Positions 1-64,000 of a stretch of 64,000 nucleotides of DNA are shown one piece after another (within the stretch, counting starts at the first letter, position 1; each line of letters opens with the position of its first letter). The notes below the pieces were generated by a model. That model ran no database searches, was not told the DNA's origin, and saw only the letters and a program-made list of their open reading frames with translations. Source of the stretch: an uncultured Eubacteriales bacterium (GTDB taxonomy: Bacteria > Bacillota > Clostridia > Christensenellales > Aristaeellaceae); assembly GCA_902790345.1 (NCBI GenBank), contig CADARO010000007.1, forward strand, positions 3,693 through 67,692. The letters are read 5' to 3'. The position numbers and the translations under genes are program-made.

Positions 1-476
1 TCGTGCATGTTGGCGTAGGCGTAAGCCGTGCAGTCGGCGGCAATCAGCAGCTTCGCGCCGTCGAAGAAGGGAGCCCGCGCGGGAACCAGCTTGATCTGAC
101 AGGGCCACTGACCCAGTCGGGAAACCGGCCTGGCCGCGTTGACCGGCGTATTCTCTGTTTCCTCGCGCGTCAACCGCATCATTCTCGATCCGGGGCATCC
201 GCCCTCGTGCTGAACATTTTTCATTTCTTCCATTTTTCTGTCCTCCCGCGCTTTTTTGACCGCCGCCTCGTCGTAGGCCGGCGCCTCGCGCTCCTCAAAT
301 GTGATGGCCCCGGTGGGGCAGTTCGGCAGGCAGTCGCCAAACCCGTCACAGAAGTTTTCCCGCGTGAGCTTCGCCTTGCCGTTTACGATTTCGATGGCCC
401 CTTCATGGCAGGCCTCGGCGCACAGGCCGCAGCCGTTGCATTTCTCCTGGTCTATGTGGATGATTTTCCGGATCAT
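1..476 (-). CDS. 4Fe-4S dicluster (ferredoxin-type) domain protein; the 3' end lies beyond the window
   Basis: This gene is not in the supplied ORF track because it runs off the left edge. Reverse-strand translation from the ATG (complement of 474-476) gives MIRKIIHIDQEKCNGCGLCAEACHEGAIEIVNGKAKLTRENFCDGFGDCLPNCPTGAITFEER...QWPCQIKLVPARAPFFDGAKLLIAADCTAYAYANMH. It carries two Cys-cluster motifs of the 4Fe-4S type. A GGGAGG RBS lies 8 nt upstream of the ATG. The + strand ORF 3..626 is its antisense shadow. Confidence 0.75.
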   Translation of the reverse strand, partial: MIRKIIHIDQEKCNGCGLCAEACHEGAIEIVNGKAKLTRENFCDGFGDCLPNCPTGAITFEEREAPAYDEAAVKKAREDRKMEEMKNVQHEGGCPGSRMMRLTREETENTPVNAARPVSRLGQWPCQIKLVPARAPFFDGAKLLIAADCTAYAYANMH

Positions 477-534
477 CGCGCTCGCCTCCCTTGCCGTTTC
501 TGGTATCAGTATACAACGGATTTTCGCAAATGTC

Positions 535-550
535 TGTATCTGAGGATACA
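535..550. promoter_or_regulatory. Perfect 16-bp palindrome TGTATC-N4-GATACA, a candidate Crp/Fnr-family operator between divergent genes
   Basis: TGTATCTGAGGATACA was read directly. It lies between a minus-strand TATACT -10 element (508-513) and a plus-strand extended -10, TGgTATAAT (567-575). The palindrome centre is 29.5 bp from the minus-strand -10 and 27.5 bp from the plus-strand -10, close to class II (-41.5) geometry for CRP/FNR-type activators. Confidence 0.4.
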
Positions 551-606
551 CTATACCGGCTTTTTATGGTATAATGGCCCTGTAAGACAGCGGAAGGAGG
601 CAAACG

Positions 607-1284
607 ATGGATTACGCCGTTCTTGAAAAGAGCACGCTGTTTCATGGCGTTCCCGCCGGCGAGCTCCGCGCCGTTTTGGCGTCCGCGCCGCATCGCGTCC
701 AGCGCTATGAAAAGGGAGAAATCATATTTCATCTGATGGAGCGGGCCTCCAGCGTCGGCGTCATTTTGGAAGGGCGCGTGGAAGCGCAGAAGTCGTTTCC
801 GAACGGGAGCCAGGTGAATGTGTCCGTTCGCGGGCCGGGCGAGACGATCGGCCCGGCCGCCGCGTTTTCGTCCTCTCAGAAATACCCCTGCGATCTGGTG
901 GCGCTGGAGCCGGTGAGGGTGATGCTGTTCCGAAAAGAGGATCTGCTCTCGCTGATGCGCGGGAATGTCCGGATATTGGCAAATTTCACCACGGAGATCG
1001 CTTCGGCCACGTATATGCTGCAGCAGCGGCTTGAATTGCTGTCCTACAGCGGGATCGCGCAGAAGGCGGCTTTCTGGCTTTTGACGCGGATGCGGCAGAC
1101 GGGGAAAAGCGTTGTTTCCATTCCTGAATCCATGTCCAAATGGGCCATGCTGATGAATGTCTCCCGGCCCTCGCTGCACAGGGAATTGAAGCGCCTGGAG
1201 GAGCGGGGCATGATCTCCCGTTCAGCCCTGGCCATTACGATCCGGGATGAGGAGGCGCTGCGGGACATGTTGAGCCAAGGGTGA
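607..1284 (+). CDS. Crp/Fnr family transcriptional regulator (cNMP-binding domain plus C-terminal HTH)
   Basis: The N-terminal half has a beta-roll pattern (FHGVPAGELRAV...YEKGEIIFHLMERASSVGVILEGRVEA). The C-terminal HTH is SKWAMLMNVSRPSLHRELKRLEERGMI. A GGAAGGAGG RBS lies 6 nt upstream. Confidence 0.9.
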   Translation: MDYAVLEKSTLFHGVPAGELRAVLASAPHRVQRYEKGEIIFHLMERASSVGVILEGRVEAQKSFPNGSQVNVSVRGPGETIGPAAAFSSSQKYPCDLVALEPVRVMLFRKEDLLSLMRGNVRILANFTTEIASATYMLQQRLELLSYSGIAQKAAFWLLTRMRQTGKSVVSIPESMSKWAMLMNVSRPSLHRELKRLEERGMISRSALAITIRDEEALRDMLSQG

Positions 1285-1415
1285 AAAACGCGAAAAAGAG
1301 CCGCGAACGCCCTTGACCGAATGAGGAAAATTCCATATAATTGGAGAATCGGAGTACTGTACGCGGAAAACTCCGCCCCTTCGGGACGAATCCATTTGAA
1401 TGAGTGGTAGAAGCC

Positions 1416-3206
1416 ATGAATCCAGCCATATCGCGGGAAAACCAACGGGACACCGGGCTGGCGCAGAACGCCGCGTTTATTCGGGGCACCTATCGCAAGG
1501 CCGTGATCACCGGGGCGCTCTCCATCCTGAGCGTCAATATCAACGTATTTGTGGATGGCATCCTGCTGGGCCAGCGCATCGGCCCCGACGCCCTGGCAGC
1601 CATCAACCTGAGCCTGCCGGTGTATCTGGCGCTGTGCGTGGTGGGCTCCTTCCTGGCCGCCGGCACTGAGATCCCCGCCGCCTGGGCCATGGGCATCGGC
1701 GACGGGCAGCGGCGGGACGCCTTTTTCCGCACCGGCCTGAACGTCTCGGTGCTGGCCTCGCTCGTCATCACGGCTTTGGCCCTGGCTCTGCGCGGACCGC
1801 TGGTGGCCTTCCTCTGCGCCGACGAAGCGACCCGGGAGTATGTGACGCAGTATGTGGTGGTCACGCTGATCGGGGCGCTGCCGAAGATCGTGATCTACAT
1901 TCCCTTCTGGTATCTGCGCCTGGACGGAAAAAACGCCGAGGTGACCGTGATGATGGTCGGCATGACCATCGTCAACATCGTGCTGGACGTCTTGTTCGTG
2001 TATGCCTTTGACATGGGCGTCTTCGGCGCGGGGCTGGCCAGCGTGATCGCTACCGCCCTGGCCTGCCTGTATGGGCTGATCCGCCTGTTTGCCAAGGACA
2101 GCCCCTACAGCTGGCGGCCCCAAATCCTGCGCGGCCGGGCGGATTGGAAAACCATCGCCTCAGCCGGCTTTCCCTCGGCCTTCAACAACCTGTGCTCCAC
2201 CGTTCGGCTGCTGATTATCAACGCGCTTTTGATGACGAACGGCGGCACGGGGCTGGTGGCGGTGTTCACCGCCGTCAACGGGATCTGGGGCTTTGCCGAA
2301 TGTATCACCCTGGGCGTGCCCGCCGCGGGCGGCGCGATGCTGGGCGTGTTCAGCGGGGAGCACGACAACGGCAGCAGCCGGCTGCTGCTCAGGGAGGAGT
2401 GGGCGACCGGCTGCGTGTCCGGAGCCGTCTTCCTGGCGCTGTGCGCGGCGCTGTCCGGCCTCATCGCCCGCATGTACGGCCTGTCCGGCAGCATCCTGGC
2501 GCCCCTCATGTGGATGGCGCTCTCCGTTTTCCCGGCGCTGCTGCTCAATATCCTGACCACCTATTACAACATGGCGGAGCTGAACCGCTGGGCCAACGGG
2601 CTGATCCTCCTGCGGGTGATCGTGATGACCTATGTGGGACTACGCCTGGTCTTCGCCCTCCGGTTTTCCACCTTTGCCTTCCTGCTGTTCGCGGAGCTGG
2701 CGACGCTGCTGCTCTGGTGGGCCGCCACGGGGCTGCACCACCGGCGGCGGCCCCAGGATTCCCGCTACCTGATGATGGACCTGGCCAACGAGAGAGACGG
2801 GCGGGTGCTGAATTTCTCCGTGAGCGCGGATGTGCGGGAGATCGTGGAGGCCAGCGAGCGCATCAGCGAATTCTGCGCCCGAAACGGCATGAGCGCCAAA
2901 TCCACCGTGCGGCTGGAAATGAGCATGGAGGAGGTCATGACGCTGATCTGCCAGGTCAACAGGGAGAAGGGCGTTCAGAACCTCCAGTTTGACCTGCGCG
3001 CCTACTCGGTCAATCACGTGCGGGGCATTCGCATCCGCTATAACGGCGTGGCGTTCAACCCCTTCGCCTTCTCGCCGGGCGCGGACGGCATCGGGGAAGA
3101 CATGTATATGGGCGTCCGGATGATAAAAAAGATGGTGGAGCTGGTCAATTATCAGAGCGCCTTCGGCGTGAATACGCTGCAGATCATACTGAAAGAGGAC
3201 AACTGA
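1416..3206 (+). CDS. MATE/MOP-superfamily efflux transporter fused to a C-terminal RsbW/SpoIIAB-like (HATPase_c_2-like) domain that appears degenerate
   Basis: About 12 predicted TM helices with a MATE-like N-terminus (AFIRGTYRKAVITGALSILSVNINVFVDGILLGQRIGPDALAAINLSLPVY). The last ~145 aa align by eye to the stand-alone kinase-like protein at 5399..5806. The track start at 1404 is a GTG; the ATG at 1416 (MNPAIS...) is preferred, but the start is uncertain. Confidence 0.8.
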   Translation: MNPAISRENQRDTGLAQNAAFIRGTYRKAVITGALSILSVNINVFVDGILLGQRIGPDALAAINLSLPVYLALCVVGSFLAAGTEIPAAWAMGIGDGQRRDAFFRTGLNVSVLASLVITALALALRGPLVAFLCADEATREYVTQYVVVTLIGALPKIVIYIPFWYLRLDGKNAEVTVMMVGMTIVNIVLDVLFVYAFDMGVFGAGLASVIATALACLYGLIRLFAKDSPYSWRPQILRGRADWKTIASAGFPSAFNNLCSTVRLLIINALLMTNGGTGLVAVFTAVNGIWGFAECITLGVPAAGGAMLGVFSGEHDNGSSRLLLREEWATGCVSGAVFLALCAALSGLIARMYGLSGSILAPLMWMALSVFPALLLNILTTYYNMAELNRWANGLILLRVIVMTYVGLRLVFALRFSTFAFLLFAELATLLLWWAATGLHHRRRPQDSRYLMMDLANERDGRVLNFSVSADVREIVEASERISEFCARNGMSAKSTVRLEMSMEEVMTLICQVNREKGVQNLQFDLRAYSVNHVRGIRIRYNGVAFNPFAFSPGADGIGEDMYMGVRMIKKMVELVNYQSAFGVNTLQIILKEDN

Positions 3207-3806
3207 ATGAAGCTGACGATTCGCGGCGCGCAATCCCGGGACCTGCCGGGGATCAAGCGCATGATTGACGTGTATATCGCGGAGGACTATTACTCCCTTG
3301 CGGAGCTGGAGGCGCTGCTCCGGGACGACCGGTATCTGTGCTATGTGGTGACCGACGCGGACAGGGGCGACGCCCTGGTCTCTTATTTCATCGCGTTCCT
3401 GTCCACGCTGGACAGGGCCCTGCCCATGCTGCACGTCTCCGAAAAGCCGGAGAAGCTGCTGGCCTACCCGGACGACACGCTGGTGGGCGTCTACAAGACC
3501 TCCAGCACGGAGAAGGAATACCAGGGCCTGGGCATATGCTCCTCTTTCATCCGCGACCTGGAGCCGGTGCTCCGGGAGAGGGGAGCGAGGCTGATCCTGG
3601 CCACGGCGCTGCGTCCCCTGGGGCGGGAGGTTCCCATGCGGCGCATATTCGAGCGAAACGGCTTTGACGCGATCGCGGAGATCCCGCGGCCCTGGGTGGA
3701 CATGTACCTGTACTGCCCATACTGCCAGAGACACCACTGCATCTGCGACGCGGTGTTCTACATGAAGAAACTGGAGGATACGGAGGGGGAACATGGCGGT
3801 GAATGA
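3207..3806 (+). CDS. GNAT family N-acetyltransferase with a Cys-rich C-terminal tail
   Basis: GNAT acetyl-CoA motif region: YQGLGICSSFIRDLEPVLRERGARLILATAL...RIFERNGFD. Tail: CPYCQRHHCICDAVF. The start ATG directly follows the upstream stop (TGAATG). AAGAGGA RBS. Confidence 0.8.
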   Translation: MKLTIRGAQSRDLPGIKRMIDVYIAEDYYSLAELEALLRDDRYLCYVVTDADRGDALVSYFIAFLSTLDRALPMLHVSEKPEKLLAYPDDTLVGVYKTSSTEKEYQGLGICSSFIRDLEPVLRERGARLILATALRPLGREVPMRRIFERNGFDAIAEIPRPWVDMYLYCPYCQRHHCICDAVFYMKKLEDTEGEHGGE

Positions 3807-5406
3807 CGCGAAGAAGCGTATACGCTTCGGCATCAGCAAAAAGCTGCTGCTGAGCGTGGTGCTGATGACGGTGCTGATCTGCGCGGTCTCCACGCTCAGC
3901 GGCTACTATCAGTATCAAAACACGATCCGGAAGCTGTACAACGACAACGGCTACGTGATCGCGAACATCATACTGGACCACATAGACCACGACAAGGTGG
4001 GCCAGTATGCCCAGACCTGGACCGAGGACGAGGATTACAGGGAAATCTGGGATTACCTGAAGAACGTGGAGCAGGCCTCCGGCGCGGCGTACATCTACAT
4101 CGTGACCGTCTACGAGGATCAGACCGTGCGCTATGTGTTCGATTCCTCCGGCGTGCCCATCGGGGAATACGATCCGGTGTCATCATACTTTGACGAGGTC
4201 TGGGCAGCCTATACCAAGGGCGAGCGAACCGACAGCTACATGGTCCGCCATTCGCCCCGATACGGCTATCTCACCTCCAGCATGCTGCCCGTCGTCGACA
4301 GCAGCGGCCGGGTGGTGGCGCTGCTGTTCGTGGATGTCTGGATGGAGGTCATCATATCCACCCTGCGGGGCTACATCATCAAGATGATCATGTACTCCCT
4401 GGGCATCCTGACCGTTTTCGGCATTGCCCATTGGTTCCTGATGCGCCGCAATTTCATCGGCCCCCTGATGCGCATCCGCGAGAACGTGACGGAGTTCGCC
4501 CAGAACGGAGCGGCCACCACCGTCTCGCTGGCGGAGATCCACACGAAGGACGAGATCCAGGATCTGGCCCAGTCCATCAGCCTGATGGAGGGCGATATCG
4601 TCAAGTACATCGACAACATCCAGCGCATCACGGCGGAGAAAGAGCGCATCGGCGCGGAGCTGACCATCGCCAACCAGATCCAGGCCGACATGCTGCCCCG
4701 CATTTTCCCGGCCTTCCCGGACCGCAGGGAGTTTGACATCTACGCCACCATGACCCCCGCCAAGGAGGTGGGCGGCGACTTCTACGACTTCTTCCTGCTG
4801 GACGACGACCGCCTGGGCCTGGTGATGGCGGACGTATCCGGCAAGGGCGTGCCGGCGGCGCTGTTCATGGTCATCGCCAAGACGCTCATCAAAAACCGGG
4901 CGCAGATGGGCGGCAGCCCCGCCGAGGTGCTGCAGTATGTGAACGAGCAGCTGTGCGAGGGCAACGACGCCGAGCTGTTCGTCACGGTCTGGTTTGCCAT
5001 TCTGGATGTGAAGACCGGCAAGGGCGTGGCGGCCAACGCCGGCCACGAGCATCCCGCCATACGCCGGGCGGACGGGCAGTACGAGCTGGTGATCTACCGC
5101 CATTCCCCCGCCGTGGCCGTCATGCCGGGCATGCGCTTCAAGGAGCATGAGTTCGAGCTTCGTCCCGGCGACAGCCTGTTCGTCTACACCGACGGCGTGA
5201 CCGAAGCCACCAACGCGGGCAACCAGCTGTTCGGAACGGACCGGATGCTGGCGGCGCTGAACCGGGATCCCGGCGCTTCGCCGGAGGCCATTCTCCGCGC
5301 GGTGCGCAGGGATATCGACGCCTTTGTGGGCAGCGCCCCGCAGTTCGACGACATCACCATGCTGGGCCTGCAATTTATGGGATCGGAAGGACAGAGCCAT
5401 GGCTGA
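3793..5406 (+). CDS. Membrane sensor PP2C/SpoIIE-family serine phosphatase (TM, Cache-like extracytoplasmic domain, TM, HAMP, PP2C)
   Basis: PP2C motifs: ANQIQADMLPRIFP, EVGGDFYDFF, GLVMADVSGKGVPAALFM, YTDGVTEA, FDDITMLGL. A HAMP-like segment follows TM2 (FIGPLMRIRENVTEFA). The gene overlaps the upstream gene by 14 nt. GGAGG RBS. Confidence 0.9.
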   Translation: MAVNDAKKRIRFGISKKLLLSVVLMTVLICAVSTLSGYYQYQNTIRKLYNDNGYVIANIILDHIDHDKVGQYAQTWTEDEDYREIWDYLKNVEQASGAAYIYIVTVYEDQTVRYVFDSSGVPIGEYDPVSSYFDEVWAAYTKGERTDSYMVRHSPRYGYLTSSMLPVVDSSGRVVALLFVDVWMEVIISTLRGYIIKMIMYSLGILTVFGIAHWFLMRRNFIGPLMRIRENVTEFAQNGAATTVSLAEIHTKDEIQDLAQSISLMEGDIVKYIDNIQRITAEKERIGAELTIANQIQADMLPRIFPAFPDRREFDIYATMTPAKEVGGDFYDFFLLDDDRLGLVMADVSGKGVPAALFMVIAKTLIKNRAQMGGSPAEVLQYVNEQLCEGNDAELFVTVWFAILDVKTGKGVAANAGHEHPAIRRADGQYELVIYRHSPAVAVMPGMRFKEHEFELRPGDSLFVYTDGVTEATNAGNQLFGTDRMLAALNRDPGASPEAILRAVRRDIDAFVGSAPQFDDITMLGLQFMGSEGQSHG

Positions 5407-5806
5407 ATTGACGATCAGGGCAAGCCTGAACAACCTGAACGACGTGATGGCCTTTGTGGACGCGGAGCTGGAAAAGCTGGATTGCCCCATGAAGGCGCAG
5501 ATGCAGATCGACGTGGCCGTGGAGGAGCTGTTCGTCAACATCGCCCGCTACGCCTATGCCCCGGCGGAGGGGGACGTGGTCATCCGGATGGAGGCGACGG
5601 CCGAACCCAGGGCGGTTGCGATCACCTTTATGGACCGCGGCGTGCCCTACGACCCGCTGGCAAAGCCCGACCCGGACGTGACCCTCTCCGCGGAAGAAAG
5701 GCAGATCGGCGGCCTGGGCATATTCATGGTGAAAAAGAGCATGGACGCAATGGAATACCGCTACGCGGATGAGCGCAATATCCTGACGATCCGAAAGGCG
5801 CTGTAA
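5399..5806 (+). CDS. Anti-sigma-factor-type serine kinase / ATP-binding protein (RsbW/SpoIIAB-like, HATPase_c_2)
   Basis: MAELTIRASLNNLNDVMAFVDAELEKL... with an N-box-like AVEELFVNIARYAY and G-box-like DRGVPYDP and GGLGIFMVKK. The ATG overlaps the phosphatase stop (ATGGCTGA, 8-nt overlap). Confidence 0.8.
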   Translation: MAELTIRASLNNLNDVMAFVDAELEKLDCPMKAQMQIDVAVEELFVNIARYAYAPAEGDVVIRMEATAEPRAVAITFMDRGVPYDPLAKPDPDVTLSAEERQIGGLGIFMVKKSMDAMEYRYADERNILTIRKAL

Positions 5807-5870
5807 TCAAAAGACCGCGTCGCGGGACAAGTCCGCGCTCGTCAGCCGAATCATCTGCTTTTTCAGAAAA

Positions 5871-5914
5871 CCGCCTGTCCGGCGTCCCCATGAGGGCCGG
5901 GCAGGCGGTTTTTT
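5871..5914 (+). terminator. Rho-independent terminator
   Basis: The stem CCGCCTGTCCGG pairs with CCGGGCAGGCGG and is followed by TTTTTT. Confidence 0.7.
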
Positions 5915-5981
5915 CCGCTTGCCAAAAGAAACCGCCTATAGTATACTGTTACGCGGATGTTATCAGAGTGAGGTGAACGAA

Positions 5982-6440
5982 ATGATCGTCGAGGTACATG
6001 ACGCGGTTTTGAAGCGGGCCATAGCCAGAAAGGTTCTGGAATCGCTTCACGACTGGTTCGAGGTGGACGAGAGCCGGGAGAAATACATCGCCGATTGCGC
6101 CGGCTGGATCTTTTTCGCGGCGAAGGAGGAAGACGAATACGTCGGCTTCCTCTGCCTGAAGGAAACGGGCCGGGCGACCGTTGAGCTGGCGGTCATGGGC
6201 GTGCTCAGGGCATATCATCGACATGGCCTGGGGCGCGCGCTGTTCGAGGCAGCCCGAAAGACGGCCGCGGACAAGGGCTACGCCTTCATGCAGGTGAAGA
6301 CCGTGCAAATGGGCGTCTATGAGGACTACGACATCACCAACCGCTTCTATCAGTCCCTGGGCTTTAAGGAATTCGAGGTCATCAGGGAGCTCTGGGGTGA
6401 GGAGAATCCCTGTCAGATCTACGTGATGTCTCTCGCGTGA
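5982..6440 (+). CDS. GNAT family N-acetyltransferase
   Basis: VELAVMGVLRAYHRHGLGRALFEAARKTAADKGYAFMQV...FYQSLGFKEF. A GAGGTG RBS precedes the internal ATG (MIVEVHD...). The track's longer ORF from 5919 overlaps the terminator and has no RBS. Confidence 0.8.
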   Translation: MIVEVHDAVLKRAIARKVLESLHDWFEVDESREKYIADCAGWIFFAAKEEDEYVGFLCLKETGRATVELAVMGVLRAYHRHGLGRALFEAARKTAADKGYAFMQVKTVQMGVYEDYDITNRFYQSLGFKEFEVIRELWGEENPCQIYVMSLA

Positions 6441-6612
6441 CGCGGCCTGTGTTACTCCCCCCTTGAATACAGGCGCGCCTTGCCGATTTGACGGGCGCTT
6501 CATAAAAGTCACACCGTGAAATAATAATGATTTAAGAAAATGTACAAACATCAAAATAGTCATTGATTTTTTTGAAAATATATGATACCATAGGCATGGA
6601 TATTCACCTGAA

Positions 6613-6626
6613 TGTAAGCGCTGTGA
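6613..6626. promoter_or_regulatory. cre-like (CcpA) site upstream of the first sugar ABC operon
   Basis: TGTAAGCGCTGTGA differs from the cre consensus TGWAANCGNTNWCA at one position. It lies 42 nt upstream of the permease ATG. Confidence 0.3.
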
Positions 6627-6667
6627 GAGCGCGTGCAGCCAGAAAAGAAATGTGAGGGTGCAGGGAA

Positions 6668-7636
6668 ATGAGAAAAGCACTTGCGGTGACTGCCAGTCAT
6701 TCATCGGTCAAGAAACCCGGATTGTTTACCCGTCTCAGGGATCAGTGGGATCTCCAGCTTCTGGTCATTCCCGGAATCATCCTGATTCTCATCTTCAGCT
6801 ATCTGCCCATGTACGGCCTGATCATGGCGTTTCAGGAATACCGCATGGGCGATTTCCCCGGCATGAGCCAATGGGTGGGCCTGAAGCAGTTCCAGTATCT
6901 GATCAAGGATCCCAGCCTGTTCACCGCTTTGCGCAACACGCTGGCCATCAGCGCATTGAAGCTGACCATCGGCTTTGTGTGCCCGATCATCTTTGCCGTT
7001 TTCCTGAACGAAATCCATAGGCCGGGCCTCAAGAAGACCATTCAGACGGTCTCCTATCTCCCGCACTTCATCTCCTGGACGGTCTGCGCCATGCTGATGA
7101 TGGACTTCCTGTCCGTGGACAACGGCGCCTTCAACGAGATGCTGGTCAAGGCGCACATCGTGAAAGAGCCCATTCCGTTTTTCCAGAACGGCAAGTACTT
7201 CTGGGGCATGGCGCTGTTCACCGACATCTGGAAGGAGCTGGGCTGGAACTCCATCATCTACATCTCGGCCATGGCCGGCGTAGACACGGAGATGTACGAG
7301 GCGGCGGACATTGACGGCGCCACCAGGCTGCAGAAGATCTGGTACATCACCGTCATGGCCATCAAGCCGACCATCATTCTGCTCTTCATCATGAGCGTGG
7401 GCGGCATCCTGAACACCAACTTCGACCAGATCATGATGCTGACCAAGAACATGGGCAACGCCATGCTCAAGGACCGCGCCGACGTCATCGACACCTACAT
7501 CTATCGCTACGGCCTGGGACAGTTCCGCGTTTCCTTTGCCACCGCGGCTGGCCTGGTCAAGGCGCTCATCAACTTTGCCCTGCTTCTCGGCGCCAATAAG
7601 ATCGCCGATGTGGCCGGCGAAAACGCGCTGTTCTGA
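6668..7636 (+). CDS. Sugar ABC transporter permease, LplB/YteP-like
   Basis: DLQLLVIPGIILILIFSYLPMYGLIMAFQEYR is the typical LplB-type N-terminus. EAA-loop region: YEAADIDGATRLQKIWYITVMAIKP. Confidence 0.9.
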   Translation: MRKALAVTASHSSVKKPGLFTRLRDQWDLQLLVIPGIILILIFSYLPMYGLIMAFQEYRMGDFPGMSQWVGLKQFQYLIKDPSLFTALRNTLAISALKLTIGFVCPIIFAVFLNEIHRPGLKKTIQTVSYLPHFISWTVCAMLMMDFLSVDNGAFNEMLVKAHIVKEPIPFFQNGKYFWGMALFTDIWKELGWNSIIYISAMAGVDTEMYEAADIDGATRLQKIWYITVMAIKPTIILLFIMSVGGILNTNFDQIMMLTKNMGNAMLKDRADVIDTYIYRYGLGQFRVSFATAAGLVKALINFALLLGANKIADVAGENALF

Positions 7637-7680
7637 TTTCGGCGGATGTTCTGATTATGGCGGAAAGAGAGGCTACATTC

Positions 7681-8598
7681 ATGAAAGCAGCTCACAAGAT
7701 AAGGGCCCGGAGAGTCGCCAGCGACTACGTTCTGGACATCCTTTTGGTTCTCGTTATGGTGCTGGTTTTTGTCGCCACGCTGTATCCCTTCCTGAACTCC
7801 CTGGCGGTGTCCCTGAACCAGGCCAATGACACCACCCTGGGCGGCATCACCATCTACCCCAGAAAATTCACCCTGGAAAACTATAAGAACATCATGAGGA
7901 ACCCCACCATCTGGAAGGCGTATGGCATCACCTTCGCCCGCACGATTCTGGGCACCTTCGGCGGCCTGCTCATCACGGGCGCGCTGGCCTTCGGCCTTTC
8001 CAGAAAGACCCTGGTGGGCCGCAAGGTCTACACCATGCTCTGCCTGATCCCCATGTATTTCGGCGGCGGCCTGATCCCCACCTACTTCCTCATCAGGACC
8101 CTGGGCCTGACGAACACCTTCCTGGTGTACATCATTCCCTTCCTGGTGAACATCTGGAACATGATCCTCATGCGCAGCTATTTCCAGTCCGTGCCGGACG
8201 CGCTTGAGGAGTCCGCCAGAATTGACGGCGCGAATTACTTCACGATCCTGTTCAAGATCTACTGGCCGGTTTCCACGCCCATCATCGCCACGATTTCCCT
8301 GTATTTCGCGGTGCAGCACTGGAACGACTGGTACACCACCTTCGTGTACATCCGCAATCCCAACCTGCGGCCCATGACCAACGTGCTGCTGTCCATCATC
8401 AACGAGGCGAAATTCGTCGAGCAGATGGCGAGCCTGGGCGTGACCGACATCGGCAACGCCATGATGGGCAAGCAGACCAACGTGCGCTCCATCACCATGG
8501 CCACCATGATCGTGTCCATCCTGCCCATCATCATCATCTACCCCTTCCTGCAGCGCTTCTTCATCAAGGGCATCATGATCGGCTCCATCAAGGGCTGA
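7681..8598 (+). CDS. Carbohydrate ABC transporter permease, LplC-like
   Basis: EAA-loop region: LEESARIDGANYFTILFKIYWPVSTP. C-terminus: FLQRFFIKGIMIGSIKG. The ATG at 7681 has a GAAAGAGAGG RBS; the track start at 7657 has none. Confidence 0.9.
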   Translation: MKAAHKIRARRVASDYVLDILLVLVMVLVFVATLYPFLNSLAVSLNQANDTTLGGITIYPRKFTLENYKNIMRNPTIWKAYGITFARTILGTFGGLLITGALAFGLSRKTLVGRKVYTMLCLIPMYFGGGLIPTYFLIRTLGLTNTFLVYIIPFLVNIWNMILMRSYFQSVPDALEESARIDGANYFTILFKIYWPVSTPIIATISLYFAVQHWNDWYTTFVYIRNPNLRPMTNVLLSIINEAKFVEQMASLGVTDIGNAMMGKQTNVRSITMATMIVSILPIIIIYPFLQRFFIKGIMIGSIKG

Positions 8599-8689
8599 GC
8601 GCTGTTCCCCACTGGATTCATAGAGGTCGCGCCCCGCGCGGTCCTTATGGATATAATATGCCGTTATCGGCAAATTAGGAGGCTAAACC

Positions 8690-10393
8690 ATGAACAAACG
8701 GTTGACCGCACTTCTGCTCGCAGCGCTCATGATCCTCAGCTGCGGCACGGCCTTCGCGTCTGAAGGCCCGGACGACACGACGAACCATGAGCACTTCACC
8801 GTGTACTACAACTACTCCGCCTGGAACCACGTCTTTGGCGAGGACGAGTATTCCGCTTTCCTGGCCGAGAAGTTCAACGTGAGCATGGACTGGAGCGCCG
8901 GCGAGAACGACCCCGACGCGAAGCTGAACCTGATGATGTCCTCTGGCGACATGCCCGACATGATCATCACCGAGCGCGGCGCTGTGCACAACAAGGTTGC
9001 CCGCGCCGGCATGCTGGTGGACCTGGAGACCCTGATGTATGACGGCTGCTCCTTCGCCACCGACATCCCCGAGAGCGTCCGCGAGATGCTGAAGGTCGAC
9101 GGCAAGCTGTACGGCATCCCGAACTGGGCCCGTTCCGGCGCCACCGGCGGCAACTATCAGTGGATGATCAACTCTCAGATGTACGACGCCATCGGCGCCG
9201 AGAACATCGACATCACCACCCTGGAAGGCCTGCATGACTTCGCCATGGCGGTGAAGGAAGCCAACCTGACCTCCTACAATGGCGCTTCCGTGTATCCCTT
9301 CCTCTGCACCAACACGGACAACGGCTATTATGTGTACTTCCCGATGTTCCGCGCGCTGGGCGGCCGCGATGTGGTCGACAGCTACTGGACGCAGGAAGAC
9401 GGCGTCATCGAGTTCGGCGTTGACAACGCGAAGTTCGTCGAAGCTCTGAAGATCGCCAACACCTGGTTCAAGGAAGGCCTGTTCTCCGTCGAAGAGTTCT
9501 CCGACGACCAGCAGCAGTTCCTCGAGAAGCTGACCAACGGCCGTGGCGCCCTGGTGTGGTATGACTACTCTCAGGACAACACCAACAACTTCCGCCGCAT
9601 CACCCTGGAGCAGTCCGGCGGCGAGCAGGACTGGCTGGTTGTGGGCTATGACATCGGCGAGAAGGATCAGCAATTCCCTGGCGCCGAAGGCACCACCATC
9701 ACCTACGGTGACAGCGCTGGTGGTATCGGCTGGAACGTCAACTGCATCACCACCGCTTGCAAGAACCCCCAGCGTCTGTTCGACGTGTTCACCTACATGC
9801 TGACTCCCGAAGGCTCCCTGTTCATGCAGTATGGCCCCATTGGCGGCACCATGCTGGAGGATGTGGACTACAGCGGCGCTCTGCCGATGCCCATCCTGAA
9901 GAAGGACATCTCCGCCTTCACCTCCGACGAGTCCAACGCCGCTGGCGCCTGGTTCTGGTCTCAGCCCGCTCAGTCTGACTACGTGGACGGCATCAAGTTC
10001 GGCCTGAACGACCTGCTGCCCCCCGAGTCTCAGGACTGGGTCGTGACCCGTCAGGCTCACCTGTCCTCCTATGATCTGAACGACCTGCACATTGGCCAGA
10101 AGTTCATGACCGACCAGCTGACCAACATCACCGGCGAGATCGATCCTCAGGATGACCTGGGCATCTGCGTCAAGACCATCGAGGATCGCTGCCGCGAGCA
10201 GCTGCCGAAGATCATCATGGCGGCCGACGATGCGGAGTTCGAGAGCCTGATCGCCGATCTGTCCAGCTTCGCCAAGGCCAACCGCGTTGACGAGATCAAC
10301 GCCATCTGGCAGGCCAAGTTCGACAGCAACGTCGAGACCCAGGGCTTCGATGCCTACTCTGCCGAGTACGACGTGTATCATCTGAACAAGTAA
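8690..10393 (+). CDS. Extracellular solute-binding lipoprotein of a sugar ABC transporter (LplA-like)
   Basis: Signal peptide with a lipobox (LLLAALMILSC-G). About 560 aa, typical of large family-1 polysaccharide SBPs. AGGAGG RBS. Confidence 0.9.
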   Translation: MNKRLTALLLAALMILSCGTAFASEGPDDTTNHEHFTVYYNYSAWNHVFGEDEYSAFLAEKFNVSMDWSAGENDPDAKLNLMMSSGDMPDMIITERGAVHNKVARAGMLVDLETLMYDGCSFATDIPESVREMLKVDGKLYGIPNWARSGATGGNYQWMINSQMYDAIGAENIDITTLEGLHDFAMAVKEANLTSYNGASVYPFLCTNTDNGYYVYFPMFRALGGRDVVDSYWTQEDGVIEFGVDNAKFVEALKIANTWFKEGLFSVEEFSDDQQQFLEKLTNGRGALVWYDYSQDNTNNFRRITLEQSGGEQDWLVVGYDIGEKDQQFPGAEGTTITYGDSAGGIGWNVNCITTACKNPQRLFDVFTYMLTPEGSLFMQYGPIGGTMLEDVDYSGALPMPILKKDISAFTSDESNAAGAWFWSQPAQSDYVDGIKFGLNDLLPPESQDWVVTRQAHLSSYDLNDLHIGQKFMTDQLTNITGEIDPQDDLGICVKTIEDRCREQLPKIIMAADDAEFESLIADLSSFAKANRVDEINAIWQAKFDSNVETQGFDAYSAEYDVYHLNK

Positions 10394-10419
10394 TACACGG
10401 CGTTGTGCGTCATTTTCAC

Positions 10420-10476
10420 GGCAACAGAATATGGGCGACCACCTTCGGGCGGTCGCCCATTTCTGTTGCCTTTATG
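10420..10476 (+). terminator. Long-stem hairpin terminator between convergent genes
   Basis: GGCAACAGAATATGGGCGACC pairs with GGTCGCCCATTTCTGTTGCC (one bulge) and is followed by TTTAT. Confidence 0.65.
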
Positions 10477-10480
10477 CCTG

Positions 10481-11470
10481 TTATTCAAGCGGAAGCGAAG
10501 AGAGGAAATTCACGCTCCGCTCGATCCAGCCCCGCAGCGGGCTGAACAGCCCTTCGCCGAAGCCGTGATCCATGCCCTCGCCGATCTCCAGCTCATAGGG
10601 GATGCCCGCTTGCTTCAGGGCATCCGCCAGAATGTAGGAGTTGACGCAGTCGCAGGCATGGTCGCTGTTGCCGTGGATGATATAGGTGGGCGGGAAGGCC
10701 TCGATGTGCTCCTCCACATTCCAGTCCGTCCTGGCCGCTTCTTTGATGGTGAGGCCGTGGGTCGTGATGCCGAAGCCGTCCACGTCCCAGTCATCGCGAA
10801 CGCCCTTCCAGGAGACAAACCCGTACACCGAGATGTTCATCACCGGCCTGGGCAGCCCATAGGCTGGATAGCCGTGGTTAGCCGTGCACCAGGAATTCAC
10901 CAAATATCCGCCCGCGGAGAAGCCGGCGGTGAAGTAATGCCCCGCGTTCAGGTGGAGCGCCGCCCCGTGGGCCTCGATATACCTGAGAAGCCGCGCCATA
11001 TCCTCCAGCGGCGCCGGATAGAGCTTCTCGCCGCCGACGCGGTAATTCAGGACGACCGCGTGATAGCCCAGCTGGTTGTAGTGATTGGCGATGGGGAATC
11101 CCTCGCTCATGTTCCAGATCTGTGTGTTTCCACCGCCGGGAACGCACACGAGGAAGGGCTTTTCATCCGCGTCGGGATCCATGGAGGGGAAAAGCATGAA
11201 GCAGGCCTGCTGTTTTTTCGGGTCGGCCTTGATCTCCTCATCGGAATACAGCGGATAGAGGAAGGAGCCTTCTTCGGCGGCTTCCAGCAGCCGGTTGAAG
11301 CCGTTCAGCAGGGTATATCCGTGAAACATCCGCCGGCGCGAGAGCTCTTCGATCGTCATGTCATAAAACGGCGCCTGTGAGAGGTCCAATCCGACCACCA
11401 TTCTGTCGGCGTAGGGCTTGATCCTCGGATCGGTCATGATTTCCTTCAGCGTATTTTTTCTGGTGAACAT
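10481..11470 (-). CDS. Alpha/beta hydrolase (acetyl-esterase/lipase-like)
   Basis: Oxyanion region VCVPGGGN. Nucleophile elbow GFSAGG. C-terminal HGNSDHACD...GMDHGFG. A GGAAGGAG RBS is 8 nt before the MFTRKN... ATG. Confidence 0.8.
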   Translation of the reverse strand: MFTRKNTLKEIMTDPRIKPYADRMVVGLDLSQAPFYDMTIEELSRRRMFHGYTLLNGFNRLLEAAEEGSFLYPLYSDEEIKADPKKQQACFMLFPSMDPDADEKPFLVCVPGGGNTQIWNMSEGFPIANHYNQLGYHAVVLNYRVGGEKLYPAPLEDMARLLRYIEAHGAALHLNAGHYFTAGFSAGGYLVNSWCTANHGYPAYGLPRPVMNISVYGFVSWKGVRDDWDVDGFGITTHGLTIKEAARTDWNVEEHIEAFPPTYIIHGNSDHACDCVNSYILADALKQAGIPYELEIGEGMDHGFGEGLFSPLRGWIERSVNFLSSLPLE

Positions 11471-11500
11471 TCCGCATACTCCTTCCTCAGACTGCGCCAT

Positions 11501-12274
11501 TTACCGCTGCCAATTGGCCGCGATGATCTCCTTCAGCGCGATGTGGGGATTCCGGTAGCGCGCGTTGGGATTGGGCTCCTTCACCGTGGCGAATTGGATG
11601 GCCTTTGTGGGGCAGGCCTGGATGCAGGCCATGCAGTTGGCGCAGCGGGTATAGTCGTGGATTGGACGGCCATTCTCCAGCCGCACACAGCCCCTGGGAC
11701 AGACCCGGGTGCAGGTGCCGCAGCCCACGCAGCCCTCCGTCACCCGATACAGCGGAAAGGCGTACATGGGGCCGGTCCTTCTGATCCACTCAATAAAATG
11801 CTGATAGAAATCGGTCTCATCCGCGGGGGCCGGCTGGATCATGGCCTTCTTCGCGGCGATGTCGCCCTTGATTGCGGCGATGTGCTCGTCCACCCGCTTT
11901 TCGGCCTCGACGGTCCGCTGCTGATCCATGTCGAACACGATCAGCGCGTTGTCGTGCATGATGATCGTGTTGATGTAATCGGCCGGTTTGCCGATGGATT
12001 CAAGCCACGCCTGGGTCCGCTGGGCGACGCCGCCGTGGTGCATGCCGTAGGTGACGACGAGATAGAAGTAATCCGCCTCAAATTCGGAATTCGCGATGAA
12101 TTCCTTCACCAGTGACGGCACCTCAAACTCGAAGAGGGGACAGACGATGCCGATCCTGTCGTCCTTGTAGCGCCGGTTCTCTTTATTCATCTCCTGGGGA
12201 ATGCTCAACGGCGCTTCGTCCAGCTGCTTTGCGACATACAGGCTGTTGCCGGTTGCGGTAAAGTAGAATACCAT
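11501..12274 (-). CDS. EFR1-family ferredoxin (flavodoxin-like domain plus 2x[4Fe-4S] domain)
   Basis: N-terminus MVFYFTATGNSLYVAKQL (flavodoxin-like). C-terminal motifs CVGCGTCTRVCP and CANCMACIQACP. Confidence 0.8.
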   Translation of the reverse strand: MVFYFTATGNSLYVAKQLDEAPLSIPQEMNKENRRYKDDRIGIVCPLFEFEVPSLVKEFIANSEFEADYFYLVVTYGMHHGGVAQRTQAWLESIGKPADYINTIIMHDNALIVFDMDQQRTVEAEKRVDEHIAAIKGDIAAKKAMIQPAPADETDFYQHFIEWIRRTGPMYAFPLYRVTEGCVGCGTCTRVCPRGCVRLENGRPIHDYTRCANCMACIQACPTKAIQFATVKEPNPNARYRNPHIALKEIIAANWQR

Positions 12275-12358
12275 GATTGCTTCCCTCCCATGTCATTTTC
12301 ATCATCAGAATCAGTATAGCAGGTTTCCGGTGAAATGTAAAATGATAATATGGAATGG

Positions 12359-13222
12359 TCAGGAATGCAGTATTTGCATAACAAATTCCGTAAACAGCGC
12401 CAGCTCCGGCGACATCACCGGCCTGTGCTTCCAGACCAGCAGCGCCGTCACTTCCTTCGCAGGGAACAGGGGCACAAAGGACAGGCTCTCCTGGGGGTCG
12501 ACGGAATCCTTGAAGCAGAGCAGAATGCCCATGCCCCGCCTGACCAGGGGAACCACATTGTGAACCAACGTGTAGGTGACGGCGGGCTTGATGTCCGCGC
12601 CGATCCAGTTGGTCAGTTCCCTGTAGAACACGGGGTTTTCCGGAACGATCAACGTCTCCCGGGCCAGTGCCTCGGCCTGGATTTGGTCCAATGAGGCGAA
12701 GGGGTGGTCGCTTCTCACCAGCGCGCCCCAGATTTCCTTCCTGGGCAATTCGACGCTGACGTGATTCGCGGTGCTGGCGGAGCGGGTAATGAGCCCCACG
12801 TCCAGCACGCCCTTGTCCAGCTTCTCCATGATCGCCCCGGCGTTGCCGGACTCCATGTGAAACCGGACGGCCGGATGGCGGCTGTGAAACGCGCTGATGA
12901 TTTCCGACAGCTGACCCACCGCGCCGACTTCGCCCGCGCCGATGTATATGTCTCCGGCCACGGCTTCCCCGCCGTCGCTCTCGTCAACGGCTTTTCGATA
13001 CAGCAGCACGATATGCCGCGCCGTCTCCAGGAAGCGGCTGCCCTGTTCCGTCAGCGCCACGTTCTTGTTCGTGCGCCGGAATAGCTTGCAGCGCAGCTCC
13101 TCCTCCAGCTCCATGATGGTTCGTGAAACCGAGGGCTGCGACATGTGAAGCAGCTCAGCCGCGTGGGTGAAATTGCCTTCCTCGGCAACGGTCAGGAAGA
13201 CCTCCAGCGATTCCGTCTTCAT
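12359..13222 (-). CDS. LysR family transcriptional regulator
   Basis: N-terminal wHTH: LEVFLTVAEEGNFTHAAELLHMSQPSVSRTIMELEEEL. The LysR substrate-binding region follows. Confidence 0.9.
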   Translation of the reverse strand: MKTESLEVFLTVAEEGNFTHAAELLHMSQPSVSRTIMELEEELRCKLFRRTNKNVALTEQGSRFLETARHIVLLYRKAVDESDGGEAVAGDIYIGAGEVGAVGQLSEIISAFHSRHPAVRFHMESGNAGAIMEKLDKGVLDVGLITRSASTANHVSVELPRKEIWGALVRSDHPFASLDQIQAEALARETLIVPENPVFYRELTNWIGADIKPAVTYTLVHNVVPLVRRGMGILLCFKDSVDPQESLSFVPLFPAKEVTALLVWKHRPVMSPELALFTEFVMQILHS

Positions 13223-13231
13223 ATGAATCCA

Positions 13232-13678
13232 TTACCTTCCGCTCGCGTCCTGATCAGGGTGGTCGATCTCGTAGAAGCGGATGTGCAGCCCGTCCGCCTC
13301 GTTTACGCCCTCGCCGATAAACTGCTCGCGGTGAAGGTATTCCGCCAGGGTGGGGCTGTCCGTGCGGAAGGTGGGCACTGTGTGAAAGGGCATGGATTGA
13401 TGGAGGTCGTCAAACCAGCCATTGTTCTCGATGTAGATGTGGCAGGAGCGGCCTGCCGCGTCCGTTCCGGTGAGCATGTATCGGGCGGACATGTGCCTCA
13501 CGTGGGCGGCGTTCACCACCTGGGTGTCCACGCCGCAGGGCTCCACCACGCCGTTGAACAGCTCGCCCTTTGCGCTGCCCTTGAAGGGGATCATGAGCAC
13601 CTCGCCGTTTTCGCCGGCCATGTGCACAGCGGGGCCGTTGGCCTCGATTTTTATATCCAATATGGGCTTCTTTTCCAT
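13232..13678 (-). CDS. DUF3237/UPF0311-like beta-barrel protein
   Basis: Pattern IPFKGSAKGELFNGVVEPCGVDTQVV...ARYMLTGTDAAGRSCHIYIENNGWF. An AAGGAG RBS is 8 nt before the MEKKPIL ATG. Confidence 0.6.
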   Translation of the reverse strand: MEKKPILDIKIEANGPAVHMAGENGEVLMIPFKGSAKGELFNGVVEPCGVDTQVVNAAHVRHMSARYMLTGTDAAGRSCHIYIENNGWFDDLHQSMPFHTVPTFRTDSPTLAEYLHREQFIGEGVNEADGLHIRFYEIDHPDQDASGR

Positions 13679-13715
13679 GTTCATTGCTCCTTGCGCCGCC
13701 GGGGCGCATATCATT

Positions 13716-13754
13716 GGGGGCTGCCTCAAAGCCCTTGGTTTTGAGGCAGCCCCC
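13716..13754 (-). terminator. Strong hairpin after the GH3 gene (no clear U-tract)
   Basis: GGGGGCTGCCTCAA pairs with TTGAGGCAGCCCCC (14-bp perfect stem). Confidence 0.4.
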
Positions 13755-13768
13755 GCGTTATCCGTGAA

Positions 13769-16366
13769 TCAGTCCCGTTCCATCCGCATGATCAGGTTGA
13801 GCATCCGTTTGGCGCAGGCCTGCAGCTCGCCCAGGGTCAGCGGGTAAGGCACCTCGCCCGCCTGCTTGTCCAGGGCGTTCAGGATGTCGTTCACGTCCTT
13901 GTCGCTGCCGGGCATGGTCAGGTCGTTGCCCGCCTTCACGCAGCCGGAGGCGAAGGAGTCGCCGTACTTGTGCTTGGGGGTCGGGCCGCCCATCATGCCG
14001 CCGGTGGTGCCCCAGTCGGTCATCACGATGCCCTCAAAGCCCCACTCGTCCCGGGCCATGCCGTTGATCAGCTGGCGGCTGTTGGCGGTGTGCTCGCCGT
14101 TGATCAGGTTGTAGGAGGTCATGATGGCCTTGGGCTGGGCCTCGCGCACGGCGATCTCAAAGCCCTTCAGGTAGATCTCGCGAACCGCGCGCTCGTCCAC
14201 ATGGGCGTTGACGTGATTGCGGTTGTCCTCCTGGTTGTTGAAGGCGAAGTGCTTGATGGTGGTGCCGGCGCTGCGGTGCTTCTGGACGCCTCTGGTGTCC
14301 GCGGCCGCGCTCTTGCCCGCCACCAGCGGATCCTCGGAATAGTATTCGAAATTGCGGCCGCAGAGGGGGTTGCGATGGATGTTCATGCCCGGCGCCAGCC
14401 ACAGGTCGCAGCCGAACAGCTCCATCTCGCCGCCCACGATGTCGCCCGCCGACTCGATGGCCGCCTCATCCCAGGTCTGGGCCAGCAGGGTGGCGATGGG
14501 GATGGCGGTGGTATACTGATAATAGGTCTCCGCGTCCTCGGGGATGACGGGCTTAGGCATCATTTCAGACAGCTTCTCAAAGCCGGGGAAGGGGGCGCTG
14601 AGGGTGTAGATCTTGCCCTCGCTGTCCAGCTTGAAGACGGGGGTTAGCCGCAGGCCGGCGGGGCCGTCCGGCATGATCAGGTTGCGCACGCCGCGGTCCT
14701 CCCAGAGGAGCGAGGTGGAATCGCCCGCCGCGCCGGGGCAGACGGTGGAAGACGCGCCGATCTGCGGACCGCCGCCGAAGAAGCTGCCGCGCTCCGCGCC
14801 CACGCACAGCGTGGCCAGCTCGAAAGGCGTCAGCTGGCTGACCAGCTCGTCCAGGGTGGCCTTGCCGTCCTTCACGTCCCGCAGGGTGATCTTTTCCGTT
14901 TTGCTGGTTTTGGGCAGCGCCTCCGGAATGTCGTGGTACACGGCGGTCTCGGTCTTGACCTTCGCCGCGCTCAGGCTGATGACTTTGGCGCCGGCCTTTT
15001 CCTCGGCCTCGCCGGCATAGCTGTAGGGCGTCACGCCCTTGCGGCTCAGGAGCTTCATCTCGCAGTCGGCGGTCAGCTGGTTCTTCAGCTGCTCGGTGAC
15101 GGCGTCGGCGTCCAGGGTCAGCGCCGCGGCCACGGAGGTGGCCCGGGAGTGGGTGCCGAAGCGCACGTAGTAGGTGCCCTTCTCCAGCACCCAGGCAGCC
15201 CGCTTCACGTCGTAGCTGGCCATGGCGCGGGTGGGATAACTGATGGACAGGGTTTCGGATTCACCGGGGGCCAGCTCCTTCGTCTTGGCGTAGGCGGCCA
15301 GCTCCTGATAGGGCTTCTCAATGGCCCCTTCCGGCGCGGAGTAGTAAACCTGCACCACCTGGCGGCCGGGCAGCTTGCCGGTGTTGGTCACGGTCACGCT
15401 CAGCCGGACGGTCTCCTCGTCCGCGGCCACATCCGCCAGGGCGAGGCTGAACTCGGTGTAGGACTTGCCGTAGCCAAAGGGATACTGAGGGGCGACGTTG
15501 AAGGTGTCGAAATAGCGGTAGCCCACGAAGACGCCCTCGGTGTAGTATTCGTCGTCCAGGTCGCCGTTGCGGTGGCTGAAGGTATCCGCGCAAGGGTAGT
15601 CGGCGTAGTTCACGGCCCAGGTGGTGGTCAGGTGGCCGCTGGGGTAGGCCTTGCCCGTGAGCACGTCCGCCAGGGCGTAGCCGCCGAAGTTGCCGGCCTG
15701 GCTCATGAGCAGGATGGCGTCCACGCCGTCGATGGCCTTAAGCGCCTTCATGTCGATGACGCTGCCCACGTTGAGCACCACGATGGTCTTCTCATAGGCG
15801 CCCGCGATTTTGCGGATGGCTTCCGCTTCCTCGTCGAACAGCTCGTACTCGCCCGGCAGGTCGCGCCGATCCCGGCCTTCGCCCGAGTTGCGGGACAGCA
15901 CGTAGATGGCGGTGTCCGTCTCGTCGGTCTTCAGGTCGCCGTCCTCGATGGGCACGATGGCCGGATCCTTGAAGGGGTTGTCGAAGATCATCATGATGGC
16001 GGCGTTGCCCTTTTCCTGGAACGCGGCGATCAGCTGCTGATCCCAGGCATCCTTGGCGCTTTCCACGTTCTTCATGTCCCGGTCGATCCAGTCCTTGGTG
16101 ACGATGGTGAAGCCGGCGGCCTCCAGGCCCTGCTCCACGTTCACCACCTCGCGGCTGTTCACGTCGCCGGAGCCGGTGCCGCCCTTCACGGTGCGGCGGG
16201 CGCCGTTGCCATACAGCGCGATCTTGCCAGGCTTGCCCCGCAGTGGCAGCGCGCCGTTGTTCTCCAGCAGCACCATGCCCTGCGGCGCGATGGCCCGGGC
16301 GCGTTCGCCGTTCTCGATCTCCCGGCAGCTGATGGTCGGGTCCTTGGTGGCGTAGATTTTGGTCAT
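13769..16366 (-). CDS. Glycoside hydrolase family 3 (beta-glucosidase/BglX-like)
   Basis: GH3 nucleophile region GFEGIVMTDWG. C-terminal domain (ILLMSQAGNFGGYALADVLTGKAYPSGHL) and FnIII-like region (GYGKSYTEF). A GGGAGGAA RBS precedes MTKIYATK. Confidence 0.9.
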   Translation of the reverse strand: MTKIYATKDPTISCREIENGERARAIAPQGMVLLENNGALPLRGKPGKIALYGNGARRTVKGGTGSGDVNSREVVNVEQGLEAAGFTIVTKDWIDRDMKNVESAKDAWDQQLIAAFQEKGNAAIMMIFDNPFKDPAIVPIEDGDLKTDETDTAIYVLSRNSGEGRDRRDLPGEYELFDEEAEAIRKIAGAYEKTIVVLNVGSVIDMKALKAIDGVDAILLMSQAGNFGGYALADVLTGKAYPSGHLTTTWAVNYADYPCADTFSHRNGDLDDEYYTEGVFVGYRYFDTFNVAPQYPFGYGKSYTEFSLALADVAADEETVRLSVTVTNTGKLPGRQVVQVYYSAPEGAIEKPYQELAAYAKTKELAPGESETLSISYPTRAMASYDVKRAAWVLEKGTYYVRFGTHSRATSVAAALTLDADAVTEQLKNQLTADCEMKLLSRKGVTPYSYAGEAEEKAGAKVISLSAAKVKTETAVYHDIPEALPKTSKTEKITLRDVKDGKATLDELVSQLTPFELATLCVGAERGSFFGGGPQIGASSTVCPGAAGDSTSLLWEDRGVRNLIMPDGPAGLRLTPVFKLDSEGKIYTLSAPFPGFEKLSEMMPKPVIPEDAETYYQYTTAIPIATLLAQTWDEAAIESAGDIVGGEMELFGCDLWLAPGMNIHRNPLCGRNFEYYSEDPLVAGKSAAADTRGVQKHRSAGTTIKHFAFNNQEDNRNHVNAHVDERAVREIYLKGFEIAVREAQPKAIMTSYNLINGEHTANSRQLINGMARDEWGFEGIVMTDWGTTGGMMGGPTPKHKYGDSFASGCVKAGNDLTMPGSDKDVNDILNALDKQAGEVPYPLTLGELQACAKRMLNLIMRMERD

Positions 16367-16629
16367 GGATGATTCCTCCCTGTCAATGATTGATATGCTG
16401 ATTTGCGGGTCGATGGACAGATACGCCCCCACGCCGGCTCCGCCCAGGCCGGGGTGGGACAGTGCACGGTGTTCACGTCTCCTTCTTATTTTCCATTTAT
16501 ATATATCATATCAATAACTGCCGTCAGAAGTCAATGCCGTTTTGGCGGATATCTGGATTTGGAGGAGGTTTTTCTGTGTTTGCGGGAATCAATCTGTTCG
16601 TTTCATCGAATAACTGACAAATCACTGTT

Positions 16630-16875
16630 TTAGGGCGGCTCTTTTCCGTCTTCATTCTCCACCAGTTTAATCAACTCGCTCAGTTTTATCCCCAGTACTT
16701 CCGAAACGCGCCACAGTGTGTCGATATGTGGGTTTGAGCAGCCGCTTTCTATGGCCGCAAGTTGACTGCGCGACACAACGGCCAGACCGGAAAGCGCCTC
16801 CTGACTTAGGCCTTTCTTCTGTCGCAGCGTGCGAATCGTATAACCGAGGATTCTCCTGTCATATGGCATAAACAT
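16630..16875 (-). CDS. XRE-family helix-turn-helix transcriptional regulator
   Basis: LGYTIRTLRQKKGLSQEALSGLAVVSRSQLAAIESGCSNPHIDTLWRVSEVLGIKLSELI. Confidence 0.85.
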   Translation of the reverse strand: MFMPYDRRILGYTIRTLRQKKGLSQEALSGLAVVSRSQLAAIESGCSNPHIDTLWRVSEVLGIKLSELIKLVENEDGKEPP

Positions 16876-16955
16876 CGCTCCCTTGTCAATGATAGGCTTT
16901 GCGCCTTCAATACAGGGCGTGTTTTTCGCGCGAATAGCGTTTCATTTTTTTCATC

Positions 16956-16975
16956 TTGTCCGATTGGCCGGACAA
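16956..16975. promoter_or_regulatory. Inverted repeat TTGTCCG-N6-CGGACAA, a candidate operator in the XRE/secreted-protein divergent region
   Basis: Perfect 7-bp arms were read directly. The repeat lies between the XRE start (16875) and the + strand gene start (17036). Confidence 0.3.
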
Positions 16976-17035
16976 TCACGGGCAAATTCTGTGATACAGT
17001 TGCCATATACACCGCAAGAAAGGGAGGGTCATGCA

Positions 17036-17488
17036 ATGCGCTCAATATGGCACAAAATGGTATGCACACTGCTTGTGCTGATCTGCCTGACAGGCACGAC
17101 AGTTCAGGCGCTGGGAGACAAGGTGGATTTTTCGTCGTACAGTGATGATGAACTTGTTCAGTTGCTGGATGCGTTGCAACAGGAGATTGTGGATAGGGGT
17201 ATTGTCAGATCGGCTGAGCTGGCGGAAGGGGAATACCTGGTGGGAGTCGATATCCCCGCCGGTACCTATGATATCTTCGTCGACTACACGAAGGACAGCT
17301 GGTGGATGGATATCTATATTTTCTCGGACGAAGCAAAAAGCAAAATACTGAAGAACTTCACTGTATTTCCGGTTGGTGATGATGGCGATGGAACCGGCCA
17401 CTTTCACGTGCGTCTGAGCGAAGGCCAGCTGCTCAGATGCACATGGCCGATCACGCTGACAATTTACCACGGGGCCCAATTTAATTGA
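17036..17488 (+). CDS. Small secreted hypothetical protein
   Basis: Signal peptide MRSIWHKMVCTLLVLICLTGTTVQALG. Motif EGEYLVGVDIPAGTYDIFV. AAGGGAGGG RBS. The long N-terminal extension in the track is not credible. Confidence 0.65.
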   Translation: MRSIWHKMVCTLLVLICLTGTTVQALGDKVDFSSYSDDELVQLLDALQQEIVDRGIVRSAELAEGEYLVGVDIPAGTYDIFVDYTKDSWWMDIYIFSDEAKSKILKNFTVFPVGDDGDGTGHFHVRLSEGQLLRCTWPITLTIYHGAQFN

Positions 17489-17671
17489 TCGACGGAGAAG
17501 AAAGCAATGCGCAGCGCCACGGCATGAACCGTGGTGCTGTGTTATGTTCTGCGATATATTATTGTTGACAGAAAGGCAGGAAAAGGGGGAGAGGAGAGAG
17601 AACTAATTATATCATACAGTAGTTTTATTCGTTTCGTTTCACATACACGGAGCAAAAGGAGCGTTGCGGCG

Positions 17672-25570: not shown

Positions 25571-27295
25571 TCAGCCTTCCTCCAGCCGCGCCCAGAGGGC
25601 CTCAGAGGCGTTTTCCGCCGGGAGGACGGGGCAGTCTAAGGGGCAGCCCTCGCCCAGCCACAGGGTCTCCAGGCGGTCGGAGGAGATGTGCATGCGCAGG
25701 GCGTCCTCCTCCTCGGCGGTGAGGGCCGGGGCGGAGGCGATCACCAGCACGCCGGCGGCCAGCAGGGTCAGAACCCGGGCAGGCAGCTCGTTCAGCGTGG
25801 CCTCGCGCTCCTCGAGGGTAGCGGCGGCGCTCACGCCCAGGTAGTAGGCCGGGCGGCCGGCCTCCAGCAGGCGGCGCTCCAGGGCGGCCGCCGCTTCACG
25901 CACGCGCTCCGCGTTTGAGCCGGAGAGCAGCAGCACCCGGGGCCGCTGACGCAGCATCGCGGCGCGCTCGGCGGGGGAGACGTCGCCCGTCTGCCAGGCG
26001 CGCTGGCCGGAGGCGCTACCCTCCTCGGTCTCGCTGAGGGCCTCGGCGAAGATGCCGCCGCCGGAGATCTCGTAGTCGTCCACGATGACAAAGCGGTTGG
26101 TGGCCGCCAGGTCGCCGGTGTCGTCGAAGGCCACCAGCTTGCTGGCCGAGAGCACGCACTCCGCCACCTCGTGGCGATCCACCTCCTGCTTCTGAACCCG
26201 ATGCAGGCTGGAGGCGTCCATGACGCTGAGGATCTTTTCCAGCCGACACTCCACCTTGGCGGAGCCGGTCTTGAGGTAGTAGGTCTTGCCGGGCACCATG
26301 GGGGATCGGCCCAGCCAGAACAGGCTCACGCGCACGCGGCTGGCCACCTTGGGGGGCATCTCGCCCGCCCGGGCGCACAGCTCGCCCCGGCGCACGTAGA
26401 TCTGCTCGGTCATGGTGAATCCGGCGGCGTAGCCCGCGGCGGCGACGCCTTCCGCTTCGTCCGACCGCATGGGCTCGATCCGGTTCACATGGGTGCGCTT
26501 GCCGGAGGGATAGAACACCACCTCGTCGCCGGCGCGCAGCGAGCCGGTCTCCACCGTGCCCGCGATGATGCGGCGGCTGTCGCCGTGGGTGAACTTGTAC
26601 ACGTCCTGCACGGGCATGCGCAGGGGCAGGTTCTCCAGGGAGCCGGGGGTGTGGAACTCGTCCAGCATGTCCAGCACGGTGGGGCCGTCGTACCAGGGCA
26701 TGCGCTCGCTCTTTTGGGCGATGTTGTCGCCCTCCCGGGCGCTGACGGGGATGAAGCCCTCGGGCGAAATGCCGATCTCCTTCAGGAATTCGCTGTACTG
26801 GGACACGATGTCCTCGTAGACGGCGCGGTCGTAGTCCACCAGGTCCATCTTGTTCACCATCACGCAGATCTGCCGGATGCCCAGCATGGCCAGCATGTAG
26901 CCGTGACGGCGGGAGTTCTCCTGAACGCCCTCGTGGGCGTCGATGACCAGCAGCGCCGCGGCAGCCCGGGAGGCCCCGGTGATCATGTTTTTCAGGAACT
27001 CGATGTGTCCGGGGGCGTCGATGATGATGTACTGGCGCTTTTTCGTGTGGAAGAAGCAGCGGGCGGTGTCGATGGTGATGCCCTGGGAGCGCTCGTCCTT
27101 GAGGGCGTCCAGCAGGAAGGCGTATTCAAAGGGCTTGTCGTTGCGACGGCACATCTCGCGGATCTGCTCCAGCTTGCCCTGGGGCAGGGCCCCGGTGTCG
27201 GCCAGCAGCCGGCCGATGACCGTGCTCTTGCCGTGATCCACGTGGCCCACGATGACGATGTTCATGTGCTCCCGGCGATTTTGCTGGGTGTCCAT
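25571..27295 (-). CDS. cysN: Sulfate adenylyltransferase subunit 1 (CysN GTPase) with a C-terminal degenerate APS-kinase-like domain
   Basis: G1 box GHVDHGKST. Also DAPGH and NKMD. EF-Tu-like domains II and III are present. About 145 extra C-terminal residues follow. The start overlaps the cysD stop by 1 nt (TAATG). Confidence 0.9.
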
Positions 27296-28182
27296 TACAT
27301 GTAGCCTCCCTTGCGCAGCTCTTCCAGTCCGCCGCCGTCCTCCTTGTCCTGCTCCCGGCCGGAGCGCTCGGCGATGTTGGCGAATTTCCCCGTCTTCAGC
27401 TCCTCGATGATCTCATCCAGGTTTTTCGCGGTGGAGTCCACCGGCTTGGTGCAGGGCCAGCAGCCCAGGGAGCGGTATCGCTTGCCCTGGCCGTGATCGA
27501 AGTACAGCGACACCACGGGCACGTTTTCCCGCCGGATGTACTCCCACACGTCCAGCTCCGTCCAGTCCAGCAGGGGATGCACGCGGATGTGGGTGCCGGG
27601 GCGGAAGTCGGTCTTGTACTGGCCCCAGAACTCCGGGGGCTGGTCGCCGATGTCCCAGTCGTTGTTGCGGTCCCGGGGGGAGAAATAGCGCTCCTTGGAG
27701 CGGCTGCCCTCCTCGTCCGCCCGCACGCCCACGATGACGCCGGTGTAGATCTCGGTGGTCGCCGTATCATTAAAAAAAAAAGTCTCGTGGTTCATGCGGT
27801 AGCGGGGCCAGGTGCCGGCCAGGGTGTGGGCCAGCGCCTCGGTCTTCAGCGCCTTGCAGCACTCGATGCGCGTGGCGTTGCCGTCCGGGAAGGTGGCCTT
27901 GTCCCGCAGCGCCTCGGCGTTCTCGCCGTAGACCATGTCCAGATGCCACTTGCGGGCCAGCATGTCCCGATACTCGATCATTTCGGGGATCTTGTAGTGG
28001 GTGTCGATGTGCACGAGCGGAAAGGGCACGTGGCCGTAAAACGCCTTGCGCGCCAGACAGAGCAACACCGTGGAGTCCTTTCCGATGGACCAGAGCATGC
28101 ACAGGCTCTTGAACTGGCTGTATGCCTCCCGGATGATGTGGATGGAGCGCGCCTCCAGCTGGTCGAGATGATCCATATCCAT
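27295..28182 (-). CDS. cysD: Sulfate adenylyltransferase subunit 2 (CysD)
   Basis: PP-loop [11 protein letters not shown]. Also [34 protein letters not shown] and SLGCWPCT. Confidence 0.9.
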
Positions 28183-28189
28183 TCCCTCT

Positions 28190-29584
28190 CTACAGTCGGC
28201 GCAGCTGATTTTGCGCCGCGTTGATGATGTAAAAGCCCTTTCGGTTCAGCGAGTCGGCCCGGTTGTAGGTCATCTCCGAGCCGTCGCCCTGGCGGAAGAC
28301 GGCTCCCGCCTGTTCCGCCACGCACTGAACGGCGGCGGTGTCCCACTCCATGGTGGGGCCGTTGCGGTAGTAGAGATCCGCCGCGCCTCGGGCGATGAGA
28401 CAGCCCTTCAGGGAGCTGCCGGCGGGCCGGGTCTCGGCGATCCTGCTCCGGTTGGCTTCGATCAGCGCCCGGGTCTCGTCGTCCGTGTGGGAGCGGCTGA
28501 GCATCATGACGAGGTTTTCATGCCGGTCCGACACGCGGATGGGCTCCGCCGTGCCGATGGGATCGTCCGCCTTCGACGCCGCCGGGCAGTAGAACGCTCC
28601 CAGCCCCTCCGCGGCGAAATACAATTCGTCCAGCACCGGGGCATAGACCACGCCCATGACGCTTCGGCCCCGGTATGACAGGGCGATGTTCACGGTGAAC
28701 TCGCCGTTTTTCTTCACGAATTCCTTGGTGCCGTCCAGGGGATCCACGATGAAGCAGAAGGGGTTGCCCAGCCGGGCGGGGTCATCCGCCCGCTCCTCGG
28801 AGAGCAGGGCGTAGCCGGGGAAATCCCGCTGGAGCGCCGCGGCGATGAGCCCGTCCGCGGCGGTGTCCGCCTCGGTGAGGGGCGACGAATCCGCCTTGTA
28901 GGACACGGCGAAGTCCCGCCCGTACACCTCCATGATGGCCCGGCCCGCTTCCAGCGAGGCGCTCACGGCGGTGCGCAGCAGCGCGTCGTAGGGGATGGAC
29001 AGCCGCTGGGCCGCCAGGAGGACCGCCTCAACGCATTCGTCCACGGACATGCGCTCCGTGTCCAGCGTGAGCTCGGGCGTCTCCGGCGGCTCGTAGGGGG
29101 AGGACACGCCGGTGAATTCGGCGATCTCGCCCCGCATGGCCCGGGCGTAGAGTCCCTTCGGGTCCCGGGCGGCGCAGGCTGCCACGCTGGCTTTGACGTA
29201 GATCTCGCAGAAGGGCGCCCGCTTTTCCACTCGGGCCCGGGCGTCGGAGCGGGTCTGGCGATAGGGCGATATGGCGCTCACCAGCACGATCATGCCCGCG
29301 TCCGCGAACAGCGCGGCCACCTCGGCGATGCGGCGGATGTTCTCGTCCCGGTCGGCGGGGGAGAAGCCCAGATCGCCGTTGAGGCCGTGGCGCAGGTTGT
29401 CGCCGTCCAGCAGATACGCCGCGCGGCCCCCTTCGATCAGCGCCTTTTCCACCCGGGTGGCAATGGTGGACTTGCCTGAGCCGGACAGGCCGGTGAGCCA
29501 CAGCACCGCGCCCCGCTGCCTAAGCGCCTTCTGGCGATCCGCCCGGGACGCCAGCGCCCTTTGCCAAACGATGTTTTTTTCCAT
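28190..29584 (-). CDS. cysC: Bifunctional adenylyl-sulfate kinase (CysC) / 3'(2'),5'-bisphosphate nucleotidase (CysQ-like) fusion
   Basis: N-terminal half: [45 protein letters not shown]-terminal half carries inositol-monophosphatase-fold motifs: [20 protein letters not shown]. Confidence 0.9.
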
Positions 29585-29626
29585 AATATAAACAGCCCCC
29601 GCGTTTCATCAGGATAGCCGTTCCCA

Positions 29627-29655
29627 CTATACTTCACCGGCATTTCTTTGTCAAG
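29627..29655 (-). promoter_or_regulatory. Sigma-A-type promoter for the cysC/Q-cysD-cysN operon
   Basis: On the minus strand: TTGACA, a 17-nt spacer, then TATAGT, about 40 nt upstream of the ATG. Confidence 0.55.
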
Positions 29656-29739
29656 CGGCGCTGGTTATTTCTTTGGGGATAGGATAAAATGAGCGCCGGA
29701 TTCCGACAAATCCCGGCGCGACGGGGCGGATTTTCGCTC

Positions 29740-29769
29740 TTGCGAAGGCCGGGGCCGGCATGGTATAAT
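29740..29769 (+). promoter_or_regulatory. Sigma-A-type promoter (extended -10) for the sulfotransferase gene
   Basis: TTGCGA, an 18-nt spacer, then TGgTATAAT, about 35 nt upstream of the ATG. Confidence 0.5.
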
Positions 29770-29804
29770 GCACACAAAAAGAGGCATGCAAAGGAGCGAT
29801 GAAT

Positions 29805-30527
29805 ATGTTTGTCACGATCATCGGGCGCGGTCATTCCGGCACCCGCGCCATGTCCCACACCCTCAGCGCCAGCGGCGTGTTCATGGGCGCGCCCCTGAAC
29901 AAATCCGGCGACCTGCTGCCCCCGGAGAGCATGTACGAGGCCTGCCGCGTGTTCGCCAAATACGTGGACTACAAGGGCGGCCTGGAGTGGGATTTCTCCA
30001 GGGTGCTGGCCATGGAGCCCGATCCGGCGTTCGTGCGGCTGGTGGAGGATTTCCTGGTGACCGTGCTGAGAACGGATAACGGCAATCGCGGCTGGAAGCT
30101 GCCCGAAACCACGCTGGTCTATCCCTGGATCGTGAAGATGTTTCCGGAGATTCACTACATCCACTGGGTGCGGGACCCCCGGGACTGCATCCTCGGCGTC
30201 CACCTCACCGACGACCTGAACGACTTCGGCGTGAAATACGACAAGACGGAGGACGTGCGCCGCAACCGCGCCATCAGCTGGCTGTATCAGCGGGAGATCG
30301 TCAGGGCCACCCCCGCCCCGGAGAAGACCATCTCCGTGCGGTTCGAGGATCTGGTGTTCGATCAGGACAACACGCTGGCCCGGGTGGGCGACTTCCTGGG
30401 CATCCCCCTCAACAAGATCGAGATGCGCCCCGACTCCGTGGGCCGCTACAGGACCGACGAGGGCGTCCACATGTACGACTTCTTCAAGGCGGACATGCTG
30501 GCCTGCGGATACGAGCTGGAACAGTGA
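29805..30527 (+). CDS. PAPS-dependent sulfotransferase family protein (acceptor unknown)
   Basis: 5'-PSB-like loop FVTIIGRGHSGTRAMS. 3'-PB-like IHWVRDPRDCILG. About 240 aa. AAGGAG lies 8 nt before the second ATG (29805); the first ATG (29799) is only 2 nt from the RBS. Confidence 0.7.
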   Translation: MFVTIIGRGHSGTRAMSHTLSASGVFMGAPLNKSGDLLPPESMYEACRVFAKYVDYKGGLEWDFSRVLAMEPDPAFVRLVEDFLVTVLRTDNGNRGWKLPETTLVYPWIVKMFPEIHYIHWVRDPRDCILGVHLTDDLNDFGVKYDKTEDVRRNRAISWLYQREIVRATPAPEKTISVRFEDLVFDQDNTLARVGDFLGIPLNKIEMRPDSVGRYRTDEGVHMYDFFKADMLACGYELEQ

Positions 30528-30586
30528 ACAGGACGCCGGGAAAGCGAAATGCTTCTCCCGGCGTATATATATGCCCTGTGGGTCGG

Positions 30587-31252
30587 TCACCAGTCGCTGC
30601 TCCAGTCGGTGTCGGAGGAATCCCAGCTGTCGAAGACGCTGCTGTCCGAGGAGGAGTCGCTGGGCTCCTCGTAGTAGCCGGAGTTGCTGAAATCGTCGCG
30701 GCTGTCCTCGAAGGGGTAGTCCTCGCCGTAGTAGGCGTCCTGATACCACTCGTCGCCCTCCGGCGTGTCGTAGATCGTCCAGTCGTCGGCGTAGTCGTCG
30801 AAGAGGTACCAGTAGTTGTTCTGATAGTAGTAGATGTCGTCGTCCACCCGGTAATAGCCCCGCCTGGGCGACTTGATGGCCCGATACAGGCCGAAGGCGG
30901 CCCCGGCCAGGCAGATCACGATGAGCCCGGTGGAGAGCGCCTTTTGAAGGCCGCTGGTCTGCTTTTTCGGCGTCGGGCCCGCCTTGGCCCGGCGCAGCTC
31001 GATCTCGGAATTGATCTTGGCCCAGATCTCCTGGGCGGCGTAGGCCTCGTCCGGCCCGGCGTATCGGATGGCCCGGGAGCCGTCCGCCTTGTTCTTGTAC
31101 ACGATCCAGCGGTCGGCCTCGTCGTCGTGATAGATGCCGAAGCAGCGCGGCTCCTGCCGGTTTTCACCGATGAAAAAGCGCATCGTCTCCAGCGGCATGC
31201 CCCGCTCGGCGGCCCGCTGAAGCAGCTCCTCGACGGAATGAACCTGATCCAT
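30587..31252 (-). CDS. Single-pass membrane protein with an extreme Asp/Tyr/Trp/Ser-rich C-terminal tail (hypothetical)
   Basis: High GC3 and an AAAGAGG RBS. TM helix LSTGLIVICLAGAAFGLY. Tail: YYRVDDDIYYYQNNYWYLFDDYADDW...SDSSSDSSVFDSWDSSDTDWSSDW. Confidence 0.65.
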   Translation of the reverse strand: MDQVHSVEELLQRAAERGMPLETMRFFIGENRQEPRCFGIYHDDEADRWIVYKNKADGSRAIRYAGPDEAYAAQEIWAKINSEIELRRAKAGPTPKKQTSGLQKALSTGLIVICLAGAAFGLYRAIKSPRRGYYRVDDDIYYYQNNYWYLFDDYADDWTIYDTPEGDEWYQDAYYGEDYPFEDSRDDFSNSGYYEEPSDSSSDSSVFDSWDSSDTDWSSDW

Positions 31253-31287
31253 GATTGCCTCTTTTCACGACCCGGCGGGCCGTTTTT

Positions 31288-31926
31288 TCATTGCGGTATC
31301 TGAAGGATTTTATCCCTGAACCCCTCGGCCAGGCGCAGGTGCCCCTCCGCTGTGATGTGGATGGCGTCCTCCCGGGAGCAGGCGGCAAACCGGCCCGCGT
31401 CCATGAACTCGCAGCGCATGAGCCGGGCGTAGCGGGCGTATTCGGCGGCCAGGCCCCGGGTCACGGCGGCGGCGTTGGGGCCGAACACCTGGGCGTAGGG
31501 GGTGTCCGTCACCCAGTCGGCGATGGGCGGCGGCGCGGTCAGCAGCACCGTGGGCGGATTGCCCCGCTCGTCCATGCCGTAGAGCCGAACCAGGCGGATC
31601 AGCCGCATGCAGCCCTCCGCGATGGTGCGGGCGGTCATGTTGAAGCGCATCTTGGCGTCGTTGGCCCCCAGCATGATGATGACCAGATCCAGCGGGTTGT
31701 GGCTCATGAGGCAGGGCGGCAGGTAGTCCGCGCCGCTCTTGTAGCCCCCCTCCACCGGGTCGTCGAACACCGTGGTGCGGCCACCGAAGCCCTCCTCGAT
31801 GACGGCATAGTCCGGCCCCAGCAGCTCGCTCAGCCGCATGGGCCAGCGGGTGTGCTCGTCGAACCGGCCCCCGTTGGGCCGGGTGCCGTAGGTGTTTGAA
31901 TCGCCGAAGCAGAGTATGCGCTTCAT
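31288..31926 (-). CDS. SGNH/GDSL hydrolase family protein
   Basis: Block I ILCFGDSNTYG. Block II GFGGRT. Block III MLGAND. Block V DAIHITAEGH. A GGAGG RBS precedes MKRILCF. Confidence 0.85.
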   Translation of the reverse strand: MKRILCFGDSNTYGTRPNGGRFDEHTRWPMRLSELLGPDYAVIEEGFGGRTTVFDDPVEGGYKSGADYLPPCLMSHNPLDLVIIMLGANDAKMRFNMTARTIAEGCMRLIRLVRLYGMDERGNPPTVLLTAPPPIADWVTDTPYAQVFGPNAAAVTRGLAAEYARYARLMRCEFMDAGRFAACSREDAIHITAEGHLRLAEGFRDKILQIPQ

Positions 31927-32105
31927 GGCCGTTGCCTCCGTGACGTGTGGAATGAGTCTATTATAGCACGACGGCGCGGCAAAGGGAAGCGCCACGGGCG
32001 AATTTTGCCTGATTCGGCGCGGCGCGATTGCATTCCGGGCCGTCATCTGCTATGATAGGCATGGACGCCCGGCGTTCTATCAAATTGAAACGGAGGATTA
32101 CACCC

Positions 32106-32399
32106 ATGATTCGTCACATCGTGCTGTTCAAGATCAAGCCGGAATACAAGGCGATCATTCCCGAGCTGGTTCAGAATTTCTACACCATGAAGGGCAAGGT
32201 GGAGGGTCTGGTTGACCTGGAGGCCGGCGCGGACATCCTGGGCAGCGAGCGTTCCTACGACATCGCCCTCATCTGCACCTTCGCCGACCGCGCTTCCTTC
32301 GACGCTTATCAGACCCATCCCGCCCACATGCCCATCAAGAAGCGCATGCACGAGGTGCGCGAGGGCTCCGTGGCCTGCGACTTCACCGTGGACGCCTGA
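32106..32399 (+). CDS. Dabb (stress-responsive alpha/beta barrel) family protein
   Basis: MIRHIVLFKIKPE...DIALICTFADRASFDAYQTHPAH. GGAGG RBS. Confidence 0.8.
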   Translation: MIRHIVLFKIKPEYKAIIPELVQNFYTMKGKVEGLVDLEAGADILGSERSYDIALICTFADRASFDAYQTHPAHMPIKKRMHEVREGSVACDFTVDA

Positions 32400-33287
32400 T
32401 TACGCCCCTTCCCCCAGCTCCGCCAGCACGGCCCGCAGCCTGCTTCTGGTCTCCGCCGAGGCGGGCACCAGGGGCAGGCGTGCTTCGTCCCGGCAGAGCC
32501 CCATGAGGCTCAGCGCCGCCTTCACGGGGATGGGGTTCACCTCGTGAAACAGTGCCTCGATGAGGGGCAACAGCCGCAGCTGGATGGCCCGGGCGGCGGC
32601 CACGTCGCCCTCGAAGAAGCGCGCGCACAGCTCCGCCACCCGGGCGGGGCACACGTTGGCCGCCACGGAGATCACACCCTGTCCGCCGAGAGAAAGCACG
32701 GGCAGGGTCATTTCGTCGTTGCCCGCGTAGACGGCCAGAGTGTCGCCGCACAGACGTGTCAGGGCCGCCACCTGGGCGATGTCGCCGGAGGCCTCCTTCA
32801 CGCCGCGGATGTTCGGGTGCCGGGCCAGGGCCGCCGCCGTCTCGGGCAGCAGGTTGACGCCGGTGCGAGAGGGCACGTTGTAGAGGATCAGCGGGATGTC
32901 CGCCGCGTCGGCCAGGGCGGTGAAGTGAGCCACAAGGCCCGCCTGGGTGGTCTTGTTGTAGTAGGGGGTCACGCACAGCGCCCCGTCCGCCCCGGCGGCG
33001 CAGGCCTGGCGAACCAGCGCGGCGGCGGCGCGGGTGTCGTTGCTGCCCGCGCCCACGATCACCGGCACCCGGCCGGCCGAGCGCCTCAGGGCGCATTCGA
33101 TGAGCCATTCCCGCTCCTTTGCCGACAGGCTGGCCGGCTCTCCCGTGGTGCCGCACACCACCAGGGCCGCCGTGCCCCCGTCGATCTGCCGGTCGATGAG
33201 CCGCTCGAAGGCCTCGAAGTCGATCTCGCCCCCGCGCATGGGCGTCGGCAGCGCCGCGGCCGAGCCCTGAAAAAGACGCCTGTTCAT
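32400..33287 (-). CDS. dapA: 4-hydroxy-tetrahydrodipicolinate synthase
   Basis: GTTGEPASLS, TPYYNKTTQ, ILYNVPSRTG, and the active-site Lys context GVKEASGD. Confidence 0.9.
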   Translation of the reverse strand: MNRRLFQGSAAALPTPMRGGEIDFEAFERLIDRQIDGGTAALVVCGTTGEPASLSAKEREWLIECALRRSAGRVPVIVGAGSNDTRAAAALVRQACAAGADGALCVTPYYNKTTQAGLVAHFTALADAADIPLILYNVPSRTGVNLLPETAAALARHPNIRGVKEASGDIAQVAALTRLCGDTLAVYAGNDEMTLPVLSLGGQGVISVAANVCPARVAELCARFFEGDVAAARAIQLRLLPLIEALFHEVNPIPVKAALSLMGLCRDEARLPLVPASAETRSRLRAVLAELGEGA

Positions 33288-33342
33288 TTGCTCACGCTCC
33301 CTTCTCCCGACAGGATATGAGAGGGAGGCCGCGAATGTGTCT

Positions 33343-33383
33343 GCGGAAAAAACAAAGCCCGCCGGAAAAATCCGGCGGGCTTT
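33343..33383 (-). terminator. Rho-independent terminator after the SBP gene
   Basis: On the minus strand: GCCCGCCGGA, a loop, TCCGGCGGGC, then TTTGTTTTTT. Confidence 0.75.
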
Positions 33384-33398
33384 GACGCGATTCAGCGA

Positions 33399-34919
33399 TT
33401 ACTTGTTCTCAGCGTCGTAAGCGGCCTGATAGTCGGCGAGGATCATGTCGCCGCCCATGGCGTGCCAGGTCTCATAAGCGGCCTTCAGCTCGTCCAGGTC
33501 GATGATGCCGGAGATGTACTTCACCTGAGCGTCCTCGATGTCCTGATTCAGCGTGGTGCCCATCATGGTGGCGGTGTCGCTGTCGAAGGTCAGGCAGGGG
33601 TTGCCGATGACGTACTGAGCGTTGTCCAGCAGGTTCTGAGCGTACTCGTCGCGCAGGATGGTGCCGGCCACGGTGGGGGTCAGGTTGCCGTTCACGTTCA
33701 TGCCCAGCTGGTTGAGGCTGTGCAGGGTGGTGTTGTTGTACTCGGTGTAGGTGTTGGCGTTCTCAGCCTCGCCTTCCGGATACGCATAGCGGAAGCCGTC
33801 CTCGTGGATCCAGTAGTTCTTGCCTTCCACGCCGCAGTTGATGGCGGTCTGGCCATCGGCGCTGTTCAGCCAATCCAGGAAGGACAGCACGGCGGGCAGC
33901 TTCTCCTCGGTCACGGCCTTGGTCACGACGATTTCACCGGACGCGCCGATGTTCTGGGGCCAGATCTGGATCTTGCCTTCGTCGTTGGGGATAGCGGTCA
34001 GCAGGGCGACCACGGGCGGATCGGCCACGTAGCCCAGGTTGTCCTCATACCACTGCTGCAGGCGATGGCCGTTGTCCAGGCAGTCCAGGCGCATGAAGGC
34101 CTTGGGGTTCTCGGAGCGCTCGGCGTCGTTCCAGTTGCCGGACTCGATGGTGATGAAGTCGGGGTCGATGCCGCCGGCGGCGTACAGCTCGCGCAGGAAA
34201 TCCAGGCCTTCCTGGAAGTGCTCGTCTTCGAACGCGGGGTAGATCTTGCCCTCGGCGTCCACGCCATACTGATAGGGCGCGCCGCACATGACGGTCATGA
34301 TGCCGATGGTGCCGGCCACGTACTTGCACATGTTGATGCAGTAGGTGTCGTCAGACAGGCCAGCCAGCGCCATGCAGAGGTCCTTGAACTCCTGCACGTT
34401 GGTGGGCTTTTCGGTGATGCCAGCCTCGGCGGCCTTGTCGCAGCGGTAGTAGACACCGGCGCGGGCGTAGTCGCGGGCGCGATAGATGCCATACAGGCGG
34501 CCATCGATGGAGATGTTGTCATAGATGGTCTGCTGGCCGGCAGCCAGGTTCGGATAGTCCGCGATCAGGTCGGTCAGATCCCAGAACGCGCCGGCGCGGG
34601 CGGAGGAGATCATGATGGCGTCGCGGGGGCCCTGCATGACCATGACCTCGGGCATGTTGCTCGGGTCGGCCAGGGTCAGGGAGGTCATCTCGCCGTAAGC
34701 GGAGTCGGCGACCCAGGTGATGTCCATCTTCACGCCGGTGGCGTCATAGATGGCCTGCAGGATGGGGTTGCCGTCCTCCAGGGACACCCAGTCATACTGA
34801 GAGTTGAAGTCGGGAAGCATGATCTTGATGGTCATGTCCTCTTTGGCGTCGGCGGACGCGAAGCTCGCGAAGGAGAACAGCATCGCCAGAGCCAGAACCA
34901 GGGAAAGGATCTTCTTCAT
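33399..34919 (-). CDS. Extracellular solute-binding protein of a sugar ABC transporter (LplA-like)
   Basis: Signal peptide MKKILSLVLALAMLFSFASFASA. About 500-aa family-1 SBP. AAGGAGG RBS. Confidence 0.9.
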   Translation of the reverse strand: MKKILSLVLALAMLFSFASFASADAKEDMTIKIMLPDFNSQYDWVSLEDGNPILQAIYDATGVKMDITWVADSAYGEMTSLTLADPSNMPEVMVMQGPRDAIMISSARAGAFWDLTDLIADYPNLAAGQQTIYDNISIDGRLYGIYRARDYARAGVYYRCDKAAEAGITEKPTNVQEFKDLCMALAGLSDDTYCINMCKYVAGTIGIMTVMCGAPYQYGVDAEGKIYPAFEDEHFQEGLDFLRELYAAGGIDPDFITIESGNWNDAERSENPKAFMRLDCLDNGHRLQQWYEDNLGYVADPPVVALLTAIPNDEGKIQIWPQNIGASGEIVVTKAVTEEKLPAVLSFLDWLNSADGQTAINCGVEGKNYWIHEDGFRYAYPEGEAENANTYTEYNNTTLHSLNQLGMNVNGNLTPTVAGTILRDEYAQNLLDNAQYVIGNPCLTFDSDTATMMGTTLNQDIEDAQVKYISGIIDLDELKAAYETWHAMGGDMILADYQAAYDAENK

Positions 34920-34978
34920 GGGGGTACCTCCTTATAGAATTGTGTTATTCCAAGCGCAGATTGCGCCGATAACCGGTT

Positions 34979-35938
34979 TTAACCCTTCAGAGCGCCCACC
35001 ATGACGCCCTTCACGAAGTACTTCTGCAGGAACGGATACACGCACATGATCGGCACCGTGGCCACCACGATGACGGCCATCTTCACCGACTGGGCCGGCG
35101 GCTCCACGAAGTTGGGGTCCATGAGGCTCATGTCGCCCGCGGAGGCCTCGGCCTGCACGATGATGGAGCGCAGCAGCAGCTGCAGCGGATACATCTTGCT
35201 GTCGGTGAGGTAGATCATGGCGGAGAAGTAGCTGTTCCAGTGGCCCACCGCGTAGAACAGGCCGAAGGTGGCCAGCACGGGCAGGGACAGGGGCAGCACG
35301 ATCCGCACCAGGGTGGTCAGGTCGTTGCAGCCGTCCAGATAGGCGCTCTCCTCCAGCTCCTGGGGAATGCCCTGGAAGAAGTTCTTCACGATCATCATGT
35401 TGTAGGCGGAGATGGCGCCGGGCAGGATGATGGCCCAGTAGGTGCCCCTGAGCTTCAGGATGCTGGCCACCAGGATGTAGCCGGGGATCATGCCGCCGGA
35501 GAAGAACATGGAGATGATGACCATGGTCAGGATGGGATTGCGGAAGCGCAGATACTTCTTGCTGATGGGATAGGCCATGGTGACGGTGAAGAACAGGTTG
35601 ATGAGCGTGCCGCACACGGTGATGAACACGCTGTTGCCAAAGGAGCGGATCAGCTTGTTGGACGCGAAGATGAACTTGTAGGCGTCCAGCGTCACGTCGT
35701 GGGGGATGATGAACATGGGCCGGGTCTGCAGCTCGAACTCCGTGGCGAAGGACGCGCCGATGACGTAGATCAGGGGCAGCACCGTGGTGATGGAAGCAAG
35801 TCCCACGATCAGGTAGTTGATGACGTCGAACATGATGCTGCCGCGGGAATTGTAGACGCCCACAGCGCCCTCATGCACGGCGATCTTTTTGCCGTTGACC
35901 GTCGCGGTCTCGTGTCTCTTTTTCTTATCTTCTGCCAT
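34979..35938 (-). CDS. Carbohydrate ABC transporter permease (LplC-like)
   Basis: LEESAYLDGCNDLTTLVRIVLPLSLP. C-terminus FLQKYFVKGVMVGALKG, paralogous to 7681..8598. A GGAAGGAGG RBS precedes MAEDKKK. Confidence 0.9.
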   Translation of the reverse strand: MAEDKKKRHETATVNGKKIAVHEGAVGVYNSRGSIMFDVINYLIVGLASITTVLPLIYVIGASFATEFELQTRPMFIIPHDVTLDAYKFIFASNKLIRSFGNSVFITVCGTLINLFFTVTMAYPISKKYLRFRNPILTMVIISMFFSGGMIPGYILVASILKLRGTYWAIILPGAISAYNMMIVKNFFQGIPQELEESAYLDGCNDLTTLVRIVLPLSLPVLATFGLFYAVGHWNSYFSAMIYLTDSKMYPLQLLLRSIIVQAEASAGDMSLMDPNFVEPPAQSVKMAVIVVATVPIMCVYPFLQKYFVKGVMVGALKG

Positions 35939-35955
35939 GATGTGCGCCTCCTTCC

Positions 35956-36903
35956 TCAATAGAGTCCTTCTTCACCCAGCATGTGGGCGATCTTGTTGGT
36001 GCCGACGACCATGATGACCGAGACGATGCTCTTCAGCAGGCCCACGGCCGCCGCGTAGGAATACTGGCTGTTCTGGATACCGCTCTGATACACGAACACG
36101 TCCAGGGTCTGGCTGACGCTGCGGTTCTTGGCGTTGGCCATCAGGATCAGCTGCTCGTAGCCGGTGTCCAGCACCGAGCCCATGCGCAGCACCAGCATCA
36201 GCACGATGGTGGAGCGGATGGCGGGCAGGGTGATGTGCCACAGGCGCTGGGCGCGGTTCGCGCCGTCGATCATGGCCGCCTCGTAGAGCTGAGTGTCCAC
36301 GTTGGTCAGCGCGGCCAGGAAGATGATGGTGCCCCAGCCGGTTTCCTTCCAGATGTTCTGGCCCACGATCATCCAGCGGAAGAGCTTCGGGTCGCCCAGG
36401 AAGTCCACCTTGGTGCCGGTGATCTGGGCGGCGAAGCGGCCGATGAGGCCGGAGGCGCCGAAGATGACGTAGGTGATGGACACCACGATGACGATGGAGA
36501 TGAAGTGCGGCACATATAGCAGCGTCTGGGTGAGCTTCTTGTAGTGCAGCGAACGGATCTCGTTCAGCATCAACGCCAGGATGATGGGCGCCGGGAAGGT
36601 GAGCACGATGCTCATGAAGGAGAGGATCAGCGTGTTGACGAGGTACAGGGACCAGTTGGACTTGAAGAAGAACTGGAACCAGTACAGCCCCACCCACTTG
36701 CTGCCGAGAATGCCGGAAAAGGGCACGTAGTTCTCAAAGGCAATGACGATGCCGAACATGGGCAAATACTTGAATACCAGGAAATACACGATGCCGGGGA
36801 TCATCAGAATGTATAGCCAAAGGTGCTTTCTGATGTCGCTGCCCAGCTGGTGCCAGTATTTCCCCTTGCCGCTCTTCGTGGCAACCTGACCTGCGCTGCT
36901 CAT
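35956..36903 (-). CDS. Sugar ABC transporter permease (LplB-like)
   Basis: LWLYILMIPGIVYFLVFKYLPMFGIVIAFENY and YEAAMIDGANRAQRLWHITLPAI. A GGAAGGAG RBS precedes MSSAGQ. Confidence 0.9.
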   Translation of the reverse strand: MSSAGQVATKSGKGKYWHQLGSDIRKHLWLYILMIPGIVYFLVFKYLPMFGIVIAFENYVPFSGILGSKWVGLYWFQFFFKSNWSLYLVNTLILSFMSIVLTFPAPIILALMLNEIRSLHYKKLTQTLLYVPHFISIVIVVSITYVIFGASGLIGRFAAQITGTKVDFLGDPKLFRWMIVGQNIWKETGWGTIIFLAALTNVDTQLYEAAMIDGANRAQRLWHITLPAIRSTIVLMLVLRMGSVLDTGYEQLILMANAKNRSVSQTLDVFVYQSGIQNSQYSYAAAVGLLKSIVSVIMVVGTNKIAHMLGEEGLY

Positions 36904-37100
36904 AGGCAATGCTCCTTCCTCTGGAGAAATGTATTCCAATAAGAAAAATTCTAGCAGAAACATACAGAACTGTCAATCGCGATTTGTCCTAATAAATGTA
37001 ATTTTCCGATTGTTTGGTAAATGAAGCAGTAAACATTAACACATCACTGATATACTGAGCCTGTTTCGCGAACCCGCCCGGACACAAAGGAGGCCCGCTC

Positions 37101-39188
37101 ATGGAATTCATGGATTTTTTGAAAAAACCGCCCCGCGAATACACCCCCGTGCCCTTCTGGTTCCTCAACGGCGACCTCGATGAGGAGGAGCTTCGCCGCC
37201 AGCTGCGCGATTTCGACGCCCACGGCGTTCACGGCGTGGTGCTGCATCCCCGCATCGGCCTGAGCGACCACATCGCCTATCTCTCGGCGGATTTCTTTCG
37301 CTGCGTCCGCGCCGCCATCGAGGAGGCTGCCGCGCTGGACATGCGGGTGGTGCTCTACGATGAGGGCATGTATCCCTCCGGCTCGGCCTGCGGCCAGGTG
37401 GTGAAGGATCATCCCGAGCTGGCCAGCCGGGGCCTGGTGCTGACGGACAGCCCCCTGCCCGGCGACAATGTGCTTTGCCAAACCGAAGAAGGCGCGCTGG
37501 TTGAGCGCTTCTCCGGCGGCACCATCCGGGGCATCCACTTCGGCGAGGACGACGGCGAGCCCTTCGCCCCGAAGAGCGCCGACATCCTGAACCCGGAGGC
37601 GGTGGCCCGGTTCATTCAGCTGACCCATGAGGCCTACTGGCGGGAGTTCCGGCCCTGGTTCGGCAGCACGATCATCGGCTTCTTCACCGACGAGCCCTCC
37701 ATCCTGGGCCGCAACGCCCCCCGGGGCATGATGCCCTGGACGGCGGGCTTCGACAAGATCTTCACCGAAGCGGGCGGCCGGCTGGAAGAGCTGACCGCGC
37801 TGTTCAACGGCGGGGAGAACGAGGGCACCCGGCTGTATCACGCGCTGATCCTGGATCGGGAGAGCCACGTGTACTATGAGAGCCTGTCGAAATGGTGCGA
37901 GGCCCATGGCATCGCCCTCATGGGACACCCCCATCAGAGCGACGACATCGAGGTGGAAAAGTACTTCCACGTGCCCGGGCAGGATCTGGTGCTGCGCTGG
38001 ATCGCCCCGGAGACCGGCGACCTGGCCGCCATGGACACGGTTATGGCCAAGTGCTCCGCCGACGCCGCCCGGCTCATGGGCCGCCCCCGCAACTCCAACG
38101 AGTGCTACGGCGCCTGCAATCGGAACGGCAATCCCTGGTACTTCACCGGCGGCGACATGAAGTGGTACACCGACTATCTGGCGGTGCGGGGCGTGAACCT
38201 GTTCATTCCCCACGCCTTCTATTACAGCCTGGCTGGTCAGCGCAGCGGGGAGCGTCCGCCGGATGTGGGCCCCGGCAGCAACTGGTGGCCCCGTTATCAC
38301 ATGTGGGCCGATTACCTCACCCGCCTGTCCTGGCTGATGTCGGATATCGACCTGCACGCCGACATCGCCGTGCTCTGCAAAAACCGGGATCTGCGGCCGG
38401 AGCTGGCGGCACCGCTGTTCGCGGGGCAGAAGGGCTTTCAGTATCTGCCCGAGAGCGTGTGGTCCGAGTGCCATGAGGAGGACGGCGCGCTGGTCTGCCG
38501 GGGCAGGCGGTATCGGGCCGTGCTGGGGGAGAGCGACATGTTCCCCGCTGTGCCCCACACCGCCGATGCCATCTCGCCGGACTGCCTGGCGGAGCCGGCG
38601 CGGGACACGCTGCGCGTCGCCCGGTTCACGAAGGCCGGCGTGGCATGCTGGCTGCTGGTGAACGCGGGGGAGGAGGCCATCGAGACCCGGCTGACCCTGT
38701 CCACCGACCGGCCCGTGGGGGCGTATGATCTCTGGCGCGGCGCGGCGCGTCGCGTTGAGACCGACCGCGCGGACGCCGGGCGTTCGCTGACGCTGCGCCT
38801 GGCCCGGCGGGAGAGCCTGCTGCTGTTCGCCTGCGATGAGGCGGAATGGCGGGCGCTGGACGCCGCCGCCGAGCCCGTGGCGCTGCCCCGGCCGCGCTTC
38901 CAGATGATCGGCGAGGACGAGACCGCCATCACGAAGACCTACGCCGCGACGCTGACGCTGGACGAGACCCATGCGGGCCGGCCCGCGTCTCTCACGCTGG
39001 AGGCCGAGGAAATGGCCGAGCTGACCGTGAACGGGGTGGACTGCGGCGCGTCCTTCTGGACGCCGCATCGCTTCCACATCCCGGCCGGCGCGCTGCGGGC
39101 GGGCGAGAACGACGTCCGCCTCACGGTGACCGGCAGCCTGGCGAACCGATACGGGAAGGAAAAGGTCTGGTACGGACTGAAGGGATAA
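37101..39188 (+). CDS. Putative glycoside hydrolase (TIM-barrel N-terminus plus jelly-roll C-terminus; family not assigned, GH106-like by recollection)
   Basis: The N-terminus PREYTPVPFWFLNGDLDEEELRRQLRDFDAHGVHGVVLHPRIGL matches the PFW(F/S)WN...GGFF.H.R.G pattern of a recurrent glycosidase-like family. It is divergent from the ABC operon. AAAGGAGG RBS. Confidence 0.7.
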   Translation: MEFMDFLKKPPREYTPVPFWFLNGDLDEEELRRQLRDFDAHGVHGVVLHPRIGLSDHIAYLSADFFRCVRAAIEEAAALDMRVVLYDEGMYPSGSACGQVVKDHPELASRGLVLTDSPLPGDNVLCQTEEGALVERFSGGTIRGIHFGEDDGEPFAPKSADILNPEAVARFIQLTHEAYWREFRPWFGSTIIGFFTDEPSILGRNAPRGMMPWTAGFDKIFTEAGGRLEELTALFNGGENEGTRLYHALILDRESHVYYESLSKWCEAHGIALMGHPHQSDDIEVEKYFHVPGQDLVLRWIAPETGDLAAMDTVMAKCSADAARLMGRPRNSNECYGACNRNGNPWYFTGGDMKWYTDYLAVRGVNLFIPHAFYYSLAGQRSGERPPDVGPGSNWWPRYHMWADYLTRLSWLMSDIDLHADIAVLCKNRDLRPELAAPLFAGQKGFQYLPESVWSECHEEDGALVCRGRRYRAVLGESDMFPAVPHTADAISPDCLAEPARDTLRVARFTKAGVACWLLVNAGEEAIETRLTLSTDRPVGAYDLWRGAARRVETDRADAGRSLTLRLARRESLLLFACDEAEWRALDAAAEPVALPRPRFQMIGEDETAITKTYAATLTLDETHAGRPASLTLEAEEMAELTVNGVDCGASFWTPHRFHIPAGALRAGENDVRLTVTGSLANRYGKEKVWYGLKG

Positions 39189-39213
39189 TCGAGGAATGGC
39201 AGCGCCGGCCCTT

Positions 39214-39359
39214 GGCTCCCCTGAAAGGGGAGCTGCCGCCCAAAGGCGGCTGAGGGGTCGGAATAAATGTTCGCGAGTTTTGCTTTCGTTTGAGATCGCG
39301 GAGCGTGCATTTCCGACCCCTCAGTCAGCTTCGCTGCCAGCTCCCCTTTCAGGGGAGCC
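39214..39359. repeat. 146-bp imperfect long-palindrome (MITE/REP-like) element
   Basis: Left arm: GGCTCCCCTGAAAGGGGAGCTG...CTGAGGGGTCGGAA. Right arm: TTCCGACCCCTCAG...CAGCTCCCCTTTCAGGGGAGCC. Each arm also contains its own small palindrome, CTCCCCTGAAAGGGGAG. Confidence 0.65.
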
Positions 39360-39390
39360 GAGAGACGCACAATTTTCCATAAAGAACCAT

Positions 39391-39430
39391 AAAACGACCC
39401 GCTTCGCGTGATTGCGAAGCGGGCATTTTG
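39391..39430. terminator. Bidirectional terminator hairpin downstream of sigH
   Basis: CCCGCTTCGC, loop GTGATT, GCGAAGCGGG, flanked by an A-run and a T-run. Confidence 0.65.
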
Positions 39431-39438
39431 TATAATAA

Positions 39439-40068
39439 TCAGTGCCTGTCCCGCTCGGACAGCAGCTTTTGCAGCTTGCGCTTGATGCGCTGCAGCGCGT
39501 TGTCGATGGACTTCACGTGGCGGCCCAGCTCGTCGGAGATGTCCTGATAGCTCTTGCCGTCCAGATAGCGCAGGAGCACCTGCTTCTCCAGGGGGGACAG
39601 CATGTCGCCGATGCGGCCCTCGATGAGGGCGATGTCCTCCCGGGAGATGAGCAGCTCCTCCGGGCTGGAGGCCATTTCCTCGCTGATGATGTCCATGAGG
39701 GTGCGGTCGGTCTCGTCGTCGAAGATGGGCTTGTTGAGGGACACGTAGGAGTTCAGCGGGATGTGCTTCTGGCGCGTGGCGGTCTTGATGGCGGTGATGA
39801 TCTGGCGGGTGATGCACAGCTCCGCAAAGGCCCGGAAGGAGGACAGCTTTTCGCTCTTGTAATCGCGGATGGCCTTGTACAGGCCGATCATGCCTTCCTG
39901 CACGATGTCCTCGTGGTCCGCGCCGATCAGGAAATAGCTGCGCGCCCTGGAGCGCACGAAGTTTTTGTATTTATTCAGCAGATAGTCCAGCGCCGCCCCG
40001 TCGGAGGCCTGGGCCAGCGCCACGATGTCCTCGTCGGACATGTCGCGGAAGCGTTCGTTTGCGTCCAT
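39439..40068 (-). CDS. sigH: RNA polymerase sigma factor SigH (Spo0H-type)
   Basis: DIVQEGMIGLYKAIRDYK, FRAFAELCITRQIITAIKTATRQKH, LSPLEKQVLLRYLDGKSYQDISDELGRHVKSIDNALQRIKRKL. It also sits in the conserved position after yacP. Confidence 0.9.
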   Translation of the reverse strand: MDANERFRDMSDEDIVALAQASDGAALDYLLNKYKNFVRSRARSYFLIGADHEDIVQEGMIGLYKAIRDYKSEKLSSFRAFAELCITRQIITAIKTATRQKHIPLNSYVSLNKPIFDDETDRTLMDIISEEMASSPEELLISREDIALIEGRIGDMLSPLEKQVLLRYLDGKSYQDISDELGRHVKSIDNALQRIKRKLQKLLSERDRH

Positions 40069-40605
40069 TTATTGTTCTCCCCGCCGCAGCTTTTCCAGCC
40101 GCGCGCGCACGTCCTCCGGCATGTGCTCCATGATGGTGGTGCGCCCGGAGGCGCGACCGGCCGGATGGGCGTATTGCTCACCGCTCTGCCTGGCCTGGCG
40201 CATTTCGTAGATCAGCTCCCGGGAGCTGATGCGCACCGCGCCTCGGCCGAACACCACGGTCTGCTCCGTGCCGTCCGAGGTGGCCACCCGCAGCTCCAGC
40301 CGCCCCAGCTCCACCTGCCGGGCGTGCTCGTCGCACAGGCGCTCGATGTAGTGGTCCGCGGTCTCGCCCTTCTGGGTGAACACGATGGTCAGCGGACCCC
40401 GGGTCTCGCTGGAGCGCTCCGTGCGGTCGGACAGCCAGGCGTCGAACACCAGCACGATCCGCTGGCCGGAATAGCCCGCGTAGTCGTGCAGGCGAAGGAT
40501 CAGCGCGTCCCGGGCGTCGGCCAGGGGCTTGCCCTTCGACAGCTCCGGCCACGCGCCCAGCACGTTGTAGCCGTCCACCACCAGCAGCCTTGCCTTGCCC
40601 GCCAT
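40069..40605 (-). CDS. yacP: NYN-domain ribonuclease YacP/Rae1-like
   Basis: MAGKARLLVVDGYNVLGAWPEL...IVLVFDA...ETADHYIERL...ATSDGTEQ. Confidence 0.85.
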   Translation of the reverse strand: MAGKARLLVVDGYNVLGAWPELSKGKPLADARDALILRLHDYAGYSGQRIVLVFDAWLSDRTERSSETRGPLTIVFTQKGETADHYIERLCDEHARQVELGRLELRVATSDGTEQTVVFGRGAVRISSRELIYEMRQARQSGEQYAHPAGRASGRTTIMEHMPEDVRARLEKLRRGEQ

Positions 40606-40610
40606 GGAGG

Positions 40611-41765
40611 TCAGCCCCTTCTCGCGTTCACGACGGCATACATCATGATGCCCGCCGCGACAGAGGCGTTGAGCGAGTCGATGTGTCCCTTCATGGGCAG
40701 GCTCAGCTTCAGGTCGCACTTCTTCAGCGTCAGCTCGGAAATGCCCTCGCCCTCCGCGCCGATGACGATGGCCATGGGCCCGGTCAGGTCGGCCTTCAGG
40801 GCGTCCTCGCCGTCCATGGTGGCCCCGACCACCCACAGGCCGTGCTCCTTCAGCGTCTCCAGCGTGCGGTTCACGTTGGTCACGCGCACCACGTTCATGT
40901 ACTCGCAGGCGCCCGCCGACGCCTTCACCGCCGCCGGGGTCAGGCCCACGCTGCGGCGCTCCGGAATGATGACGCCGTGAGCGCCGGCGCACTCCGCCGT
41001 GCGGATGATGGCGCCCAGGTTGTGGGGGTCGGTGATGCCGTCCAGCACCACCACGAAGGGCTCCTCGCCCCGCTCGGAGGCGGTCTCAAAGATGTCGTCC
41101 AGCTCCGAATAGGAGGCGGAGGACACGAAGGCGATCATGCCCTGATGGTTGGGATAGATGGCGTCCAGCCGGGTGCGGTCCACCTCCTGCACCACGATGC
41201 CCGCCGCGTGGGCCTTTGCCACGATCTCCCGGGCCGAGCCGGACAGGTCGCCCCGGGCCACCATCAGCTTCTCGATGTCCCGGCCGGCCTTGATGGCCTC
41301 GCGGATGGGGTTGCGCCCGGCCAGCAGGTTTTCCGGCTCCGCGCTCACCGGCGCGGCGGGCTCCGCCATCAGCCGAGCCAGGGGATCGGTCTCCGTGTTG
41401 CCGAAGGGCGCGTCGAACCGGGCGCGGGGCGGACGGGGAGCTTCCCGCCGCTCAGGACCCTTGCTGCCGAAATCCCGCTTGAAACCCTCTTTTTTAGGGA
41501 AACGGTCTCCCGATTCGCCATAGTTTCGACTGGTTTTAGGGAACTCGTTTCGCCGGCCGCCCTGCGGGCCATCGCCGCGGGTCGGGCGGGGGCCGCGCTC
41601 AAAGCGGTCGCCCCGGTCGGCGTGATAGCCCTCGTCCCGGCGGCCGTAGCCGGTGTCCCGGCGCTCATAGCCGCCTTCCCGACGGCCGTAGCCCTCGTCC
41701 CGGCGCTCGAAGCGGCCCTCACGGCCCTGTCGGCCGTTGTTTTTGCCAAATTTATCGTATGCCAT
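40611..41765 (-). CDS. rlmB: 23S rRNA (guanosine-2'-O)-methyltransferase RlmB with a ~130-aa Arg/Gly/Glu/Tyr-rich N-terminal extension
   Basis: SpoU/TrmH motifs: LDGITDPHNLGAIIRTAECAGAHGVI, IVIGAEGEGIS, IPMKGHIDSLNASVAAGI. The preceding SpoU_sub_bind region is GRNPIREAIKAG. Confidence 0.9.
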   Translation of the reverse strand: MAYDKFGKNNGRQGREGRFERRDEGYGRREGGYERRDTGYGRRDEGYHADRGDRFERGPRPTRGDGPQGGRRNEFPKTSRNYGESGDRFPKKEGFKRDFGSKGPERREAPRPPRARFDAPFGNTETDPLARLMAEPAAPVSAEPENLLAGRNPIREAIKAGRDIEKLMVARGDLSGSAREIVAKAHAAGIVVQEVDRTRLDAIYPNHQGMIAFVSSASYSELDDIFETASERGEEPFVVVLDGITDPHNLGAIIRTAECAGAHGVIIPERRSVGLTPAAVKASAGACEYMNVVRVTNVNRTLETLKEHGLWVVGATMDGEDALKADLTGPMAIVIGAEGEGISELTLKKCDLKLSLPMKGHIDSLNASVAAGIMMYAVVNARRG

Positions 41766-41805
41766 GTATATTTCCTTCCCGGAGCGCGGCGCGGGCCGCC
41801 TCCCT

Positions 41806-42549
41806 TCAATCTGTCTGACGCTTCAGCGCCTGCGCCCGTTCCCGAACCTCGGCGGTTTTGCCGCAGCATTTTTTGCCTTCCGGGCAGGGGCCCCGCAGGC
41901 AGCCGGGGCCGGCGTCCTCAAACAGGGCGGGGGCCGCCTCGTAGGCCAGGGCCAGCATCTGCCAGGCCACGGAGCGGATCTCCCACTGGGCGCGGCTGCA
42001 GCAGCGCAGGCTGAGGAAATGGGTCAGCTCCCGGGCGTTCATGGTCACCAGCATGCGGGTGGCCGCGGCGTTGGGCAGCACGAAGCGGGCGTCCTCGTTG
42101 CTCTTCTCGCCGTCGCCCAGCTTTTTGCGCCAGGCCTGATACCAGCCGTTCATCTGCTCCATCTGGCGGCGGTATTCGGCGGCGTCCTCTTCGCCCAGAG
42201 CCTCGATGGCCGGGGGCACGATGTAGTCGAAGCCGGTCTCGTCGTCGCCCAGGGCCACGTAGCGCTGGGACTGAACGGAAAAGCTGGCGATGCGGTGGCG
42301 GGTGATCTGCGCCAGGAAGCTGCGGGACACGCCCTCGATGCCAAAGGTGAAGGAGGCGTGCTCCACGGGGGAGAGATGACCCATGTCCATGAGCCGATTG
42401 ATGAATTTCGTCTGATCCTTCTTCGCCACGCCCTCGCCCAGATCGTCCAGATCGGAGGCGGAATAGCACAGCTTGGCCGCCATGGCCACCAGCTCCTCCG
42501 GCGCGGGGGTGTATCGGATCAGTTTGACTTTGGGTATAACCTGCGGCAC
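41806..42549 (-). CDS. thyX: FAD-dependent thymidylate synthase ThyX
   Basis: ThyX signature ITRHRIASFSVQSQRY. Confidence 0.92.
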   Translation of the reverse strand: MPQVIPKVKLIRYTPAPEELVAMAAKLCYSASDLDDLGEGVAKKDQTKFINRLMDMGHLSPVEHASFTFGIEGVSRSFLAQITRHRIASFSVQSQRYVALGDDETGFDYIVPPAIEALGEEDAAEYRRQMEQMNGWYQAWRKKLGDGEKSNEDARFVLPNAAATRMLVTMNARELTHFLSLRCCSRAQWEIRSVAWQMLALAYEAAPALFEDAGPGCLRGPCPEGKKCCGKTAEVRERAQALKRQTD

Positions 42550-42630
42550 GTCTCTTTCCTCCCACTCACAAACTGACTCTCTTCTCTTTTCTCTATTCTC
42601 TGTTCTCTCTTCTCAAAAAGCGCGAAGCGC

Positions 42631-43020
42631 CTAATTCTCCTCCGGCAGCGCCGCGTTCATCAGCTCCTCCATCCGTGAGCGCTGCCCGGTGAGATACAGC
42701 CAGCCCACCAGCGCCTCCAGGGCGGTGGCGCGGTGATACTCGCCGGGATCGGCGTTCTTCGTGGGGGACTGGCGGGCGTTGCGGGCCCGGCGCACCACGG
42801 CGGCCTCCTCCTCGGTGAGCATGGCCTCGATCCGCTCCAGCGCTTCGCTCTGGGCCTTGGCGCACACCTGCTTCACCGCGGCGCGGTGCAGCTCCTTCAT
42901 GCGCCCGCCCTTTTTCACCAGGCGGGAGCGCACCATCAGATCCCACAGCGTGTCGCCCAAATAGGCCAGCTCCAGCGAGCCGGGCAGCTGCCCCTGGGGG
43001 AAGGCGCTCCTGTCCATCAC
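42631..43020 (-). CDS. mrnC: Mini-ribonuclease III
   Basis: LELAYLGDTLWDLMVRSRLV...QSEALERIEAMLTEEEAAVVRRARN...YHRATALEALVGWLYL. A GTG start at 43020 or the ATG at 43017; either overlaps the stop of the upstream kinase gene. Confidence 0.85.
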   Translation of the reverse strand: MMDRSAFPQGQLPGSLELAYLGDTLWDLMVRSRLVKKGGRMKELHRAAVKQVCAKAQSEALERIEAMLTEEEAAVVRRARNARQSPTKNADPGEYHRATALEALVGWLYLTGQRSRMEELMNAALPEEN

Positions 43021-44501
43021 TTGTTGATGAGCGCCAGCAGACGCTCATAGGCGGCATCCCACGCGGCGGCGTCGCCCTCCGGCAGGTACTCCACGTTCTC
43101 AAAGGACGCGGCCACCACCTGGCGCATCTCGGCGATGGAGCCGATGCGGCCCAGCGCCACGGCCTGCACCAGCAGGTTGCCGATGACTGTGCCCTCGCTG
43201 GGGCCGGCCACCACCGGCCGGTTGATGGCGCAGGCGGTCATGCGGTTCAGCATCAGGTTCTTGCTGCCGCCGCCCACGATGTGCAGCACGTCGATTTTCC
43301 GGTGCAGCAGGTCCTGCTCCAGCCGCTCGATGGCCCAGCGGTATTTCAGCGCCAGCGACTCGTAGATCACGCGGGAGATCTCGCCCCGGCCCTCGGGCAC
43401 TGGCTGATTCGTCTCGCGGCAGTACTGCTGGATGCGGGCGGGCATGTCGCCGGGGGCCAGGAAGCGGGTGTCGTCCACGTCGATGACGGCCTTGAAGGCG
43501 GGGGCCTTCTCGGCCAGCTCCACCAGGCCGGCGAAGTCCACCGCGTCGGCGCGGCGGTCCCACTCCCGCTTGCATTCCTGGATCATCCACAGGCCCATGA
43601 TGTTCTTCAGCAGCCGAGTGGTGCCGTTGATGCCGCCCTCGTTGGTGTAGTTGGCCTTCATGACCTCCACGCTGGACAGGGGCTCCATGATCTCCGCGCC
43701 CAGCAGCGACCAGGTGCCGGAGCTGATGTAGGCGAAGCTGGAACCCTCCCGGGCGGGCACGGCGGCCACGGCGGAGGCGGTGTCATGGCTGCCCACGGCG
43801 ATCACGGGCACCTGGGCCATGCCCACCTCGTCCGCGATCTCCTTCAGCAGCAGGCCGCGCACGGTGCCAGCGGGCTGGATCTTGGTGAGCATCTTCGTGG
43901 GCAGGCCGAACTTCTCGATGAGGCCCCAGGCCCAGTCGCGGGTGTGGGGGTCGATGAGCTGGCTGGTGGAGGCGATGGTGTACTCCGTGGCCTTCTCGCC
44001 GGTGAGGAAATAGGCCAGCAGGTCCGGCATGAACAGCATGGTGTCCGCCAGGTCGAGGGTGGGATCGTTCTGCTTCTTCATGGCCAGCAGCTGATAGAGC
44101 GTGTTGAACTGCATGAACGCCAGGCCCGTGGCCTCGAAGATGTCCTCCTTCGGAACCGTCTTGAAGGCCTCTTCCATCATGCCGTCGGTGCGGGCGTCGC
44201 GGTAGTTCACCGGGATGCCCAGAAGCTGGCCGTTTTTGTCCAGCAGGCCGTAGTCCACGCCCCAGGTGTCGATGCCGATGCCGTCCAGTTTGATGCCCGC
44301 CTTCACGGCCTTCAGGAGCGCCGCCTTCATCTCAAAGAACAGGCGCTGCACGTCCCACACGAAGCGGCCGTTCAGCATGACCGGATCGTTGGAAAAGCGG
44401 TGCAGCTCCTCCAGCTTCAGCGTCTCGCCGTCGTAGGTGCCCAGCATGGCGCGGCCGCTGGACGCGCCGAAATCAAAGCCCAGCAGATGCAGTGTGTCCA
44501 T
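43017..44501 (-). CDS. rhaB: Rhamnulokinase-like FGGY carbohydrate kinase
   Basis: FDFGASSGRAMLG, LHRFSNDPV, GIGIDTWGVDYGLLDKNGQLLGIPVNYRDARTDG, HIVGGGSKN. GAGGAGG RBS. Confidence 0.8.
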   Translation of the reverse strand: MDTLHLLGFDFGASSGRAMLGTYDGETLKLEELHRFSNDPVMLNGRFVWDVQRLFFEMKAALLKAVKAGIKLDGIGIDTWGVDYGLLDKNGQLLGIPVNYRDARTDGMMEEAFKTVPKEDIFEATGLAFMQFNTLYQLLAMKKQNDPTLDLADTMLFMPDLLAYFLTGEKATEYTIASTSQLIDPHTRDWAWGLIEKFGLPTKMLTKIQPAGTVRGLLLKEIADEVGMAQVPVIAVGSHDTASAVAAVPAREGSSFAYISSGTWSLLGAEIMEPLSSVEVMKANYTNEGGINGTTRLLKNIMGLWMIQECKREWDRRADAVDFAGLVELAEKAPAFKAVIDVDDTRFLAPGDMPARIQQYCRETNQPVPEGRGEISRVIYESLALKYRWAIERLEQDLLHRKIDVLHIVGGGSKNLMLNRMTACAINRPVVAGPSEGTVIGNLLVQAVALGRIGSIAEMRQVVAASFENVEYLPEGDAAAWDAAYERLLALINK

Positions 44502-44607
44502 ATCGCAATCCTCCTCGTTTCCTGGCCGGATATTTTCCCATACAACTACAGCCTATATTATATCAGAACTTGACCCACCCTGCAAGCCCATTTGCGCGCG
44601 GCCGGCC

Positions 44608-45070
44608 TGTGGATAACCTGCCGCCGCCTGTGCAAAATCCGGCCGCTTCCGAACGCCTGTACTGTGGATGTTGTGGATAAATAACAGGGTTATCCACAAC
44701 CTTTTTCACAAAAAAATCGTCGTTTTCCGCCGAACACATTTTCGACGAAACACAGACATAATATTGATTTAAGAATGAAATAATATTGAAACATTTCTGA
44801 AATATATATCCCTCGGCGCATGAAAACCCGCAAATTTATGCCCCGGATTGGGGAAAAAAGCGCGAAGTTATCCACATTTTCCACCGATTTCTGTGGAAAA
44901 CCTGGGCACAAGACTGTGCACATCCCGTGCATATTCTGTCACAAATGGCCGTTTATGCAACAAATCGCGGCCCAAATCCAACGAAAAAGGGGCCGGTCAG
45001 GGCGCCTTCACACCCCGCCGACCCCACAATAATCCCTTTCCACGCCTCCATGTGGATAACCTGTGGAAAC
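44608..45070. promoter_or_regulatory. DnaA-box cluster with an adjacent AT-rich tract
   Basis: Perfect TTATCCACA / TGTGGATAA 9-mers at 44608-16, 44672-80, 44690-98, 44868-76 and 45051-59. Near-matches occur at 44664-72, 44892-900 and 45062-70. An AT-rich stretch lies at about 44740-44815. Confidence 0.7.
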
Positions 45071-45133
45071 CTGTGCAAAACCTGTGCGCAGGACTGCCCT
45101 TCCCGCTTTGCTGACGCGGTCCCTTCGGGCAAA

Positions 45134-46228
45134 CTAAAATTCCCCATTCCCCATTCCCCATTCCCCATTGGCGATCAGCCCCAGCGAGGGGATCGCGTTC
45201 AGGGACAGGGGCGCGATTTCCCCCTTCATGAGGCGGTAGAACGCCGCGCTGCCGATCATGGCGGCGTTGTCGGTGCACAGGATGGCCGGGGGCATGAAGG
45301 TCTCAAGCCCCGCCCTCTTGCCCAGCCGCTGGATCTCCCGCCGCAGCAGCCGGTTGCTGGCCACGCCGCCCGCCAGCGCCAACCGGGTGAGCCCGCTGTC
45401 ACGGCAGGCGCGGATGGTCTTCTCCGTCAGGGCGTCCACCACCGCCCGGCGGAAGGAGGCTGCCCAGTCCGCCGCGTTGATAGCCTCTCCCGCCTGACGC
45501 AGGTGATGCGCCTGATTGATGACGGCGGTCTTCAGCCCGCTGAAGGAGAAATCGTAGGGCCCGGGGGTGTGGATCTTCGGGAAGGCGTAGGCGTGGTCGT
45601 CGCCCTCCTCGGCCAGCTTGTCCAGCAGCGGGCCGCCGGGGTAGGGGATGTCCAGCACCCGGGCCACCTTGTCGAAGGCCTCGCCGGCGGCGTCGTCGGT
45701 GGTGCCGCCCAGGATGGTGTATTCGCCGTAGTCGTCCACCCGCACAATATGGCTGTGCCCGCCGGAGGCCACCAGGCACACGAAGGGCGGTTCCAAATCC
45801 GGATGGGCGATGTAGTTGGCGCTCACATGGCCCTCGATGTGGTTCACCGGCACCAGCGGCAGGCCGCTGGCGTAGGCGAAGGCCTTGGCCCAGGCCACGC
45901 CGGTGAGCAGCGCGCCCACCAGCCCCGGCCCGTAGGTCACGGCCACGGCGTCGATGTCCGCCATGGTCATGCTGGCCTGTTGAAGCGTCTGATCCAGCAG
46001 CGGGTCCAGGGCCTGCACGTGCATGCGGGAGGCGATTTCCGGCACCACGCCGCCGTACAGGGCGTGCATGTCGATCTGGGAGGCGATGACGCTGGATACC
46101 AGCCGCCGCCCGTCTTCCACCACGGCCATGGCCGTCTCGTCGCAGCTGGATTCCACCGCCAGCACGCGGGCGTGCCTTTTCTCCATGAGCAAACCGGCCT
46201 TCTCCCGGGCCAGGGATTCGTAAGTCAT
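45134..46228 (-). CDS. tsaD: tRNA N6-adenosine threonylcarbamoyltransferase TsaD
   Basis: VLAVESSCDETAMAVV, YGPGLVGALLTG, VNHIEGH, GGTTDDAAGEAFDKVAR, LAGGVASN. The ATG overlaps the upstream stop (ATGA). The last 10 codons are encoded by a 7-nt tandem repeat. Confidence 0.92.
   Translation of the reverse strand: MTYESLAREKAGLLMEKRHARVLAVESSCDETAMAVVEDGRRLVSSVIASQIDMHALYGGVVPEIASRMHVQALDPLLDQTLQQASMTMADIDAVAVTYGPGLVGALLTGVAWAKAFAYASGLPLVPVNHIEGHVSANYIAHPDLEPPFVCLVASGGHSHIVRVDDYGEYTILGGTTDDAAGEAFDKVARVLDIPYPGGPLLDKLAEEGDDHAYAFPKIHTPGPYDFSFSGLKTAVINQAHHLRQAGEAINAADWAASFRRAVVDALTEKTIRACRDSGLTRLALAGGVASNRLLRREIQRLGKRAGLETFMPPAILCTDNAAMIGSAAFYRLMKGEIAPLSLNAIPSLGLIANGEWGMGNGEF
45142..45169. repeat. 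Perfect heptanucleotide tandem repeat: (CCCCATT)x4 on +, (AATGGGG)x4 on the coding strand
   Basis: Read directly. The repeat lies inside the 3' end of tsaD (translated ...NGEWGMGNGEF*). The coding-strand sequence has four GGGG runs separated by 3-nt loops. Confidence 0.9.
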
Positions 46229-46920
46229 TTGTCTCTCTTCCTTCCGGGCATATTCAGGATCAGCGCCCCGATGAGGAACGCCGCCGCGCCGCCGATCACC
46301 GCCGCCGCGCCGCCCTGGGCGGCCATGCCCTCGAAGAAGGGCTGGGGCAGCATGCGGATCATGGCGTCGGTGGCCGGGTCCAGCAGCCACAGGTCGTTGG
46401 TGAACACAAGATGGTGAAAGCGGATGAACAGGCGGGTGAAGTCCGCCCGCCACAGCAGCGCCGCCAGCACGATGGCCGCCGCCGTGATGAGGCACAGCGC
46501 CAGCATCACGCCCCATCGCCGGGCCCGCCGCCGCCCGACGAGCAGCCCCGCACCCATGAGCGCCGCGCCCGCCGCCAGCAGCGCGGCCCGGGCGACAAGC
46601 CCCATGCGAAACAGACGCCGCACGTCCTCCATGTGGCGCTTTTCCCGGTCGTTGAAGGGGCTGTCCACCGCCTCGCCCTTCAGGGTCACGGGCCGGTCCA
46701 GGGTGTCGATCCGGCCCGCCAGATAGGCGGCCAGGTCGCCGTTGACGAGAACCTGCTCCTCCCGGGAGATGCCCACCTCCGGGTAGACGTACAGCTGGTC
46801 CATCAGGGCGGTGTAGCGGTTCGGGTCCAGAAACACAACGCCCAGCCCGCTGAGCAGCCCGCCCAGGGTGAAGGCGATGAGCCCCAGCGCGCACAACAGC
46901 GCGATCGCGGCGTTTTTCAT
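46225..46920 (-). CDS. TIGR01906/DUF1461-family integral membrane protein
   Basis: FHHLVFTNDLWLLDPATDAMIRMLPQPFF plus N- and C-terminal TM helices. Confidence 0.75.
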   Translation of the reverse strand: MKNAAIALLCALGLIAFTLGGLLSGLGVVFLDPNRYTALMDQLYVYPEVGISREEQVLVNGDLAAYLAGRIDTLDRPVTLKGEAVDSPFNDREKRHMEDVRRLFRMGLVARAALLAAGAALMGAGLLVGRRRARRWGVMLALCLITAAAIVLAALLWRADFTRLFIRFHHLVFTNDLWLLDPATDAMIRMLPQPFFEGMAAQGGAAAVIGGAAAFLIGALILNMPGRKRDK

Positions 46921-47459
46921 GTTTCGTCAATCAGGAAGGCCCGCACGGGCGCGCCCTCCGCGCCTTTCAGCTTCATGGGGAAACACATCAGCCGGTAGGT
47001 TCCCTCCGGAACGCGGCTGAGGTCGGCGTTTTCCAGGATGCAGACGCCCCGGCTCAGCAGCGCCCGGTGGGTGGGCGCTTCCACCGGCGAGGGGGCGATG
47101 GACAGCCGGTCCGTGCCGATGAGCACGACCCCCGCGTCCGCCGCGGCCACGGCCCCGGCTTCACTGAGGCCGCTGCCGCCCTTCAGCAGCACCCGCTTCG
47201 CGCCTCTGGCCCGCGCCAGCCAGTCCTCGCTCCAGGTGAGCGCCACGGCCTCGCCGCAGAGCTGGGAGATGGGGTAGTCCTCCGTGTCGCCCGCCAGCAG
47301 GAAGTGGGAGGGGGCGTCGATGTGGGTGCCGCAGTGCACGCACATGGAAAAGGAGGACACCTTGTAGATGTCGTATTCGTCCGTGTGCATGTCAAAAGCC
47401 GGGTCGCCCGGATAGACGGTCATGCCCGGCTCGAGGGGTTTGGTGATGTCGATCCACAT
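46917..47459 (-). CDS. Cyclase-family protein (kynurenine formamidase-like fold)
   Basis: MCVHCGTHIDAPSHF matches the HxGTHxDxPxH metal motif. A 4-nt overlap links it to the downstream gene. Confidence 0.8.
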   Translation of the reverse strand: MWIDITKPLEPGMTVYPGDPAFDMHTDEYDIYKVSSFSMCVHCGTHIDAPSHFLLAGDTEDYPISQLCGEAVALTWSEDWLARARGAKRVLLKGGSGLSEAGAVAAADAGVVLIGTDRLSIAPSPVEAPTHRALLSRGVCILENADLSRVPEGTYRLMCFPMKLKGAEGAPVRAFLIDET

Positions 47460-47477
47460 GATGGGCCACCCTTTCGG

Positions 47478-48056
47478 CTATTCCGTCTGGATAACGCGCA
47501 CGTCATTCCTCAATCTGAACAGTGTCACCGCCGTGGCGATGGCCGAAACCAACGCGGCCACGCCGAAAACCAGCGTGAGCGTCGCCGACGCCTCGCCCGT
47601 GGCGATGAAGATCAGCGCCATCGCGAGGAACGCCAGCTCCACGATCAGGTTGAACCAGCGCAGGAAATGCAGTGTGTCCGCGCGCGGGGAATTGAAATCG
47701 CGCGCGATATCCACCAGCGAGGCGAAAAACATGAAGAAATAGAATGTCGATAAGATCGTGACGGTCGTCGGCAGGAGGGCAGCCAGCATGTCGGTCTCGT
47801 AGGAGAAGAACTGCGTGACGGCCAGAAGCCACTGAGCCGCGGTCAGGATGATCAGGAAAAACGAAATCCATTTCAGGTATTTGCGGCCGGCGGTGTAGCT
47901 GCCCAGCCTGTCGAAGGCCAGGAAGAACAATATCCAACCGACGAATTCCGGCATGATGTTGATGCGCGCGTCGTTGAAGTTCAGGTTGATGTTCACCAGC
48001 ACGAACAAAAACCCGAACGCCGCGAAGGAAAGGCCCTTCTTAATCTGTTCCGTCAT
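47478..48056 (-). CDS. Multi-pass membrane protein (hypothetical)
   Basis: MTEQIKKGLSFAAFGFLFVLVNINLNF... with about 6 hydrophobic helices. A GGAG RBS is present. The track's N-terminal extension is not credible. Confidence 0.6.
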   Translation of the reverse strand: MTEQIKKGLSFAAFGFLFVLVNINLNFNDARINIMPEFVGWILFFLAFDRLGSYTAGRKYLKWISFFLIILTAAQWLLAVTQFFSYETDMLAALLPTTVTILSTFYFFMFFASLVDIARDFNSPRADTLHFLRWFNLIVELAFLAMALIFIATGEASATLTLVFGVAALVSAIATAVTLFRLRNDVRVIQTE

Positions 48057-48085
48057 TGTTATTTCTCCGTCCTGTAGTTTTGCTT

Positions 48086-48652
48086 TCAGTCCTTCATCGC
48101 CAGCCACTGCTCCCGGGTGATGAGGTTGATCTCGTCGTCCTCCACGGTGCCGAAGCGGGTTTCGTAGGTGGAGTAGGCGTAGTGGGTGAAGCCGCACTTC
48201 TCCTGCACCCGGGCGGACTGGGTGTTCTTGAGAAAATGGCCGCAGAAGATCACGTCCAGCCCCGCGTCCTCGAAGCAGTAGCGGATGACCTCCTTCACCG
48301 CCTCGGGCATGAGGCCCTGGCCCCAATAGGGCTTGGCCAGCACGTAGCCGATCTCCCGGCACTTCTTCTCCTCGAAGCCGGGCAGCTTGGCCTCCCGGTA
48401 TTTTTCGATGCCCAGGGAGCCGATCACCTTGCCGTCCTTCTCCAGGGCAAAGGTCTTCTTCCCCTCGATAAAATGGCCCAGGATCTCGCGGGACTCGTCG
48501 ATGCTCCTGTGGGGCGTCCAGCCGGCCATCTGGCCCACGCCGTCCACGGAGGCGTACTCGAAGAAGTCGTTTAGATCGCTCTCCCGCCAGGGGCGGAGGA
48601 CCAGGCGCGGCGTTTTTAGAATGACATTGCTGATGTCGATGTCCGCATTCAT
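48086..48652 (-). CDS. GNAT family N-acetyltransferase (RimJ/RimL-like)
   Basis: ILKTPRLVLRPWRESDLNDFFEY...IGYVLAKPYWGQGLMPEAVKEVIRYCFE...NTQSARVQEKCGF. Confidence 0.85.
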   Translation of the reverse strand: MNADIDISNVILKTPRLVLRPWRESDLNDFFEYASVDGVGQMAGWTPHRSIDESREILGHFIEGKKTFALEKDGKVIGSLGIEKYREAKLPGFEEKKCREIGYVLAKPYWGQGLMPEAVKEVIRYCFEDAGLDVIFCGHFLKNTQSARVQEKCGFTHYAYSTYETRFGTVEDDEINLITREQWLAMKD

Positions 48653-48654
48653 GA

Positions 48655-49773
48655 TTATTGCTCCTTGTCGCCGTTGTTCAGCCAGGCCAGGTAGGACATG
48701 ACGAAGCCCTCCAGGTCGCCGTCCATCACCGCGCCGATGTCGCCCACCTCGAAGCCGGTGCGCAGGTCTTTCACCAGGGTGTAGGGCTGGAAGACGTAGG
48801 AGCGGATCTGGCTGCCCCATTCGATCTTCTTCTGCTCGCCCTTCACGTCGCTCATCTGCTCCTGGCGCTCCTTCTCGTGGAGCTCCGCCAGCTTGGCGCG
48901 GAGCATCATCATGCAGGTTTCCCGGTTCTGGATCTGGCTGCGCTCGTTCTGACACTGCACCACGATGCCGGTGGGCAGGTGGGTCATGCGCACGGCGGAG
49001 TCGGTTCGGTTGACGTGCTGGCCGCCCTTGCCGGAGGCGCGGTAGGTGTCGATTCGCAGGTCCTCCGTGCGGATCTCCATGGCGCCGGTGTCCTCGATGA
49101 TGGGGGCCACGTCCAGGGAGGCGAAGGAGGTATGGCGGCGGGCGTTGGCGTCAAAGGGGGAGATGCGCACCAGCCGGTGCACGCCCCGCTCGGATTTCAG
49201 GAAGCCGTAGGCGTAGTCGCCGCTCACCTCGAAGGTGACGGACTTGATGCCCGCCTCGTCGCCGTCCAGCAGGTCCAGCTCCTTCACGGTGAAGCCCATG
49301 CGCTCGGCGAAGCGGGTGTACATGCGGTAGAGCATCTGGGTCCAGTCCTGGGCCTCGGTGCCGCCCGCGCCGGCGTGCAGCGCCAGGATGCAGTCGTTCT
49401 GGTCGAATTCGTCCTTCAGCAGCGTGGTCAGCTTCATCTGCTCCAGGTCGGCCTTGATGGCGGCAAATTCCTGCCTGATCTCGGCGGCCATGTCGCTGTC
49501 GTCGGCCTCGTCGGCCAGCTCCATCATGGCTTCGATGTCGTCCGCCCGGTCCCCCAGGGATTTGTAGTGGTTCAGCCGCTCCTCCACGCCATGGGCGCGC
49601 TGATTGATCTTCTGGGCCCGCTCCATGTCGTCCCAGAAGCCGGTGGAGGCCATGTCCTCCTGATATTCCATCAGCTGCTCCTTCAGCCGCTCGATGTCCA
49701 GCGACTGACCCAGCTCTTCGATGGAAGCGCGGACCTCGGTCAGGTCCTGCTTGAACTGTTCCATTTCCAGCAT
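48655..49773 (-). CDS. prfB: Peptide chain release factor 2 (single uninterrupted ORF)
   Basis: SPF tripeptide (RISPFDANARRHTSFA). GGQ motif (RASGKGGQHVNRTDSAVR). The N-terminal coiled region is read in one frame. Confidence 0.92.
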   Translation of the reverse strand: MLEMEQFKQDLTEVRASIEELGQSLDIERLKEQLMEYQEDMASTGFWDDMERAQKINQRAHGVEERLNHYKSLGDRADDIEAMMELADEADDSDMAAEIRQEFAAIKADLEQMKLTTLLKDEFDQNDCILALHAGAGGTEAQDWTQMLYRMYTRFAERMGFTVKELDLLDGDEAGIKSVTFEVSGDYAYGFLKSERGVHRLVRISPFDANARRHTSFASLDVAPIIEDTGAMEIRTEDLRIDTYRASGKGGQHVNRTDSAVRMTHLPTGIVVQCQNERSQIQNRETCMMMLRAKLAELHEKERQEQMSDVKGEQKKIEWGSQIRSYVFQPYTLVKDLRTGFEVGDIGAVMDGDLEGFVMSYLAWLNNGDKEQ

Positions 49774-49826
49774 TGAAAAAACACACCTTTCTGTTGTGGA
49801 AACCCGCACCATCGGCCGGGCATAAA

Positions 49827-50519
49827 TCATTTATCCCACTGGCTGAGGGCCGTGCAGAGGGCCAGCCGCCCGTCGTCCACGGCGTCGCGCCCATAGGCGT
49901 CCAGCAGTCGGTCGTTGTATCGCGTCGTCTTGAGATTGTAGCCCAGGGACCACAGCGCCCAGCACAGGTCGAAGTGCCGATCCCCCAGGCCGGCGTCCCC
50001 CAGGTCGATGAACCCGGAAAACCGCCTCTCGCAAAAGAAGATATTGGGCAGGCAGCAGTCCCCCTGGGTGAGGGCGTCCCTTTGCAGGAGCGACAGGTCG
50101 CCCTCAAAGGGCGCGCCGGTCTCCCGGGCGAAGGCGTCCGCCGCCCGCTGGTTGCAGTCGGTCAGGGGGCAGTCGGCGGCGTCGGTCTCGTGCAGCGCCC
50201 GCACGGCCTCGCCCAGGGCGGCGGAGATCCACAGGGGATCCTCCAGCCATTCGCAGGCGTTTTTGCCCGGCAGCGCCTCCACCAGCAGGTAGTCCCGCGT
50301 TTCGTCCTGCTCGAAGGCGGTGAGCGGCGCGCTCAACCCCTTGCGGGCGAAATAGGCCTGGGCCACCGCGGCCCTATGGAGGCTTTCCCGGGGCCCGATC
50401 TTGAGAAACCGGCCCTCCGCGTCGAACACCATCGCCTCCGAGCGGCCCAGGCTGTCCGCCGTCAGGCGGGCAGGGTCGACGAACCGGCGGATGGCGGGAG
50501 GAAGAATCAGCTCGCTCAT
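49827..50519 (-). CDS. Aminoglycoside 3'-phosphotransferase-like kinase (APH family)
   Basis: TQGDCCLPNIFFCERRFSGFIDLGDAGLGDRHFDL aligns by eye to the APH(3')-II catalytic and activation segment (HGDACLPNIMV...GFIDCGRLGVADRYQD). The His of HGD is Gln here. Confidence 0.75.
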   Translation of the reverse strand: MSELILPPAIRRFVDPARLTADSLGRSEAMVFDAEGRFLKIGPRESLHRAAVAQAYFARKGLSAPLTAFEQDETRDYLLVEALPGKNACEWLEDPLWISAALGEAVRALHETDAADCPLTDCNQRAADAFARETGAPFEGDLSLLQRDALTQGDCCLPNIFFCERRFSGFIDLGDAGLGDRHFDLCWALWSLGYNLKTTRYNDRLLDAYGRDAVDDGRLALCTALSQWDK

Positions 50520-50529
50520 GGTTCCGCGC

Positions 50530-53216
<2,687 letters not shown>

Positions 53217-53364
53217 GAATGAAAAACCTCCGAGGTACATTTTCCCATACTGAGTTATTTTAACATAGCGAAGGCGGGTATGCAAGCGGAATCGTGTTAT
53301 ATTGATAAGGGACAAGCCCCGCCAACAGTATATATGGCTATGTGCCGGATAAGGAGAATAGATC

Positions 53365-53922
53365 ATGACGCTTGAAAACCAGCTGGAAGCCTATATGCCC
53401 GTCAACGAGCAGGAAGCCCGCGATCGTTCGCTGATGCTGCGCTTCCTGCGCGAAGGCGAGACGCCTTTCTCCCGATCCAACGAGACGGCCCACTTCACCG
53501 CCTCGGCCTGGGTGACCAACGCTGCCCGGGACCGGGTGCTCATGGCCTTCCACAACATCTACAATTCCTGGGCCTGGACCGGCGGCCACGCGGACGGGGA
53601 GACCGACCTGGCGGCGGTGGCCCGGCGGGAGGCGGCGGAAGAGACCGGGGTGAGCGGCCTTCGGCTGGTGAGCGAGACGCCCGTGTCCCTGGAGATCATC
53701 ACCGTGGATGGCCACGAGAAGCGGGGCCGCTACGTGTCCTCGCACCTGCATTACAATGTGACCTACCTCTTAGAGGCGGACGACGACGCCCCGCTCACCG
53801 CCAAGCCGGACGAGAACAGCGGCGTTCGCTGGTTCGAGCCGGAGGAGGCGCTGGCCGCCAGCGCGGAGCCCTGGATGGTGGAGCGGGTGTACAGAAAGCT
53901 GATCGAAAAGATGAAAAAGTGA
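53365..53922 (+). CDS. NUDIX hydrolase
   Basis: Nudix box [33 protein letters not shown]. Confidence 0.85.
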
Positions 53923-53978
53923 ACGCGAAGGGAGCCGCCCCGATGATGGAGCGGCTCCCCGTTCGTTGACAAATTGTA

Positions 53979-54743
53979 TTACCAGCCCAGATTGTCCAGC
54001 AGGATATAGCCGATGATCCCGTCGTAGGTGCAGCAGGCGAAGCGCTCGTCCACGATGTAGCAGTCGGTGACGGTGGCGCCCAGGGGCACCCGGGCCAGGC
54101 GCTTCGAGCCGGTGTCGGGCAGCTCCCGCAGGGAGGCGTAGGAGGCGCAGTTGACGATCACGCAGGTGCCCAGGTAGTCGGCGTTCGCGCCGCCGGAGAC
54201 CCACTCCAGGTTGTCGTTCAGGATGAAGCCCTCCAGGTCGCCGTAGAGGCAGTAGGAGAAGCGGTCGTCCTCATAGAACACGTTGGTCACGATGGAGCCC
54301 AGGGGCACCCGGGCCACCAGCTGGGCTTTGGTGTCCGGATAGGAGCGCAGGGAGGCGTAGCTCTTGCAGTTGACGATCTGCATGTTGCCCAGATACGCCT
54401 CGTCCGGGTATTCCTGGCCGATGGGGCCGGCGATGAAGGAGAGGTTACTGGTGAGGATGTAGCCCTCCATGCCGTCGTACACGCAGTAGGTGAACCGCTC
54501 GTCCTGATACCAGCAGTTGGTCACCACCGAGCCCAGGGGCACCCGGGCGATGAGCTGGGACGAGGTGTCCGGATAGGAGCGCAGGGAGGCGTAGGTCTTG
54601 CAGTTCACCACCTCCATGGCGCCGATGAGGCCGGTGTAGTCCTCGTAATCATAGGCGTAGGCCGCGGCGCAGGCGGACAGGGGCAGCGCGGCCAGCAGGA
54701 TCGCGGCCAGCGCGAGGCAGACGAGAATGCGCGCTTTCTTCAT
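53979..54743 (-). CDS. Secreted/lipoprotein with three tandem SH3b-like repeats and no catalytic domain
   Basis: Signal peptide with lipobox-like LPLSAC. There are three ~65-aa repeats of the form VVNCKTYASLRSYPDTSSQLIARVPLGSVVTNCWYQDERFTYCVYDGMEGYIL. Confidence 0.75.
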   Translation of the reverse strand: MKKARILVCLALAAILLAALPLSACAAAYAYDYEDYTGLIGAMEVVNCKTYASLRSYPDTSSQLIARVPLGSVVTNCWYQDERFTYCVYDGMEGYILTSNLSFIAGPIGQEYPDEAYLGNMQIVNCKSYASLRSYPDTKAQLVARVPLGSIVTNVFYEDDRFSYCLYGDLEGFILNDNLEWVSGGANADYLGTCVIVNCASYASLRELPDTGSKRLARVPLGATVTDCYIVDERFACCTYDGIIGYILLDNLGW

Positions 54744-54886
54744 GGCGATGACTTCCTTTCGCGGTTGAATGGTTCCGTGTAGTTACATATTAACGGATAA
54801 CCGCGCGAAAGTCAAGGCTCTTGACAACGGCGCGGCGGGGGGCTACAATGTCGGCGGAAGACGACGGGAAAGGGATGATTGTTTTC

Positions 54887-56089
54887 ATGCAAACGGTTTC
54901 TCTGGGCATGATTCTGGAAGCGCGGGAGCGGCTCAAGAAGGTGGTCAGGAGCACCGACCTGGTGCCCTCCCAGATGCTGGCCATTCCGGGCCAGCGGGAG
55001 GTTTTCCTCAAGACCGAGTGCCTGCAGTACACCGGCTCCTTCAAGCTGCGCGGCGCCTATAACCGCATCGCCATGCTCACGCCGGAGGAGCGGCAGCGGG
55101 GCGTGATCGCGTCCTCGGCGGGCAACCACGCCCAGGGCGTGGCGCTGGCGGCGCAGAAGTTCGGCATCAAAGCCACCATCGTCATGCCGGCCGGCGCGCC
55201 CCTGGCCAAGGTGGCGGCCACGCGGGGTTACGGCGCGGAGGTGGTGCTGCACGGCGCGGTGTACGACGACGCCTACGCCGAGGCCTGCCGCCTCCAGGAG
55301 GAGAGCGGCGCGGTGTTCATCCATCCCTTCAACGACCCCTATGTGATCGCGGGTCAGGGTTCCATCGGCCTGGAGATCATGGACGCCAACTCGGACATCA
55401 CCACCGTGGTGGTGCCCATCGGCGGCGGCGGCATGGCCTCCGGCATCGCGGCGGCGGTGAAGGAGCTGCACCCGGAGGTGAAGGTGATCGGCGTGCAGGC
55501 GGCGGGCGCGCCCTCCATGCTGGAATCCCGCCGGGCGGGGCACATCGTGACCCTGGACAGCGCCAGCACCATGGCGGACGGCATCGCCGTGAAGACGCCG
55601 GGCGACCTGACCTTCGCCATGTGCGAAAAATACCTGGACGACATCGTCACCGTGGACGAGGACGAGATCGCCGGGGCCATTCTCATGCTGCTGGAGAAGT
55701 GCAAGATCGTGGCCGAGGGCGCCGGCGCGGCCAGCGTGGCCGCCGTGCTGTACGACAAGTTCGACACGTCCGGCAAGGTGGCCTGCGTGGTGTCCGGCGG
55801 CAACGTGGACGTGACGACCCTGCAGCACATCCTGGACCAGGGCCTCATGAAGGCCGGCCGCATGGCCCGCATCCACACCGTCATTCAGGACCGGCCCGGC
55901 CATCTGGCGCGGCTGCTCTCCCTCATTTCCGAGAGCGGCGCCAACGTCATCTCCATCCAGCACGACCGCACCAGCATTATGAGCGGCGTGGGCCGTGCGC
56001 TGGTGGATTTGCAGATTGAGACCAACGATTTCGATCATCTGGAGCGGCTGCACGCGATCCTGAAGGAGAACGGATACGCCGTCATGTGA
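54887..56089 (+). CDS. ilvA: Threonine ammonia-lyase (short form with one C-terminal ACT-like domain)
   Basis: PLP-lysine motif YTGSFKLRGA. Also SSAGNHAQGVA and GGGGMASG. The start is uncertain; ATGs at 54848, 54875 and 54887 are all in frame. Confidence 0.88.
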   Translation: MQTVSLGMILEARERLKKVVRSTDLVPSQMLAIPGQREVFLKTECLQYTGSFKLRGAYNRIAMLTPEERQRGVIASSAGNHAQGVALAAQKFGIKATIVMPAGAPLAKVAATRGYGAEVVLHGAVYDDAYAEACRLQEESGAVFIHPFNDPYVIAGQGSIGLEIMDANSDITTVVVPIGGGGMASGIAAAVKELHPEVKVIGVQAAGAPSMLESRRAGHIVTLDSASTMADGIAVKTPGDLTFAMCEKYLDDIVTVDEDEIAGAILMLLEKCKIVAEGAGAASVAAVLYDKFDTSGKVACVVSGGNVDVTTLQHILDQGLMKAGRMARIHTVIQDRPGHLARLLSLISESGANVISIQHDRTSIMSGVGRALVDLQIETNDFDHLERLHAILKENGYAVM

Positions 56090-56111
56090 CGCCCGCACAG
56101 TCCCTTGTATC

Positions 56112-56141
56112 AAACCGCGCGACGAAACCCGCGCGGTTTTC
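56112..56141 (+). terminator. Rho-independent terminator after ilvA
   Basis: AAACCGCGCG, a loop, CGCGCGGTTTT. Confidence 0.65.
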
Positions 56142-56189
56142 ATTATGTCACATTGTCCCCTTTTTACCCCGATTTCCCCATTTCTTCTC

Positions 56190-56218
56190 TTGCGAAAACG
56201 GGCGGACGGGGCTATAAT
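56190..56218 (+). promoter_or_regulatory. Sigma-A-type promoter for the MacB-type ABC operon
   Basis: TTGCGA, a 17-nt spacer, then TATAAT, 48 nt upstream of the ATG. Confidence 0.5.
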
Positions 56219-56265
56219 CATGTTAGTTAAGACAATCTAACTTAATTGAAGAGGGGAATGACGAT

Positions 56266-56964
56266 ATGTTTCTTGAAATCAAGGGCCTGAAAAAGGGCTT
56301 TGGCCAGGGCGAGGCCCGGGTGGAGGTGCTCAAGGGCATCGACCTGGGGGTGGAAAAGGGGGAGATCGTGGTGCTGCTGGGTCCCAGCGGCTCGGGCAAA
56401 TCCACGCTGCTCAACATCATCGGCGGCATCGACGGGGCGGATGAGGGCTCCATTGCCATCGGCGGCGAGACGATGCAGAGCATGAGCGAGAAGCGGCTCA
56501 CCCAGTACCGCCGGCGGCATCTGGGCTACGTGTTCCAGCTGTACAACCTCATTCCGGATCTCACCGTGCGGGAGAACGTGGAGGTGGGCGCCTGGCTGGG
56601 GGAGAAGCCCCTGAACGTGGACGAGCTGCTCGCCACCCTGGGCCTTTCCGAGCACGCGGGCAAGCTCCCCACCCAGCTCTCCGGCGGCCAGCAGCAGCGC
56701 ACCGCCATCGGCCGGGCCATCGTGAAAAATCCGGACCTGCTGCTGTGCGACGAGCCCACCGGCGCGCTGGACTACAACACCTCGAAGGAGATCCTGAAGC
56801 TGATCGAGACGGTGAACCGGCGATACGGCACCACCGTGATCGTGGTGACCCACAACGCGGCCATCGCGGGCATGGCGGATCGGGTCATCAGGCTGCGGGA
56901 CGGCGCGATTCGGAGCAACGAGAAAAACGCCGTGAAGATCCCGGCGGCCGAACTGGAGTGGTAA
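56266..56964 (+). CDS. ABC transporter ATP-binding protein (MacB/LolD-type)
   Basis: Walker [11 protein letters not shown]-loop. Signature LSGGQQQR. Walker [13 protein letters not shown]. Confidence 0.92.
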
Positions 56965-56981
56965 GGGGAGCGTGAGGCGTG

Positions 56982-59285
56982 ATGAGAAATCCATTGATTC
57001 GCCGCTATCCCCGGGAGCTCCGGGCGGAATGCGGCAAATACCTGGCCATCTTCCTGTTCATGGTGGTGTCCATCGGGTTCATCTCCGGCTTTCTGGTGGC
57101 GGACGGCAGCATGATCGCCGCCTACAACAACAGTTTTGAGGACTACACCATTGAGGACGGCCACTTCCGCACGGGCACCCCGCTGAACGCGGCCAAGCGG
57201 GAGGCCATCGAGGCCCTGGGCCTCGACGTGTACGACCTGTTCTACGTGAACCTGCCCGCGGACAACGGCTCCACCGTGCGGGTGTATCCCTGGCGGGAGG
57301 ACGTGGACCGGATCTGCGTGATGCAGGGCAAGGCGCCCGCCGCGGCGGACGAGATCGCCGTGGACCGCATGTGGGCCGACAACAACGGCCTCGCCGTGGG
57401 GGACACGCTGACCGTGGACGGCGCGCCCCTCACCATCTCCGCCCTGGTGGCGTTTTCGGACTACAGCTGCCTGTTTGAGAGCAACGGCGACATGATGTTC
57501 GACGCGGTGAAGTTCACCGCCGCCGCCATGACGGAGGAGGGCTTCGAGGCGCTCTCCGCCGGGCGGCACGCCTATAACTACGCCTATCTCTACCAGGGCG
57601 AACGCCCGGCGGACGAGCGGGCGGAGGTGGAATCCGCCAAGGCGCTGGCGGAGGCAATCAACAAGGTGGCCGCGCTGGAGGACTTCGTGCCCCGGGTGAT
57701 CAACCAGGCTATTACGTTCACCGGCGAGGACATGGGCAGCGACCGGGCCATGATGCTGCTCCTGCTGTACATCCTCATCGGCATCATGGCCTTCGTGTTC
57801 GCCATGACCGCCAAGAACACCATCTACCGGGAGGCGGGGGTGATCGGCACCCTGCGGGCCAGCGGCTACACCCGGGGCGAGCTGCTGAGGCACTACATCC
57901 TGCTGCCCATCCTGGTGACGCTGCTGGCCGCGCTGGTGGGCAACGCGCTGGGCTACACGGTGTTCAAGTACATCTGCGTGGACATGTATTACGGCAGCTA
58001 TTCCCTGCCCACCTACGTGACCGTGTGGAACGCGGACGCCTTCCTGCTCACCTCGGTGGTGCCCATCGCGCTGATGCTGGCCATCAACGCGCTGGTGCTG
58101 CGCCGGGCCCTGGGTCTGAGCCCCATCCGCTTCCTGCGGCACGACCTGAGCCGGGGCAGGCATCGCCGGGCGGTGCGCCTGAGCGAAAAGCTGCCCTTCC
58201 TGCGCCGGTTCCGCGCGCGCATCATCCTGCAGAACCGGGGCAGCTTTCTGACGCTGCTGATCGGCATCCTGTTTGCCAACATCCTGCTGTACTTCGGGCT
58301 GATGCTGCCGGTGCTGCTGGACAATCTGCGCTCAGACATCGTCTCCAGCCTGCCCTCGCGGTATCAGTACATCCTCTCCGTGCCCGAGTTCGAGCAGGGC
58401 TCCTTCATGGCGGAGGTGATGAAGTACGGCCTGCGCACAAGCGCGGAAGGGGCGGAGCCCTGCTGCGTCACCTCGCTGCAGACCGAGAAGCGCCCGGGCT
58501 ACCGGCAGGAGGAGATCACCGTGTACGGCCTGGAGGAGAACAGCGCCTACATCCCGCTGGATTTCTCCGTGCCCGGCGCGTATGTGTCCGAGGATTTCGC
58601 CGACAAGTATCAGCTGAAGCCGGGGGACACCTTCAACATGATCGAGCGCTTCGACGACGGCCGCTACACCTTCACCGTGGCGGGCACCTGCCATTATCCG
58701 GGCATGCTGGCGGTGTTCCTGTCCCGGTCGGATTTCAACGGGGTCTTCGGCAAGGCGGCGGACGACTTCAACGGCTACTTCTCCGACGAGCCCATCGAGG
58801 ACATCGACAGTCGGTTCATCGCGGGCGTGATCGACATAAACAGCATGACCAAGGTGTCGCGGCAGCTGCAGGTGTCCATGGGGGGCATGATGTATCTGGT
58901 GGACATCTTTTCCGTGATCCTGTTCATGATCCTCATGTATCTGCTCACCAAGCTGATCATCGAGAAGAACGCCCGCAGCATCTCCATGGTGAAGATCTTA
59001 GGCGGCACGGGGGGCGAGATCGCCTCGCTGTACCTGGCCTCCACCGCCATTGCCACGGTGATCTCCGTTGTGGTCACCATCCCCCTGGCCCACGTGCTCA
59101 TCGAGAAGGCCATGCGCGTGATGATGGCCAGCGAGATGACCGGCTGGCTGCCCCTGCGGCCCAGCTACGCCGTGTGGGGCGAGATGGCCTTATTGGGCGT
59201 GGGAGCCTTCGCCGTGGTGGCGCTGCTGGAATACCGCAGGATCCTGCGGGTGCCCATGGACGCGGCGCTGAAAAACGTGGATTGA
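56982..59285 (+). CDS. ABC transporter permease with two FtsX/MacB-type domains
   Basis: About 768 aa and 10 TM helices. Repeated FtsX-type 4-TM modules are separated by extracytoplasmic domains (...IYREAGVIGTLRASGYTRGELLRHY... and ...SISMVKILGGTGGEIASLY...). Confidence 0.88.
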   Translation: MRNPLIRRYPRELRAECGKYLAIFLFMVVSIGFISGFLVADGSMIAAYNNSFEDYTIEDGHFRTGTPLNAAKREAIEALGLDVYDLFYVNLPADNGSTVRVYPWREDVDRICVMQGKAPAAADEIAVDRMWADNNGLAVGDTLTVDGAPLTISALVAFSDYSCLFESNGDMMFDAVKFTAAAMTEEGFEALSAGRHAYNYAYLYQGERPADERAEVESAKALAEAINKVAALEDFVPRVINQAITFTGEDMGSDRAMMLLLLYILIGIMAFVFAMTAKNTIYREAGVIGTLRASGYTRGELLRHYILLPILVTLLAALVGNALGYTVFKYICVDMYYGSYSLPTYVTVWNADAFLLTSVVPIALMLAINALVLRRALGLSPIRFLRHDLSRGRHRRAVRLSEKLPFLRRFRARIILQNRGSFLTLLIGILFANILLYFGLMLPVLLDNLRSDIVSSLPSRYQYILSVPEFEQGSFMAEVMKYGLRTSAEGAEPCCVTSLQTEKRPGYRQEEITVYGLEENSAYIPLDFSVPGAYVSEDFADKYQLKPGDTFNMIERFDDGRYTFTVAGTCHYPGMLAVFLSRSDFNGVFGKAADDFNGYFSDEPIEDIDSRFIAGVIDINSMTKVSRQLQVSMGGMMYLVDIFSVILFMILMYLLTKLIIEKNARSISMVKILGGTGGEIASLYLASTAIATVISVVVTIPLAHVLIEKAMRVMMASEMTGWLPLRPSYAVWGEMALLGVGAFAVVALLEYRRILRVPMDAALKNVD

Positions 59286-59309
59286 GCCGCTTCAGACAAC
59301 TGAACGATA

Positions 59310-59356
59310 GCGCGGGACCGGCGCGGGCGAAGAGCCCGCTGGCCCCGCGCTTTTCG
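59310..59356 (+). terminator. Rho-independent terminator
   Basis: GCGCGGGACCGGCGCGGGC, loop GAAGA, GCCCGCTGGCCCCGCGC, then TTTTC. Confidence 0.65.
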
Positions 59357-59758
59357 TATTCATGGGTGAATATGCAGGGCCGGTTTATTTCCCATACGGC
59401 GGCAAATTTTTATTCAGTCAGTCGGGCGGGGGCGGTGGCGGGACGGGGCGGGAGAAGTGGAGGAGGGCGAGTGAAAAAAGTCGAATTTTGAGGAAAAATG
59501 ACGGGCACAATCCCTAAAAATCGGCGAAAAAACCCGGGTGAGAAAAAATATGCGGCGGGGTGGAAAAGTAATCATATTGTTTGAAAACACGTCATATATA
59601 TACAGTGATGAATGACAAAAATTTGGCGAAACAGCCCATAAAATCCACGGAAAGGGCCGAAAAAAAGGGATTTTATGGCAATATGTCGTATATACAGTAT
59701 GATTTCGATTTCCACGACCGCGGCGGCGCGGGTGACCGGTGATTCGGAGGGGAAGAGC

Positions 59759-60295
59759 ATGGTTACGGTCAGGAGAAAGAAAAAGCGGAATCTGAACAGC
59801 CCGGCGGGCTTTTACAAGCGCCTGGCGGCAGCGGGGCTGGCTGTGCTGCTGCTGGGGCTGGTGGCCTTCGGGCTGATCGGCCGCTTCCGCTACGCGGACC
59901 GGCTGGACGATCTGGGCGATTTCATGGCGAAGGCCATCCGCACCGATCTCAACCAGGCCCTGCAGTCCTATGACACCATCCAGCGGCGGGGCGACGACGC
60001 GGCCCCGGACGCGCTGGCCAACATGAAGCGCTACATGTACGCGGCGTATCGGATGAACCTGTCCCTGGTGGCGGCCCGGGGGGAGCGCTATTCCATCATC
60101 GACACCGCCACCTACAACAGCTTCCAGACCATCGTGGGTGAATACGAGCGGCTGCTGGCCAACGGCCAGTCCACCGCTTCGGTGAAGACCTCCCTGGGCA
60201 ACTACACCCGGGCCATCGCGGACACGCTCTCCAGCCGCTTCGACAGCGCGGACCTGCTGCTGCCCCAGACCGCCTCTAAGAAGACCGGGCGCTGA
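59759..60295 (+). CDS. Membrane-anchored hypothetical protein
   Basis: MVTVRRKKKRNLNSPAGFYKRLAAAGLAVLLLGLVAFGLIG (an N-in signal anchor) followed by a helical domain. GGAGGGGAAGAGC RBS. The antisense ORF 59414..60361 was rejected on composition. Confidence 0.55.
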   Translation: MVTVRRKKKRNLNSPAGFYKRLAAAGLAVLLLGLVAFGLIGRFRYADRLDDLGDFMAKAIRTDLNQALQSYDTIQRRGDDAAPDALANMKRYMYAAYRMNLSLVAARGERYSIIDTATYNSFQTIVGEYERLLANGQSTASVKTSLGNYTRAIADTLSSRFDSADLLLPQTASKKTGR

Positions 60296-60307
60296 CCGCC
60301 CTTCATT

Positions 60308-60351
60308 CGGCTTTCCGACCGCGCGAGCCGCGTTCGGGGAGCCGTTTTTTT
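60308..60351 (+). terminator. Rho-independent terminator
   Basis: An imperfect stem CGGCTTTCCGACCGCG / CGCGTTCGGGGAGCCG followed by TTTTTTT. Confidence 0.6.
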
Positions 60352-60500
60352 GATGGGTCATTATTGAGCCATTATCGAATATTGCGCTAAGTTAACACGG
60401 GAAAACAGGAAAATGATTACAAATGTGCGATAGAATGATGTCATTGCGCTGGAACGGGATCTTCCCGCCAAACGGCAATAGGAAAAGGAGCGTGTGAAGC

Positions 60501-61430
60501 ATGAGGAAACTCGCCAGATTTCTGGCAATCGTGACGGCCGTGATGATCTGCCTGTCCGCCGTCTCGGCGCTGGCCGACGTGCGGCTGGTCACCACCGCGA
60601 AGCTGAACCTGCGCGCCGGGGCCGGCACGGAATATCGGCGCATCGTCACCATCCCCAAGGGCGTGACCGTGACCTGCGGCGAGGCGCGGCAGGACGCGTC
60701 GGGCGTGTTCTGGTATTATACCACCTATAACGGCATGAGCGGCTGGGTGTCCTCCCAGTATCTCAGCAGCGGCGGCGCGGCCACCGGCTCCGCCACCACC
60801 ACCGGCGAGGTCAACATGCGCACCGGCGCGGGCCTCAATTACAAGTCGGTGGGCGTCCTGAAGAAGGGCGTCTCCGTGACCTACGACGCCTACGCCACGG
60901 ACAACCGCAACGTGATGTGGTATCGCGTCAGCTACAACGGCGTCCGGGGCTGGGTTTCCTCCAAGTATCTGAAGATGGGCGGCTCCACGCCCACCCCCAC
61001 CCCCGTGGCCGAGAAGATCACCACCACCGGCAACGCCAACCTGCGCAGCGGCGCGGGCCTCAACTACAGCGTGCTGACCGTGGTCAAGAAGGGCACTGCG
61101 CTGACCTATGACAACGCCCTCCGGGACGGCCGGGGCGTGGTGTGGTATCATGTGAACCACAACGGCGTGAAGGGCTGGATCTCTTCCGCCAACACCACCA
61201 AGGGCGGCTCCGCGCCTACCCCCGTCGCGCCCAAGGTCATCACCACCGGCAGCGTGAACATGCGCGCCGGCGCGGGCCTCAACTACGCCACGCTGGGCGC
61301 CATCAAGGCCGGCGTGACCATGACCTACGACGCCACCGCCGTGGACGGCCGGGGCGTGGTCTGGTATCATGTGAACTACAACGGAACCAAGGGCTGGATC
61401 TCCGCCGCCTACGCCCGCGTGGCCGGCTGA
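60501..61430 (+). CDS. Secreted protein made of four tandem SH3b (SH3_3-like) repeats
   Basis: Signal peptide MRKLARFLAIVTAVMICLSAVSALA. Four repeats of the form T.G.VN(M/L)R(T/S/A)GAGLNY...G...TYD......G..WY.V.YNG..GW(V/I)SS.Y. Confidence 0.8.
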   Translation: MRKLARFLAIVTAVMICLSAVSALADVRLVTTAKLNLRAGAGTEYRRIVTIPKGVTVTCGEARQDASGVFWYYTTYNGMSGWVSSQYLSSGGAATGSATTTGEVNMRTGAGLNYKSVGVLKKGVSVTYDAYATDNRNVMWYRVSYNGVRGWVSSKYLKMGGSTPTPTPVAEKITTTGNANLRSGAGLNYSVLTVVKKGTALTYDNALRDGRGVVWYHVNHNGVKGWISSANTTKGGSAPTPVAPKVITTGSVNMRAGAGLNYATLGAIKAGVTMTYDATAVDGRGVVWYHVNYNGTKGWISAAYARVAG

Positions 61431-61478
61431 AAACCGCGCTGAAACACACGACAAATGAGAACAGGAGAGTATGGCACA

Positions 61479-62468
61479 ATGAAAAAATTCATCATGGCAA
61501 TGATTCTGGTCGTCGCGCTGGCCGCGTCCGCGTGCCTGGCCGAGGTTGTGAATCCCGAGGAATCCTACGCCGGCGGCTGGTCCGATGAGGCGCAGGGCGT
61601 GTATGCCGATATCGTGATCAACGAGGACGGCACCTTCGGCATCTTCGTGGTGTATGATGACGCGGACGGCACCCCCGTCTACTGCGAGATGAACGCGGTC
61701 TACGACGTGAACGCCGGCGGCCTGGTCTACACCGACGGCACGAAGTACGCGGTCATGACCAATGAGAACGACGAGTTTGAGCAGGAGCCGGTGTGGGAAG
61801 GCACCAGCAGCGGCCTGTTCTGCTACAACGAAGAGGGCCAGCTGCTCTGGGAGGACGACCGGGAAGAGCTGGACAGCGGCATGATCCTGAGCCGCATCGA
61901 GCTGGACTTCAAGATGATCGCCCCCATGTTCTACGAGCTGGACGTGAACGACCTGCCGGACGGCATCTATCCCGTGGCCTTCGACCGCGACAACATCGTG
62001 GAGACTGAGGACGGCGTGTGCTTCAACGGCGTCATGATCTTCACCACCGACCTGTATGACATCGTGGACATCAACACCCTGAACGTGGGCGACATCCTGC
62101 TGTGGGACGAGCAGGTCGTCGAGGTGGAGACCATCGAAAAGGACGAGGACGGCGCCGTGGTCATCAACGGCGGCTATGACAACGACGGCTGCATGCTGAT
62201 GCCCGTGGAGGAGAGCAACTGCTACGTGGTGGTGCTGGACGACGACTACAACACCTACACCGCCTACGGCGAGACCGACCTGACCCTGGCCGAGACCGCC
62301 ACCTACACCGACGCCTCCCTCCCGGACGCCGATCCCGTCACCGCGGATTACGCCGGCATCGTGGAGGCCATCAAGGGCGCCGAGCTGGATGTGTTCACCT
62401 ACCTCAACACCACCATCCGCGTGGAGAATGGCCAGATCGTGGAGATCAACCGCCACTTCATGCCGTAA
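61479..62468 (+). CDS. Secreted acidic hypothetical protein
   Basis: Signal peptide MKKFIMAMILVVALAASACLA. AGGAGAG RBS. Highly Asp/Glu-rich mature part. No family was recognised. Confidence 0.7.
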   Translation: MKKFIMAMILVVALAASACLAEVVNPEESYAGGWSDEAQGVYADIVINEDGTFGIFVVYDDADGTPVYCEMNAVYDVNAGGLVYTDGTKYAVMTNENDEFEQEPVWEGTSSGLFCYNEEGQLLWEDDREELDSGMILSRIELDFKMIAPMFYELDVNDLPDGIYPVAFDRDNIVETEDGVCFNGVMIFTTDLYDIVDINTLNVGDILLWDEQVVEVETIEKDEDGAVVINGGYDNDGCMLMPVEESNCYVVVLDDDYNTYTAYGETDLTLAETATYTDASLPDADPVTADYAGIVEAIKGAELDVFTYLNTTIRVENGQIVEINRHFMP

Positions 62469-62488
62469 TTCATCATCGCGAAACACGG

Positions 62489-62530
62489 CGGGCCGCCGGG
62501 GCAGCAAAAACGCCCCGGCGGCCCGTTTTA
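62489..62530 (+). terminator. Rho-independent terminator between convergent genes
   Basis: CGGGCCGCCGGGG, a loop, CCCCGGCGGCCCG, then TTTTA. Confidence 0.7.
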
Positions 62531-62536
62531 TCAATT

Positions 62537-64000: not shown

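Follow-up and report, generated by a model that had tools for sequence, protein, structure and literature searches.

Our analysis describes a compact four-gene unit, delineated from ORF coordinates, in which a PAPS-synthesis operon on the minus strand is paired with a divergent sulfotransferase (ST) gene on the plus strand. The unit probably (at roughly 0.7) constitutes a self-contained sulfonation module, whose operon mainly supplies donor to ST and is not the entry to cysteine synthesis, and whose acceptor is likeliest a carbohydrate-like small molecule or glycan precursor. It lies in a window of 64,000 nucleotides, by which we mean the whole stretch of DNA analysed, and, with its immediate surroundings, has the following features:

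25465..25482, minus strand: terminator-like hairpin and T-run (terminator scan, consensus match only), about 90 nt past the cysN stop
25571..27295, minus strand: cysN, 574 aa, GTPase subunit of heterodimeric ATP sulfurylase; last gene of the operon, with an extra C-terminal domain
25574..26008, minus strand: degenerate APS-kinase-like tail of CysN (about aa 430-574), identified by aligning it to the CysN tails of relatives and to true CysC domains
27295..28182, minus strand: cysD, 295 aa, PP-loop subunit of ATP sulfurylase
28190..29584, minus strand: cysC-cysQ fusion, 464 aa; first gene of the operon
29585..29798, both strands: divergent promoter region, 214 bp between the start codons
29799..30527, plus strand: ST, ORF of 242 aa, Sulfotransfer_3
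30587..31252, minus strand: gene convergent to ST, encoding a 221-aa protein with one membrane span and a tail rich in Tyr and Asp/Glu

The cassette derives from a rumen Clostridia bacterium. Its coordinates agree with the tight packing and the 214-bp divergent spacing described in the first-pass annotation: cysC-cysQ and cysD are separated by 7 nt (28183-28189), while cysD and cysN overlap by 1 nt at 27295 in the sequence TAATG, through which cysD is translationally coupled to cysN. A promoter scan recovered exactly both of the promoter-like sites proposed there, TTGACA-17-TATAGT for the operon (minus strand, 29654..29626; 11/12 consensus match) and TTGCGA-18-TGgTATAAT for ST (plus strand, 29740..29769; 10/12 match, with TG upstream of the -10 box); over 6.5 kb the scan found three such sites, where 0.8 would be expected. 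The divergent promoter region is conserved with one related locus (L006), and in more distant relatives the -35 boxes in this region stand back-to-back. The cys leader, at about 40 nt, is too short for a riboswitch; the window yielded no match to any Rfam family, and no S-box or T-box leader. The hairpin downstream of cysN is possibly the end of the operon.

The assignments of all three operon genes are matched by Pfam and NCBIfam-type domain models. CysN scores 353.8 against TIGR02034 (cutoff 336.1) and matches Pfam GTP_EFTU (E=7.5e-48), and its translation shows the G1 (GHVDHGKS), G3 (DAPGH) and G4 (NKMD) motifs. CysD scores 352.1 against NF003587 (cutoff 195), matches Pfam PAPS_reduct (E=8.9e-41) and is 82-93% identical to its orthologues from related cassettes. 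In the fusion protein, the CysC domain occupies aa 24-175 (about 29060-29515; Pfam APS_kinase, E=1.7e-64; TIGR00455 score 233, cutoff 138.7) and the CysQ domain, a 3'(2'),5'-bisphosphate nucleotidase, aa 202-443 (about 28256-28981; Pfam Inositol_P, E=1.2e-49), with a TIGR01331 score of 224.6 that falls slightly below the cutoff of 228.8; a WDTAA motif is visible in the sequence. At least 120 protein clusters contain this fusion, from Clostridia/Oscillospiraceae where source names are given.

Alignment shows that the CysN tail has lost the P-loop, with GSNAERVRE in place of GLSGSGKST, and that the lid region is absent. Precomputed Pfam annotation assigns the corresponding tails of relatives to APS_kinase, and their P-loops are degenerate too; the tail in the window is the more eroded and had no Pfam match. 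The ATP sulfurylase of the fungus Penicillium chrysogenum, which we compare with the CysN tail only, carries a C-terminal APS-kinase-like allosteric domain. Both systems thus place a catalytically dead APS-kinase-like domain on a sulfate-activating enzyme alongside a separate true APS kinase, although the fungal sulfurylase is homo-oligomeric and the tail here sits on the CysN GTPase. By this analogy one might speculate that the CysN tail has a regulatory role.

The product of the divergent gene probably starts at the second Met (29805), where its homologues begin, giving a protein of 240 aa. A comparison with the Sulfotransfer families places it in Pfam Sulfotransfer_3 (PF13469) with 54.4 bits, above the gathering cutoff of 27; NCBIfam models gave no match to ST. 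Its fold, set in advance as a test of the sulfotransferase assignment, is that of a sulfotransferase: the AF2 model is confident (pLDDT 92.5), and the best 30 Foldseek matches in the PDB are all sulfotransferases, among them TPST1/2, 3rnl, the CurM ST, Stf1 and the 3-OSTs. The PAPS-binding-type motifs claimed in the first-pass annotation, IIGRGHSGTRAMS and IHWVRDPRDCILG, are present in the translation, and their core residues are invariant across 45 homologues, in which GRGHSGTR, WKxPETT, VRDPRD and VGRY scarcely vary. In alignment, VRDPRD, the 3'-phosphate motif, falls on VRDGRAS of TPST1. GRGHSGTR is a variant donor loop with a His (His12) that is invariant in the ST clade and that we take to replace the Arg/Lys of Sulfotransfer_3 and TPST enzymes; with this substitution the donor chemistry of ST is assumed, and we infer its dependence on PAPS. 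A search at E<=1e-3 gave 3225 homologues of ST, whose clade is both large and strongly conserved, with identities of 60-98% in thousands of sequences across phyla; its members are named in their sources only as 'sulfotransferase' or 'hypothetical protein'. Judged from its sequence, ST is a predicted cytoplasmic PAPS-type enzyme of an uncharacterised Sulfotransfer_3 clade.

A survey of related loci, the second test set in advance, showed that ST is conserved together with PAPS-synthesis genes far above chance, in divergent, convergent and interrupted arrangements. Such genes lie within the available sequence at 31 of 100 non-redundant loci of ST homologues, and at half (19/38) of those with at least 3 kb on either side, against a chance expectation, by our own estimate, of about 1% for a 20-kb neighbourhood. 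In the reverse direction, four of six CysC-CysQ homologues on long contigs have ST divergently adjacent and a fifth lies inside a polysaccharide-biosynthesis cluster; no cysH or sulfite reductase was found within 8 kb of these six. Clostridia of rumen, gut and digesters repeat the divergent ST/cysC(Q)-cysD-cysN layout at ST identities down to 62-63%, while at some loci cysD and cysNC are convergent to ST or a few kb away, and at one a restriction-modification system is inserted between the ST and cys units. The pairing is not due to chance and represents a real sulfation module common to many anaerobes. Adjacency is common and not universal: cys genes are missing from the surroundings of about half of the well-flanked ST loci, and ST therefore has no strict need of a local PAPS operon.

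The class of acceptor is suggested by the partners of ST elsewhere. In at least 75 protein clusters ST is fused to a sulfatase-like domain, in which TTPxY stands in place of the formylglycine motif, and at other loci it shares an operon with a sulfatase-like enzyme that likewise lacks this motif. Further ST operons include genes for GFO/IDH/MocA, xylose-isomerase-like TIM and rhamnose mutarotase proteins, and fusions to GT61, GT4 or a CE15 glucuronoyl esterase occur in relatives of ST at 41-55% identity. The sulfatase-like, oxidoreductase and isomerase partners are absent from the window. From the fusions of these relatives to glycosyltransferases and a glucuronoyl esterase, and from the sugar oxidoreductase and isomerase genes that adjoin ST elsewhere, the acceptor of ST is probably carbohydrate-like rather than a sterol.

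An alternative is that the operon performs ordinary assimilatory activation, with its PAPS entering cysteine synthesis through a PAPS reductase and a sulfite reductase whose genes lie elsewhere, and ST as an incidental or secondary user. CysDN and CysC are the canonical first half of assimilation, CysQ is also required when CysH yields PAP, and the many ST loci that stand apart from cys genes would fit this reading; moreover, our view of the genome spans 64 kb, and a single cysDNC copy could feed a cysH/sir pathway, also in parallel with ST. Sulfate-type ABC transporters precede the operon at two related loci (L117 and L118), an arrangement compatible with any sulfate-using pathway. However, in agreement with the first-pass annotation, a Pfam search of the roughly 60 window ORFs found, CysD itself apart, neither a PAPS/APS reductase nor a sulfite reductase, cysteine synthase or sulfate permease, an absence that holds only at the sensitivity of Pfam, as a few ORFs had no match. 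The only PALP protein in the window carries ACT domains and is thus read as of the threonine-dehydratase type, and the ABC systems look like sugar-type transporters. The window contains no cysH, sir or cysK, and the same is true of the 8-10 kb around dozens of related operons; no assimilatory gene was among the recurrent families of 121 flanking ORFs at related loci. S-box and T-box leaders are the usual sulfur control in Firmicutes; just as the window has none, none recurs near related cassettes. The linkage with ST has been kept through several rearrangements and across families, and L117 has the same type of operon within a glycan-biosynthesis cluster. Taken with these observations, a primarily assimilatory role is unlikely.

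Other readings concern what ST acts upon. Sulfonation of host or dietary sterols, bile acids or hydroxy fatty acids, in the manner of BtSULT or ErSULT, would accord with the locus logic of BT0413-0416, where a sulfotransferase stands beside cysD/N/C-type genes, with a GDSL lipase gene in the window 0.8 kb from the cassette, and with the action of the Firmicute Sulfotransfer_3 enzyme ErSULT on hydroxy fatty acids (PMC13449962). ErSULT is structurally close to Stf1 (PMC13449962), whereas for the ST model Stf1 is a poor match (TMq 0.46, rank 16) with a far longer chain (365 residues against 240). Furthermore, the GDSL gene is conserved only in the closest contigs, the hosts of the clade are anaerobes of rumen, termite gut and digesters, and no sterol-related context was found around the clade, whose function-assignable recurrent partners and fusions are all carbohydrate-related or sulfatase-like; a lipid acceptor is accordingly quite improbable. 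Sulfation of protein or peptide tyrosine by a bacterial TPST/RaxST-like enzyme, with the convergent 221-aa neighbour as substrate, draws on human TPST1/2 as the best PDB match in both structure and sequence (Foldseek E=3e-6; profile E=0.003) and on the neighbour itself, which is 9% Tyr and 20% Asp+Glu with acidic residues flanking Tyr, and whose gene L112 and L113, the two closest contigs, also retain. Against this, the TPST TM-scores are only about 0.5 and that of the CurM ST is higher (0.61), and the 221-aa gene is missing at all other related loci, even at 96%, 93% and 90% ST identity, while ST homologues at 60-98% identity number in the thousands. With a membrane segment ahead of its acidic tail and no signal peptide, the neighbour would probably expose that tail outside the cell, beyond the reach of a cytoplasmic ST; we give this reading very little credence. 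Slighter still are the prospects of ST as a PAPS/PAP-binding regulatory or channelling partner of a sulfatase-like enzyme of the alkaline phosphatase superfamily, with no external acceptor. The clade-invariant donor loop with His for Arg/Lys, the widespread fusion to a sulfatase homologue bearing TTPxY and the unusually high conservation across phyla would suit such a role, but the other sulfotransferase motifs are all intact, no sulfatase-like partner lies near ST in the window or at many Clostridia loci, and the glycosyltransferase fusions of relatives are those expected of a tailoring enzyme.

In the sulfonation module that we favour, CysD and the CysN GTPase would convert sulfate to APS, the CysC domain would phosphorylate APS to PAPS, cytoplasmic ST would use the sulfuryl group of PAPS to sulfonate a hydroxyl or amino group on the acceptor, and the CysQ domain, fused to CysC, would convert the inhibitory PAP to AMP. 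We infer that the cys operon is dedicated to ST; the ST fold, the linkage and the lack of assimilatory genes in the window support the initial reading, in which PAPS is made specifically for sulfonation.

The cassette is of a known design, seen in nodPQ-nodH and Bacteroides BT0413-0416. In Sinorhizobium meliloti, nodPQ-nodH couples dedicated PAPS synthesis to a Nod-factor sulfotransferase; NodH sulfates a carbohydrate, a lipo-chitooligosaccharide, and the PAPS from nodPQ serves sulfonation and not assimilation. Common to both is a second-purpose CysD/CysN(-CysC) set adjoining a small, in our case putatively, cytoplasmic PAPS-dependent sulfotransferase (~250 aa). Unlike nodPQ, the cassette has a separate APS kinase fused to CysQ and a degenerate kinase-like tail on CysN, and its host is a Clostridia-type anaerobe; the likeness drawn here is one of layout. 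The nearest solved structures are TPST1/2 and the 'activating' ST domains of CurM and OLS, which have the Sulfotransfer_3-type core and 3'-phosphate-binding motif in common with ST at only 15-19% identity and TM-scores of 0.5-0.6. The TPSTs are Golgi-lumen membrane enzymes for acidic Tyr peptides, those of CurM and OLS are domains embedded in PKSs, and ST differs in carrying His rather than Arg in its donor loop.

The BT0413-BT0416 locus of Bacteroides thetaiotaomicron, which encodes the cholesterol sulfotransferase BtSULT, likewise unites PAPS-synthesis genes and a sulfotransferase in a gut anaerobe, although in a different phylum and compared here by layout and description. The earlier analogy with the Bacteroides steroid locus holds for the layout and not for a sterol acceptor, as the comparative evidence points to a carbohydrate-like one. 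BtSULT is assigned to Sulfotransfer_3 in a report (PMC13449962) that also dates the earlier remark that no characterised equivalent was known in Clostridia-type organisms: the Sulfotransfer_3 enzyme ErSULT, from the gut Firmicute Eubacterium ramulus, was shown in 2026 to have PAPS-dependent activity, on 3- and 16-hydroxyhexadecanoic acid. The accessible part of the text describes no cys-operon linkage for ErSULT and gives Mycobacterium tuberculosis Stf1 as its sole close structural match (RMSD 1.08 Å) (PMC13449962). The cassette ST, compared with ErSULT via Stf1, is smaller and a poor Stf1 match, and the two enzymes appear to belong to different subfamilies. On the evidence for ErSULT, Clostridia do make sulfated metabolites (PMC13449962).

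Our analysis indicates that the cassette is probably a module making PAPS for sulfonation, a reading to which we assign a probability of roughly 0.7. It consists of three PAPS-synthesis genes (cys genes) on the minus strand and a divergent sulfotransferase gene (ST) on the plus strand, listed here with profile scores against the model cutoffs:

25571..27295, minus strand: cysN, 574 aa; TIGR02034, 353.8 against 336.1
27295..28182, minus strand: cysD, 295 aa; NF003587, 352 against 195
28190..29584, minus strand: cysC-cysQ fusion, 464 aa; APS kinase domain (CysC), TIGR00455, 233.2 against 138.7, P-loop GLSGSGKST intact; CysQ domain, TIGR01331, 224.6 against 228.8, and Pfam Inositol_P, E=1.2e-49
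29799..30527, plus strand: ST ORF, 242 aa; Pfam Sulfotransfer_3, 54.4 bits against 27

The four ORFs lie where the first-pass annotation had placed them, and the spacings that it described (7 nt between cysC/Q and cysD, a TAATG overlap of 1 nt between cysD and cysN, 214 bp between the divergent genes) follow from these coordinates. With both subunits above the curated cutoffs and their genes sharing 1 nt, CysD and CysN are identified by their profiles as a heterodimeric ATP sulfurylase. The second domain of the fusion is very probably CysQ; it falls under the curated equivalog line, and given its Inositol_P match and the metal-binding motifs of the inositol-monophosphatase fold, DPLDGT and WDTAA, read in its translation, the shortfall against the TIGR01331 cutoff is marginal. 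CysC-CysQ fusions occur in at least 120 protein clusters, the named sources of which are mostly Clostridia or Oscillospiraceae, and database annotation records them merely as CysQ or adenylyl-sulfate kinase.

The C-terminal ~145 residues of CysN (25574-26008, minus strand) form an APS-kinase-like domain in which the P-loop is degenerate and the lid region absent. At the P-loop position the window protein reads GSNAERVRE, where relatives have GRKNSDRKT, GNIQIDKKE or TGKSSTDKKT (also at the homologous loci L008, L020, L029 and L115-L120); the loop is degenerate in every relative examined, and the window copy is further eroded. The true CysC, which retains an intact P-loop, is encoded apart from CysN and fused to CysQ. 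By analogy with the allosteric domain of fungal ATP sulfurylase, which it recalls, the CysN tail may have a regulatory or scaffolding role as a pseudo-kinase.

Both promoters proposed in the first-pass annotation were recovered exactly by a promoter scan, which returned three promoter-like sites in 6.5 kb where 0.8 would be expected; the leader of the cys operon is only ~40 nt long. Back-to-back promoters with -35 boxes 7-9 bp apart (GTCAA, 7-9 nt, TTGAAA) are found in the cysC/Q-ST intergenic regions of many relatives (L008, L013, L016, L033, L073 and others), an arrangement that would suit co-regulation of the ST and the cys operon. In the window (29585-29798) and in the related locus L006 the boxes are ~85 bp apart, with an inserted segment common to both. 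An imperfect inverted repeat in this segment, between the promoters (29693-29719), was considered as an operator and rejected, as its complementarity is lost in L006 and the segment is absent from more distant relatives. A foreign origin of the cassette was also set aside, the GC content being uniform at ~65% across the cassette and its flanks.

The assignment of the 240-aa protein as a sulfotransferase is borne out by both profile and structure. Its match to Sulfotransfer_3 (PF13469) spans residues 7-205 with E=2.7e-14, and no NCBIfam model matches it. An AlphaFold2 model built with 45 homologues (pLDDT 92.5, pTM 0.88) has the sulfotransferase alpha/beta fold, and its 30 best Foldseek matches in the PDB are all sulfotransferases (probability 0.99-1.00, TM 0.36-0.61, identity 11-20%), among them TPST1/2, an Alicyclobacillus ST, the CurM and OLS ST domains, Stf1 of M. 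tuberculosis and heparan 3-O-sulfotransferases. Across the 45 homologues the putative donor loop GRGHSGTR and the motifs WKxPETT, VRDPRD and VGRY are largely invariant; the last corresponds to the C-terminal G-x-x-G-R/K-like motif, and its V214, G215 and R216 are fully so. A profile search of the PDB aligns VRDPRD (R125-D129 invariant) with the 3'-phosphate-binding segment of TPST1, VRDGRAS. The canonical 5'-phosphosulfate loop follows strand 1 and reads [KR]-S/T-G-T-T; its position in the ST is occupied by the invariant GRGHSGTR, and motif alignment with TPST2 (PRSGTT) puts His12 where the canonical Arg or Lys would stand, flanked by Arg10 and Arg16. Homologues begin at the third codon of the window ORF (29805). 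Strand 1 being formed by the N-terminal residues, the protein carries neither a signal peptide nor a membrane segment, and from its sequence it is taken to be cytoplasmic. PAPS-dependent sulfuryl transfer by the ST is predicted, and the conserved linkage to PAPS-synthesis genes supports it only indirectly.

An exact-sequence look-up of the ST returned no entry, and genomic context was therefore taken from homologues. The forward survey covered 26 genome and 80 metagenome loci with ST relatives, plus contigs from exact look-ups (100 loci after removal of duplicates), and cys genes were located by tblastn and ORF clustering. Such genes are present in the available flank at 31 of the 100 loci, 27 of these within 700 bp, and at 19 of the 38 loci that have at least 3 kb on both sides; for genomes of this size we estimate at ~1% the chance that a single-copy operon lies in the 20-kb neighbourhood of a gene picked at random. 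The divergent cysC(Q)-D-N arrangement beside the ST occurs in Clostridia from rumen, gut and digester, down to 62-63% ST identity. Other lineages have cysD and a true cysN-cysC fusion convergent to the ST or a few kb away, and at locus L027 (6344-9828) the ST and the cys operon are separated precisely by an inserted HpaII-type restriction-modification system (an endonuclease and two C5 methylases, of which one has a Vsr domain). Judged from gene order, these varied arrangements argue for selection, not shared ancestry alone.

The reverse survey began from six CysC-CysQ homologues on long contigs, and at four of them the ST is divergently adjacent. The fifth belongs to Mycoplasmatota bacterium zrk1, for which the genome is complete (L117, CP134194.1; 2507-17350), and lies in a polysaccharide-biosynthesis cluster: a possible sulfate-type ABC transporter closely precedes cysC/Q, cysD and cysN with its pseudo-kinase tail, and the cluster also holds genes for Polysacc_synt_2, Bac_transf, PglD-like, DegT and GT4 proteins and UDP-glucose dehydrogenase. 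The gene content of this cluster implies a putative sulfated surface glycan in a cultured organism. The sixth follows a transporter of the same kind, and neither cysH nor sulfite reductase was found within 8 kb at any of the six. Counts in both directions thus uphold the pairing of ST and PAPS genes on which the first-pass annotation was built.

The cassettes of close window relatives are extended at L006 (1425-4592, beyond cysN), L043 (3732-5199) and L007 (2011-3522) by genes for a TauE/SafE-family permease (L006, L043), a canonical CxPxR sulfatase (L006, L007) and a GFO/IDH/MocA protein (L006); in the window a GH18 and a GH36-like gene replace these extensions, and the GH18 gene is kept in L114. 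A conserved protein of ~139 aa without a Pfam match is encoded divergently upstream of the ST at 13 of the 100 loci, all without nearby cys genes (L001, 9312-9731, minus strand; also L002-L005, L010, L018, L021, L044, L049, L052, L053 and L055), and it is syntenic even at only 35-39% identity.

The products of a cys operon may serve assimilation or sulfonation. Pfam searches of the ~60 ORFs in the window found no PAPS/APS reductase besides CysD, no sulfite reductase, no cysteine synthase and no sulfate permease, in agreement with what had been read from the sequence at first. No assimilatory family is among those recurring in 121 flanking ORFs of cys-bearing relatives, and an assimilatory sulfate-reduction regulon is neither apparent in the window nor recurrent near related operons. 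The whole 64 kb holds no Rfam family; there is accordingly no S-box or T-box, and no riboswitch handle on regulation. As far as gene content can tell, the absence of reductive genes and leaders in the window and near relatives supports a donor-supply role for the cys operon. Reductive genes elsewhere in the genome may still draw on its PAPS, the evidence covering the window and related loci; supply for sulfonation is the reading we prefer.

As to what is sulfonated, tyrosine sulfation was attractive on first sight: a TPST-like ST would modify the product of its convergent neighbour, a 221-aa protein with a Tyr- and acid-rich tail, and TPSTs are the top structural matches of the ST. However, these matches reach a TM of only ~0.5 at 17% identity (Foldseek), and the neighbour is confined to the closest contigs whereas the ST is conserved in thousands of sequences; on account of that restriction we rejected tyrosine sulfation as a general function. 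The neighbour itself (30587-31252, minus strand) consists of a globular N-terminal portion, a single membrane segment and a tail in which Tyr and Asp/Glu/Ser are very abundant, e.g. DDDIYYYQNNYWYLFDDYADDW; it has no Pfam or NCBIfam match, and of the related loci only the two closest contigs (L112, L113) have it. Sulfonation of a lipid or sterol, as by the cholesterol ST of Bacteroides (BtSULT) or the ST of Eubacterium ramulus (ErSULT), finds no support here. The first-pass annotation had likened the cassette to the BtSULT locus, and the likeness stands for the layout, an ST beside PAPS genes across a 214-bp divergent spacer, conserved in relatives; it gives no pointer to a sterol role, and no sterol-related neighbours were seen around the ST. 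The ST model fits Stf1 (2zq5) poorly (rank 16, TMq 0.46, rmsd 12 Å; the Stf1 chain has 365 residues, the ST 240), while ErSULT is reported to be Stf1-like, with an RMSD of 1.08 Å (PMC13449962), a likeness that would set it apart from the window ST.

The partners of ST relatives provide further hints. A sulfatase-family gene (~460-500 aa, PF00884 with SGSH_C) lies near the ST at 28 of the 100 loci, directly adjacent at 16, usually with genes for a xylose-isomerase-like TIM-barrel and one or two GFO/IDH/MocA proteins, and sometimes a rhamnose mutarotase. The ST-adjacent sulfatase homologues have T-T-P/S-x-Y in place of the formylglycine motif C/S-x-P-x-R and are without a signal peptide, being taken as cytoplasmic; the closest solved relatives of this Thr-type form are S1 sulfatases. 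Both enzymes are joined in one polypeptide in at least 75 protein clusters (P0121-P0195; also L104, 8546-10786, and L109, 1087-3705), for which the named sources are Planctomycetota and Chloroflexota. Operon versions occur at L030, L072, L092, L098 and L107, with Clostridia versions at L115, L119 and L120, and several Clostridia loci have the cys operon, the ST and the sulfatase-like module all together. ST relatives at 41-55% identity are fused to glycosyltransferases (GT61 or GT4), to a CE15 glucuronoyl esterase, to a methyltransferase or to TPR repeats (P0362, P0364, P0397, P0363, P0366, P0402).

Taken together, these partners and fusions make a carbohydrate-like acceptor more likely than a sterol or lipid, an assignment that we make tentatively from the relatives and put at slightly under even odds. 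The window has none of the sulfatase-like, oxidoreductase, isomerase or 139-aa partners and none of these fusions; its immediate neighbours (GH18, GH36-like, GDSL esterase and the 221-aa membrane protein) are lineage-specific. GDPD, NagB-like, GH43 and GH18 genes beside the ST at the first loci were discarded as clues to function, each being lineage-specific. A literature search returned nothing specific on the ST clade, on cysDN with an ST in Clostridia, on Oscillibacter sulfotransferases or on the sulfatase/MocA/xylose-isomerase-like/ST combination.

A joint reading of these observations, which is speculative and less likely than not, would place the highly conserved GRGHSGTR ST clade in an unrecognised, widespread sulfation pathway. 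The ST would work together with a sulfatase-family partner whose formylglycine motif became a Thr-Thr motif, fused to it in Planctomycetota and Chloroflexota, whereas Kiritimatiellia and Clostridia encode the two in one operon or close to each other. GFO/IDH/MocA and xylose-isomerase-like enzymes would act on the same sugar- or cyclitol-like metabolite, and rumen and gut Clostridia would feed the pathway from a private PAPS factory of CysC-CysQ, CysD and CysN with its pseudo-kinase tail. If true, anaerobes would have a new pathway to a sulfated metabolite, rather than one more tailoring sulfotransferase.

With E<=1e-3 as the limit, the ST clade comprises 3225 homologues, in general 60-98% identical, from anaerobes of rumen, gut, termite gut, digester and sediment. 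At genome level the nearest match comes from the sheep rumen, in MAG RGIG6655 ('Clostridia bacterium'), whose ST is 96% identical and which carries this cassette too. On two metagenome contigs encoding an ST of 98% identity, the gene order downstream agrees with that of the window up to the DHDPS and solute-binding-protein genes. The window also encodes a SpoIIE-domain sporulation-type phosphatase, many glycoside hydrolases and sugar ABC systems, and with these relatives a Clostridia-type, plant-fibre-associated anaerobe is a fair description of its source. An ST of 61% identity is present in a Kiritimatiellia MAG (L030, 10001-10738), and fused forms occur in Planctomycetota and Chloroflexota, which points either to an unusually high conservation of the clade between phyla or to its horizontal transfer among them. 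Elsewhere in the window SecA is split over two overlapping ORFs in different frames (50530-52797 and 52200-53366, both minus strand). One encodes the N-terminal DEAD and preprotein-binding domains, the other the P-loop, wing/scaffold and SEC-C domains, which suggests a frameshift that is either an assembly error or the mark of a pseudogene.

Gut and rumen bacterial sulfotransferases are only beginning to be assigned. The ST with its private PAPS operon is a ready four-gene expression unit for isotope-labelled product discovery, and the recurrent links to formylglycine-less sulfatase and sugar-modifying genes narrow where to look for the product. Should this be a sulfated carbohydrate or glycoside of abundant fibre-degrading Clostridia, rumen and gut ecology would gain a further sink for sulfur and a metabolite that may signal or protect. 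Taking the family as a whole gives the more original lead: in several phyla the ST clade is tightly coupled, up to fusion, to a sulfatase homologue that lacks the formylglycine motif, and to sugar oxidoreductase/isomerase genes.

A private PAPS supply beside a small ST is known from nodPQ-nodH of rhizobia, BT0413-0416 of Bacteroides and the mycobacterial sulfolipid genes; cholesterol sulfation by Bacteroides was reportedly described in 2022. Among Firmicutes, a gut ST has been characterized in Eubacterium ramulus, where it is reported to sulfate hydroxy fatty acids (2026; PMC13449962). The cassette follows this known design, and what is unusual in it is the fused by-product clearance of CysC-CysQ, the pseudo-kinase tail of CysN and the putative His-type donor loop of the ST.

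Follow-up and report, generated by a model that had tools for sequence, protein, structure and literature searches.

Why does a dense cluster of DnaA boxes, arranged around an AT-rich tract, lie directly behind tsaD in a stretch of DNA with no dnaA nearby? Such an arrangement raises the question of whether the locus is an origin of replication, a set of operator sites for neighbouring genes, or a DnaA-box cluster (DBC) outside the origin, like the one found next to gcp in Bacillus subtilis.

The DnaA-box cluster behind tsaD

We analysed the cluster in a 64-kb window, the whole stretch of DNA under study, which belongs to a metagenomic scaffold of 83 kb (ENA ERZ28613018, scaffold_381). The closest genomes are uncultured Clostridia or Christensenellales-like MAGs from rumen and gut, all of them fragmented and none closed. 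The genes at 39.4-52.8 kb are all located on the minus strand. In the direction of transcription, the tsaD side reads secA, an APH-family kinase, prfB, a GNAT acetyltransferase, a membrane protein, a cyclase, a Lit-like membrane protein, and tsaD. Beyond the cluster follow rhamnulokinase, mini-RNase III, thyX, rlmB, yacP, and sigH (Pfam neighbours). A non-coding gap of 632 bp (44502-45133) separates the 3' end of tsaD from the 5' end of rhaB. The final ~10 codons of tsaD consist of a 7-bp tandem repeat (45139-45169). The two bordering genes and the boxes in the gap are as follows:

45134-46228, minus strand: tsaD, 364 aa, NCBIfam TIGR03723 (TsaD), E=8.7e-126; the cluster is anchored to its 3' end
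43017-44501, minus strand: rhaB-like rhamnulokinase, first gene past the cluster, TIGR02627, E=3e-158, score 527.0 against a cut-off of 527.95
44608-44616(-), 44672-44680(-), 44690-44698(+), 44868-44876(+), 45051-45059(-): perfect TTATCCACA boxes, exact match
44892, minus strand: one-mismatch box TTTTCCACA, the single one in the gap
44629(-), 44663(-), 44702(+), 44849(-), 44877(+), 45062(-), 45072(-): two-mismatch boxes, seven in the gap

The five TTATCCACA boxes in the gap are the only perfect ones in the window, against a chance expectation of 0.16 per whole window (maximum 2) in dinucleotide-preserving shuffles. At up to two mismatches, the gap holds 13 boxes versus a mean of 1.1 per 632 bp over the remaining window, where the best count is 8. 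The published B. subtilis box definition (TTATNCACA, at most one mismatch) returns nine boxes in the gap, five of them perfect, and for the four most closely spaced boxes the mean gap is 15.3 bp. This density falls within the range of the eight B. subtilis DnaA sites proven by ChAP-chip, for which the mean box gap is 3.7-21 bp (PMC2533591, Table 2). The distance from the tsaD stop codon to the first box is 54 bp for a two-mismatch box and 75 bp for a perfect one. The DnaA-box cluster is genuine and strongly non-random. The earlier note had described five perfect boxes in both orientations and at least three near-matches in non-coding DNA immediately 3' of tsaD; our counts and the TIGR03723 assignment agree with that description throughout.

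Following the direction of tsaD, the cluster comprises a proximal array, a terminator, a central-left group, the AT-rich core, a weaker hairpin with a U7 run, a central-right group, a distal array, and a putative rhaB promoter:

45051-45086, minus strand: proximal array of three head-to-tail boxes with 10-11-bp phasing (45051, perfect; 45062, GTTTCCACA; 45072, TTTTGCACA)
44984-45025, minus strand: intrinsic terminator of the tsaD transcript, embedded in the cluster (stem 44989-45025, U5 44984-44988)
44849-44900, both strands: central-left group (44849(-), two mismatches; 44868(+), perfect, abutting 44877(+), TTTTCCACC; 44892(-), TTTTCCACA, opposing)
44734-44813: AT-rich core, 80 bp at 25% GC
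44706-44759, minus strand: candidate hairpin (44719-44757) and U7 (44710-44716) overlapping a 17-codon micro-ORF, MSVFRRKCVRRKTTIFL
44663-44710, both strands: central-right group (44663(-), ACATCCACA, abutting 44672(-), perfect; after 9 bp 44690(+), perfect, and 44702(+), TTTTTCACA)
44601-44646, minus strand: distal array (44608, perfect, and 44629, TTTTGCACA, 21 bp apart)
44557-44585, minus strand: putative sigma-A promoter of rhaB and the genes downstream (TTGCAG, 17 bp, TGaTATAAT), read by eye

The proximal array is a tandem repeat with a period of 11 and 3.4 copies (TRF). With the tsaD stop codon on one side and the terminator on the other, it falls within the tsaD 3'UTR. The terminator has a predicted folding energy of -32.4 kcal/mol (z = -3.7, RNA fold); a simple terminator scanner missed it because of its loop and stem limits. 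Among the tsaD loci of other genomes (L003 and so on), a comparable hairpin with a U-run occurs in L003, L007, and L013. The order of array and then terminator is also found in L003 and L013, and L007 has one box at the position of the array. The central-left group forms an inverted repeat (I3), and its abutting head-to-tail pair is seen again in relatives and in Bacillales. The central-right group is a perfect 11-nt inverted repeat (I5) with a homologous '<box n8-9 box>' layout in L007, L009, and L013, and the distal array is a direct repeat (family D2) of the proximal one (45044-45089) with 74% identity. A distance of 22 bp separates the -35 element of the putative rhaB promoter from the end of the closest perfect box upstream. 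We infer this promoter from a direct reading of the letters because it falls below the threshold of the promoter scanner; TTGCAG-17-TATAAT is also found in L013.

The AT-rich tract, which the earlier note had correctly placed at ~44740-44815, has a GC content of 26% compared with 62.7% for the window, and its 60-bp centre (44749-44808) reaches 18.3%. A lower 60-mer GC is found at 6521, making the core only the second-lowest in the window, and a patch at 19.7-20.4 kb is similar. Since ordinary intergenic DNA of the window includes comparable tracts, AT-richness alone is not unique to the cluster. On the minus strand of the core, CAATATTAT is directly repeated at 44758-44766 and 44780-44788, 22 bp apart; these are the only copies in the window, where 0.05 would be expected.

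Conservation of the cluster at other tsaD loci

To place the cluster in a wider context, we scanned a genome collection with the TsaD sequence of the window, obtaining 58 loci, of which 56 were scorable. Boxes with at most one mismatch were counted in the 600 bp after tsaD with a threshold of at least three, and 699 windows from the same loci served as controls. At least three boxes follow tsaD in 17 of the 56 loci but occur in only 2 of the 699 control windows. Both control matches represent the homologous cluster of L013, which has been displaced from tsaD by two inserted ABC-exporter genes. The suggestion of the earlier note that the cluster is conserved next to tsaD is thus supported; among the positive loci are Bacillales with the exact gcp/ydiF layout.

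Three groups can be distinguished among the positive loci. The first is the clade of the window, with TsaD sequences that are 75-89% identical (L003, L006-L011, and L031, plus L013). Within this clade, the gene on the far side of the cluster varies among rhaB, DegV, ispH-S1, a dehydrogenase, and a Gfo/Idh/MocA oxidoreductase, and it is often convergent. The second consists of distant Clostridia with ~50% TsaD identity, in which tsaD and the boxes are followed by a gene for a Rex-type repressor. The third comprises the Bacillales Neobacillus, Jeotgalibacillus, and Aquibacillus, where tsaD, the boxes, and a convergent ABC-F (ydiF-type) gene reproduce the gcp/ydiF arrangement of B. subtilis in all three loci. 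The tsaD loci outside Firmicutes (Proteobacteria and one cyanobacterium) have no box cluster in the 600 bp after tsaD.

Beyond the mere number of boxes, an abutting head-to-tail pair, TGTGGATAA-TGTGGATAA in the tsaD direction, is found in the window, L003, L006-L011, and Bacillales, usually 150-270 bp past the stop codon. In the rex group, the two boxes of the pair are spaced by 3 bp with the same orientation and a similar offset. DnaA boxes are conserved next to tsaD from Bacillales to Clostridia. Among close relatives, the far-side gene changes while tsaD stays constant, so that the cluster moves together with tsaD. In L004, L005, and L012 (TsaD identity of 81-89%), as well as in most loci with 58-72% identity, other genes directly follow tsaD and boxes are lacking. 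This patchy distribution indicates that the cluster is dispensable at the tsaD position, and independent gains in separate lineages are possible.

The AT-rich core has a narrower distribution than the boxes. Its sequence, and not just its composition, is kept among the window, L003, and L013 with ~80% identity, and the next box lies at a constant 58-59 bp from the core. L006-L011 and L031 keep the boxes but have only a weak core or none (minimum GC 0.30-0.38). Put cautiously, a constrained AT-rich element between two groups of DnaA boxes is common to the closest relatives. The core could serve in bending or looping between DnaA oligomers, or in local melting. We also attempted a context-free recovery of the module from metagenome contigs using TTAANNCAATATTATN{55,62}TGTGGATAA. 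This search was discarded, as it yielded two chance matches in coding DNA of low-GC organisms, one within a 768-aa ORF of uncertain identity and one in another coding stretch.

Possible roles of the cluster

We consider it probable that the element is a non-origin DBC anchored to the 3' end of tsaD and the positional counterpart of DBC[gcp-ydiF] in B. subtilis. ATP-DnaA would bind the five consensus boxes and spread cooperatively to the abutting and the 10-11-bp-phased weaker boxes. Stable DnaA oligomers could thereby form on the two box groups flanking the AT-rich core, which may be easily bent or melted. The locus would hold, and possibly inactivate, DnaA away from oriC as a redundant negative control of initiation. 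DnaA occupancy, its ATP-dependence, and an effect on initiation are predictions from the sequence.

The proposed role as a DnaA 'sink' is the weakest link of this explanation. The earlier note had stated that B. subtilis possesses a non-origin cluster adjacent to gcp and that such clusters modulate initiation by titrating DnaA. The literature is rendered correctly, but titration is not established for the gcp cluster in particular, even in B. subtilis. The removal of all six non-origin DBCs causes early initiation with a 1.37-fold ori/ter ratio, but the single deletion of DBC[gcp-ydiF] leaves the ratio unchanged (0.99), and its restoration to the six-cluster deletion strain does not rescue the phenotype (1.35 vs 1.37) (Okumura et al., 2012, PMC3245932). 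Supplying a cluster on a plasmid likewise failed to complement, which the authors regarded as an argument against simple titration (PMC3245932).

A more far-reaching view, which we find unlikely, is that the cluster at the 3' end of tsaD is an ancient, selected element of Firmicutes (Bacilli and Clostridia) functionally tied to tsaD and not to any gene downstream. With the gain of the conserved AT-rich core it would here have become an active DnaA-processing site rather than a passive sink, for example by datA-like inactivation or by DnaA-dependent melting at a cryptic or secondary initiation site.

It is similarly unlikely that the main function of DnaA at this locus is that of a transcription factor or roadblock, which would control the promoter of rhaB-mini-RNase III-thyX-rlmB-yacP-sigH and/or the termination of tsaD. 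Such control would link dTMP synthesis and SigH to the replication status, and it may coexist with a DBC function. The plausible promoter next to the distal perfect box, with the same layout in L013, is in line with this idea. So are the position of the cluster ahead of rhaB-...-sigH in the window, L010, L013, and L031, the proximal array just upstream of the terminator, and the boxes 70-90 bp upstream of rex in distant Clostridia. Other DBCs of B. subtilis indeed control adjoining genes, e.g., sda, ywlC, and yydA (PMC2533591). However, in L003, L006, L007, L009, L011, and Bacillales, the cluster is located between convergent genes with no downstream promoter, and the gcp-ydiF site was judged 'uncharacteristic for transcriptional regulation' by Ishikawa et al. 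(PMC2533591). The conservation cannot be attributed to one regulatory target, since different lineages have different genes downstream.

Could the cluster be the chromosomal origin, or a secondary or relocated one, with the boxes loading DnaA and the 18%-GC core as the unwinding element? A core with two 9-bp direct repeats, flanked on both sides by a total of 13 boxes that point in both directions, does look origin-like, as does the conservation of the core and its spacing in the closest relatives. In addition, tsaD abuts mnmE/trmE in L012, and mnmE/trmE is typically origin-proximal in Firmicutes. Nevertheless, the genomic context speaks against an origin. Pfam and NCBIfam searches of the window and the scaffold found neither dnaA nor dnaN within ~19 kb of the cluster toward tsaD or ~54 kb toward rhaB, and tblastn with an approximate DnaA probe gave no match in the window or in any fetched tsaD locus, in line with the remark of the earlier note that dnaA is not nearby. 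Eight called genes from secA to tsaD run toward the cluster and six from rhaB to sigH run away from it on the same strand, so that a fork from an origin at this position would run head-on into essential genes, with secA, prfB, and tsaD in its path. The earlier note had already considered an origin less likely because of the co-oriented flanks. This argument holds and is strengthened by five relatives in which both flanks converge on the cluster.

The cluster itself also lacks features of an origin. No run of at least three DnaA-trios (3'-[G/A]A[T/A]-5', the motif definition used for C. difficile, PMC7561715) is present on either strand of 44502-45133, and a transcription terminator resides inside the cluster. 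More distant members of the clade keep the boxes with a weak AT-rich core or none, and in Bacillales the same position is occupied by a cluster known not to be the origin. We regressed third-position skew on gene strand plus a step function. The skew tracks gene strand (coefficient -0.117), with no replication-related step within the window, and no step in GC skew or GC3 skew appears at the cluster (-0.009, residuals unchanged). Because the skew follows gene strand only, this test has little power in this genome. Taken together, the cluster is most likely not the origin of the chromosome, and we regard an origin of any of these kinds as very unlikely.

Even less probable is that the core represents a small DnaA-controlled gene resembling sda, i.e., a micro-ORF or short RNA extending from the AT-rich core to the hairpin with U7, with the boxes as operator sites. 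The 17-codon ORF overlaps the hairpin (-15.7 kcal/mol, z = -2.4) with its U7 run, the core-to-box spacing is constant, and L003 keeps the first ten codons (MSVFRRKCVR) through three synonymous codon changes. However, L003 has lost the C-terminal part and the U-run, L013 reads ATT where the window has ATG and would encode another peptide, and the core is absent from more distant clade members. The micro-ORF has no Shine-Dalgarno sequence, and neither the scanner on both strands nor manual reading at relaxed spacing found a sigma-70-type promoter in the core. The seeming compensatory stem changes between the window and L003 could equally result from the synonymous changes in the micro-ORF, and L013 supports neither interpretation. 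We rejected a structured RNA in the core, for which Rfam gave one sub-threshold chance hit and RNAalifold a weak consensus (-2.4 kcal/mol for the three core-bearing sequences). A mobile origin was likewise rejected, as the 632-bp gap had no blastn match in plasmid and phage collections.

A non-origin DBC at tsaD is largely expected and of a kind already known, and no new mechanism is shown here. What is new is the extension of the tsaD linkage from Bacillus to Clostridia, the conserved AT-rich core in the closest relatives, and the embedded terminator. The gcp cluster of B. subtilis is among the strongest DnaA sites in its genome, yet its role was called 'not clear', and its single deletion had no phenotype. 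The consensus boxes and the same-orientation abutting pairs after tsaD in distant Clostridia, together with the changing far-side gene, argue for selection and for a tie to tsaD. The Clostridia loci offer a comparative approach to a part of initiation control that lacks an explanation. They also call for caution in origin prediction: dense boxes with an AT-rich tract in drafts or MAGs of Clostridia are not necessarily oriC. The practical impact is modest.

Comparison with known DnaA-binding systems

The bipartite oriC of Firmicutes (rpmH-dnaA-dnaN), whose BUS combines a box pair, DnaA-trios, and an AT-rich DUE, resembles the cluster in having grouped boxes, some of them in tandem, and a neighbouring, strongly AT-rich tract. 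Unlike this oriC, the cluster of the window is not adjacent to dnaA/dnaN, has no DnaA-trio run and no divergent flanks, and contains a terminator. Its AT-rich tract also lies between the box groups, whereas that of oriC lies beyond the box-trio module.

DnaA-regulated promoters of B. subtilis, such as those of dnaA, sda, ywlC/tsaC, and yydA, have box clusters as well; at least in the window, L013, and L031, the tsaD cluster comes within ~20-100 bp of a putative promoter. ywlC is tsaC in current naming and belongs to the same t6A pathway as tsaD. In contrast to these promoters, the tsaD cluster in many lineages is located between convergent 3' ends, with no promoter.

The datA locus of E. coli is a negative regulator of initiation with high-affinity DnaA boxes outside the origin and an AT-rich central site between the box groups. 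The cluster shares with datA the box groups off the origin on either side of an AT-rich centre. However, datA is unrelated in sequence and not linked to tsaD. It also requires IHF, which binds between its DnaA boxes and promotes the hydrolysis of DnaA-ATP, whereas the IHF consensus WATCAANNNNTTR is absent from the entire window; to our knowledge, Firmicutes generally lack IHF. Furthermore, datA works from plasmids, unlike the DBCs of B. subtilis.

The closest counterpart is DBC[gcp-ydiF], one of the eight stable DnaA sites identified in B. subtilis (Ishikawa et al., 2007, PMC2533591). It binds DnaA in vivo and in vitro (PMC2533591, PMC4447404) with a Kd of ~0.15 uM and a 16-fold preference for ATP over ADP (Smith and Grossman, 2015, PMC4447404). 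Searches of a paper library for box clusters at tsaD/gcp in Clostridia or Firmicutes gave nothing apart from PMC2533591, PMC4447404, and PMC3245932. The two clusters differ in extent: that of the window spans ~480 bp in two groups with both orientations, whereas the B. subtilis core is tight, with ~50 bp and a mean gap of 5.3 bp. The conserved 18%-GC core and the embedded tsaD terminator distinguish the window as well; such a core is not described for the Bacillus cluster. The far-side gene is the co-directional rhaB in the window instead of the convergent ydiF. The host belongs to a high-GC uncultured lineage of Clostridia, for which DnaA binding is predicted from the letters alone. In neither lineage does the cluster point to an obvious regulated gene common to both. 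Despite these differences, both clusters contain several consensus TTATCCACA boxes with abutting head-to-tail pairs in the tsaD direction, and both are located directly 3' of gcp/tsaD, outside oriC, at a position kept in relatives.

Transcription and coding potential at the tsaD end of the cluster

Part of the DnaA-box cluster lies within the transcribed region of tsaD, as judged from the position of a predicted strong terminator:

44984-45025, minus strand, strong tsaD terminator, dG -32.4 kcal/mol

This terminator comes only after the first DnaA-box array, which places three boxes in the transcribed tsaD 3'UTR. The same order, with the box array preceding the terminator, is found in L003 and L013, two tsaD loci from other genomes of the same clade, and a third such locus, L007, has one box ahead of its terminator.

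The last ~10 codons of tsaD itself consist of a perfect tandem repeat (45139-45169; 4.4 copies of the 7-bp unit ATTCCCC), giving a protein tail that ends in …NGEWGMGNGEF directly before the stop codon. TsaD of relatives terminates approximately 10 residues earlier. Because the length of the unit is not divisible by three, a gain or loss of copies would alter the C-terminal tail of TsaD.

Beyond the terminator, the AT-rich core region of the cluster contains a short open reading frame:

44706-44759, minus strand, 17-codon micro-ORF, MSVFRRKCVRRKTTIFL

Overlapping it is a hairpin with a U7 run on its 3' side. The first 10 residues are retained in L003 with only synonymous changes, L013 has no ATG at the start position, and the micro-ORF has no Shine-Dalgarno sequence.

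Flanking genes and composition of the window

The gene on the other side of the cluster heads an otherwise conserved housekeeping block (39439-43020) comprising mini-RNase III, thyX, rlmB, yacP, and sigH:

43017-44501, rhamnulokinase gene

Its stop codon overlaps the start of the next gene, and just past sigH come a rhamnosidase-like gene and genes for sugar ABC transport.

A low-GC patch at ~19500-20500 (about 50% vs. 63%) contains two one-mismatch DnaA boxes (19903 and 20097) and ranks second within the window in the local count of two-mismatch boxes. The patch is possibly acquired DNA; the ORFs flanking it (17531-19504 and neighbours) have no Pfam match. Gene orientation in the window is mixed, with about 57% of the coding length on the minus strand. 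GC skew at third codon positions follows the gene strand (coefficient -0.117, coding strand C-rich), and a replication-type component was not detectable over the 64 kb.

Clusters beside tsaD and other tRNA-modification genes

In seven tsaD loci of a distant group of Clostridia MAGs (L038-L041, L043, L046, and L047), 3-5 DnaA boxes of a single shared orientation lie about +90 to +205 after tsaD, between tsaD and the gene of a Rex-type redox repressor. They stop 70-90 bp short of the rex start codon, a position suggesting a possible DnaA input on rex.

The relative L012 (7056-8403; TsaD identity 81%) lacks the cluster after tsaD, and mnmE/trmE begins there 13 bp after tsaD. In B. subtilis, another DnaA-box cluster, thdF-jag, is located upstream of trmE (thdF). 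The genes gcp and ywlC function in t6A synthesis, and the cluster-adjacent B. subtilis genes gcp, ywlC, and thdF all belong to tRNA anticodon-loop modification.
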